Source of the DNA: Vitrella brassicaformis CCMP3155
Taxonomy: Eukaryota; Protista; Chromerida
Direction of reading: 5' to 3'
Assembly: GCA_001179505.1 (NCBI GenBank)
Contig: CDMY01000477.1
Span: forward strand, 298,602-362,601
DNA: 64,000 nt
Positions 1 to 64,000 of this stretch are shown here, piece by piece (within the stretch, counting starts at the first letter, position 1; each line of letters opens with the position of its first letter). A model generated the notes under the pieces. The model did no database searches, had not been told where the DNA came from, and was given only the letters and a program-made list of their open reading frames with translations. The translations under genes were made by a program, and so were the position numbers.

Positions 1-187
1 GTGATGCTTGCAAGAATATGTACACACACCTGTCCAACGTGGGCTCTCACTGTGCCATCGAGAAGCTAAGACTGAGGCCTTCCCCTCGACAGACAGGACG
101 ACGCCTCGTTCTTAGCCACCCGCTGGCTCAGCAACAACCACACGTCGGATCACTTCACTTGCTTGCCAGGCCTCAATATATTCGCTA

Positions 188-1985
188 CTACCCGAATTTC
201 TTGACGATCTGCAGCACGTCCTCGTCGTCCAACTTGTGACCTGTATACAGCATGACACGCACAGGTGACAGCACACGTGGTTAGCTATATCGTCAAGCCA
301 AGTGCCGCCTGCTTGTCTACCTAACCTGCCCTTCTGCGTACACACATGACCTACCCGTGCCGACTCTCTGTGGATTGTGTTTGGTCGACCGGCCCCACAC
401 GATGCCGTACTTGAGGTCCTTCATCAAATCCTACACACACACACACATTCATTCATGACGCGCCACGCCCGGGACACCACCACACACAGCCGCCCGCCTC
501 TCTCTCTCGGTGTGTGCGTGTGTGTGCGTGCCCACCGCACCCTGTGTATCATCTTGATGGCGTTCTCGACTGTCCCATCACCTGCAGAGGTGCAGGCGTC
601 ATCGATACATGCATTCACACACACAGGTAGGTAGGTCTTACCTACCTCGCTGTGGTGTCAGAACTATGGGCTCAGAAAAGTCAGGAAACTGACCTGCAGG
701 GCAGGGCAGGGCAGGGCATGCACACAACCAAAACTGCGCTGGCGTGCGGCTGGCTGAAGTTGATTGACGTGGTTTGTTTGCGGTGGGTGACTCCGACCGC
801 ACCTCTCTTTTTGGTGTACACCCTGACGAGCTCGAGGTCGTTCCAGAGGCACTCGAGCAGCGTGTCGAGGTTCCAATTCTTGTGGCATGACACAACCACT
901 GTGTGCGGCCTGGTGGACACACAGATGGGTGGGTGGACAAAGCCATGGACGGACGGACGGATGGATGGACGGATGGACGGATGGACGTGTGTCGCGTGGT
1001 GCGGTGGCGTGTACTTTCTGGCGAGTTCGTCGACTTGTTCGAGTGTGAGGCAGTCGATCTTGTTGTAGACGTACAGACACTTGACGTACTTGCGGTTGCC
1101 CTCTATCACGTCAATCAGGTCATCAGCCTTCACACACACACAACACACATGTCCAGTTCACCCCTGTCTGTCTGTCTGTCTGTCTGTCTGCGTGTGTGTG
1201 AGTGTGTGTGTGCGGGGTCTTTGCCGGCCGACCGTACCGTGGAGTCTTCGCGTATGACGACGTCACAGTTGAATATCTTGTACTCATGCAGCACCAGCTG
1301 CACCGTCTTGCTGTCAAGCTGACGGACACACACCAACACACATACACACGAGAGTGCCGTTGCAGTCATCGTGTCGATCGTACTCGTGTGAGCGGCACGA
1401 CGGCGTTGAAGTGAATCCCGCCGGTCTTCTTGGGACGAAAGTATATCTAAGTGGACACACATTAGCACGCACAGACACATGAGAGACCCTCGCCCCCTCT
1501 CCTCTCCCGTGCTGGTGTGATTCAATGCATCCATACGTTTGGCGGCCGCCTGTTCAGCCGAATGCCCACAGCCTCAAGCTCACTGACAGACCAGCAAACA
1601 CACACACACAGACCACACACACAACATACCGAACATACATATTCCATCCATCCATCCAGCCATCCTCCCTCACACACGCATACACGCACACACGTACGCC
1701 TCCAATCTCTGCCGCTGGCTGTCGTCCTTGGTCGCGTCGAGCACCATGAGCACCAGGTCGGCCGACTTGCCCACGGCAATGACCTGCCGGCCTCTCCCGC
1801 GCCCCTCTGCGGCGCCCTCGATGATACCCGGCAGGTCGAGCAGCTGGATCTTGGCACCGTTGTGGTAGATGACGCCCGGGATGCACGTGAGCGTCGTGAA
1901 CTCGTAGGCAGCCGCCTCGGACTCGGTGCCCGTCAGCCTGCTCAGCAAGGTACTCTTGCCCACCTGCACACGCACATGGGCCTCG

Positions 1986-2029
<44 letters not shown>

Positions 2030-2576
2030 TGTGTGTGTCTGTGTCTGTGTGTGTCTGTTTTTGTTTACCGATGGGAATCCGATGAGTGCGACCCGCGCGT
2101 CGCCATATCTGCCGACGTCGAAGCCCTCACCTTTGCCACCGCCCTTTGACGAAGGCTCCAGCAACTGCGACCTGCAACACACAAGCCAGGCGCACAGACC
2201 AACGAACAGACAGTGCAAGGGAGGGCGAGGGTGCGCGCACCTCAGCTTCGCCAGCTGGGCCTTGAGCCTTCCCAGATGCCCCTACACGCGCACACAACGT
2301 TGCATAGCAAGCAGGAAGATGAGAAAGATGGCTGGCTGCATCCGTGGCGCCGGCAGATCTATCTGGTGGGTGTGTTTGCGTCCGACACACACATCCCACT
2401 CCCCCACCTCGGTGGCTTTGTTCTTCTGCGTCCTCGCCATCTCGGCCTCTATCTCCTTGATCCTCTGGTGGCAGAGAGCACACCACGGACACACAAACGA
2501 TAGCCAGATGAACAGAAAGATGAATCAATGACTCAGGTTTGCCACTGCTGTAGATAGATACCTCCAGAATGCCCAT
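188..2576 (-). CDS. DRG2: Developmentally regulated GTP-binding protein (DRG2/Rbg2 type), multi-exon
   Basis: Spliced exons read MGILE|[19 protein letters not shown]...[22 protein letters not shown]|[29 protein letters not shown]...[26 protein letters not shown]...CLYVYNKID...[10 protein letters not shown]...[16 protein letters not shown]. These are the G1-G4 motifs and TGS tail of the DRG family. Confidence 0.95.
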
Positions 2577-2960
2577 CTTGCCAAAACAACAAAAGCACAC
2601 AGAAGCAGCAGCGGTTTCAGGGAGCACCCAGAAGCAGAGAGAGCGGTTTCCCCAGAAGCAGCAGCAGCAGCAGGGGTGAGTTTGCGAGCTCAGAGTGAGG
2701 GAGCGATCTCTCGCAGCATTCGGCGGAAAGGCCAAAGTTCCTTACCTAGGCATCGACTCAGAAGCGGTAGATCTCTCATTTCGATTGCCGATTTTCCACG
2801 CCGACTTCAGGCGCTGAAGTAAGATCAGGGAGGGTGAGAAGTTGAGCAGTGAAGCATCCATCCGTCCCAAAATGACATACATCATGACGCTGCTCCTTCT
2901 CTCTCTGTGTTTCTGTTGCCCGGCAGCATCAATCAATTGCCTCCTACCCGCAATTGATTA

Positions 2961-4200
2961 ATGGCATCCTCCTCGTGGCTGCTGGTGATTCTCGCCGTCT
3001 TGGCTCCCGTGATGATGGGCGCGGCTGGCCGGCACGGGTAGGGTACCGTCACGATAGACGCGTACATGCGCAGACAGACAGACATGCGAACGCACCGCAG
3101 ACGCTGCCCATATGTGTGTGGTGTGGTGTTGCTTGGTGTTGCGTTGTGTGTGTTTTGGTTTGTGACATTCAGTGGGCCTGATCCGTCGCCTGTTCCGGCC
3201 GAGCCGGCCTTCGCATGGTCGCTAGTCTTCGCACAGGTGACGAACGAACGAACGAGGCAGCTGTCTGTACACACACAGACAGACAGACGCACAGCGTGGT
3301 GGGCCTCTTCTGTATATCGCGATGTGCCGCATTATTTGCTGCATTCGTTTGGCAGGAGTTCTATGAGGAGTTCATCTACGGGCCGTTCGTGCAGACCACG
3401 GTAAGTGCAAGTGCGCATGATTGATGCACTGCACTGCACTTGTCACTGGGCTACGCTACGCTACGTCTGTCTGTCTGTCTATCTATCTGTCCATCTCTCT
3501 CTGTGCGTGCGGCTGCTTCTGTCAGACGGGCGTGTACACCTACGGTAGGTATAACGCACAGACAGAGACTCACACAGAGGGGACCACATGGGTGGACCAT
3601 ACCTGTGTGTGTGTGTCCTGTGTGTGTGTGTGTCTGCAGACTGGCATTCCCGCCGATATCGCGTCGATCGGGCCAATGGCAGATTTGACCGATACTGCGG
3701 TGGGCGCACAGACAGACAGACAGACAGATGGATGGATGGATGGATTGACACCCACACCGTGTGTGTATGTGTTGCGTACCTGGCGGCCTTGCGCAGGTCC
3801 CAACGGCCACAAGATCTTCGAAGACACCCCATGCTCGCAGCTGGTGGTACGCACCTGAGCAACCGGCCATATGTGTGTCGTGCAGCCGATGGATGGCTGG
3901 CTGGATGGATGGATTCGTTCAGGTGAACGGGACGCGGTACATGCTGTACACTGACAAGCGCGAGTGCTGCATGTGCTGCGACGACCAACACGGCTGCGGC
4001 ATCCTCAAACCCACCTGGGCCGAACAAGCCAAATACGTACGGACGCGCGTAGCTACTACGCAGACCCACCCCTACACGTACGTCGTGTGTGTGTGTGTGT
4101 GTGTGTGCAGGCGGGAGAGGCCCCCTATGTGCTGAGAAACGGTATGCACACACACACACACACACACACGCACCTGTGGACATATATATATATTGTGGAC

Positions 4201-4244
<44 letters not shown>

Positions 4245-4703
4245 CTGTGTGCCTGGGTCCATGGCATAGGTACGACCATCCAGGCCCACTCGTGGGTGGT
4301 CAAGGGCAACCAGGACAACGTCGTGTACGAGGCCCTCGACGGCACACTCCTCGAAATCTTCCAAAAGCCAAACGACAGACAGGTAGCTGAGCTGAGCTGC
4401 ATGCGCTGTCACACAAATGGATGGGTGGATGGATGGATGGATGTCATGTGTGTGGGTGAATCGGTGCAGGTGTTCGACCCCTCTTCACTGACGCACAAGC
4501 TGGACAAGTCGGTGTTGGAGCTGCCCGACTGGTGCGACCCCACCAAGCCGTGCGACACCTTGAGCACCTGCACGGCCGTCCAGCACGCGCCGATCTTCTC
4601 TCTGATGGACTTCATCTGGCCGCACAAACAGCAGCAGCACACCAGCCCCAGCAGCCCCAGCAGCAGCTGCGCAAGCAAGAACAGGCCATCTTTGCCTAGC
4701 TGA
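2961..4703 (+). CDS. Secreted cysteine-rich protein with CCxCC motif (ependymin-related-like, protist family)
   Basis: Signal peptide MASSSWLLVILAVLAPVMMGAA. Exons DWHSRRYRVDRANGRFDRYC, TPCSQLV, GTRYMLYTDKRECCMCCDDQHGCGILKPTW, WVVKGNQDN, and C-terminal LELPDWCDPTKPC. The family label is from remembered motif similarity. Confidence 0.7.
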
Positions 4704-5241
4704 GTTGAGAGAGAGACACAGAGAGACCAGACAGGCAGGCAGACAGACAGACAGGCACACAGCACACAGGCGTCAAGCGTCCCGCGGTGTTTTTGGTTTT
4801 GGTGACATTGGTTTCTTCCGTCCGTCATGATTCTCTCGTGTGTGTATGTCAGCAGTAGTTGTGTCTGTCTGGTGTGTTTGGTGTGTGAGAGTGCGCGTGA
4901 GGCTGTGAATGCCAACAAACATGGCTGCCTGCCCTGTATGCCTTCTTATATATTTGTGTGGCTTGGTGCTTTTGTCCGTGTGTGGTGTGTGGTGGCTGTC
5001 TGCCCGTCTGGGTGTGTGTCTGCCTGTGTGTGGTGCTGTGGGTCTTTTTCCGTCCATCCATCCGTCAGTGTGTGGAGCTTTCCCGCCCACCCTCCCGCCC
5101 ACAATCGATGCTGCCCAAGACCTACCTGAGACGCACTTTCTCTGGCTGCTAAGACATGCATTCAATCGTGACACCGTTAATTAATTCAACAACTATGTCT
5201 TCCAAGTGCACTGATAGATGTGTATCAACACACTACTCAAG

Positions 5242-7360
5242 CTAAAGGCTCTGCGGGGGAATGAGTCCATGCATGTGCAGCTGCACCGTCAGCTGTCTAC
5301 TGACGTGGCCGTCGGCCAGCACCACCTCGCTGCCCATGACGCGCTCGCACTCACACGAGCTGCGGCACTGGTCGTTGGGCACCGGCAGCGCCATCAGCTC
5401 CTGGATGTCAGCCGGATACTCGAGATCCATCGCGTCGAGCTCGGCTCTGCACATCACATGGACACACTGACTGAGTGGCGTCTTTGGTATGTGTGTATGT
5501 GTGTGGCATACATACTGACATGATGCCTCTGAGTTGGCCTTCAGTGATGCTGAAGTAGTGCGCCAAGGGGACCCGCAGGTAGGTCGTCTCGGAGGTGTCG
5601 CAGCTGCCTCCGTCCGTCAGATACTCGAGCAGCTGAATGAATGACACACACATACAGAGAAAACATACAGAAAGGTAAAATAAGTGGACCGTCTGTGTGT
5701 GCCTTCGTATCGTACGTTGTGTCGAAAGAGGTCGGTGAACCGGAGAGCCTCTTCGATGAGTTCCTCGCCAATGACCTCGGCAGCGCACCCTCTCTGAGCC
5801 ACAATCAATCAATCAGCCACAATGAGCTCACATATGCTATGCGCTGAGGGCCAGCCAGCCAAGATGAAGCCACTCACCCACCTCGGTGGCTTTGTCGACA
5901 CACGACTGTCGCACACCGCTGGAGATGTGGTCATTGTTGATGTGATAAACGATAGTCTCCCGCCACCGAGACCGAAACAATACCTACACACGGACAGACA
6001 GACAGACATACCTGCAGCCAGGTTCCATCCCTCCTCACCTTTGCTGGGTCGTTGTGCAGTAGGGAAGAAAACGCGCAATCGACGCCACGGTCGAAGATGC
6101 CGATGGCCGCCTGCTGGCCGAACAGCTTCTCACACGCGCGGAAGACGGCGTCGCGGCAAACCACCATCGGATGCGGCATCACGTACCAAAAGCATCTCCG
6201 GGGGATGTTTTGGGTGATATGCTTGGTACTGGTGGCAAATTTCTGAAACCATCGACACACACGCAGTCTCCCTCCTCAGCCCGGCACCTTGCGACATACC
6301 ATCCAAAATAGGACGTCCCAAGGTCCTGTTGTGGTAAGGAAGATGAAGTCAGGAATCACCCTCGCACCATGCCGAGAGTTGCCGAGCTCCAGCATGTCGT
6401 CGACGACCTTTTTGAGCAGCAGCTGGCAGTTGAAGATAATGCCCATCTTTGACTCTTCGGAGAGAGGCGGTGCCGAGACATTGCCGATTCCCAGGGCTAT
6501 GTTGCCCTTGAACGCGGCGATGCAGGTCACCATGTTGTTGATTCCTGGGTCGACCATGGAGAAGGGCGCAACACGGAAGGTCAGATAGCTGCGGAAGGGA
6601 CCACCAAGGCGTCACATCCAAAAGACCACACCCCACACGTCATTCATACATGCATCAAACAAGACAGCGGCGCTCATACGTATTCTTCTTTCTTTGCTTA
6701 CTGTACCTGACCGCTTTTTGTGGATCACCTTGCCCCGCCGCGCCGGCCACGGGAGTGCGCCTTCGTGAAGGTTTGCTGGCGCTGTGAAGCTCAAGCCTCA
6801 TGTGGCGATATGAAGACAGCGCGGCGCACCCACTTTCGACAGTCATGCGAACGATCTTGCCCGGCTGGGCGGCTAGCGGCTCCACGATCTGGTCCATGCC
6901 GTTCTGACGCACCTCCTCGAAGATCTCAGCCTCCTGCGCGCGCACACACTCACGGGCATAAGAGTATCTAGAGGCTGCCATCAAGTAGACCTGACCCTGG
7001 CCCGCTGGATGAGGAGGTAGTGGTCCTCCGGCATGTAGCCCATGGCGTACTTGATGACCTTGGCGTTGTGATAGAGCTCACCAGCTGACTCGTAGAGGCG
7101 ACCGAGGTACCGGCACTCAGACCTGTCACAGAAACAAAAGAAAGTGCACACAGCACGATGAAAATGCATCCGTCGTGGTGCATACTTAGCTGACTGACTC
7201 ACTTATGCTTCTCCTTCCAATGACTCCTCTGGCACTCCTTGCCACAGTATTGCAAAACTTTGCATTGCGTGCAGCTGCCGAGTGACGCGTCGTTTTTGCC
7301 GCACCTGGCGCAACGGTCTGCCGGGATCCGGCCGCCAGCTGCGCGGACTCTCAGCTCCTA
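5242..7360 (-). CDS. MYND zinc-finger protein with long uncharacterised C-terminal region; 5' end unresolved
   Basis: Exon ~7205-7357 reads ...IPADRCARCGKNDASLGSCTQCKVLQYCGKECQRSHWKEKHK (canonical MYND CxxC..CxxC..YC.xxCQxxHWxxH). GT-AG-linked exons continue SECRYLGRLYE..., EAEIFEEVRQ..., YLTFRVAPFSMVDPG..., KFATSTK...PMVVCRDAV..., and end ...LHMHGLIPPQSL*. Confidence 0.75.
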
Positions 7361-7564
7361 CGACTGGCCGGATGTGAATGGCAGCGACTGCATGGGATGC
7401 CGAGTCACTAAAACTGGCGATCAACGCAAGGATCTTGGCCGCGGATGCTCAAGGGAAGCCTCAGGCAGGTGCTTCGGTCCTCTTTATCCTCTTTCTCCTC
7501 TCCCAGCAAGCTCGCAGTTCTCTCCCTAAGACATTTCGTGAAACTGCTCGTCGCTCTGAGGTGA

Positions 7565-9864
7565 ATGACGGATGGTGGCGAAGGAGCAAGTGCCGGAGCA
7601 AAGGAAGTCGATTCGATGAGTCACAACAGCAGTGAGGGGCGCCTGCCGCTCTACATCCACAGTGGAGCATGCAACGTAGGCAGCCACACGAGGAGAGATG
7701 GGCGCTGTCAGGTGTGTACGCTTCGGTCTCTCTCTCTCTCTGTGTGTGTGTATGTGTGTGTGTGGTTGGTGCATGGCTGCAGTATCGTCACGATTTGGTG
7801 GAGCGGTGCTTCAGCAAGAGGGCGTCGCAGATGCTGAGAGCCCCGCCTGACATGAGGCCATCGGACCCTGATGTGAAGCTGCAATGGGCCGAATACGAAT
7901 GTGCGTGTGCGCACAAGAACACGGGCAACCATATCATGTATGTGGGTGTTTTTCTGAACGTGTGTGCGGATGGATGGATGGATGTGTGCAGTGATCTGTT
8001 GGGAGCGTGTGTTGAAGGGGGAGCTCGTGTGCAACGCCTACCCCCTGCGCAAGAACCTCATCCGCAAGGCAAACCTCGCAAGATGCCTCAACAAATACAT
8101 CAGCAAGACCCCCAAGAGCCCGTTGGCTCGGTAGCCCCCCCCCCCCCCCCCCCNNNNNNNNNNNNNNNNNNNNNNNNNNNNNNNNNNNNNNNNNNNNNNN
8201 NNNNNNNNNNNNNNNNNNNNNNNNNNNNNNNNNNNNNNNNNNNNNNNNNNNNNNNNNNNNNNNNNNNNNNNNNNNNNNNNNNNNNNNNNNNNNNNNNNNN
8301 NNNNNNNNNNNNNNNNNNNNNNNNNNNNNNNNNNNNNNNNNNNNNNNNNNNNNNNNNNNNNNNNNNNNNNNNNNNNNNNNNNNNNNNNNNNNNNNNNNNN
8401 NNNNNNNNNNNNNNNNNNNNNNNNNNNNNNNNNNNNNNNNNNNNNNNNNNNNNCCCCCCCCCCCCCCCCCCAAACACACACACACACACGTGTCCCTTCA
8501 TATATCAACAACTTGTGTGTGTATCGTATCATCTTTCTGTTCGTCTTGTCTCCTGTGCAGTGCTGTGCCTGAGTCGGTGATCATTTCGATGGATGATGAC
8601 CCGTCACTGCTGCACTGGTCGCTGGCCGACGCGCGTGATGCCATGGAAAGGCCATTCGCAGCCGAGGGGGGCATGTTTGCGGCGAACCGGTGGATCCTGA
8701 AGCCATCCATGCTCGACAGGGCCGAGGAGGTGCGCACCGCACACGGCGTGGTGTGGTCAATATATGTGTGTGTTGTCTCGCGTTCGGTCAGCTGACGATT
8801 CTCTCGTCGTATGACGAGTTGACCGACATCGTCCAGGCGAACCCAGAGATACAAGAATGGGTCCTGCAGCGGTGAGTGTGTGTATTGTGCGCGCCAAAAC
8901 ACACACACGCACTGACTGATGATCCAGACATACCATGTGTGTCCCTTTTTTACACACAGGTATCTGGATCACCCTTTGCTGATCCAGCACGGCCGTAAGT
9001 TCCATCTTCGCGCGTATGTGGTGGCCGTCGGCAGCCTGCACGTGTGGGTTCTGGACGAGCTGCTGGCACACGTGGCCGCCAGACCTTACCCAATGCACGA
9101 CCTCACACAATTGGGGCTCCTCGGTCAGTCACAAACACACACACACACGGAGAGAGAGAGAGATGGATGAATAGATGGATGGATGTGCATTGGGGTGGCT
9201 GTCAGGGCACATAACGAATTTGGCATACGGCGAGCGAGACCCACTCGGGTATGACGTCACGAGGCACATGCGGCCCTTCTTCGACGACTGCATGAGGCAC
9301 AAAGAGATCCGCCCAGAGGCAGCTCAAGCCGTATTTGACCGGTACATATCTTTCCCTCTCTGGCGCACACACGCCACATGGATGGATGGATGGATGAATG
9401 GATGGATGGATGAATGGCAGGATCAAGGCTCTCGTCGCCGAGACCTTTCGCGCCGTCCGTGGCGAGTTCCTGGGCTTCACGGCCCTCCCCAACTGCTTCG
9501 AGCTCTTCGCATTCGACTTCCTCGTCGACACACAGCACCAGCCATACCTACTGGGTGGGTACTCACACACACACAACACACACATGTACGGGAGCTGATG
9601 TCCGTCTGTGTCATCCACCTATCTATCTGTGTGTGGTGTGCAGAGGTGAATGCCTGGCCGGATGTGACAGTGACGGGCCCGCATGTGCGTGGGATGGTTG
9701 CCGACCTCACCGAGGGAATCTTCCGTGTGGCCGTCGACCGGCTGCTTGGCGGCGGCGGCATCAGTCTTGGTGAGGGTTGCGTGGTGGGGAAGCTGCACTG
9801 CGTGCTGAGTGACAGCGGGCCGCAATGGGGGGCGCCGAACATGGCATTTGTCGATACCGACTGA
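7565..9864 (+). CDS. Tubulin-tyrosine ligase family ATP-grasp protein (Pby1-like); start uncertain, N-gap in an intron
   Basis: Exons KLQWAEYE, WERVLKGELVCNAYPLRKNLIRKANL, WILKPS, EWVLQR|YLDHPLL...RKFHLRAYV, HITN, NCFELFAFDFLVD, LL|EVNAWPD are the TTL signature motifs. Confidence 0.9.
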
Positions 9865-10054
9865 CGATTGAATGCCAGATGTCTGTCGAGTACACTCACT
9901 GACGCTACAGCAGCGGTGTTGAAATGTCAACACGTCAGCACGACAAGCACACACACTCTCGCACATTCATGCAGCCAACAGATATCTCTCTCTGATCTCT
10001 CGTCACAGTCAGTCATCACGCGCATCGCACGTGCCCACAGGCCACCAGAGGCAA

Positions 10055-10548
10055 TCACTTCTTGATCTCTCTGTGCAGCGTGTGTTTCTTCATGAACTTG
10101 TTGTACTTCATCAGCTCCAGCCTGTCGGGCGTGTTGCGCTTGTTCTTCTCCATGGTGTAACGAGAAGGGGGCACCCCCGCCTGCTTGGCCTCTGGAATAC
10201 ACACATCATCACACCCAGCACACCACACCACGCCACGCCATATGAGATCTCATCTCATCTCATCTCTCAGTTCGCACCGTCCTCACACGGCCACCCACCA
10301 GTGCATTCAATCGTGATGTACACTCTCGCGCCTTTCTTCTTCATGGCGAGGTCCATTCTTCGCTGCTGCTGGTGATGGTGGTGGTGCTGCTGCTGCAGAT
10401 GGGGATCTGCCCGCCTGACACGTGCCGTGAAGCTGCTGCTGCCGCTGCCGACAGAGAGGGGGGGTTGGAAAGCTGATGTTGACGCATCGCTGGCAGATGC
10501 GGCCACAGCCAGTGATGATAAAGCACACAGAATGGACGGCACCTTCAT
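10055..10548 (-). CDS. rpl33: Nucleus-encoded plastid ribosomal protein bL33 with bipartite targeting leader (2 exons)
   Basis: [32 protein letters not shown]... leader, then [14 protein letters not shown]|[45 protein letters not shown]. Intron 10192-10298. Confidence 0.92.
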
Positions 10549-11309
10549 CTCCTCGCTCCTCCCAGGTTGCGAGCTATTTGAAAAAAGCTCGCACCTTGGG
10601 GCACAAGAAGTTTCTCGTGTTTGCCATCTCTGCATTCCATACTGCCCCGCGATTCCACCGTAGGGGCCCTTTCAGTGCAGTGCCCGCACGTTTGCTCCGC
10701 TATAATTGCCTTGTACAGAATGAGGGGCGTTTCGAATCGCCTCTGTGAATCGTGGAATGAGAACGACTGGTGGGACGGCGGCACTGCAAAATTCAACAAG
10801 AGCAGTGCCGAGATGAGCAACGGTGAGTTTTCTGGAGAGGAACCAACAAGGCAACAGAGTGTGCATGCTCTTCTATATCTGCAGTGCGTGAGGTGTCTGC
10901 CGAGGGCCCGCCGCACACACGTGCGAAAGCTGCCGCCGCCGAAAGCGGTGGCAAGGGGGCCAGGGAGAGGAAACACAGCGAGGTGACGGCCACCGCCAGC
11001 AAAATCGGTTGGATCATATAGAGGCGAGAGACCCCTAGCTAGCGGGAGGACTGCGGACTGGTTGGCCTTATCTTGTCTGCAGCTAATGTCAACGTCACAT
11101 CAAAGCACCCATCGCATGCCAGCCGTCCCAACAACGAGTAAGCTCACAGCAATGAATCCACAGAAGCATTCATTCATCAATTCTCGTATTGTCTGGTCCT
11201 CAGTCTGTCTCCGAAGCGCCATGCTGTGGCCACCAAGGCCTCCCCCCGCCCCTCTCTCCCCAAACCCCGCCCCTCGGCCCCCTCCTCCCACCACGACGAC
11301 GGCCAGAGA

Positions 11310-11540
11310 ATGGCTACTGTGCTGCAGCCTGTCTATGGTGGTCGGAGTGGGGCGATCCCGGAGAGGGGCATCATGCGCAAGGACAACGTGGTGAAGAACA
11401 TTCGTGAGAAGAACGATCGTTCAAGAGGTGATAGGAGAGCTCGCGACATAGATTTGTCATTGGCACCAATGCATGTCGGTCTCATATGTGTCTGCAGGCC
11501 AGAGTGCGTTGGCCGCACCGGTCCCTGCTGGGGAGGATAG
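11310..11540 (+). pseudogene. Degenerate copy of small ORF MATVLQPVYGGRSGAIPERGIMRKDNV... (paralog of 51880-52149)
   Basis: Direct peptide similarity to the minus-strand ORF at 51880-52149, but it lacks the RDH motif spacing and the C-terminal WKMPRF segment. Confidence 0.5.
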
Positions 11541-11753
11541 TGGGAGCAAGAAGACGACGGAGACGCACAATGCCGAGACGAACATCGGTGAGTGGAGAGC
11601 TCGCGACATAGATTTGTCATTGGCATGAATGCATGTCGTTCTCATATGTGTCTGCAGGCCAGAGTGCGTTGGCCGCACCGGTCCCTGCTGGGGAGGATAG
11701 TGGGAGCAAGAAGACGACGGAGACGCACAATGCCGAGACGAACATCGGTGAGT
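11434..11753. repeat. Tandem duplication, 2 x 160 bp
   Basis: Unit GGAGAGCTCGCGACATAGATTTGTCATTGGC...GCCGAGACGAACATCGGTGAGT starts at 11434 and again at 11594 and is nearly identical. Confidence 0.95.
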
Positions 11754-12658
11754 TAGTTAGTTCTGGAGAGGAACCAACAAGGCAACGGAGTGTGCATGCT
11801 CCTCTATTTGTGCAGTGCGTGAGGTGTCTTCGCACACACGTGTGAAAGCTGCTGCCCTCGGTCCGTGTTCAGGGCCCGAGTTACTCGAGGGCTCCATGTA
11901 TCATTGTTCTTGACTATCGCTGCCTACATTTTATATTTGGCAGCAGCTTGACGTTTTTGATCGCAATGAGCAGCCCCTGCGCTTTCTGCACTGACTGTGA
12001 CTGTCAGTGTGCTTTCATCGACTGTCTGTGACTGTCAGGGTTGAATTGATGGATGGATGGATGGATGGTGCGTCATTGATTCATTCATTAAACGCTCAGT
12101 TGTTTGGGGTGGCTGGGCTGCATGGCATGTGTCGACTGTTTGACGTGACGAGTCGGTTGTGCAACAGCCAGCCGGGCCCATTCATCCTTTGTACGCACCA
12201 CTGTCTTGATCATTCCCTCGTGGCACACACACAGACCACCAAGTGCCAGCCACTCACGATTGATTAGACACACACACGGGGAAAAACTGCCTGCAGGCCA
12301 CGTGTTGCGTAGCACAATAGAGGCAGAGAGAGAGAGAGAGAATTCTGCTTAGGTGCAGGATCACCGTAAGTAGCCATAAACTGAACGGACCATTACACAC
12401 ACACACACAACTACTAAGTGTGCAGTACGCAACACCCCCAATCCAATCGAATTATCTAGCGCACACACAGGAGACCCACGTGCAGCACACAAGTGACGTG
12501 ACATGACACACTTTGTGTGTGTGCGACAAACACAAGTGGACAGACAGACAGGCCACAGGGCCAGTCGAGAAACAGATACACATAAATAAGGATATGGAGA
12601 GGCAGGTACACCCAGACAGACAGACACAGCGGCCCTACTCGTTTATCTGTGGTATCAA

Positions 12659-15600
12659 TCAGCCCAGCTGAGCCTCCAGGCTGTGTGAAATACAACACAA
12701 CACAACACACACATCAGCACACACACACAGAAAGAGTGAGTGAGACACACGATGGTTCCATCCGTCAGTAGATCAGTTCAGTACCCCACACACCCACCTG
12801 TTTTTGTCGAAGACTGCATCGGGGGCGAACTGTCCGTGCAGCCCTATCGGCAGGGCATACCGCAGCGGCAGCCGTCTTATCGGCCCCTTGCTGACGTCGC
12901 GCGCCTCAAAGATCAACAACTGCACACATAACACACTCACCCAGCCACCATGCCGCCGCCATGCACACAATGAGGGGCGTGTGTGTGTGTGTGCTGACCT
13001 CCGACTTCATGTCTTTGCCGTTGAAGAGATAGGCCAGGAGGTATCCGTCGTCTTCGCGCGTGTGTGGGTGGGGGTAGGGGGGTCGGCCCTTCTTGGGGGC
13101 GAACACCATCTCGCCCACAAACTCATAAGGCTTGGGCGTCCACATCTAGGTGAGTGACACACGATGGACGGACGATGGATGGACAGAGGCACGGCGTACG
13201 TCTGTGTGAGTGAGTGTACCTTACCTGTCTCTGCTTTGTGTGGACATCCAGCTTGACGGCCGCCTGGATGGGGCCGCTCGGACCCACCTCGGTCTGCGCG
13301 CCGAACCAAACATACCTACACGCCAGCCACAGCACACGCACCAACAGACAGACACGTCAATGTGTCCTGTGGATCCCTCCCGCCCGCCCTTTTCGCACGC
13401 ACACACAGACGCCCACCGACCGGTGTTTCTGTGTGACGACTTTTGGGTTGACGGTGGGGAACTCCACATTTCGATCGGTGACGAGCGGCTCCTTAGTGAA
13501 GGTGCCGTCGTGGGGGCTCAGACGGTAGCGATACATCTGTGTCTGACCCAGCCAAGCAGACACAACACAACAGAGAGAGGGAAAGTGACTGAACGCTCTG
13601 CCTGTGCCTGTGTATGTGTGGATGGGAGTACTTTGGACGTCTTGGCGAAAAGGTCTTCTATGTCGGAGTGGATGGGCCGCTCGTCGTCGATGGCGTACTT
13701 GTCGTACGAGTCGAGCGTCAGCACATCGACCACCACCTCACCACCATTGGCTGGACGAACACACACACACGCACACGCACACGCACACGCACAGACACGA
13801 GGGCATGGATGTGTGTCCGTGTGTGTGCAGGTCCCACTCACTCACCGCTGTCGTCGTATGCGTTGACAAAATGAAAGTTAAAGAAGGAGTCGATCGGGAC
13901 GCTGATCAGACCCTCTCCACCCTGACACACACCCACCCACCCACACACACACAGAGAGAGAGAGAGAGACAGAGAGAGAGTGCACAGCCACATCTCTCCA
14001 TCCATGTGTGTGCCATTTACCGACCGTCCTGTTGCCGTCTCTGGGCAGCAGGTGGACGATGGCGGGTTTGTTCTTGTCGAAGTTGATGCACTCGAAGGCC
14101 GTCTTGGTGCCGAGGATGAAGTCAACCGGGTTGAAGTTGGTCGGGCACTGGAACCAGACATAATACCTGCCACCCACCCACCCACCCACCCACATACACA
14201 CACACATACACACACATACACAGAGAGAGAGAGTCTTCATGCCGTCTCGTCTGGTCGTTCCTTCCTGCTGACTGACTGCACTGACTTGTCAGTGATAGCC
14301 CAGTCGTGCATGAAAGGCATGCCCCTGACACTGAACGACTTCCGCGACACACACTCAAACCGGTCGTCATACTCCCAGGCCGTCACCTGCCCACACCCCA
14401 CACAAACAAACAAGCAAGACTCACCTCACACACGCCCCTCCCTCCCTCCCTCCCCCCCCCCCCCCCCCCNNNNNNNNNNNNNNNNNNNNNNNNNNNNNNN
14501 NNNNNNNNNNNNNNNNNNNNNNNNNNNNNNNNNNNNNNNNNNNNNNNNNNNNNNNNNNNNNNNNNNNNNNNNNNNNNNNNNNNNNNNNNNNNNNNNNNNN
14601 NNNNNNNNNNNNNNNNNNNNNNNNNNNNNNNNNNNNNNNNNNNNNNNNNNNNNNNNNNNNNNNNNNNNNNNNNNNNNNNNNNNNNNNNNNNNNNNNNNNN
14701 NNNNNNNNNNNNNNNNNNNNNNNNNNNNNNNNNNNNNNNNNNNNNNNNNNNNNNNNNNNNNNNNNNNNNCCCCACACAAACAAACAAGCAAGACTCACCT
14801 CACACACGCCCCTCCCTCCCTCCCTCCCTCCCTCCCTCCCACCTTGCCCGAGTTGAGCCCGCCCCTCTTGGCGCCGAAGTTGACCAGCCGATTGCGAGCG
14901 GGGTCGATCTTGTAATGCGCACTGAAGGGCTCCTTGGTGCTTTCCAGTGAGCGGCCAAGGTCAGTCGCCCCCGAGCACCCCAGAGCAATCGGGTCAATGA
15001 TCCACGGCGCCGCGCCTTCCCACAAGGCGAGCAGCACGCCGGACCAGAAGACGACGTGGGTGTTGGCCATGTTGCGGATGAAGGTGTCCAAGATGTTGCG
15101 CGTCCAGCCGCCCTTTTTCTGGGTGCCGACGCCGCGGTAGAGGATCCGGTTGGCTTGGAGCTCCTTCAGGTAGTAGGGGCTGCGGACGAATCTGTTGCGG
15201 AAGAACGCAGTGCGGTTCTGGAAGGTCACCGCTGCGATCTGCATCCATCGATACATATCAAGTGTGCTGTGTGTGTTGGCCTCTCCTCTCTTGGCCTCAC
15301 TGTGTGCTGGCTATATGGGGCTGGCTGGTGTGTGTGTGTGTTGGTATGTATGGTTACCAACCATTCCGTGGCCGTCGAATGGGTGAGTGATTTTCTCGTC
15401 GCCGATCTCAAACTTGGCAGGGATGTTCTTGAAGAACGTCCCCTACACACACACACACACACACACGAGCAGAGGAGTCCCAGAGTCAGGACACCTAGCT
15501 ACCGTCCAAACTGACCTCTAGGTCTTTCGGTATATCTCCCTCCAGGTAGTAGTGCCCCTCCGGCGGCTCCACAAAGCTCCGCTCCAACGCACCCACGTCA

Positions 15601-15925
15601 CACAGCGACCTGATCACACATACCATACACACGCAGCCAATCACGCGTTTTGACAGACATGTCACACACTCCTGCTGCTGTGCTGTGGGCGTAAGTACTT
15701 ATCGAGCCTCCGCTCAATGGCCGTCTTCGGCGGCTCTCTCGGCTTGCCGATGGCCCTCTCGGCTGCCGCATCCTCAAACCGCATGTCGGCAGCAGACGCC
15801 GACATCCTCAGCGGCGATGATGAAAGGAAGCCAGAACCGGCAAGCCTCAGTGGCCGCCGCCTCGGCCATTCTCTCACTGCGAGGGCTCCAGCAGTAAAGG
15901 CCAATGCCAAAAGCAAAGACCTCAT
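12659..15925 (-). CDS. Carotenoid/apocarotenoid cleavage oxygenase (RPE65/CCD family, cyanobacterial ACO-like), plastid-targeted
   Basis: Leader MRSLLLALAFTAGALAV...GFLSSSPLRM. Exons RNRFVRSPYY..ELQANRILYRGVGTQKKGGW..NMANTHV..LLALWEG. All four Fe-binding His are present: FSAHYKID, MHDWAIT, FHFVNAYD, IGLHGQF. Also EFPTVNP, GEMVFAP and EDDGYLL. Confidence 0.93.
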
Positions 15926-16368
15926 CCCACGCCACGGCCGCCTCTAGAATAAGATCAGCCAGCCGCAGTCAGCAGGGCGAGGCGGGCACAGCAGCCAGCA
16001 GATCTGTGGGCTGGGCGGCGGTTGACAAGTCGACCCATCCCGTTGGCCGATGGACGACTTCATAAACCACGCATGGCGTCCTCCGGCTGAACCGCGGGTC
16101 ACTCACCGTGGCAGGCATTTCCAAGGGTTCGGCCGGCCGAATGCACAGATCTCGCCACGCAGCCACATAAGCGGAACAAACCAGACGACCCGGGCAAAGA
16201 TCGGAGGGTCCCGCAGCACCATCACTCCGCAGCGGAGCTGTGCATTGCCCGCGCTTCCCCTCTGCCCCTGTCACATCTGCGGGATTAGCTGTGCGAGCTT
16301 AGCTTTCGTGTGTTCCTCTTCGCCCGCGTAGCACACCACCGCGCATCGTCTTTCGGCCGGCAGCAGCG

Positions 16369-20962
<4,594 letters not shown>

Positions 20963-21799
20963 ACACACACAACACAACACAAGTACCCATACAGACACGC
21001 ACATCTAAGGGCGGCGGCGGGACACACTTGCTCTTTCATATGGATGTGTGTGTCTGTGTGTAGGGCTTGATCGATCAATGTGCGTGTGAGCGGTAGCTGT
21101 TAGGCGACTACCTACTTCCTTACATGCATGTGTTGTGTGTCTGCGGGCGTCACGTCGTGTGTGTGGTGTGTGGTTTAAGGCGTTCGTTTTTCTCGTCGCT
21201 CCTCGGCGTGTGCACGTGTGTGTGTATGTATCACCCACCCCTCACCCACCCCATTGCTGGCCCCTCCCCTGTGTGTGTGGTTTTTCGACCACCGACACAC
21301 ACACACAGGTCATCATTTTCGCACGGACAGTTGTGCGTGACGAAAAGATCGACCGATGGATGGATGGATGGATGAGCATTTCTTTTCTTGCTCTCGTTCT
21401 GCAGAATATATACGTGTGTGTTAGTGTGTGTGTGTGTGTGTCCACGGAGAAGCCAGCCAAGAGAGGCCAACCATTTTGAGGGCGCGCTATACTGTGTGTG
21501 TAAGCACATCACATCCGTAAGCTGTATGTACATTTAGCAGACGAGACGAGACGACAGAGAGAGAGAGACGATGACAGCAGTAGTTCATCATATCATCATC
21601 ATCATCATCTTCGCAAAATCAACAACACACAGCACACACACACAAAAGTAACACACTTCCCTCTTTGGTGCACCCGCCCAACTCTTGTCCTGCTCGACTC
21701 ATTGGGATCCTGCGCGATTGCATCCTTCCGCCAACTGCGAGCTTAAAGTTGGCCAATGAGAAGAACGAACCACCGGGAGAAAGCAAGACCGAAAAAAAG

Positions 21800-22356
21800 A
21801 TGGGTGCGGGCGGCTCGAAGGATCCGGACACCTCCGAGCTGGTCAGGAGAGCCAAAATAGGTGTCGTTCAGCTCAGGGAGCCTTGAAAGGACAATCCATA
21901 TGTCATCACGGAGCCCGACTGGGAGCGCCTAACATACGCGGAGCTGTCCATGGTTGTCAGCAGTCTCACGCCCAACGGCGGCATCCAGCATGAATACGGC
22001 TTCGCAGCTAAGGTGGACTACTGGGGCCGCCTGCAGATGGAGCAGAGGCAGCGGGACAGCGAAAGGTACATACCATGACCAGGCACGTCGGCACCCAGGT
22101 GGCCATGATGCTTACGTACTGTGCATGTCGTTGTCCTTTTGTCTCATGCAGGGGGCAAGACTTGAAGGATTCGAATTCTGCTCCATCGTCATCCCGTAAG
22201 TCGGATCCTTCGCCCCAGCCGATGGCAGCCGAGGAGGCAGGGGCTGCGGATGAGCTCAGACAACGACCCGGCCGACGGAGGAGTGCTGACAAGAACGAAC
22301 AAGAACAGGGCGGACGGCAGCCGGCCGGGGGCGGTGGGAGGGCGGGTGCACTCTGA
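21800..22356 (+). CDS. Small putative N-myristoylated protein (MGAGGSK...), with either a 48-nt intron or an in-frame UGA
   Basis: ATG at 21800 gives MGAGGSKDPDTSEL. The same frame continues after TGA 21884-21886 as KDNPYVITEPDWERLTYAELSMVVSS...WGRLQMEQRQRDSE|R, then a GT-AG intron and a low-complexity tail to the stop at 22356. Confidence 0.6.
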
Positions 22357-22799
22357 CGGACAGTGACGCTGCATTCACGTGGCTGGCTGCTCGTACGTGT
22401 GTGTGTGTGTGTGTGTGTGGCCTGACCACATGCTGCTTGCCTGTCTGCCTGCCCGCCTGCAATGTGGTGTGGTGTGACCCCTCTCTCTGTGTCTCTCTTT
22501 CGGCCATTCAGCCATTGCTTTTAAGTACGTCAATCAATCAGTGCTTGTTCGAGTGCATATCGATATCTGGACGGCGTCCACACGCAGTCTGCCCACACTG
22601 ACTGATTGGATCCACCCCACCTGACTGACCTGACAGGCACACGAGCGAACACTTACTTCACTGCGTCCATAGACAACAAAATTGACACGCAGACACGCAC
22701 AGAGACACATCAGGCAGGCAGGCCGGCAGGAAAGAGCCTGAATGACGCCTGAATGAATGAATGAATGGGTCGCACACAAAATGCGCATCCGTGCTGTAG

Positions 22800-22848
<49 letters not shown>

Positions 22849-22938
22849 GGCAGGTATTCTACACCCACGAGGAGCAATAGGTTAGAAAAGAACCGTGTTA
22901 CACCATTGTTGCAAGAGCAGAGCACGTGTGAGCATCAA

Positions 22939-23066
22939 TCAGCAGCACGTGCCGGCGGGAGAGCAGCCATTCTGCTGCTGCTGCTGCTGCTTCTGCTTGT
23001 GACCACCGCCCTCTTCGTGTGCCACCCACTTCTCGCGCAAGACCTCACCGAGCCGTGCGGCAGCTG

Positions 23067-23097
<31 letters not shown>

Positions 23098-23696
23098 AAA
23101 GGATGGATGGATGGATGGACACCAGAGACACACAGATGGACACGTGTGTGTGTGTGTGTCTGTGTGTCTGTGTGTCACATGCCTGTGTCGAGTTTGGCCT
23201 CATCGACGCAGCAGAAAGCAATGCGCACAGCGGGGGAGGGCTTGTTGGTGAACGAGAAGAAGTTTCCTGCACACACACACAACACGCAACACACAGCACA
23301 CAACAGACAGCACACAGCACATAACAGACGATGAGGACACACTGCACACACACACACACACATGGACACATACCTGGCGCGACGAGTATTCTGTGTTTAA
23401 GTAGGTCCGGGATGATGGCGGCGCTGTCCTCCACCGGCAGCCGAAACGACGGCCACAGAAACATCCCTGTCGAAGGAACCACACACACCACACACACACA
23501 CAGAGAGAGAGAGAGAGACAGCGGTGTGTTTGGTGCAATTGTGAGTGCACAGGCGTAGACACACACTCACACACACCTGCCACAGGAATGTCCATCATGG
23601 CGAGGTGCTCGCCGCAGTGCTTCACCAGCGAGCTGACCAGCTGGTCGCGGCGCTTCCTGTGAGCACACAAACACGCACACACACACGCATGAATCC

Positions 23697-23728
<32 letters not shown>

Positions 23729-26212
23729 CTGTGTGCGATTGTACCAGTAGAGAAACTGCAGATCTCTCACGTGTCTGTCGAAGCCCTCGATGCCCCAGTC
23801 ACGCAGCAGCGAATACACCACCGTCTGTGTGACACACACACACACACACACACACGATGGGGATGTGTGTGTTTTGGTTGTGCAGCTATACTGCCTGACC
23901 TGTGCCATGGCGCTCTGTGTGGGTGCACAGCTGGTATAGGCGTAATACTGCGTTGTGAAGGCCTTGCTGGCCGTGCACTGATCACACACACACATACCAT
24001 ACACACACAACACAGGGAGAGAGAGGGTGAGAGTGAGAGAGAGACTGTGTGGTGTGGTGCCCAGTACTCACCCAGCCCGTCCGCAGTCCGGGCGCCACAC
24101 ACTTACTGAAAGTGTCCACACGGATCTGCTCTCAGATAGACAGACAGACCGATGACAGACAGCGGCGCTGTGCACACGAACGTCTCTCTGTCTGTCCTCG
24201 GTCTGTCTGTGTGTGTGTGTGTGTGTGCGTGTGTCAGGTACCACTCGGCCATCGATGTCAAAGCTCAGAAAGGACCGCTGGCCTGAAAACACACACACAC
24301 ACACACATGAATGCCGGTGCATGTGTGTGTGTGTGTGTGTGTCATTACTGTAGGGATCGTCGACGATCGCCGTCTGTGTGGGCGGGGGCGCCTTGAGAGA
24401 CAAGAGGCCTGTCCACCCACACACATCCATCCATCCACCACACACACGTTTCTCTCCACGAGAGGGAGAGCCTAGCTTCGCGCGTGTGTGGGTGCATGCC
24501 CGCGCCAAGCCGACCCACCAGGGCACTTGTCGGCAGTGTAAGTCGCTCCTTCATGGTAAGAGGGGTACCGCAGGAACCAGTAGGGGTCGTCCTCGATGAC
24601 CACCATGTCATACGCCTGTAAGCAATGTGGTGGACAGACACAATATGTCGATGTGCGTCGTGTGTGGTGTGTTGTCACCCTGGCCACGGCATAAAGCTCG
24701 AGTATCCGCTGCTCGCTTGTGACCTTGCCCTCGGGGTTCGAACCGACCTGTCCCATGTCATTGGATTGCGTGTGTATCTCTCTCTCTCTCTCTATGTGTC
24801 TGTGTGTGTGTGTGTGTGTGCCGACATACCGGAACGACATAGAGCGCCTTTGGCTTGCCTCTGCCGGCAGCTATGTAGCTCTCGCAGGCCTGAAGACACA
24901 CATCAACACACAGCACAGTGAGTGCTCGGTAAGACTCTCACGCACACCCCCACGCACCTACCTCTCTGAGTGCCTCCGGGATGATGCCCATGTCGTCGCT
25001 CTCGACGTTGATGACCTCGTTGATGTAGGGCCGGAAGGCCAGCATCGTCGTCGAGTAGGCATGCTCGTCCGCAAAGACACCATCAGCTGCACAAACAATC
25101 ACATTACACTCCCAGAGAGAGAGGCTCGCGTGTGTGTGGGGTGGGGTGGGGTGGGGTGGGGGGGACTTGGGTTGAAGACGATGCTGGCGATCTTGTCGAG
25201 GGTGTCGCTGTTGCCCGCCGTCAAGATGGTGTCCAGCACTGACACACACACACAAACACACACACACACACATATACACATACACATACACAAAGATAGG
25301 TAGACAGATGTGCACATGCAGGCCGCCGACCAGGGCCGTTTTTCTGTTCGTGGTGGCCGTTGGTGGTGGCGGTGGTGGTGGTGGTGTTTGTGCCGTTGAC
25401 GAAGGGTGGTCGGGCGAAGGGCAGCACCGGCTGGTGGAACTCCATCTGCACACACGTGACGTGCGCACAGACGGACAGACAGACAATCTGCCCTTTGTTG
25501 CGAAAAAGAGTGTTCCTTTATGCCTTGCAAGGACTTCCACTCACCATAAACTTCTGCGCCCACTCTCTCAGCGGCTCGCAGCTGCCGTACTGCTGGGCAC
25601 TGCACCCCCCCAACGCCCCCACGCCAAAAGAGAGAGAGGTGTGTGCGTGTGTGTGCGTATCCATGCATCCATCCCCCTTCACGAGTACGCACGTACTTGT
25701 AGAGCATCTTGGGGTCGTCAACCGTGACTTTCACCTTCTCTGCACTGCTGCCGTCGCCAACTCCCCTGACAGTCAGCTCGATGGCCTCGATGGGGAAGGC
25801 CTCGGCGGGCGGCAAACCGCCCGCAAGCAATATCGCCTTCTCGCGCTCGTGCGATGGCATCTGGCACACACAAAGACAGAAAGACAGAGTGACGTGACTC
25901 ATGTCATCATGTCGGTCGATGAGAATCCTCTCTCTGTGTTGTGTGTCCTCCTTTCTTCGCTCACTCACTTGGAAGATGGGTCTGTGAAGGCCGACGAGCT
26001 GGTTCTCGATGCGGCGAGATACCCTCTGTGTGCAGTGTCCACACACACACAATGACACACACACACAGCTGCACTCATCTGTCTGTCTGTCTGTCCGTCG
26101 TGTGTCGGTGTGCATGCGATGACGGCGTTGGTACTTCTGCGAATGCATCTTCCCATCTGAGCGGCTTGGCGTTGGCGATATGGGCGGACAGCAGCGACGA
26201 AGATGAAGACAT
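22939..26212 (-). CDS. PLP-dependent class I/II aminotransferase (Aro8 / 2-aminoadipate-kynurenine transaminase-like)
   Basis: ILLAGGLPPAEAFP, QYG, TAGNSDTLD, VFADEHAYS, VESDDMGIIPEAL, VIEDDPYWFL, RVDTFSKCVAPGLRTGWV (PLP-Lys motif), GMFLW, ILVAPG..F, VRIAF. Confidence 0.93.
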
Positions 26213-26583
26213 CCTGACAGACAGCTGGAAGGAAGACCTGCACACTCGACACACATACAGTGCACACACCTGTCCAGTGCCGGGCAGGCACCAGCATTGA
26301 TTGGGCTGCATGTTTCTTTCCTACCAATGAATGCAATGTGAGATCCGGTTGCTTCTGTTTGGGTCGCGTCCAGAGCAGCCGATCTCTCTCTTGTCTGCAA
26401 TAAGTTTCACGAGATTTGGCAGTTGATCCACTCGACGGGGTCCTCTGGTTGATTGCGAGGAAGATCAGCGAGAGATACCGCCCCGCCACTGCCCCGCCCA
26501 CCACCACCACACCGCATCAGGCCTGCTCGGGCATCCTCACAGAGTCAATGCGCTGTGTGTGGAGGGTAAGTAGCTAGAGCACA

Positions 26584-28213
26584 ATGGCGACCGATCCCAA
26601 GGACGAGCCCAACCACGAGCCGCCGGGCTTCGTCAGCTCGCCGCGGGTCATGTTCATCGCTCGGTGGCTGGAGCTTCTGTGGGGCTATGGCGTGACGCGC
26701 TTCTGCGTCGTCTTCACTGGGTGGTGGGTAATGAGGGGCGGCAGATGGGCCGTGCAGGCCATCAATCTCGTCCTCAAATGGTCTGTCAGTTCACAGAGGA
26801 AAGAAATGCCACACAGGAGGAGCTGGATGGTTGCGCACTGTTTGTGTGTCGGCGTCTGTCTGTCTGTGTGACGATCAGGGTGTTTGGCGTCACGTCGCCG
26901 CCAAAGCCCATCGATGGGAAGCACCACCTTTACACACTCAACTACTCCCACTTCTGTAACAAGGCACTCCACCACACACACACACAAAGGAATCTCTCTC
27001 TCTCTCTGTGTGTGTATGCTACACAGGCGCGTTGGGCACTGGATGCCTCTGGGGTGGCCTACAGCGAGACGACCTACGGCGTCATCAACTTCAAGCCCGC
27101 CATCACGGCCGTCAGCCGCGGCACCTACGCCGCCGCGCCTTATATGGTGGCTGCCGACGGTATGCATCAGGCAGAATAGTCGCACTCTTGTCAGGGTGTG
27201 TGTGTGTGTCGCAAAGAGAGACAGAGGTGTGGATGTGTGTGTGTGTGTGTGTGTGTGTAGGGGCGTCTGTGCCGGACAGCACGGGCATCTTGACATATCT
27301 GGCTGAGCACCACGGCAAGCGGGCGTCATGGCTGTTCCCCAACAAAGAGGCCACTGACCTTGGTAAGAAGGCACACACACACAAACAGAGAGAGAGAGAG
27401 AGGTGTAGGTGTGTGTGCGTTTGTGCGTGTGTGCGCATCAGAGGCTTATTTTGACGACAATTTTGCGTTTCCTGCGTTCCGGTTGTGCTACGGCCTGCTG
27501 GACACGGTCCCCTCCGGCCGCATGCTCTTCCTCTGTGTGGCGCTGCACACAGAGGTCACATCCATCTGGAAGTGGCTCGCCATACGTCCGTCCGCATAAA
27601 CACCCACACGGCCACACACGCACACACACACATGTCTCTCTCTCCTTGTCTGTCTGTCGTCTGTCTGCATCGGTCCGTTCACCAAGCGAGCTACGGCATC
27701 CTGGGTCAGTTTTGCCGCATGATGAAGGCCGAGGAGGTCCCACACCGAGCGGCCGTTGACGAGGCCTTCGCCAAGGTGGAGGCGCTGCTGGCTGACGGCC
27801 GGCAGTTCCTCGCTGAGACCACCTGCCCGTCGGCTGCTGGTACGCATGGCATGTCTGCACGTCTGCCGGATGGATGGATGTGTGTGTGTGTGTGTGTGCA
27901 GATATCGCCTTCGCATCAGCTGCGTTTCCCCTGATTCTGCCGCCAGGTGCGTGCCATCAGAGACACACATCAATGTGGTGACCCACAGAGGGGTGCATTG
28001 GTGCCTCTGTGTCTGTGTCTGTGTCTCTGTGTGTGTGGTGTGCCATATCAACCAAATGCAGAGATGTCGCATCACTGGTTCTCCCTGGGCAACCCGCTGC
28101 TGCCTCCGGCATACAGGCAGGAGGTCCTCAGCCGCCGGGCCACACCGGCCGGCCAGTTCGTCCTCAAGATGTACAGAGAGCACAGACAGTGGCGCTATGA
28201 TGCCGCCACATAG
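26584..28213 (+). CDS. Glutathione S-transferase-like protein (GST_N with SHFC-K motif) with hydrophobic N-terminal extension
   Basis: LYTLNYSHFCNK|ARWALDASGVAYSE..., VPDSTGILTYL, EAYFDDNF, VEALLADGRQFLAE..SAADIAFASAAFPLILPP, RATPAGQFVLKMYREHR. Confidence 0.85.
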
Positions 28214-28402
28214 AGACAGAGGGAGGGAGGGAGGGAGGGGCGTGTGGTGTGGGGCGAAGCAGGAGTGCGTGTGGGTGGATTTCCAATTGGCTCTCTGTCG
28301 CTGCGGTGGAATGACAGTTGGTCACAGCACACTGATTGATGTTGTCCTTTGCTGTGACTGCCTACGGCGAGACCGACACACACGCAGATACGCACCGAAA
28401 AT

Positions 28403-28996
28403 CTAGCGGCTCAGATCCTGCTGGCTGCTGCTGCTGCCGCTGCTCTCATTTCTAGCCTTGCCCTCCAGCAGCTGCAGCGCCACCGTGTTGAAGTGCAGCA
28501 CATCCTAACACACACACACACACACACCATTGCACTACAGACTTGCACACAGCTCGTTGTTCTTTACTTACCCGTTCTTTGATGAGCAGAGGCCGCAGAG
28601 TGTCCCGCAGCCTCAGCAGCAGGGGGCGGTGCGCCGATGAGGTCACGAGCTGCCTCGTGTGCAGCTGCACGAGCAGCAGGGCCGTCTGGCTGAGACGCTC
28701 CACACACACATAGCCTCCACCTGCACACACACACACACACACACACATACAGACAGACAGACCGAGGGCCGCCCACCGACCCATAATATCGATGGCCTCG
28801 GCAATGGCGGCAATAAACTGCATGAGCCTCAGGGCATAGGAGAAGGGCATCGACAAGAGCACCTCATACAGCAGCGGGGCCGGCACCTGCTGCACCGCCC
28901 ACAAGACGTGCTCGTGGGCCGTCCGCCCGGCCAGCTCGGGCTTGCTGCTGCTGCCGCCCATTGTCTCGTCTCCTTGTTCTTGCTGCTGGTCGGTGA
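28403..28996 (-). pseudogene. Intron-containing duplicate of the 3' end of WDR3/Utp12 (copy of 36300-36886)
   Basis: Near-identical DNA including introns. Homology stops exactly at the TAG (28403) and at ~28996 in mid-exon (DQQQEQGDETMGG...). Confidence 0.92.
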
Positions 28997-29009
28997 CTGC
29001 TCTCATCCA

Positions 29010-29505
29010 GACCAGAGCCCTGTCCTGGGTTCTCTTCCAATTGCTCTAGACAGCCACACAGAGGCAGACAGCGGTGTGTTGGTATCACCCACATGTCCAG
29101 CCGGCCTTCGTTGGTGATCTTGCCGATGGCCTGTCTGTCTGCCGAGCAAGACACTCCAATGCCGACGGCAGCGGCAGCCGGATGACCCGCACGTCGTGGC
29201 AGAAGTACTTGCCGCCGAACTGGGCACCGATGCCCATGTTCTGACATATCTGACACATACACACATCACAGACATATGGATGTCGATGGAGGGCTGTCTC
29301 CTCTTCCCACTCCAGGTCTCTGAATGCCCGACCGTGCTCATTGCCAGATCTAGAGGTGGCCAGACCGTCGAAATACCTGATAGACGCACAGACAAACAGA
29401 CACATGGACAAGTGAAATGTGCGGATATAGATCTGCCCATACCTGCAGCTGGCCATCTTGAAAGTCTAGAATCTTGAGGGTCATCTCGGCTGACAAACCG
29501 CCTGC
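29010..29505 (-). pseudogene. Class I (Fe-S) fumarate hydratase, middle fragment, frameshifted
   Basis: SAEMTLK/KMASCR|[22 protein letters not shown]|[26 protein letters not shown]/(deletion of RHGASC)/[21 protein letters not shown]|LEQLEENPG. At least two frameshifts. Confidence 0.88.
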
Positions 29506-30344
29506 ACACCACTGACTGACTGGCTGGCTGGCTGGCTGGCTGGGCGGGCGGAGGCTGGCTCGTACAGTATATGTATTCCATCTGTACGAGCCATACATAG
29601 TACGGTTACACACAGACAGACACACGTGCGTACATATTTGTGTGCAGTAGGCACGCGAACGTTAACGCACACATAGCATAGCGGGCAAGTGTTTGTGTGC
29701 GCGGACTGACTGACTGAATGTCCCCACCTCTCATCCCTCCACATCCCTCCCTCCCTCTCCGTGACACACGTGATCGACTTTCGTCTTTCTTTTTGCTAGA
29801 GAGAGGGATCGTAATGCACGGAGCTTTGTGTCTGGGTTTCCATGGTCGTCTGTGTGCATGGTGGTCTGATCTGGGTGGACGCCTGAATGCCGCTGGCTGG
29901 CTGGCTGGGTGTATGTCTGTCTGTCTGTATCATACTATCCTCTCCCGTCCTTGCTTTCTCTGCGTGTGTGTGTCGTGTGTGTGTCGTGTGTGTGTGTGTG
30001 TTGTGTGTGCGAGTGATGATGCGTGTGCCGTGGCTGGAATAAATGAACGACATACGTGGCCAACACTCATTCACCTGACACAGAGTATTGAGTGAAAAAC
30101 AGCAAATACACATCGGCACACACATCCATCTGTCCGCCAGCCGATTTAAGTCAGCCAGCCGCCGCCCACTGCCAGCCTGGCCATCACCACACCCACCACC
30201 CTTCCAGTCGGTCGACAGCCACCTCTCGACGCCTCTCGACGCAGACAGACGGGGAAGGTGCCTGCACTAAGGGTAGGAAAGAGAAAAGGCAATAGACGTG
30301 GACAGACTTCCCCTTCCCCCATGTGTCGTGTCATCCGACCTCCG

Positions 30345-31240
30345 TCAGATGGTTGGCAGCAGCGCCAGGGAAGGGCCGTCCATCTTGTTGCGGGCGATGG
30401 CCATTCCCCGGGGGAAGGCAGCAGGACCACTGCCGCCCTGCTTGGGCGCCTCGGTGGTCCAGAGGGAGATGTATGCCGACCCATTACGCCCCTTAAACGT
30501 CTCGATGTATGCCGCAAACTCGTCGCCCTCCTCGTCGCCATGCAGTACGAATCGGCGTGAGTCGCCGTAGATGCTGTCGATGGTGCGGCAGCCGCCCCAC
30601 AGGAGCGGCTGCTGGGCAATCAGGGCACAGATGCGACGACACTCGGCAGAGGGCGGACGCCAGGACCGACTCGGCACCAAACGCGACGACAGCCCGGCCA
30701 TCCTGAAAGAGCAGGCAGCGGAAAGACAGACAGACAACATAACACATTGCTGTGCTGTTTATTCTCTCATTTCAGTCGCTGCATACCCTTCGATGATCAG
30801 TCCTCTGAAGCTGATGTACTCGCCACCACCGTCTGCAGACACACAGACACACAGCGGCAGACACCATCCATGTCAAGTTGCCTCTCCAGTGGTGCTTTGC
30901 CCTCTCTCTCTCTCACGTCGGCACGGGGGATCGGCCGCATCGAATCGATCTCGATATCTGGCCGGCACCGTCTGCTGTGTGTGCACCGTCACCTCCCACC
31001 CCCCCAGCCTCTCCCGCCCACTGGCATCGCGCGTCAGCCGCATGCCATTGCTCAGTCGGTGGCTGTAGAGGGCGTATTGGCGGATGCTGGGCGGGCGGCT
31101 GTCGATGACGGCCTTGCTGCCCACGTGCTGCAGGTCGTCACCCGTCAGCTCGATGGGCAGCGACCGGATCTTCCTGCAGGTCTTCACAGCGCAGATCAGA
31201 TGATGACTGGCAAGATGAACCATCGCAGTGCGTTTCAGTG
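30345..31240 (-). pseudogene. 5'-truncated member of a lineage-specific F-box-like family (paralog of 31673-33874)
   Basis: LPIELTGDDLQHVGSKAVIDSRPPSIRQY...WEVTVHTQQTVPARYRDRFDAADPPC|DGGGEYISFRGLII|MAGLSS...WGGCRTID..RRFVLHGDEEGDEFAAYIE...GPAAFPRGMAIAR aligns exon by exon with the plus-strand paralog. No F-box-like N-terminus was found upstream. Confidence 0.75.
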
Positions 31241-31672
31241 TTTTCGCACCTTTGGCGTCGCAAAGGCCACATAAGCAGTGCCTCAGCCCCTCCAAAAGGA
31301 CCCATCATTCACACAGACTCGTTCTGCGTACCCCTTCGGGCGGACATATGCACTCACTCGAAGACGACAGTTTCCGCCGACCGGAGATCTGTCCTCTCAC
31401 ACAAACGGTACGCCATCGGCTGTGCTCAAAAACGAAGCCGTCAGCTTCTCAGGCAGCATCGATTCGATCACGCTAGCTTCAAACATCAGCAGACGAGGAT
31501 TCTCGCTCTGTCGGCTTGCGCGTCGTGCCTTTCCCTCATTGTGGCGTCATTGTTTGGCTTATCGACTCATCGGTGGAGTGATTTGCTTGTCGGACAGTCA
31601 CTGCCTTTCCACCGGTAAGCACTCGCACGCGAGATGAACGTCCGAACGACACACTCACTCACTCACTGCGCC

Positions 31673-33874
31673 ATGATGTCACAGTGGTGGTCTTCAGGCG
31701 TCGTGTGGGCTGCCGTGAGGCCAGCGGGCGGCAGCATGAGCAGCACATCGGCATCAGCTGCTGCAGGTGGGCTGACTGACTCACTGAGTGGGAGAGAGAG
31801 GAAGGGGCTCACTTGTGTGTGTGTGTGTTGGCCAGGTGGTGGTGGATATAGAAATGAATCTGCAGTCAATGACATCAATCGCAGCGCCACACAGAGTGAC
31901 GGGCTGCCGGTGAACCATCAAGCCATCACAGCCACACAGACCAGAGAGCGCCACAGCGTGTCGGTGTGCTCATAGTGATGTTGTGTCTGTGCCTGTCTGC
32001 CTGCCTTTGCAGCTGTCCTCTGGTCTGTTGGCGCAGCTGTCGGACATCAAAGCTCAGCTAGCCGTTGCCGTGTTGGACTCAAAGGTGAGAGGACAGCACA
32101 GAGGGCGGGAGAGGGCGGATGACTTATGTGTGTGTGTGTGGTGTGTGCAGTGTGTCAAGAAGATGGGCATCAGTGACACGATCGACTACCTCATTCAGAA
32201 GGTCGTTAGTCAGCGCATAGCTGACCTGCCTCCATGTGACACTGTGTGGTCTGTGGCTGTGTGCAGGGGTCTGTTGGCGAGAGGCGCCTGCCGATGGTGG
32301 AAGCGGCCGCGTCAGAGATCTCCGGTGCGCTAGGCAGCCTCCAGAATGGACTCAAACGACTCAACGGCGCGGCACTGGTACACACACACATCTACTGTCG
32401 ATCCTTCGACTGGTGAATGAGTGCATGTGTCTTCTCCTGCCCGTGTGTGTGTGTGTGTGTGTCAGCTGGAGGGCCACTCCAAGAACTTCGCATTTGTCCC
32501 TCCAGACGCCAAGAAGACCACCAGAGAGACCACTGACACACACAAGAAGGTACGGCCGCTGCACCGTGAAGCCATCATGACGGCCAAAAGTATCAGCGCA
32601 TGTGTGTATGGTTTGATGTGTGCAGGATAGTGTTGCAGACAGCACACCCGGTGTGCCCGAGTCGTCAAGTGCTGCGGCCCCGCCCTTCTTGCCCGGTCTG
32701 TCCCTGCCCACCGACGTCCTCCGCGACGTATTCCTGCCCCTCATCAGCCCACACAACACAATCGCCCTCTGCCGCACATCCGAGACGGTCGGCAGCGCAC
32801 TCGAGGCCGCCCTGGTCGACGACATCGACAGCATCATCCAACGCGACGGACTCAGAGGCGTCATCGGCTACGCCCCGATGCGTCAGTCGACCAGCGTCCG
32901 TCGTCTGGTGCGTCGGCTGCGGCTGATCCGCCTCCACTATGTGATGGTGACGGGGGGCGACTGGCGGGGCAACGTGCCGGTGCTGCGGATGGCCAAGAGC
33001 TGTGGACGAGTGCAGCAGCTGCCCATCGAGCTGACGGGTGACGACCTGCACCACGTGGGCAGCAAGGCCGTCATCGACAGCCGCCCGCCCAGCATGCGCC
33101 AGTACAGCCTCTTCAGCCACCGACAATGGGACAACAGGATGGGGCTGACGCGCGATGCCGACGGGCGGGACTACCTGTGCGAGTGTATGGCTTGGTGGGA
33201 GGTGACGGTGTACACCGAGCAGACGGTGCCGGATGAGTATCGAGATCGATTCGACGCCGCCGATCCCCCGTGCCGACGTGAGAGAGAGAGGGCAAAGCAC
33301 CACAGGAGAGGCAACTTGACATGGATGGTGTCTGCCGCTGTGTGTCTGTGTGTCTGCAGACGGTGGTGGCGAGTACATCAGCTTCAGAGGACTGATCATT
33401 GAAGGGTATTCAGCGACTGAAATGAGAGAATAAACAGCACAGCAATGTGTTATCTTGTCTGTCTGTCTTTCCGCTGCCTGCTCTTTCAGGATGGCCGGGC
33501 TGTCGTCGTGTCATGTGTCGCATTGGTCCTGGGATGCGCCCTCTGCCGAGTACAATCGCATCTCCGACCTGGTGGCCCAGCAGTCGCCCCTGTGGGGCGG
33601 CTGCCGCACCATCGACTACAACATCGGCGGCCCCTCCCGCCGATTCGTCATACTCTGTGGCGACGAGGAGGGCGACGAGTTTGCGGCATACATCGAGATG
33701 GCCAAGTGGCCTGACGGGTGGACAGACATCATCCTCTACACCAGCGATGCGCGCCGGCAGGGCGTCAGTGGCCCTGCTGCTTTCCCCCAGGCAGTGGCCA
33801 TCGCCCACAGCAAGACTGGCGACGACATCGCATTACTCCCAATGGTCAACGAGGCCATCAACACAGGTACTTAA
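31673..33874 (+). CDS. Lineage-specific family protein: N-terminal helical exons + F-box-like motif + conserved FDAADPPC domain
   Basis: Short spliced exons (LSSGLLAQLSDIKAQLAVAVLDSK, MGISDTIDYLIQK...) lead into LSLPTDVLRDVFLPLISPHNTIALCRTSETV (F-box-like), LPIELTGDD..., RFDAADPPC, WGGCRTID, GPAAFPQAVAIAHSK. Confidence 0.75.
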
Positions 33875-34499
33875 GGCACGAGAACACCAGATGAGTCCAA
33901 CACAAAAGTGATAGTGTCTCTTGTTTCATGACTGCAGCTGGCGGGTTGGCGTCGAGGTGACTGAGGTGGACTTGGACGGCGGCACACACGAAGACATCGG
34001 AAGAAGCTGTCGTGCAGTGGGGCGGCAGAGGGGAGGCCGCGAGATGGACCGACCGGGCTGCCTGTGCTGCATCCATGCGGTGTGTGTGGTGTGTTGGAAT
34101 CCCTGCCTTCTTCCTTCCTCGTGTGTCGATGTGGTGCGTTTATCTCTGTCTGTTTGGATGGACGTACACCGCATGAACCGACTGGGTGAGTGACCGGACT
34201 GCCTCTGTGCATGAGCATCCTTTGGATCGATCGATGACACACACCAAATGTCACTCTGAGTCTGTCAGTCTCTGTCGCACCACACACCCGTAAAACTACT
34301 TTCTCACTCACAAAAAGCAGGCAATATCTCTCACCGTCTGTCTGTTTGTCGTGTTTGTTGCCCTACTAGAACCTACACACTGCACATACATACCCCGCCC
34401 ATCTGGCACCATCTCCCTCCCTCCCTCCCTCCCTGGATCCATCCGTTTATCAACCGAGCCATTCGGCGAAGAATCGTTGTCCTTGTCGTCGACAATGAT

Positions 34500-35145
34500 A
34501 AAGGCCGGGAAGAAACCGGCCTTTATCGTTGGAATCTAAGTCCAAATCCACCTCTATTTTCCACACAGCCTGCACACATGGCATCCATTGCAAGCGCCTC
34601 TGCTGTGCTCTGTGTGGCCGGCCGTGTGTGCGCGAACACATACACACCTCCATGCCCAGCTCTTCGTATTTCAGCACCTCCACCTTCTTGATGCTGCAGT
34701 TCTGCGCCAATATCGCCGCAGGGCCGCCGATGCTGCCCAGCTTGCACGCCTTGGATACCTGCACAACGAACGTCTACCAAACCAATGCAACACAACACAC
34801 CGCAGCAGCCACACCGATGGCATGCTCTCTGTCCTGCGTGTGCTTGTGAGGGCGTTGTAATGTACCTCCTTCCTCCTGTTGCCCTTGGCCAGAGTTATCA
34901 TGGACCCGCCCGCAGCCATGAATGGCCCCACATAAGAGTCCATCCGGCCAGCAGTGGTCGGACCAAACGAACCAGACGCATAGCCAGCAGGCGTCTTGGC
35001 CGGCCCTGCATAGTAGATGGGATGGTTCTTGAGGTAGTCGGGCAGCGCTCCCTCTTTCTGCAGCCGCTCGTTGAGTTTGGCGTGGGCGATGTCCCGCGCC
35101 ACAACGAGGGTGCCCGTCAAGGACAGACGCGTCTTGATGGGATAC
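34500..35145 (-). pseudogene. Class I fumarate hydratase, C-terminal (beta) fragment, degenerate
   Basis: [75 protein letters not shown]|[32 protein letters not shown]|AVWKIEV. The GGFY segment before LGSIGG and the FPAFI segment are missing. Confidence 0.88.
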
Positions 35146-35335
35146 CTGCCAGCCACCATAGCATACAGCGACGAAGGCAATGAGCCAATGGGTGTGTGTG
35201 TGTGTGTGTTGGGAAAGGAGGGTGTGTGTGGAGGGTGGATGTACCAACGGGGGGGTGGATTGTTTGCCCACCCACTGACTGGGCCAAGTAGGTCGGAGAA
35301 ACAAAGTGGGTTATAAATAGGTCATCAGTGGGTAT

Positions 35336-35430
35336 GTGGGCCATCAAGGGTCATCCTACGGTCAAAAATGGCAAAACGGTGACATTTCTTTGCGCTTGCG
35401 CAGCGTCGTCAGTGTTGCTGACCTGCCGCT
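35336..35430 (+). pseudogene. Orphan exon/intron fragment homologous to the N-terminal exon of the 61.5-63.1 kb F-box-like gene
   Basis: GGCCATCAA...ACGGTCAAAAATGGCAAAA.GGTGACAT.T...GCGTCGTCAGTGT matches the reverse complement of ~62960-63060. Confidence 0.65.
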
Positions 35431-36299
35431 CTCTCTGTGCACGTGTTTGACCAACTCAAGGGTGCACTTGATCCTTGTGCTGGATGGGCCGGAGCACACC
35501 CACAGAGCGAAAGACGTGCCTGCAGAGATGACACTCACAGAGGGAGGAGGTCAGTCAGAAGTGCCTCAGAGAGCACCGCTCGACGGCTGTCTATGTCGGG
35601 CTGGATGCTGTGGTCAATCTGCCGCACAGAGAGGGACGGGCCGCACCCACAGAGCCAAACACGAACGGGCCTGCGGAGATGGACAAAAATGGTTTGAGAG
35701 GCATTGAGGGCGCTCAGAAAGAAGTTCCGCTGTGCATCAACCGGCAGAGTACATACAAAGCCCTCATCGAGGGAAATCCTCTGACACCCGAATGAGCCTT
35801 GGGGTCTTGGCACAACACGCCATCTCGACCTGCACACACAGACAGACTCAGACTCAGACAGAAATGTCTGCTCATTTGTCCTTCTGGCTGCTCCTGACTG
35901 CGTGTATGGCCTTCCTGTGAGCCTCTCTGCGGAGATCTGCCTGCCGCGTTGTGTCTGTGCCTTTCCTCCCGGAGCTTCTAAGCTTGCAACCCTAAGCCCT
36001 ATCATACCTAAACCCTAATTATGCGATTATGTGGGGTTTGCGAATTTCGTGAATGAATGCGGTTGGTGTGCAGGAGTGCGCAGCAGACAGACAGACAGAC
36101 ACATTAATTAATGCACACACAGGGTCATTCATGTCAACAGGGAGGAGGCCCAGCTGTGTGTGCACTTCAGTGCAGTGTGTGTGCGTGAGGGTGGGCGTGT
36201 GCCATGCACTCCTGCACACGCGCACCCTCTCACACACACACACACAGGAGGTCTAAGCAGGAAGGCCGGCAACAGGAGGCATGCAGCAGGACCTCAACT

Positions 36300-39200
36300 C
36301 TAGCGGCTCAGATCTTGCTGGCTGCTGCTGCTGCCGCTGCTCTCATTTCTAGCCTTGCCCTCCAGCAGCTGCAGCGCCACCGTGTTGAAGTGCAGCACAT
36401 CCTAACACACACACACACACACATTAGCATCGCAGACAGACTTACACACAGCGCGTTGTTTGTTCTTTACCCGTTCTTTGATGAGCAGAGGCCGCAGAGT
36501 GTCCCGCAGCCTCAGCAGGAGGGGGCGGTGCGCTGACGAGGTCACGAGCTGCCTCGTGTGCAGCTGCACGAGCAGCAGGGCCGTCTGGCTGAGACGCTCC
36601 ACACACACATAGCCTCCACCTGCACACACACACACACAGACAGACAGACCGAGGGCCGCCCACCGACCCATAATATCGATGGCCTCGGCAATGGCGGCAA
36701 TAAACTGCATGAGCCTCAGGGCATAGGAGAAGGGCATCGACAAGAGCACCTCATACAGCAGCGGGGCCGGCACCTGCTGCACCGCCCACAAGACGTGCTC
36801 GTGGGCCGTCCGCCCGGCCAGCTCGGGCTTGCTGCTGCTGCCGCCGCCCATTGTCTCGTCTCCTTGTTCTTGCTGCTGGTCGGTGAGGGCCTCGGTGGCC
36901 TCGTCGATGACCTCCATGAGCCGCTCGGCTGTCCGGACGCTGTCGAGGGTGCGCTTGGTGGGCCGAATGAGGGTGACCTCCTCTCCCCCTCCAGCCGCTG
37001 TGTCCATGTCTGCACACACACACACACACAGAGGGAGAGAGAGTGGCGTGTGTGTGTGTGTCTGCCACTGCACTGACCGTCTCGCGTGTAAGCGTCTTGT
37101 TCCATCCGCTGCTCCAGCTCCCTCTCTCTCTCCTCCTCGAGAAACAGCTGCTCCGACGTCCGACGCCACAGCCGAATGCCGCCGTCCTCCCCTTAACACA
37201 CACACACACAGACATGGGTGGGTGGATCCCCGTGTGCAGAAAAGTGTGTGTAATGCTCTGTGTGTGTGCCTGCGGTGAAGAAGAAGGCGGCGTCGAGGCT
37301 GAGAGCCACACACGTGACGGCCGAGCCCCCGCTCATCAGCTGGGTGATGAGCTCACGCGCATCGCCGTCCCTATGGACATACACACACACATAGAGGGAG
37401 AGGGAGGCGTACACACACAGCCAGGCACACTCACACACACGGGGCTAGCAAGGGTCACAGACCAGATTTTGACGCAGCCGTCGCGCCCAGTGGTGACGAA
37501 GTAGTGGGTGTCGGGGAGAAACCGGGCCTACAACGTCCCCCCCAACACACACATCCATCCATCCATCCATCCGTGTGTGTGTGTGTGTGTATAGTCACTT
37601 TGGTGACGGCCTGTGTGTGGGCTCTGAAGGACGTGTGGCAGTCGCCGAAGTCCATCCCCCACAGCTTGACGCTCTTGTCGGCCGAAGCGCTCACCAGCAA
37701 GGTGCTGTCTGCACACACACACACACACACGCACACATCCGTCCCTTCCCCTCTCTCTCTCTCTGTGCGTGTGTGTGTGTACCAGTGCTTATGTCGAGTG
37801 CAGTGATGGGCAGCTTGTGGCCATAGAGGGTGACGAAAGGCTTCACTGAGGGGCCTGGGTTCAGGTAGTAGATCTGTGTCGTCGAGTCGAGCAGACCCAC
37901 AGCGAGGAACTTGCAAGAGGGGGAATACTGCCACACACACACAGATGCGAACACACACATCAGAGTGTGTGTGTGTGTGTGCACCTCTCTCTCTCTCCCT
38001 CTCTCTCTCTCTCTCTGTGTGTGTGTCGGGGGAGAGCTTACCCTCACACACATGCCCTCGTCATTGAGCTCGTGTGCCATCGTGTCCACGAAAGCGACCG
38101 TCTCCGTCTCAACACCAACACCCTCTCCCTCCTCTCCCCCTGTGGGCGTGGTGCGCTTCTTGACGTAGAACTTGTAGAGCTTGAGCACCTTGTCGCTGCC
38201 CACTGAGGCGAACCTGCACACTCACACAAACACTCGTACACACACTAACACTCACACACACTCACACACACACACACGAGAAGACGCCCGTACCCGGTAT
38301 GATGTGGGTGTGGGGCAATGTCCTGCACCGCCGCACCGTGCGCCTTGTCCATCTGTAAAGCGTCCATCGAGGCCAGGTCATAGAGAGCGACGCTGCCGTC
38401 CTTCAGCCCAACCACTATGTGGTCGTTTCCTACACACACACACACACACACACACAGGCACAGACATGCGGGCAGAGGGAGGGGGAGAGGTATGTGGTGT
38501 GATGTGTACCTGCCACAAAGATGGCACAGAGGCCGATCTGGCTGGCAGTGGGCAGCTGCATCGTCCGCACGGGCCGCATTGTGCGCGTGGTCCAGACCTT
38601 CGCACTCTACACACATACAAACACACACACAGAGAGAGAGAGAGAGCAGCATGTGTCTGTCTGTCTGTCTGTCTGTGCGTGTGTGAGGGAGAGGGGAGTG
38701 AGGGGTACATACCTGTTTGGCAATGGACAGGAGGAGGCCGTCGTCATGGCTGACGGCGAGCACATTGGGGGCGGCGCTGGTGGCGTGGCCGCTGCTGGAC
38801 AGGTCGCACACCACAGGGGCCGCCAAGGCATACCTGTCCACACACACACACACACAAACACACACAATTGTCCACTATCCTCTGTCTCTCGCTGTGAGTG
38901 TGTGTGCTTCACACTTGAGGGAAGGTGACACAGAGGGGTAGGGGTGGAGGATGTCTGCTGCTGCTGCTGCTGCTGCCGATGTTGGGCTGGCCTCGCCATC
39001 CTGCTCTTCTTCTCGCTTGACTTCGGCCGTCTCTCTCTCTTCCAGAGAGCCGTGGACCTGCAAACTCCGCACACACGACACACACACACACACACACACG
39101 AGCAAGACATCCATCCATCCATCTGTGTGTGTGTGTGTCGGTGGGCTGTGTGTGGGTATTGGTTTGCTTGCCTGCAGCCTGCGCAGCTCGATGGTGTTGT

Positions 39201-39910
39201 TGTGCAAGCCCAGCAGCAGGTGGTGGTCGCGGAGGTCGACCGACGCCACTCGCTGCCTGACGTGGAACTCACCCAAGGCGCTCAGCTCGTCGCTGACGGC
39301 GTACGCCCTCTCCTTCTCGCTCTCCGTCTCCTCAACCCCCTCACCCTCTCCCCAGTCGTCACCTGCACACACACACACACACGCACGCACACAAAGAGAG
39401 AGAGAGAGAGAGAGAGGGGATGTCTACAGTGAAGGCTGACAACCAGAAACGCGCCGAAACAGCGCGTTAACTGGCGGCTCACCTCTTTCGCCGCCCCGTT
39501 TTGCCCTTTTCTCCCTGGCCCGCTTCAGCCGCCGTCTCTTCCTCTTCGCCTGCTCCTCCGCCGAGTGCACTCGAAACACCTCCAGCCGCTTGCTCGGCTG
39601 CGCGTGGCACAGCACCATCCCCCCTCCCTCTCCCTCTCTCGGTGGGGGGATGCACAGAATGCCCACCACACGGCCGGCCTTCTCTCCTTCTGTGGCTGTG
39701 GAGGCTTGTCGCTTCAATGCACCGAGGTAGGACGCTGTGAGGGGCATGTGTGTGACGGGGTCTCTCGGGGTGGGGGCGTCGGTGGCGGGGTCATCTTGGT
39801 CGTCACGATGGTGCAGCCGCCAAAGCCGTAGGAAATGGTCGTCAGATCCCGCAAAGAGCCGGTGCTGAAATGAGAGAGTGATGTACACGTGACTGCCTCT
39901 CTCTCTCTCC

Positions 39911-39944
<34 letters not shown>

Positions 39945-41098
39945 TACCTCTCGTGTGTCGACGGCGATGCTCCAGACGCTCCCCTTGTGTTCGACCAACG
40001 TCTGGAGGCAGCTCTGTGTGCCCATGTCCCACAGCTTGATCAGCCCGTCCTTGGACCCGCTCACCAGCACAAAAGGCTCGCTCAGCGGCTCATCTACACA
40101 CACACACACACACACGCAGAGAGAGAGAGAGAGAGAGAGACAACAATACAAGCCACACACACAGCCGCCGAGCAACACAATGCCATCCTCTGTGTGTGTG
40201 TGTGTGTGTGTGTACCTACCGTCATTCTGGTGCAGGAAGGCGATGGCCGTGACCTGATCCCTGTGCCCTCTCAACCGGAACAGCCCCCGCTGACCGACGA
40301 CGTCCCACACATTCACGTCGGTGTCATTGCCGCCTGTCACCACAAGCGCGCCTGTCCGACTGCACACACACATGAGGGAGAATGAGAACATTTCTCCATC
40401 TCGCAGCGACCCTCCCCACACACACACACACCTGGCAGCGACCACACTGACACCCTTCTTGTGCCCGTGGAGCGTCAGCACAGGCGCCTTATCGGCAGGC
40501 CGCGCCACTCTCCGCCGGTCGCCCCCCTCCGCTTCTCTCTCCCTCTTGTCAATGTTGGTGTCGTCATGGCGCCACTCCCACAGCCGCAGGGCGCCGTCAG
40601 TGTAGCCGGCAGCTATGCAGATGGTGTGACACACAGAGGAGGAGGGGGAGGGAGAGGCAGGAGGCAGCAGGGCCAGGCATGTCACCTACACACACACACA
40701 CACACATACAGAGAGAGAGAGAGAGAGAGGGGACCATCAATGCGTCAAACCACCCATCTCTGTGTGTATGTCTGTATGCGTCACCTGTTGTGCAGCGGGC
40801 TCCCTCGAGCCAGAGTCGCCGTGTGTATTCGTCGGCACGGTCAGCTTCGCCGCCAAAGCGCCCTGACGCAGATGCCATATCGCCACGGCCTCGTGGCATC
40901 CTGACAATCACACCCACCCACCCACCCATCCATCAATCCATCCATCCATGTGTGTGTGGCATGCGTGCGCGCGTGTGTGCGTGTGTGTGTGCCTGTAACA
41001 GCGTATTTGCCGGATGCGTCGAGGAGCACGTTGCAGTCCCTGGCAGTGACGAGGCCGAACACGTCCACGTACTCGTAACGCAGATACGCCTTCACCAT
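36300..41098 (-). CDS. WDR3: WD-repeat U3 snoRNP protein WDR3/Utp12/Dip2
   Basis: MVKAYLRYE..., LTLHGHKKGV, LVVTGGNDTDVNVWDVV..GLFRLRGHRDQVT, LVSGSKDGLIKLWD, LLGLHNNTIEL, AHGAAVQDIA, FASVGSDKVLK, AVGLLDSTT, TLYGHKLPITALDIS, LVSASADKSVKLWGMDFGDCHTSF, and Utp12 C-terminal LLSMPFSYA. Confidence 0.95.
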
Positions 41099-41859
41099 GA
41101 TGCACACACGCCGCGCCAGGCTGCTCGTGAGCCTCTCAGAGAGATCTTCTGCCGGCTTAGCTCGCGCCACTTTTCCGAGCTCCAGCGCTCCATAAGCACA
41201 AGGACCAAAGATCTGAGTGGAATCAGACGTACGCAAGAAAGACCGAAACATGATGCGTTTCGTTTGCGCGTTCATGACTGCGGTGTGGTCTCAGATGGAC
41301 ACTGGATGGACCCGTGAGGGAAAGCACGATGGCGCCGGGCTGAAGGGCACGCATGATGTCAGCTCAGAGCACAACCGCTGATTGGTGCACCAACTGGTGA
41401 GCTTACGGACAGCAGACAGACAGACGGACGGACGAAAAGTACATCCATCTGTTATGGCTGCGCATCTCCCGTCCCATGCAGGTGCCGGATCTTCAATCGG
41501 AAGACGAACCTGTCCTTCACAGACGTCTGGAGCAACGAGACTGACATGATCTCACAGTGCCAATCCGGCTATCTTGCTTGGTTGGTGCAATGCAAACATA
41601 CAAACACGTTCCTGCACCGTGTGTAGCACTGCACGCCTGTCGGTGTGCACGTGTGCGGTCATTCGTCTGTTCGTGCGTGTACACGCAGGGATCCAGACAT
41701 CCATAATCCCGTTCGCCCAGTGGCCGGCACACCAACCCCGGCCACCCAGAGGCCGCCGCCGAGCAGACCGCTCGCGAGAATGGCGTATGACAAGTGCCAG
41801 CAGATGCCGGCCTGGAGCAGTGACACGGCAGCGGGCAACGGGTTTGAGGTGAGCGCTCA

Positions 41860-41891
<32 letters not shown>

Positions 41892-43492
41892 ATGCCTGCG
41901 TAATGGAGGCATTGATGTCACCTTTGTTCTGTCCCTTTCCCCCCTCTCTGTGTGTGTCTGTCTGTCAGGTGAGGCTTCACAGGGGTCGGAGGAGGTGCAC
42001 TGTGAGCAGCGCCTGCTACCAGCATTCTGAGGAGCGGCCGGGCCACCCCGACAAGACTACACTGAACTACTGGAAGCGCTGCGTGTCGTGGCGGGTGTGG
42101 ACGCAAAACCCATTCTCCTAGCTGGGCGAGGTGCTGTGCTGGCATCGTGTGAGCTGGAGCGACATTTCGGTATTCGCGGCATTTTTCGGTATCTCCTTTC
42201 TGTGTGTGTGGGTTGGTGTGTTTCGCACTGTGGTGTGATGGGTTTGGATTGGGGACTTTTTGTTTGTTGTGGCTGTGGTGTTGACTTCGATCGGCGCCCA
42301 GATGTGTGCCGGATTGGGCTCCTTCTCGTCGCTGAGCGAGTTGTCGACGATGACGATGGCGTCCTTTCATCGCCGACAACTCGCTCAGAGGTGGATCAAG
42401 TCCAGTTCGTGTGTGTATGGGTGGGATGACCCCTTGCTTCGTTTCTGTTTGTTTTGGTTGGTATGGTTATCATTCTACCTGCCTGAAGACGTGTACGTTC
42501 GTGTGTGTCCATCCATCCATCCATCCATCCTTCCATAAGCTGTCTAGCTAGACTACAGCAGCACACCACAACCACAACCACAGCACGAAACACTCAATCA
42601 CTCACTCACTCATGCGGTCGCCTGGCCAAACCACCAAGACGTGTTCTCTCTTCTCTCCAGAGGATCGCCATCCATTCATGCATCCATCGGCTAGAGAGAC
42701 CAACACAGATACACGTACACACACACACACACACGCACATGGAAGCGGGCGGATACGGATGCGCCAGGTTCAATTAAAATCATTCATTCAGTCATGGCAC
42801 GACAGACAGCAAGAGGGAGAGAGAGAGCGAGAGAGAGAGGCACAGGCATTGGCATCGCGTTCATCGCATACTGTCAGTCAACCGGTCGATCCACTGCGTG
42901 TCGACACACCAACAAGACAAGACACCAGCCAGCCAGCCACCATGCGCGTGTGTGCATGCTCACAAAACTCACTCACGAGGTATCCATGACGCGCTCGTCT
43001 GGACAGGCGGCAAGCGAATATCAAAGCGAAGATGGTCTGTCTGTTCTCTGTGCAAGCAGGCGGGCTGTTCTGTGTGTCTTCTCTCCCGTGTCGTGATGCC
43101 CGCGTGAAGGCTTCTCTCTTGCTGAGGGCTCACAGCAACAGAGAATCCTTCAAACCAGCACCAGTACACTCGAGGGAACACACAGACAATATACAGACAT
43201 CAATCCATTCCATGATGGGGCGGGTCGCTGTGGTGCCCGCGAAAACAAACATACCAAGACACTCAGCCAGTCGAGAGCGCAAGTGCGTCCCTCCCTCCGT
43301 CAGTCAGTCGTCCCTCCCTCTACCCAGCTAGCGAGATGATCTGTCCGGCCACCGGCTGGCCCGGGCGCGATAAACAAAAGTCGACAAGACAGCTCCACAA
43401 CACGCATGCACACATCAATCACATCACACAGCATGGCCCTCCACAGAGCTCCCCCGACCCCCGCCCCCTCCCCCGGCTGTCTGTCTGTCTGT

Positions 43493-45334
43493 CTACTGTG
43501 CGAAGTTGAGTTTGAGTCCGTATTTGATCGCATCGGCGTTGGACACATTCAGACCGTCAAACTGACACAGTCACACACATACACAGAGGGAGGGGAGGGG
43601 TGCAGGCAAGTGTGTGTGTGTCTAAGTGTGTGTGCGTATGGGTGTGTGTTCTGTGGACCTGGAATCCCATGGTTGCGTTGAGGAGCGGGCTGAAGGTGTG
43701 GTTGACAGCGATGGCGACCTTGGCGTCCTGGCTTAACTGCACCCCACACACACCACACATCAGTTCAGTCCATCACCCAGCGCACCGAGATACAAATGGC
43801 TGTGCTGTGCCTATCCACTGCGCACCGACCCGTGCTTTGATGAATGTGTTGTTGTCGACCACGTATTTGCCGCCAAACGACATGCCCGTCTTGCTGTCCG
43901 CCAACGCATGGGCCACCTCAGTACCAACCTCAGTCGCACCATCTGACAGATCCACACACAGAGCTTAGGTAATGTTGTTGTTGTCTGTGTGGGAGCTGTT
44001 CATCGCCAAGCGCCTGATTACATTTGCAGTGGACATTCAGGAGCAGCTTGGCAAAAGGATTGGTGCCCTCCATCTGGCTGCAAGCAGCCATACACACACA
44101 CACACACACTCTCTCTCTCTCTCCGTCTGCGAATTTGTGCGTGTGTGAGCACGTCTTGAGTGATCCGGTCCACTGGTTGTTGGCGTAAGACGCGCCCATC
44201 GAGTACTTGAGGTTCGTCATGTCGAAGTTGCCCATCAACTCGCCTGAACAAACCAGCAAACACCCAATATGTGTGTACGTCACGTCACAGCAACAATCAC
44301 GTCACAGCCGCAATCATGCCCACCTCCGAGCTTGAAGCTCTTGTACTCGGCCATAGCCTGCGAAGTCCACATCCCTTGGTACGGCAGAACAGTCGCCTGC
44401 ACACACACACACACACGCGCACACACACAGAGAGAGAAAGAGCGATGCGCGCAAGTGTGTGTGGATGGCCTGCAGCGGGGGGCCGCGTGTGTGTGTGTGT
44501 GTGTATGCGTGTGTGTGTGTACCTTGCCGTGGATGCCTTTGTTTTGGTACTCGGCGGCCACCTCGACGTTGTCCGATGTGGTCTTGCCCTTACGACGGTC
44601 GAAGCGGGCATTCAGAATCAGACCCTTCGTGTAGTCACCCTGTCGACACATGCATTCGCCATGGCAATGTGTCAGTGTCCTCTTAGGGTCGTCAGCTGTT
44701 CCCTCCCCCCACCGCACTCACCGTGTATTTGGCATCGAATGTGACGCTGCCGTTGACGAAGAACTTGCCCTCGACTGACACATCCCTGCACACCACACGC
44801 AGGCCCATTGCCGACACACACGACCGAACGAACGAACGAATCAACGACCGGAATCCCATGTGGTAATGTGGATTTCTGACTGATTTGCTCAGTCACTTGT
44901 TAGCGAATTTGAGGCTGCTGTTGGCGTCGAGGACGCTGCCGGCCGGCAGCACCATCGCTTGCTGCGTGAAGGACTGCACACAAGACAAGACAGACACACG
45001 CAGCGCAGCACCCAACCACCATCGATTAAGCATACACACGTGGTCCACGCCACGTGGGGCTGTTAGGCGCCTTACAAAGTTGCCCGATTTGCTTCTGATC
45101 TCGGCCTCCCATGGCTTCTCGTGGGGGAAGTCCTTCGAAATCACATCTGCAGCACAGCACAGCGCAGCACAGCAGACACATGCCGCACACCATATCGACC
45201 AGACAGACAGAGAGAGAGAGAGAGAGTGTGTGTGGTGGCTGGTGTGTGTGTTCGCGCCTTCTGCCCCCTCCCTCCCCTCTCTGTGTGTGCCGCTCACCCG
45301 CCGCATTCTTGCTGATATCTCTGAAGAGCACCAT
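43493..45334 (-). CDS. VDAC: Mitochondrial outer-membrane porin (VDAC)
   Basis: N-terminal helix MVLFRDISKNAA|DVISKDF, amphipathic beta strands, FGGKYVVDNNTFIKARV, AIAVNHTFSPLLNATMGFQ|FDGLN..AIKYGLKLNFAQ* (C-terminal beta-signal). Confidence 0.88.
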
Positions 45335-45785
45335 CTTCCCTCACGCCAACAACACAACACAGGGCACACCACACAGCAGGGGGCGGGTCACTCAGGGCAG
45401 CTGCCAGCCGTCAGATGACAGGAGACAATCGATCTGCAGGGACAAACAAAGGCAGGCGCACACGCATCAGTGCCTACACGGTGTCTGTCTGCCAATGCAG
45501 TGGGCCTCCCTCCTCTGCTCTCTGCTCACATCTTCGCCCACGTCGCTTCCCTGCCTGCCTGCTATCTGCTGTCTGCCTGCTTTCTGCCTGCTGGTCCTCT
45601 CTGTTGCGTCGCGTGCCGCTGACCTTCTGCTTTGTTCGACCGAGCTCGCACCCACGGGTCCAGGGTTCGGGTTCGGGTGTAGGGTTTGAAAATTGGGGGT
45701 CACCCATCCCCCTTCCCTCCCTGCCTTCCGCAGCAATGCGGTGACTTGTTCTGTACCATTGATTATCGCAGAGGCGTGCAGGACC

Positions 45786-45837
45786 ATGGTAAGGCAGAAG
45801 CAGCTGCAGACGAGGGAAGGGTGGACACACAAGTCCG

Positions 45838-45871
<34 letters not shown>

Positions 45872-46255
45872 CATGTGTGTGTGCATGTGTGTGTGTTCAT
45901 TGCACTGCAGCTTGCCTCCATCGCATTCTGTGTGTGGGGCTGCGTTGCTGTTGGAGCCCATGCCGTTGTCGCGGCCAATGGCAGAAACGCCTTTGCAAGA
46001 TGTGCTGTGCTGTGCTGTGCACACTCAATCACTCACTCACACGCGCGCATCCATGGCCGGCACACACGTACGTGTGTGTATGTGTATGTATGTGTGTGTG
46101 TGCAGACAGGAGAGTCGACGGGCGCGGAAGGGTCTCTGCTTTTCCCTTCCCTGCCGCCGACAGGTCCGCAGGCCTTTCTATGTGTCATCATTATGCGAAT
46201 GGGAGAGTGTGTGTGTGTGCCTGTGTGCCTGTGTGCCTGTGTGCCTGTGTGCCTG

Positions 46256-46286
<31 letters not shown>

Positions 46287-47435
46287 GCAGCTTGCCGGCG
46301 CAGCAGCTTGTGCAGATAACGAGCAATCGCACCGATGAGGGGCAGGGAGGTAAGCTTGCAGGCACACCGCATTGGTTGATTGGGTACGTATACGTGTGGC
46401 TGTGTGGTTTGGTTTGTGTATTTGTGCGCAAACACACAGGGCCCTTCGGGCGCTACATGGTCATGATCAAGAACAAGGGTGAGTTCATTCGCTTGCCACA
46501 CATAGAGACACACTCAGACACACACACACACACACACTTCCACACCCGGTGAGTGAAGTGAATGACACAACCAACAGATTACCGTGGCAACGACATCAGG
46601 AGCATCGGGGGGGTGAAGAGCCAAGAGGAATGCGCACGGAAGTGCTTCGAGCACGGCAGCTGCAAAGGTGGGCCGTCCATCGATCCATCCATCCATCCTC
46701 CACCCATCCATCTGTCTGTATGCTTATCTGCCGACCTGATACAATTCCGTGCAGCAATGTCTTACGATAACCGCTGGGGGAGACACCGATGTTGGATCAA
46801 ACGGACAAACAAAAACCTCCGGTCGGTCGATGCGTTTCTGCACATAACGTGTGTGTTCGGCTGGGCGTGTATGTGTGGTGTGTAGGGTGCTCATGAACGT
46901 TTTCACGGGCTTCATGAGCAACGAGTGCAAAGGGGGAGACTACTGCGGTAAGCCATCCAGTGGAGCGAGCAGAACAGGGGACGCGCTCGCACACACACAC
47001 ACACACACACTGAATGTCTCTCAAAGTCTCTCTTTCTTTCTTTCTTTCTGTGTGTGTGTGTGTAGTGGACAGATTTGGTGAGTAAACAACCCAGACAAGG
47101 GGCCTTCCGTCTGTGTGTCTGTCTGCCTGCCTGCGTGCAGAGGGCCGACAATACATGGTGATGTTTCACTCTCAAGGTTTGCACAGCACACTCATGCCAA
47201 CTCTGCATGTGTGCACACAATGTCACTCACAGGCATTGCATTGTGTGCCTCTCTCTACGTGTACATAGATTACAGAGGCGCCCCCTTCGGGAGAGTGGTA
47301 ACGGCGAATGCCGACCAGTGCGCCTCCCACTGCCTCAACGATCAAAGATGCACAGGAAAGCAGCGCAGCGAGACACATCCATCCAATGCATGCTCATATC
47401 ACCACACACGCCCACACACGCCCATACATTCGTCC

Positions 47436-47468
<33 letters not shown>

Positions 47469-50142
47469 CCTGTGTGTGTGCGTTTGTGTTGGTGAAATTG
47501 AATCAAATGCAGCCTTTACGTTTAACCCGGACACCGGCAACTCGTGCTGGCTCAAATCCACGCCAGGCAGCCGAGCCAAGTAGGCCACGCCATACGCACA
47601 GACACACACACACACACACACATACACATGCACAGGCTTAATTGGGCGGGCGTGTATACCGGATTCCCTTCTGGCGGGTGCAAAATGGGCGGGGGCGACT
47701 TCTGCAGTACGCACACGAATGGCTAGCTACCTGCCTGCCTGTTTGCCTGAGACACACAGGCGGATGCATGGAAACTCTGTCTCTCTCTGTTTGTGCGTGT
47801 GGCCGGCAGTCGACAGGGAAAGTCAGTCAAGCCGCGGACGAGCACATCCATCCACACACTTATCCACTCATCGCTCTCTCTGTCTCTCTGTCTGTGTGTG
47901 TGTAGGCGGTCGCAGGTTCAACGCCGTCATGAAGGAGGGTGCGCACAAGTCTCTATGTATATGTGTGCGTGGGCCCTTTGCACACAATACACACCTGCGC
48001 GTGTCGTGTGTGGGTGTGTGCGCAGGCACCTACATGGTTATGTACGAGAACACCGGTGCGCATTGAGCGAACCCATTCATCCACAAATCAGTGCTTTCCT
48101 GCCTGGGGGTCTCTCAGATTTCTACGGCAACGACATCAAGGGATTCAACACAGACAGCGCGGCATCGTGCGCGTACGCGTGCTTCAAACACCCCGGGTGC
48201 AAAGCAATGTCATGGGTCACTGACGGCCGGAAGATCTGCCTGCTCAAGAGCAAACCTGCAACCAGAAAGTAAGTATGAGAGGCAGAGGTAGAGACAGAGA
48301 CAGAGACGCAGAGACACGTTCTTTCTGTGTCGATCAATCAGGGGACATCGCCATCGGTATTCAGGCGAGATTTCTTCCGCATGCCCTTCCGGCAGATTCT
48401 GCTGTAAGTACGCACATTCTCATCAACGTCGATCGCCTCTCCGTGTGTCTGTGCCTGTTCCTGTGGCTTGCTTGTTTTGACGCGCGAACCCGCACAGACG
48501 AGAAGCAGGGTGAGGACGCCAATGTACTCTCATGCGTGATGAAAAGATCTCTCTCTCTCTCTCTCTTTTTCTCTCCGTCACAACTAAAGGATTCGAGTCA
48601 CCTCCCGAGTCACTGCCGCAGAACGCCCCACAAATCCAGAGATACGGTCGGTGAGAGTGAGGCATGGACGCGCTCACGCACAAAGGCATGCGTGGACGCA
48701 TTGAATGGGCCTTTGTGTGACAGGCAAGGGGCCTTTCATGGTTATGTTCCAACGAAAGGGTCGGTGAGGCATGCAGGGGTCCAGTCGTGGGTGGGCGTCT
48801 GGGTGACTGGATACGCGGATGTGATGTCTGTGTGTAGATTACTGGGGCAACGACATCAAGAGCTTCCATGCGCAGTCGATGGAGGCCTGCGCCAAGGCGT
48901 GCTTCGAAACGAAGGGGTGCGGGGCTATAGCGTGGAATATTGGCGGCCGCAACTGCTGGCTCAAGACTAAGGCGGCGAACTTCCGGTCGCTCAGTTGGCA
49001 TGTCCCCTGTGTATCTGTTGTCATCCTTATGCGTGCTCTCTCTCTCTCTGCTATCCGACGCCCAGCCACAACCACTGGCGCGCGTCGGGTTTCATTTCGG
49101 ACCTCTGCAATAAAGGCGATTTTTGCATCGAGAAGGACCGTAAGCAGGCACACAGAGACGCAATGAGCGCCTGTGGCCGGCCGGCCATGTGTGTTTGGTT
49201 CTTGGTTGGCTGGATGCAGCCGGCAAGAACATCGCATTGGGCAAGACGGCGTCGGCGAGCGGTTCGTGGCGCGGCACCACACCGAACTTCGGCATCGATG
49301 GTCAGGACTGTGTTCACCCCCCACCAACCCCACAGCTACATCCACACAAACAGACGCACAAACAAGCAGACATCCACACGTGCAGGCAATTCTTTTGGGC
49401 GGCATCCGGTGATGCACAGTAGAACGGGATGTGGCCCACACTGGTCAGTCAGTCAGTCAGTCAGTCGGCTCTTGGATGCGACGCGATGCGATCGGTGTGT
49501 ACGTCTGCCTGTCCGTCCGTCTTTGTAGGTGGCAGGTGGATTTGGGCAAGGACTACCCCGTCGGCAAGATCATCGTATATAACCGATACGATTGCTGCGA
49601 CAACAGGTAGATAGCTAAGGACGTGACGTAGCTACACGCACATTCGACATACATACTCTCTCTCTCTCTCTCTCTCTCTCGCTGACATGCAGGGCTGACG
49701 GCATTCAGTTCTGGATCGGCGACAACCCCCGGACAAAGACAGGCAACGAATTGTGCGGCACACTCAAAGGTCACCCATATGCCCTATGGGACTGACCACA
49801 CACCAGACACGTCACACATCGTCATGGCATTGCATGTTGATCAGGCACCAAGTGGCTCTATGTGCTGTGGTGTAACATAACGGGCCGATACGTCTACGTC
49901 GCACACACCAAACACTGCACACACATCAACATCGCCGAAGTAATCAAGGCACCCAGCCCCGCCAAGCCAACACACACACACACACACACACGGACGGGAC
50001 AGTGTGTGTGTCTCTCTCTGTGTGTGGGGTGGGCATGTAGATCCAGGTCTATGAGCAACAACCGCTTCCTCCCGCGAATTCGTTATCACCTGAAATGGAC
50101 TTTTTCTCAGGTGAAAACAGACTTCAGCGTGCACTCATGTGA
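45786..50142 (+). CDS. Secreted adhesin/lectin: 4 PAN/apple modules + C-terminal fucolectin (F5/8-type C-like) domain; 3' end may extend to ~50577
   Basis: Signal M|LASIAFCVWGCVAVGAHA. Four repeats: DYRGNDI..EECARKCFEHGSCK|AM..CWIK; DYRGAPF..DQCASHCLNDQRCT|AFTF..CWLK; DFYGNDI..ASCAYACFKHPGCKAMSW..CLLK; DYWGNDI..EACAKACFETKGCGAIAW..CWLK. Then NIALGKTASAS..., WQVDLGKDYPVGKIIVYNRYDCC..R, GRYVYV, NIAEV|IQVY. Confidence 0.9.
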
Positions 50143-50323
50143 TCGCTCTGCTCCTCCTTGGAGGTCTCACACATCAGTGTAATGATAGTGATTCTGCAAT
50201 GGGACGTGCCGCTAGATAAGGCCTGGACGAACGAATCGCTCTGTCATTCTCTCGAGTCACACGATTGTGTGCTTGCTTGTCAGTCAACAATCAATGATGG
50301 ATCATTTAGATTGTCATTCAACT

Positions 50324-50845
50324 CATTCATTCATTCATTCATTCATTCATTCAGTGAATCACTGCATCACACTGCAGACAACCCTCCTCGGTTGCTTCGC
50401 TTGGGAGACGGCCGTGATCCTGGCCTGACTGGCCACGATGTGGCCGGCCATGGATGTCTCACATCAGCCATACATGGTCAATATAGCCGGCCACCCTATA
50501 GGAAAACACCCACCACCTCCCCCGTCGGGTCTTCCGGCGGAAGAGCCGACGGGGGACTCCCCTACGTCCATGGGTAGTATCGGTGCCTTCGACTGGAAGG
50601 GTTCATAGTTCGTGTCCCCCGTCGGCTCTTCCGCCGGAAGACCCGACGGGGGAGGTGATGGGTGTTTTCCTATAGGGTGGCCGGCTATATTGACCATGTA
50701 TGGCTGATGTGAGACATCCATGGCCGGCCACATCGTGGCCAGTCAGGCCAGGATCACGGCCGTCTCCCAAGCGAAGCAACCGAGGAGGGTTGTCTGCAGT
50801 GATGCAGTGATTCACTGAATGAATGAATGAATGAATGAATGAATG
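50324..50845. repeat. Near-perfect long inverted repeat: arms 50324-50557 and 50614-50845, 56-nt spacer
   Basis: The right arm is the reverse complement of the left arm apart from one substitution (ACCCACCACC vs ACCCATCACC), one 2-nt indel and microsatellite length. Confidence 0.98.
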
Positions 50846-51879
50846 GAATCAATTCATTGATTCACTGACAAGCAAGTACACACTTATGTGCCTCGACTGA
50901 CGCCCTGTCATTGCGGAATGGCGAAGTCTTTTTTTCTGTGGGTTTCACACAAGCACTTCACTGCAAATGCGTCGCATTCGGATCATTCGGGCCTGTAAGG
51001 GCTCAAGGCTTGCCTGACGCTGGCAAGAAGTCTGTTTTCTCATGAGAAAAAGTCCATTTCACGTGATAACGAATTCGCGTCAAAAGAGCCGATCGCACAC
51101 GAGGCCGGACAACAAGACATCCCAGGTACTTACTGATTGCGCATGCATGTCTCAGTCATCCAGTAAACAACCACTCTCTCTCTCTCTCTCTCTCTCTCCC
51201 TCATCCCCTCTGTGTGTGGGTGTGTGTGTGTGTAGTCGCTGCGCCGGATGTACCGAGATTGGGCACCAAGACCGTCGGCGAAGAGGGAATTGTCGTCACC
51301 TTGTAGCGCATTGACTTGTGGACCATGCATTTCGATCGCCGCTGCTCTGCACTGCTTTACATATGTGTGTGGATATACGCGTAGGTCCTGCCCAGACCAG
51401 CTTTTTGTGCTGTGTGTGTCTCCTTCTACACGTGTAAGCGTCTTTTGGTCCTTCCTGCCGCTAGCTGAAGGTTGCAGTGCTTCGTCCTCATTCACGCACA
51501 GAGGATGCAGTGTGTCCCACCAGCATCACACGTACGAGCACCCACCCAGCCACCCACAACTATCACAAATACCACTCTCTCCGTTGGCATCACATTCTGT
51601 GTGTCTCGGTGTATGTGTGGAGCTCCTCCCCGCCGTCCCTCCGGCTATCTGCCCGTCCGAGTGTGAGGCCCTCCTTCCCTCCCAGCAGCAGAGAGAAATG
51701 AGCGAAAAGGGCAGATAGAAAGCCTTCACGTCGCCACTTCCTTTCCCCCTTCCACCGTATGCATGCCTCGCCATTGGTGCCAATGCTCCAAATGAGAATG
51801 CGATCGACTCAGCGACGGCGATCAGTGGCATACTGGCGGCCCCTCAAACCTGACAATTCAGAAAGAGACACAAAGAGAC

Positions 51880-52149
51880 TTAAAGCACCGATCGGCAACC
51901 ATCTTCATGTTTGCCCGCCTGCGCACCAGTGTCCACCGCGCTCCTGGCTTTGCTGAACCGGGGCATCTTCCACTGGCTCTCCACCTTGCCCCCAGAGGCC
52001 GTGATGGACCCGCGCGAGGCCCTCACGGCCTCGTCATGACAACGGATGTACTTCATCACGTTGTCCCTGATGTGGTCCCTGGGCATGATGCCCCTCTGCT
52101 GCATCGCCCCACGCACACCACCATAGGCCGGCTGCAGCAAAGTGGCCAT
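51880..52149 (-). CDS. Small ORF or fragment resembling the N-terminus of enkurin-domain protein ENKD1-like proteins
   Basis: MATLLQPAYGGVRGAMQQRGIMPRDHIRDNVMKYIR...SQWKMPRFSKARSAV. The family resemblance is from memory only and no enkurin domain is seen. Confidence 0.4.
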   Translation of the reverse strand: MATLLQPAYGGVRGAMQQRGIMPRDHIRDNVMKYIRCHDEAVRASRGSITASGGKVESQWKMPRFSKARSAVDTGAQAGKHEDGCRSVL

Positions 52150-52428
52150 TCTATGGCCGTCAAATGCGTGATCGTGGTGCGAGGAGGGGAGGGGTCTGGA
52201 GAGAGAGGGGCGGGGGGAGGCCTTGGTGGCCACAGCATGGCGCTTCGGAGGCAGACTGAGGACCAGACAAGACGAGAATTGATGAAGGGATGTTTCTGTG
52301 CATTTATTGCTGTGGGCTTACTCGTTGTTGGGACGGTTGGCATGCGATGGGTGCTTTGATGTGACGTTGACATTAGCTGCAGACAAGATAAGGCCAACCA
52401 GTCCGCAGTCCTTTGATGTCTCTCGCCT

Positions 52429-53147
52429 CTATATGATCCCACCGATTCTGCTGGCGATGGGCGTCGCCCTGCTGCTTTTTTTCTTCCCCTCCCTGGCCCC
52501 CTTGCCAGCGCTTTCGGCGGCGACAGCTTTCGCACGTGTGTGCGGCGGCCCCTCGGCAGACACCTCATGCACTGCAGATATAGAGGAGCATAATAGAGAA
52601 GCATCATGCTCTGTTGCTTCTGCCATTCCGTTTTTCTGAAGAACTCACCGTTGCTCATCTCGGCATTCTGCGTCTCCATCCTTTCCTTGGCCCCACTATA
52701 CTCACCACCAGGGACTGGCACGGCCGACACACTCTGTGGAACTGCAGGGCCTGCACACACACATGAGAACGACATGCATTCATGTCGATGACAAATCTGC
52801 GTCTCGAGCTCTTTCTCACCTTTGCCTTTATCTCCAACCGTCTCCACTGTCTTCTCAGTGCCCCTTTCCCTTTTCGTCGAAAGGAAAGCCCCGTCAGAGA
52901 GGGCCTCCTTCATCGCAGTCCCTCTGAAGTGCAGCCGAGCCACCTCTGCAATGTCGGCACGGCCCCTGTCCTGCGTCAACGTCTCGCGCCGCCGGACACC
53001 CACCGCGGCATCACCACCGTCGCCGACGTGATCCGCCGTGAGGGCGGAGGTGGCCTTGACAGCGGCCTCCTGCTCGAGTGTTCTCCTCATCATGAGGCCG
53101 TCGAATTGGCGGCGATAGCTTCGGTATCGGGGGGTCTCATCCTCCAT
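52429..53147 (-). CDS. Hypothetical low-complexity spliced protein (paralog ends at TAG 11019-11021)
   Basis: ORF MEDETPRYRSYRRQFDG..., then GT-AG-bounded exons ending VHEVSAEGPPHTRAKAVAAESAGKGAREGKKKSSRATPIASRIGGII*. The paralog at 10.9 kb ends ..TASKIGWII*. Confidence 0.5.
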
Positions 53148-53591
53148 TTCGGCCCTCCAGTACTATAATGCGTTGGAAGAGCCGAGTTCCATTCTTGCAC
53201 GGATGCGAATCTCCACGGCAAGGAATTGAGACGGGACGAGAGTTTTTTCGAAGATTCGACAACTTTTCACATTTTCGGCTCCGCATCGCCTTTCAGCCTT
53301 CTCTGGGCCACAGATGCCCGCTTCTGTTTCTTTCCATCTGCATTTTGGCTTTGTGCGGTCCACCCGGTCCGCCTCTACCGCCGGGCCACAGAAGAGCTGG
53401 TTCCGTGCGTTTGGCCGTTCTTGTTGTGACAGAGCAGCTCCGTATTGTCATTGCAATGTTCAGCAATGAGCAAAAAGTCCAACGAAGCGGTGAGCAAACG
53501 AACGACGTTCTATGCATGTTACCTTGTTGTCCTGGATATGTATGGCACATTTGTCCTTCCCTGCATTCGCATTGTGCGTATGTGATCTCAG

Positions 53592-56350
53592 GGCCCGTCC
53601 GCCACCCGCGACAAGTATAATCTGCGCAAGACCACCAAGGACTGGCTGAGGAGCGACAGAAGAAAGCCGAGGAGCGCCGCAAAGCCGCCAACAACCGCAA
53701 AGCCCGCTCCCGCGACCCACACGAGAGAGAAGAGCAGCAGCGCCAGCATCGCAAGAAGAAGACCCGCCGGGGCGGCAAACACCTGAAGCGCAAGGCGCCA
53801 GTAGTGCGGAATGGGACGGAGGAAGAGGGTGGTGGGCAGGGGGAAGGAGGGTGCATGGAGTTGTGTGGTGGCCGCTGCGGGAGCTCGACTATGAATGCGC
53901 GGAATCATCAAGCAGCACTGCATATTCGCCGGTACATGGACAGGCAGCATGGTTCGACAAGGGGATTGAGGGCGAGAGGCAGGCGGAGCCTGAGGGAGCC
54001 GAGGACGGTGATGGGATGGACGTCGACGACGAGTACCCCAGGATCGCCTTCCCTGACGGCACGAGCGAGGCCACCAAGACCCTCACCAGGGAGATCGTCG
54101 CCGGCACATTCACCCAGCACAGCGTCACGGCCATGCTCCACCAGGGGGCCGACCCCAAGGTCATCGTCGACGTCGCATTTGAGCATGAGACCCTCGACAA
54201 CAGAAGCCTGGTGATGCTCGCGATGGAGCACCACGACACCAACACGCAGACCGCCAGGGTTGTGCGTGTGCTGGTGCCGCCATGGCGAGGCGGTGGAGGC
54301 GGCGGTGGGGTATGGGATGTGGGGGGTGCTGACGGCGCTGCTGATGGGGGAGCCCGTTCTCAAGAACAGGCAGCTTCTGCACTGCCTGCATCGCAGTGAG
54401 GCCCTCACGGACAAGGCCAAGCTCGGCCTCGCCAAGGCCCTGCTCGCCCGTGAGCCATCCCTCACGGCCGAAGAGGACAAGGACGGCAAGACGCCCCTCG
54501 ACAAGTTCACGGCCAGCCCCCTTCGTGACGCTGCATCTCAGAGGGAGCTGCTCCGGCTGCTCGACCGCAATGGAATGCGGCCTGAGAGAGAGGAGGACAT
54601 GAATATGAATGACGGGCGGGGGCTGGGCTTTGGGCGGAAGCACAAGGAGAGCAGGTAAGACTAGTCGACAGACACAACTAAGTGCCCTCTACCCATCAAT
54701 ATACACACACACACCTTGTGTTGTCGGCCATATCCCTTCTAAATTGCTCCCTTGTACGTACAGGCCGCTGAGGGGCCGCGACGATGCTGCCGATGACAAC
54801 GATGACATGAATGACGGGCGGGGGCTGGGCATGGGCCGGTCGTGCAAGTAAGCAAGCTTCTCCGACACACCGATCAATCCTTACACACACACATACGAAT
54901 GGACAATCTGCTGATGTGCTGTCTTCCTCCAATAACTGGTCTATGCAGGACACCATCGCCACCACCACCACAAGTATGTGGTCCTGCTTCCACGGAATCG
55001 ACGTGCCGAGACTGCCGCTGAGCGTGCCGCTGAGTGACATGTGTGTATCCTTCGTGGGTTTGTATCTTGTTCTCGTCTGTACGTACGTACAGTGAACATG
55101 GCGGCCGACGCCGCTCGTTCGTATGGACCCCGACCATCGGGAGCTCAAGGGCCGGCCACGGATCAGCCCACAGACGGTAGCTTCATGCACACATTCACAC
55201 ACACACACACGCACACGTGTGTCATTCTTTCTTGATGTGTGTTTGCGTGTGTCAGATGTTGGGCATGTTGAAGGGCGAGTACGGTGACGTGGTGTCGGGC
55301 GGGTATACGGTGCTGGACGCTCGATGGACCGACGAGTATGAAGGTATGTGTATATGCCGCATGGACAGACAGACACCCTCACACACAGACAGAGACAGAG
55401 ACAGAGAGAGAGACCACATGCGAAACGACGTGTCTGTGTGGTGTGTGTATGCCATTGATTGCATTGGCCATGCAGGAGGGCACATTGAGGGGGCCATTCA
55501 TGCATCGAGCAAGGAGACCGTCCGCGATGCCCTCTGGGACCCCAATGGCTGCCCCAAATACGGACCACAACACGTAACCAACGCAGTCCATCCATCCATC
55601 CATCCATCTGTGTGCATCAACAAGACTGACTGATGTGTTTACTCAATGTCTGTCTTTACCTCAATCAATCAGGTCGTGGTACTGACTCTGACTCAGGAGA
55701 ACTGGCTGAACCACAGAAAGACTTGTCTTTACTAAGTTTACTTGTCTTCTCTGTGTGGCTGGGTGGTGTGCAGATCGCTGGCTACGTTTTATATTTCATC
55801 GATTCATGACGACTCGTTCAACCGCACTGCCTTCTTTAGCCCTTTGCACATCGAAGGTGAAATGTCAAAGCAGACCAATCGACCCCCGTGTACGTGTCTC
55901 ATGCCTGTGTGAAGGTGGATCGCCGTCTGCATCTTTCCATCTCGCGCCCGGTCACACAGGTACGTAAGTGAGGGATAAGGGAAGACTGCACAGCCACTTC
56001 GACGTGCATCCTAGGCCTTCTCCAGCTCCCTCTTGATTGGATCGTTGACTTGGTGTCTGTCTCTGCCTGTCTGTCTGTCTGTCTATCGTGCGTGTGCGCG
56101 TGTGCGCAGCTGATGTATGTCAAAAAGGGGAAAGCTGCCGAGCTCCCAACACAACAAGACTTCGTAAGCCAGGCCACAACAGAGAGAGACATGACTGACC
56201 TGACCTCTCTTCTTGATTCATTTCCTGACAGGATGGCAACACGGCGCTGCACACTGCAGCCCACTTCAACAACACAGCTTCTGTAGAGCAGCTACTGAAG
56301 TGGGGCCAGGAACAGGACCTGCCTCTCCTCAGAATCAGCAACCATGAGGT
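53592..56350 (+). CDS. Mosaic hypothetical gene or pseudogene: basic coiled-coil, ankyrin-like repeats, Cdc25-type rhodanese fragment, further ankyrin repeat
   Basis: AEERQKKAEERRKAANNRK...; MLHQGADPK, SLVMLAMEH, AVEAAVGYG..VLTALL, LAKALLAREPSLTAEEDKDGKTPLD; RISPQT|MLGMLKGEYGDVVSGGYTVLDARWTDEYEG|GHIEGAIH; DGNTALHTAAHFNNTASVEQLLKWG. Apparent frameshift near 54280. Joining these into one gene is unproven. Confidence 0.55.
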
Positions 56351-56759
56351 GCGCATCAATGCCTTGAATGCCATCCATCCATCCATCCATATGCACAAAC
56401 ATTGCTGTCTGTCGCGTGTAGGGAAAGACTCCATGGGATTGTGCTTTGGGCCACCCGCGCATTAGGCAGCTGATGAGGAAGTACAGATAATAGATAGGTG
56501 CAGGCAGGCAGGCCAGCAGACAGACAGACGCCTGTAATGGATAATATCAGTTTCTGGGCGTTAGTTAGATGAGACTTTTGGGACAGATCCAATCAATGCA
56601 TGGATGTCTGTCTGTCTTCCGCGGAACACAGAACTGGACACCTCGATTCAAGCCGAACTGGACCGAATCTCTGGCCAGAGTCGATGTCTTCTCTGTCTGT
56701 CCGTGTGTTTGTCTGTCCGTGTGTCTGTCTGTGCGACAGCAAGGGAAAGGAGAGAGAGA

Positions 56760-58400
56760 GAGACACGCACAGCCCGACAATACACAGCACACATGATGTG
56801 TCTCCTGCTTTGGCCTTTGTTTGTTCTCCTCCCTCCTACCTACTTACTTGTCCCTCAACCAGGCCTGATTGAAAGACACATAAGCCCGTCGCTGAAAGGA
56901 GAGAGAGACACAGACGAGAGAGGGCGTGCAGTGCGGATGGGATGGGATGGGTGTGTCTGTGCGTGTGTTGTGGGACGAATCGGTGCAGCCTACCTGTGTG
57001 CATGTCGAGGCGGCAGATTCTACGCGCCCTAGGTATGCGGGGCCGAGTGAGACAGTGCCATGTGCAGAAAGGGGATCGATGTCATGGATACAATTTGACC
57101 GATGGACTGACTCATGCAGTACATGTACATGTAATTGTCTTGTGCATGAGCAGTCTTGATCCTTCACAACACACACACACAAACACGGGCATATGCTCTT
57201 CATTCAAGCGTGCAATGAACACAGTTGACGTCACATGACGGGACGGCACATCGCCTGTCTCTCTCTCTCTCCCTCTCTCTCCCTCTCTCTGCTTGAAAAC
57301 GACGATTGGCACTATCTGTCTGGTTTTCTTCGCATTCAGATCTCATCCTCCTTCCGCCACACCTTGCCCCCCAGCTGATCTCCCAGCACTCTTATCACCA
57401 CAGTGCGCGTCTGGTCGTGGGGGGCCGACTCGGTCGTGGAGATCTCCACATGTCGTCCATTCGTCCGTGTCAGGCGAATGACTGCCATGTGCCCCTCGCC
57501 CATCACCTCACTGCCCACCACCACCAGCCGGCAATGCCATCCGTCCTCCCTCCTTTTGTCGAATACGGCCGCCCCCCACTGTGCCGCGTCGCTGTGAGAG
57601 GCCGCCAGCCGATCACCCGCACGGAAGTACGCGGCAAAAGCACGACAGTAAGACCACCAGTATCTGATGCGACGAATGTGGTTCCCTTCATCAAGCCAGT
57701 CGAACACCAGGAAGGCCACCATGGACGTGTAGTTGGGGTACGTGTAGCCATTCAGCTGTGTGGGCGGGTCGGCGGGGTCGAATGGTGCATGAGGGAAATA
57801 GGGGCTGGCAGAGTCGAGGAGGGTGGGGAGCTGATAGCCATACCAGCGGCGGAGAATCGAGTTTCCGTCCATCAGCTGTCGCTGTTGGTCTCCCTGATTG
57901 ACAGTGACCCCGCAGCTGAGTATCCTCCACTGGCGGACCGCCTCCGTCTCACTCATGAAGGCCGCCCGGCTGCCGAAGACGCCGAAGTTGTCATCCCCCA
58001 GCACCAGTGGCATCTTGCCTCTCAGCAGATACAGCATCTCCACCACTGGTTTCCATCTGGCCCAGCTGCGGCCCCTCTCCATCATCCACAGCCGGCGGCT
58101 GAGCTGTTCGATGAGTGCCGTAATGCGGCAGCCGTGGCTGAGTGCCTCAGGGAGCGGCAGCTGTGGGATGGGCACCTCCACCAACACACCGAGGCCGAGG
58201 GGCGCCGCCACAATAGGCAGCAGACGCTGCAGCATGGGCAGCAGGGCGGTGGGGGTGAGGGCGGTATGGCGGCTCTTGTCGATGCGGCGGAAGGCACACA
58301 AGTCGGCATGGCTGCTGAGGCACTGGGCGATGGCCGCCGTCACCTCAGCAGGGAGGGCAGCGAACGGAACGCCCTCTCTCTGACCGCCACCTGTGACCAT
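56760..58400. repeat. Segmental duplication unit (paralog at ~60910-62600), covering gene and 3' flank
   Basis: Flank strings TGTCTCCTGCTTTGG.CTTTGTTTGTTC.CCTCCCTCCTA.CTACTTACTTGTCCCTCAACCAGGCC and AAGCCCGTCGCTGAA recur at 60.95-61.04 kb, and the coding parts are highly similar. Confidence 0.9.
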
Positions 58401-58415
58401 TACAGACACACACAC
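57336..58415 (-). CDS. Lineage-specific F-box-like family protein (main exon; upstream exons unresolved)
   Basis: 359-aa ORF: [33 protein letters not shown] (F-box-like), [60 protein letters not shown]-type C-terminal motif. Confidence 0.8.
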   Translation of the reverse strand: MCVSVMVTGGGQREGVPFAALPAEVTAAIAQCLSSHADLCAFRRIDKSRHTALTPTALLPMLQRLLPIVAAPLGLGVLVEVPIPQLPLPEALSHGCRITALIEQLSRRLWMMERGRSWARWKPVVEMLYLLRGKMPLVLGDDNFGVFGSRAAFMSETEAVRQWRILSCGVTVNQGDQQRQLMDGNSILRRWYGYQLPTLLDSASPYFPHAPFDPADPPTQLNGYTYPNYTSMVAFLVFDWLDEGNHIRRIRYWWSYCRAFAAYFRAGDRLAASHSDAAQWGAAVFDKRREDGWHCRLVVVGSEVMGEGHMAVIRLTRTNGRHVEISTTESAPHDQTRTVVIRVLGDQLGGKVWRKEDEI

Positions 58416-58938
58416 AGAACTACAGGTGTATCATTGTGCCTTTCTGCAGCGAACATGTTGGGTTACCATTGGCAGCGGCCGACTCGAGTGACGATGACGT
58501 GGTAGAAGCGCCAGCCCCATCAGGAGCACCAGCCGATGTCTGCAATCAACGCCGACGGACAGGCGTCAGTTGTGCATGTGGTGGTTCTTCCCTTGCTTGC
58601 CTCACCGTGAACAGCCCTGTCAGCCATCGCCAGGCACTGGACATGCCGGCGACACTCACGATTGAGGACAGCAGTCCTTGAGAGACAGATCTGCCACAAA
58701 CACACAGATATCACACAGACTGTCATCCCTTACGGCCCCGCCACCTCCTGCATGCCCTCTCTCACCTCAATTCGTCAGATCAGCATAAGTCAGAACTACT
58801 CTTCAAGCTCGCAGGTGAGAGGAGGCCCTCTCTCCGCTCCGCATCGTCTCTCAATCAGGTGTCGTTTTCGTTACCTAAAGCCAGCGTGTTTGCCGAGTCC
58901 AGAAGTGAAGACGCGTGCTGTGGCTGCTGTGAGGAAAG

Positions 58939-59782
58939 ATGGTGTCATCTGTGTGCGTGTTGAGCCTCCTGGCTGCTGTCCTCATGCCGCTGCCGTCTGC
59001 TGTGCTGGCCCAGACTTCAATAACGCAAGCGGGGGTAAGTACAGGTCTACTCAGTACCGATAGGATCACGATGTGCCACCCGTCTGATGTTTCCCATCTT
59101 GTCCGATGTGCATGCTGATGTTTCGTCCTGTGTGCTGTTTGCACATGCAGACCGTTTCGCGCGTCACGCCAGGCTCTCTCAACCACCTCCTTGTGCTCGG
59201 TGTTATGAACGGGGATAGGAGCCTTTCGCTGTCTGTGCAGGTACAACAGACAGATGGCGCAACACACGCATGCATCATGCATGTGTGTGGGTCATGTGGT
59301 TTATGCCATTCAGAACCTCGGCCCGGGCAGCGTTTTTCTACAGACCGTCGATGAGAACGACAACACTGTCTCATCTGCGACCATCGCAGAAGCTGACTCG
59401 CTCACCAGTCGAGCGCTTCGGCGCGAGCAATGAGCTGACCTTCATCCTCGCGGCCGAGAATGGGACAGAAGTGTTCCGACAGACAGTCAACGATCTGACG
59501 TACACCCTCGCCGCTGAAGCCGACGACAGGTCGACGCTGAACATCAAGCTGACGACGAAGAACGTCGTACATCTAACTCTCGGCAACCCCCTGCCCTTCG
59601 ACCTTGTGGCAACCATGGAACGCCAGGGCGAGCAAGTGGATGCCTCTGAGGCAGTGATTCCGCCGAGGGCCTGTCTCGCATCGGGTCGGCTGCAGCTGAC
59701 CTTCCAACAGCAGCTGGCTGAGGGGGATGACTTTTATGCATCCCTGAGGCCAAAGGACGAGAGCCATGGGACAGGCGTGTAG
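58939..59782 (+). CDS. Secreted hypothetical protein with an apparent frameshift near 59410
   Basis: Signal MVSSVCVLSLLAAVLMPLPSAVLA-QTSITQAG|TVSRVTPG...SVQ|NLGPGSVFLQTVDEND... joined by phase-0 GT-AG introns. That frame stops at ~59433 while an overlapping frame with good codon usage continues (..ERFGASNELTFILAAENG...) to 59782. Confidence 0.55.
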
Positions 59783-61459
59783 GGTTTGTGGCCCTCACAA
59801 ACTGTCCGCCGCCCCTAAGCAACGAAGACAGGAGACGGAGACTGAGGGCCATGGAGGGAATGGCCCTCAAGGGAATAGCCACGGTGAACGGCTGACCGCA
59901 CAAAGCGTGACGTGAGGCAACAATAGTGCTCACTACTTCCTCACTCACTCACTCACTCACTCACTTACAACACACGTTCTCTGCTCCTTTGTTCATCGTC
60001 GCTCTTTTTGATGTATGTTGAGTCATAAGAGGTGAGACGGAATCAGCGTCTTGCGAACCTCTGTCGTTCTGTGACCATACGTTCTTGGGCTTTTCGGTTT
60101 GTGTGTGTTTGTGGCATCGCATCGGTCTGGAACAATCTGCCCTGCTGTCTGTCCTGCCTCCCCATTCCCTGCATCTAGTGCATTCAGAATTCCTTAACTT
60201 ATACTGTGTGATTTTCGAGGTGGATCCAAGGCGCTCTCTGACTGCAATCAACCAACGATAATGAATGCCATTAATGCATCAGTCAGTCCGGCGCAGGGTC
60301 CGTCCACCACTGCACCACCCACTCCCACACCCACACAGTGAGTGTAGTGTAGTGTGTGTCGCGCGTCACGTGCCAGAAGTCAGTCACCAATCTATCTACA
60401 CACACAGGACTGAGACCTGTGCTTCAACCCGCCCTCACCAATCGGCCCGCCAAGCCCCCACCATGACATACACACACATTCTCTCTCACACGCACCACGC
60501 CTTAAGAATACTGCTGGGTGTGAGCAGCTTTGCTGGCTCACCCACGTAGCTTCCCACTCCCTGTACGACACAGTGCAGGCAGAGTGTCTTTACTTATACT
60601 GAATGGTTTTCGAGGCAGATCGCCAAGTGACTGCGTTTGGTTATCGATGGGTGGGTGGGTGCAGTGCGGCGGGTGAGTGGAAAGGTACACGCGGCTGCAT
60701 GAGGTCTGATCATAGTGTACGTCAGGCTGCGCCGTGTGGTTGATCGACTTAGGAGCATAAATGCACAGATGGCACTTAATCGAGTTAGTCTCCATTCGTT
60801 CACATCACACTCCCACAAAGCTAAGCCTGACGCTCATCCATCGGAACATCGCTTCGTGCGCAACTGCAGATGAAGAGAAGGTGAGAGAGAGACACACACA
60901 GTAAGTGCAACAATCCACTGCACAGCACACATGATGTGTGTCTCGATGTAGTGGAGTCTCCTGCTTTGGTCTTTGTTTGTTCCCCTCCCTCCTATCTACT
61001 TACTTGTCCCTCAACCAGGCCGCCCGCCTGATTGAGGGACACACAAGCCCGTCGCTGAAGAGAGAGAGAGACACAGACAGACAGACAGACAGACAGAGAG
61101 ACAGAGGGCGTGCAGTGCGGATGGGATGGGTGTGTGTGTCTGTGCGTGGGTTGTGGGACGGAGCGGTGCAGCCTACCTGTGTGTGTGTCGAGGCGGCAGG
61201 TTTTACGCGCCCTTTGCGGGTACTCTTAATAAAGCAGGCTGTGTGCAGAAGGGAGATCGATGTCATTGATACAGTTTGACCGATGGACTGACTCATACAG
61301 TAGTTGTCATGAGTACAACCAACCGCACACACATTTAGTCATGTGCATGAGCAGTCTTGATCACTTCACAACACACACACACACAGGCATACGCTGTTCA
61401 TGGAATGGACACAGTAGACGTCACATGACGGGACTGCACATCGCATGCAGGCATGTCTG

Positions 61460-61492
<33 letters not shown>

Positions 61493-61512
61493 GCTCAAAA
61501 ACGACGACGGCA

Positions 61513-63070
61513 CTATCTGCCCTCGTTCTCCTGCCGCCACACCTTGCCCCCCAGCTGATCCCCCAGCACTCTCATCACGACAGTGCGCGTCTGGGCGTGG
61601 GGGGACGGCTCGGTCGTGGAGATATCAACATGACGTCCACTCCCCCAATCGATGGGCCAATGCTCCGTCAGTCGAATGACTGCCATGTGCCCCTCGCCCA
61701 TCGCCTCACTCCCAAACACCACCAGCTGGCAATGCCATCCACTCTCCTTCTTTTCGTCGAATACCGTCGCCCCCCACTGTGCCGCATCGCTGAGAGGGGC
61801 CGCTAGCAGCTTACCCAAACGGAGGTACTCAGCAGAAGCACGACAGTAAGGCCACCAGGATCTGATGCGATTGATGTGGCGGCCGCAAAGAAGCCAGCGG
61901 AACAGCTCGAAGGCCACCATGGACGTGTAGTCGGGGTACGTCCATTGGTGCCGTTTTGTGTGTGGGTCGGCGGGGTCGAATGGTGCATGAGGGAAGAGCG
62001 GGCTGGCAGAGGCGAGGAGAGTGGGAAGGTAGTAGATCGTGTTGAGGTAAATCATGCCGTTGCCGTCCATCAGGGGTCTCTGTTGGTAACCAACAGTGAC
62101 CCCCCCGCTGAGTATCTTCCACTGGCGTACCGCCTCCGTCTCACTCATGAAGGCCGCCCGGCTGCCGAAGACGCCGAAGTTGTCATCCCCCAGCACCAGT
62201 GACCTCTTGCCTCTCAGCAGATACAGCATCTCCAGCACAGGTTTCCATCTGGCCCACTTGCCGCAACTCTCCATCATCCACAGCCGCCGGCTGAGCTGTT
62301 CGATGAGTGCCGTGATGCAGCAGCCGTGGCTGAGTGCCTCAGGGAGCGGCAGCTGGGGGATGACCCACACGACGAGAGAACCGAGGCCGACAGCGGAGGG
62401 CAGGAAGATCAAAAGACGCTGCATGATGGGCAGCAGGGCGGTGGGGGCGGTGAGGGCGCCATGGCGGCCCTTGTCGATGAGGCGGAAGGCACATACGTCG
62501 GCATAGCTGCTGAGGCACTCAGCGATGGCCGGCGTCACTTCAGCAGGGAGGGCGGCGAACGGAACGCCCTCTCGCTGACCGCCACCTATGGCCATTACAC
62601 ACAGACAGACACACACAGTAGGAACGCAAGCCAAGCTCGCAGACGACCTCCTCGAAACCACTCAAGCCGCCAGGGGAGAAACTTATCTAGGCTCTCGCGT
62701 AAAGGGTAGGTGGCCGCGTAAAGGTGACGAGCACAGATCGACCGCTCACCCATCTCCACAGCACAGCACTCTCTCAGATCAGTCACACGCACACATCAAA
62801 GGAAAGGCCAGACTGACTGACCGGTGCTGTTGTGTTGTGTGTGTAGGTTTGCTGCCTCTTCGGAGGTCTCTGACGAACACATTTCGCACTCGCCAGCGCC
62901 GACCTGGGTCTGGTGCCTGTCGAGCTACCGATGAAGGCCACTCGCACACACACACAAGGTCAGACAAGCCACACTGACGACGCCATGCGACTGAACAAAC
63001 ATGTCACCATTTTGCCATTTTTGACCGTGGCTCTGTCTTGCAGGGCATGGTTGATGGCCTTCCTGTGCTC
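61513..63070 (-). CDS. Lineage-specific F-box-like family protein (paralog of 57336-58415) with small N-terminal exons
   Basis: [33 protein letters not shown]...[29 protein letters not shown]...[12 protein letters not shown]...PFDPADP...YPDYTSM...[32 protein letters not shown]. Confidence 0.8.
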
Positions 63071-63420
63071 ATACACTGATAATAGAGGTACGCCTGGGTG
63101 GCTGGCTGGGTGGCTGGGTGGCTGGGTGGCTGGGTGGCTGGGTGGCTGGTTGGCTGGTTGGATGGATGGATGGATGGATGTTGTGCGGGCGTGTCTGCCA
63201 GGTTGAAGCAAAAAACGCGCGCGAAGCGCGCCAAGGGGGGTCCGGGGGGCGAAGCCCCTCCGAGTTCCGCCTCAAGAAGGCAAGATGGCAGTCAAAAAAC
63301 AGATGCCTTTTGGTGTCTGCTGCTGATGGCCATCGGTGGTTGTCGGCATCTGGTGACTGACTCGTGGTGATTAATCAATTGATGGCGTCTTGGCTGCCGT
63401 GGAGGTGTTCACCCAACATC

Positions 63421-64000
63421 ATGCGTGTGTTCGGCGTTAGTTGTCTTGTCCTGCTGCTTCAGCTTGGACCTCACCCCGCGCTTTGTTCGCCCTCCCTCCC
63501 CTCGTTTGTCCACCCGGCGCGCGTGCACGCTCTTCGTAGCCTGACGGGACGACCCTGTGCCACAGATGGCTGTGAGCACAGGACGCGGCTTGAGGCGACT
63601 CAGGCGCATCGGCTGGTGCGCTTCTTGCGGGGAATCGAGCTGCCAGCATTTGGCGACACCCTCCGGCTGCGAGAGTTTAAGTATGCCGCGAATCAGCGGC
63701 GGCCGTGTGTGACACTATGTATGTGTGTGTGTGTGTGCAGGCCTCACGTTCAGCGGGGATGTGCGCGAGAGCATCAAGGCGCTTGCAGAGGTCTATGCAT
63801 CTCGGCCCTTCAGTCACATCGAGGTCTCTGCCAAGGCACTTGAGCGGATCTGGCAGCAGTGCTGCAATGATGGAAGGTTCGAAGCCAAGCACCGACCGAC
63901 GAACGCATGCTCACCCTGCGGGTGCGTGTGTGTGTGCGTGTGGACTTTGCAGGGACTTCGCACAGTTCTACATCGACATGTGGAGTGAGATTGACAATGG
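63421..64000 (+). CDS. Partial hypothetical protein with signal peptide (possibly bipartite leader); runs off the window
   Basis: MRVFGVSCLVLLLQLGPHPALC-SPSLPSFVHPARVHALRS...REFK|...LTFSGDVRESIKALAEVYASRPFSHIEVSAKALERIWQQCCNDGRFEAKH with GT-AG introns. Confidence 0.55.

Follow-up and report, generated by a model that had tools for sequence, protein, structure and literature searches.

The palindrome of about 1 kb at positions 50073-51079 of the window, the 64,000-nucleotide stretch of the Vitrella brassicaformis CCMP3155 genome analyzed here, is very probably a non-autonomous class II transposon, 999 bp long, bounded by terminal inverted repeats (TIRs) and foldback- or MITE-like in architecture, that was mobilized in trans and inserted with a 4-bp target-site duplication (TSD) into a coding exon. 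The family to which it belongs has not been described before in V. brassicaformis. A published analysis of the Vitrella genome assigns only 0.17 Mb to class II elements without naming a family, and in the literature we found no paper connecting introners or the window's transposon family to Vitrella. An earlier note on this DNA had described the palindrome as mirroring the 3' end of an adhesin gene and had proposed either a hairpin-RNA locus directed against the adhesin family or a foldback element; the second proposal was right. Sequence comparison across the genome indicates that the palindrome arose by ordinary insertion of a transposon and not from the adhesin-like gene, which removes the tempting reading of a purpose-built hairpin gene acting against the adhesin family. 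What is documented is a class II transposon family with clean 4-bp TSDs, empty sites, a sister family and arms that appear to have been homogenized copy by copy.

Anatomy of the element

Both the near-perfect core and the outer inverted repeats of the palindrome were recovered from the window sequence at the positions first reported for them. The 234-nt core arms (50324-50557 and 50614-50845) differ by one mismatch and a 2-nt indel, with 231 of 232 aligned bases identical, and they enclose an asymmetric 56-nt spacer that forms the foldback loop (50558-50613) and is homologous to the spacer of a copy on contig C620. A (CATT)7 run lies at the outer end of the left core arm, and a GC hairpin is indeed nested in each arm, at 50518-50556 on the left and 50615-50653 on the right. 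The (CATT)n...CTGCAG sequence that had been taken in each arm for an intron end followed by an exon is internal to the element and common to other copies. Folded as RNA, the element reaches -728.6 kcal/mol, compared with -328.6 +/- 9.0 kcal/mol for shuffled sequences (z = -44.5), which is far past chance.

The outer arms of the palindrome (50073-50125 and 51027-51079) are identical at 50 of 53 nucleotides, as had been observed, but their outermost 4 nt (CGCG) are the TSD and lie outside the element. The transposon copy itself spans 50077-51075 (999 bp), with termini written AATTCG...GAAACGGACTTTTTC, and is flanked by one CGCG at 50073-50076, the last 4 nt of the left part of the interrupted exon, and another at 51076-51079. 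Its TIRs are 49 bp long. The left TIR (50077-50125) begins AATTCGTTATCAC and is identical at 46 of 49 positions to the reverse complement of the right TIR (51027-51075), which ends GTGATAACGAATT. Inside the TIRs lie a left-specific subterminal segment (50126-50323), conserved at 84-96% in other left halves of the family, and a right-specific one (50846-51026), conserved at 83-89% in other right halves. A weaker, short extension of the inverted repeat joins 50252-50287 to 50861-50896 (83%), and the remainder of the two segments (50126 to about 50250 and about 50897-51026) is not homologous. The gradient from old outer arms to a homogenized core that had been described is therefore absent: what separates the terminal repeats from the core is a pair of unrelated segments, each conserved among other copies.

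The element has no coding capacity, and there is no transposase gene inside it. A Pfam scan covered ten open reading frames (ORFs) in and around the element, the short exon pieces being too short for scoring, and gave no credible match for the ORFs inside it; the single match was at chance level (E 0.023, below the cut-off). None of the ten ORFs has an exact entry in the protein collection, and a word-index protein search found no relatives of the 139-aa arm ORF.

A dispersed family with target-site duplications and empty sites

Other copies of the arm, and TSDs around them, had been suggested as a check on the nature of the palindrome, and both are present in the V. brassicaformis CCMP3155 genome (72.7 Mb). 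Searching it with positions 50000-51150 brought up 130 matches, 71-96% identical to the query, and the family matches start and stop sharply at query positions 77/78 and 1076/1077, corresponding to window positions 50076/77 and 51075/76. A 30-nt terminus pattern occurs at 40 genomic places, compared with 0 for the reversed control. The family occupies at least 20 distinct insertion sites, each with different flanks, which contradicts an origin of the other copies by segmental duplication. Four-bp TSDs border all six two-ended copies (CGCG at the window copy, CCTA, CATG, CCAA, GATC and GATT/GATC), five of them perfect and one with one mismatch. The predicted empty form of the GATC site is found exactly at four loci and with one mismatch at one more, and alignments of the empty loci with the occupied one extend through 600 bp of sequence on either side, at 83-90%. 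These empty sites elsewhere in the genome show that the family is mobile. A sister family has the same outermost 6 nt and inner TIR motif as the window family, and one of its elements is inserted in a copy of the window family with the 4-bp TSD AATC. For the window copy, we envisage that a transposase supplied in trans would insert the element after a 4-bp staggered cut at the target, duplicating CGCG.

Copies of the family vary in completeness. Arms, solo or paired, occur at more than 20 other genomic places, and deletion derivatives measure 512-681 bp. Half copies and solo arms are numerous, and many copies other than the window's end at contig ends or N gaps. Since the sequence beyond the half copies is mostly unrelated between copies, the half copies are best read as truncations or assembly breaks rather than as parts of one longer master element, and the family may look more diverse than it is, in part through faults of the assembly. 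A hunt for an autonomous copy found none: elements of 5.6 kb (contig C843) and 3 kb (contig C620) with related TIRs contain N gaps, and inspection by eye found no transposase-like ORF in them.

The arms of palindromic copies are 98-100% alike within one copy, compared with 87-96% between copies. These identities and the arm tree fit arm-to-arm homogenization, although collapse in short-read assembly could exaggerate it, and the gene conversion between arms proposed in the earlier note is compatible with them. The near-identity of the window arms would then reflect a young copy together with arm-to-arm homogenization. Could a chimeric library, or the de Bruijn assembly of short reads, instead have produced the second arm or made the two arms nearly identical? 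The published assembly was built from Illumina reads with velvet at k = 75 and then gap filled (PMC4501334). Palindromic arms share graph nodes, so that minor differences can be evened out, and the contig ends and N gaps that terminate many other copies point in the same direction. We nevertheless consider an artefact extremely improbable. Three other loci show the arm-hairpin-spacer-hairpin-arm layout as well, again with GC hairpins and with homologous spacers; the spacer of one such copy is about 85% like that of the window copy, and two other copies carry a second spacer type. In the window copy, the assembly runs without a gap through the asymmetric spacer and across both junctions, and one substitution and one indel still separate the arms.

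The probable interrupted exon and its predicted transcript

The host gene is multi-PAN/fucolectin-like, with Pfam matches to PAN_1, PAN_4 and F5/8-type-C domains on upstream exons. Exons were searched singly rather than as a joined (spliced) protein model, and frames were followed by arithmetic; the features that follow are on the forward strand. A putative upstream intron (49940-50040) has a GT donor after ...GCC GAA, a (CA)n...(GT)n interior and a TAG acceptor at 50038-50040. It is followed by the left part of the interrupted exon (50041-50076), whose 12 stop-free codons continue the end of the F5/8-type-C (fucolectin-like) domain. The right part (51080-51125, 15 codons plus 1 nt, with a GT donor at 51126) is in frame with the left once the element is set aside together with one CGCG copy. 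Beyond it lie a predicted downstream intron (51126-51235) with a GT donor and (CT)n(GT)n...TAG acceptor and a putative last coding exon of the uninterrupted gene (51236-51306), open in the phase set by position 51125 and ending in a stop codon at 51304-51306. Both flanking introns are GT...AG and microsatellite-rich, as is typical for introns of the window. From this arrangement, the most likely target is an 82-nt coding exon near the 3' end of the PAN/fucolectin-like gene, which the insertion would have split. Searches with each flank for a paralog or an empty allele returned low-complexity matches only, the gene flanks on either side of the element being unique in the genome, and found no empty allele of the window's own site in the assembly. 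ORF length across the six insertion sites does not discriminate in this GC-rich genome.

With the element present, the reading frame is predicted to stop at a TGA (50140-50142) in the left-specific subterminal segment, 64 nt into the element, and about 40 C-terminal residues would be swapped for 21 element-encoded ones unless the element is partly spliced out. The left end of the element looked coding because the exon's reading frame stays open into the left terminal repeat. The description of the outer left arm as coding sequence is thus formally true, but only since the insertion interrupts an exon; apart from that frame extension, there is no mirroring of the adhesin gene in the arms. Extracellular PAN/fucolectin proteins of this kind have been discussed as precursors of apicomplexan adhesins, and the one encoded here probably has a shortened or altered C-terminus as a result of the insertion, which is relevant to users of the gene model. 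The locus also lends itself to asking whether chromerids remove transposons in exons by splicing or silence them.

We considered two further readings of what happens to such a transcript. If the element were introner-like, splicing would remove it or most of it from the pre-mRNA and the gene would still function. A donor-like CAG|GT at 50110|50111 falls within the left terminal repeat, 34 nt from the edge of the element; it has phase 1, as does the original exon end at 51125, and splicing from 50110|50111 to the acceptor at 51235|51236 would hold the last exon in frame. Such agreement of frame has a one-in-three probability by chance, however, and neither GT nor AG occurs at the element boundaries or in the TSD. 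The right end, moreover, has CAC where the mirror of the left end predicts CAG, as do most right ends of the family. An introner-like removal therefore seems to us very unlikely. The other reading is that the locus is transcribed with its host gene and that the stem of about 234 bp is diced into small RNAs that regulate genes, whether of the adhesin family, as had been proposed, or, in a softer version, of the transposon family together with the host mRNA in cis. The predicted foldback is extremely stable, and in the gene model that we infer the element lies on the sense strand within the transcription unit. The presence of Dicer and Argonaute had been raised as a point to check; the genome has RNase III-domain exons at four loci and Piwi-domain exons at four loci above the Pfam cut-off, with two weaker matches. 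MITE-derived hairpins are known sources of siRNAs and miRNAs in plants and animals.

Against a regulatory hairpin RNA, the arms are similar to no gene sequence beyond the transposon family itself. Matches to the palindrome are dispersed through the genome and end at its TIRs, and its arm ORFs lack Pfam matches and relatives. The adhesin family can be ruled out as a dsRNA target, since all genomic matches to the arms are transposon copies and the gene flanks are unique; any dsRNA from the locus would target the transposon family, not adhesins. An Rfam scan of 49500-51600 yielded sub-threshold miRNA-precursor look-alikes only, on both strands. The best of them, MIR1846, scored 54 bits, short of the gathering score of 77.5, as is expected of any long hairpin, and membership in an Rfam miRNA precursor family was rejected on that score. 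The window copy bears no mark of selection and may be merely recent. On balance, we judge a hairpin-RNA function unlikely. The two readings can also be combined into a proto-introner family with a phase-compatible donor in its terminal repeat, through which host genes would tolerate insertions in exons, and whose transcribed, homogenized arms feed RNA interference against the family and dampen the host gene in cis; taken jointly, this is most unlikely. A non-autonomous TIR transposon interrupting a coding exon is the reading that we prefer.

Comparison with known systems

The insertion resembles the introners of Micromonas, Aureococcus, dinoflagellates and Amoebophrya in that a coding exon of an alveolate harbours an element with TIRs and a TSD, whose hairpin would draw the two exon ends close to each other; the introner elements of Amoebophrya are described in PMC7789003. 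Unlike introners, it has no boundary splice sites, and the copies of its family number only in the tens, many of them in other repeats rather than genes. Classification as an introner element was rejected, as splice sites are absent at or next to the ends of the element and its TSD.

Among established superfamilies, Sola, Ginger, Academ and Chapaev of the CMC group have 4-bp TSDs, and the window family, set beside them by description only, resembles them in its variable 4-bp TSD alone. Like Drosophila Foldback (FB) and the FB-like Galileo, the element is a near-palindrome with a large internal inverted repeat, and its arms are more alike within one copy than between copies. The arms of FB are composed of tandem subrepeats, and the TSD is 9 bp in FB and 7 bp in Galileo. 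The window arms, in contrast to those of FB, are unique sequence apart from (CATT)7, and distinct 49-bp TIRs enclose the palindrome. We rejected assignment as a strict Drosophila FB element because its arms lack tandem subrepeats and its TSD is 4 bp, not 9 bp.

The element departs from miniature inverted-repeat elements in its length, 999 bp compared with less than about 800 bp in strict definitions of MITEs, in its TSD, which is 4 bp of variable sequence and not TA, TWA or 8 bp, and in having left and right subterminal segments that differ. In other respects it is like the non-autonomous TIR transposons and MITEs (Stowaway, Tourist and hAT-derived elements), with TIRs, a TSD of fixed length and no ORF. 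As in MITE families, there are tens of dispersed copies, internal-deletion derivatives and insertions within genes or close to them, and a transcript would form a strong hairpin.

Limits, copies, and empty sites of the element

Window positions 50000-51150 were searched against the genome (72,700,666 bp in 1064 scaffolds), and 130 matches (71-96% identity) were obtained, spread over some 40 contigs. The matches have sharp limits at query positions 77/78 (window 50076/77) and 1076/1077 (window 51075/76). A 30-nt terminus pattern occurs at 40 genomic sites (20 forward, 20 reverse), and its reversed control at none in the genome. Six copies (512-999 bp) have two ends within ~1 kb of each other, and all six are flanked by 4-bp direct repeats: CGCG for the window copy, and CCTA, CATG, CCAA, GATC, and GATT/GATC for the others. 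Based on the sharp match ends and these flanking repeats, we place the element at window 50077-51075, with 49-bp terminal inverted repeats (TIRs) at its ends and the target-site duplication (TSD) CGCG at 50073-50076 and 51076-51079. An earlier note had drawn the outer arms of the palindrome 4 nt too long, as CGCG reads the same on both strands. The copies have at least 20 distinct flanks and are therefore independent insertions rather than segmental duplicates. As a repeat, the element is dispersed and has defined ends.

The flanking sequence ...AACGTGTGGATC / element / GATCCCGTCAGG... is common to several copies, which therefore sit within another repeat. This host repeat is at least 1.2 kb long and exists with and without the element, as seen by comparing locus L038 (contig C875) with loci L079-L083 (contigs C254, C484, C704, C861, and C642). 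Four loci match exactly the sequence predicted for the empty site, which carries GATC once, and a fifth locus has one mismatch to it; on each side, 600 bp of these loci can be aligned to the occupied locus at 83-90%. This comparison of occupied and empty sites is of the classical form and fixes the duplication at 4 bp. The occupied version of the host repeat has itself been multiplied, with six to seven loci having identical flanks.

A sister family has the same outermost AATTCG and inner motif GAAACGGACTTTTTC as the present one, with different sequence in between. Its termini, which begin AATTCGCTTTCTTGGC, number about 15 in the genome; loci include C620:36803-39824 (L066:1804-4825) and, on the contig of the window but outside it, C477:280158-280886. 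One 3-kb sister member lies inserted inside a copy of the family described here, flanked by the 4-bp TSD AATC.

Palindrome anatomy and possible arm homogenization

The large palindrome reported in the earlier note (window 50073-51079) was reproduced in most details. The core arms (50324-50557 and 50614-50845) are identical except for one substitution and one 2-nt indel, the 56-nt spacer between them is not itself symmetrical, the outermost 53 nt are 94% complementary, and a GC-rich hairpin of ~39 nt lies at the spacer-side end of each arm (50518-50556 and 50615-50653). The decayed arm continuation thought to join the outer repeats to the core is absent. Instead, two mutually unrelated, side-specific segments occupy these positions (left, 50126 to about 50250; right, about 50897-51026), and left/right likeness between the outer repeats and the core consists of a single 33-36-nt stretch of 83-85% immediately beyond the latter. 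The predicted RNA fold of the 999 nt has an energy of -728.6 kcal/mol, compared with -328.6 +/- 9.0 for dinucleotide shuffles (z = -44.5).

Four copies are palindromic, namely the window copy and those on contigs C380, C808, and C620. Several more are internal-deletion derivatives that keep both ends, and many are half copies (one terminus and one arm) or solo arms, whose far sides are mostly unrelated and some of which break off at contig ends or N gaps. The spacer of the window copy is homologous to that of C620, and a second spacer type is common to C808, C380, and two half copies. The nested GC hairpin is kept in all copies; in the C380 copy (L002), both arms carry a compensatory C-G to G-C change, a hint that the hairpin acts through its structure, for example by forming a cruciform or binding protein. 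Given this recurrent layout, with its spacers and hairpin, the palindrome is a family trait and not peculiar to the window locus. Most copies have left ends with CACCTG and right ends with CACGTG, and the three TIR mismatches are largely side-specific family characters rather than decay.

A maximum-likelihood tree built from 23 arms groups the two arms of a copy together in all three palindromic copies represented by both (SH-aLRT 92 for the window copy and 98 for C380; the C808 arms fall in a four-member clade with SH-aLRT 99). Arm identity is 231/232 within the window copy, 168/168 within C808, and 213/217 within C380, versus 87-96% between copies, and the true arm identity may be somewhat lower since a de Bruijn assembler can smooth small arm differences. 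Illumina reads were assembled with velvet (k = 75) to give this genome sequence (PMC4501334). The pattern of arm identities needs arm-to-arm homogenization in lineages that transpose or, alternatively, a palindrome that has re-formed repeatedly. The gene conversion between arms proposed earlier therefore survives in modified form: the arm tree and identities fit homogenization, but there is no old-to-young gradient along the arms.

A probable exon insertion and its possible consequences

Upstream exons on the + strand match PAN_1/PAN_4 four times and F5/8-type-C (fucolectin-like) once (Pfam). We derived the frames of this gene piece by piece, by reference and arithmetic, taking exons singly. 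On the + strand, the exon containing the end of the lectin domain is predicted to run to 49939, ending in phase 0, followed by an intron (49940-50040) with (CA)n...(GT)n...TAG, as is usual for introns in the window, and by 12 open codons (50041-50076), directly after which the element starts. Past the element and the second CGCG, the same frame would continue for 15 open codons plus 1 nt (51080-51125), a second typical intron with a GT donor at its start (51126-51235), and an exon in matching phase with a stop codon at its end (51236-51306). The simplest interpretation of this layout is insertion of the element into an 82-nt coding exon of the predicted gene model. With the element in place, the frame would run on through 21 element-encoded codons to a TGA stop (50140-50142). 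The left TIR had been taken for coding sequence of the last exon because the host frame runs on into the element; the frame does read into it, but the sequence is that of the interrupting element.

Introns in the window carry stereotyped microsatellites, with (CA)n/(GA)n toward the 5' end and, immediately ahead of a CAG or TAG acceptor, (CT)n/(GT)n (e.g., 49940-50040, 51126-51235, and 17425-17473). As a result, repeat detection yields spurious families, both direct and inverted, in the hundreds. Larger repeats are also present. Window 52072-52824 (~0.75 kb, 1 kb downstream of the element) and 10865-11754 are inverted duplicates 41 kb apart with 84-95% identity; as the only two genomic copies, they represent a local segmental duplication rather than a transposon. 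A second large inverted repeat (30383-31161 and 33018-33815, about 1.9-3.1 kb apart, with arms of up to 350 nt at 91%) may be a pair of genes in inverted orientation or else a further element with long arms. The assembly breaks at a homopolymer where a long poly-C stretch (14433-14472) runs into an N gap.

We considered whether the palindrome could instead be a hairpin-RNA locus derived from the adhesin-like gene, as the earlier note had favored. Both gene flanks are unique in the genome, so the assembly contains no paralog from which the arms could derive and no empty allele. The intron end, (CATT)n...CTGCAG, and exon-like ORF read in each arm proved to be element-internal sequence common to other copies. 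ORFs inside the arms gave no credible Pfam match, the 139-aa arm ORF had no relatives in a word-indexed protein collection, and exact look-up found none recorded as a called protein. An Rfam scan of both strands yielded only sub-threshold resemblances to miRNA precursors, as expected of any long hairpin. By these searches, the element has neither coding capacity nor membership in a known RNA family. A gene-derived hairpin is thus unsupported, and the locus is a transposon insertion.

The insertion would truncate or alter the host gene product at its C-terminus. A donor-like CAG/GT at 50110/50111, inside the left TIR, leaves the phase of the original exon end; a putative splice from there to the acceptor at 51235/51236 would keep the last exon in frame, a one-in-three coincidence. 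If pre-mRNA runs through the element, a near-perfect dsRNA stem of ~234 bp would form. Exons for Piwi and RNase III domains exist in the genome, making dicing of this predicted dsRNA conceivable, but any resulting small RNAs would match roughly 40 transposon copies rather than the adhesin family.

Relation to known transposons

The element is a real, cleanly delimited feature of an ordinary kind, and its family belongs to a known class. No transposase was found for the family among ORFs inspected by eye in two elements with related ends (5.6 kb on C843 and 3 kb on C620, with N gaps). For Vitrella, the genome paper puts class II elements at just 0.17 Mb, with families unnamed (PMC4501334), and our literature search found no paper describing this one. 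The element does not fit the definition of an introner, as its boundaries lack the splice sites required. The element behaves like a MITE or a foldback element, the latter having been the alternative offered in the earlier note. At 999 bp, however, it is too large for a strict MITE, and unlike Drosophila-type FB elements, which have arms of tandem subrepeats and a 9-bp TSD, it has no subrepeats and a 4-bp TSD. A TSD of 4 bp has been reported for the Sola, Ginger, Academ, and Chapaev groups, and the likeness of the element to these groups, by description, lies in this TSD length.
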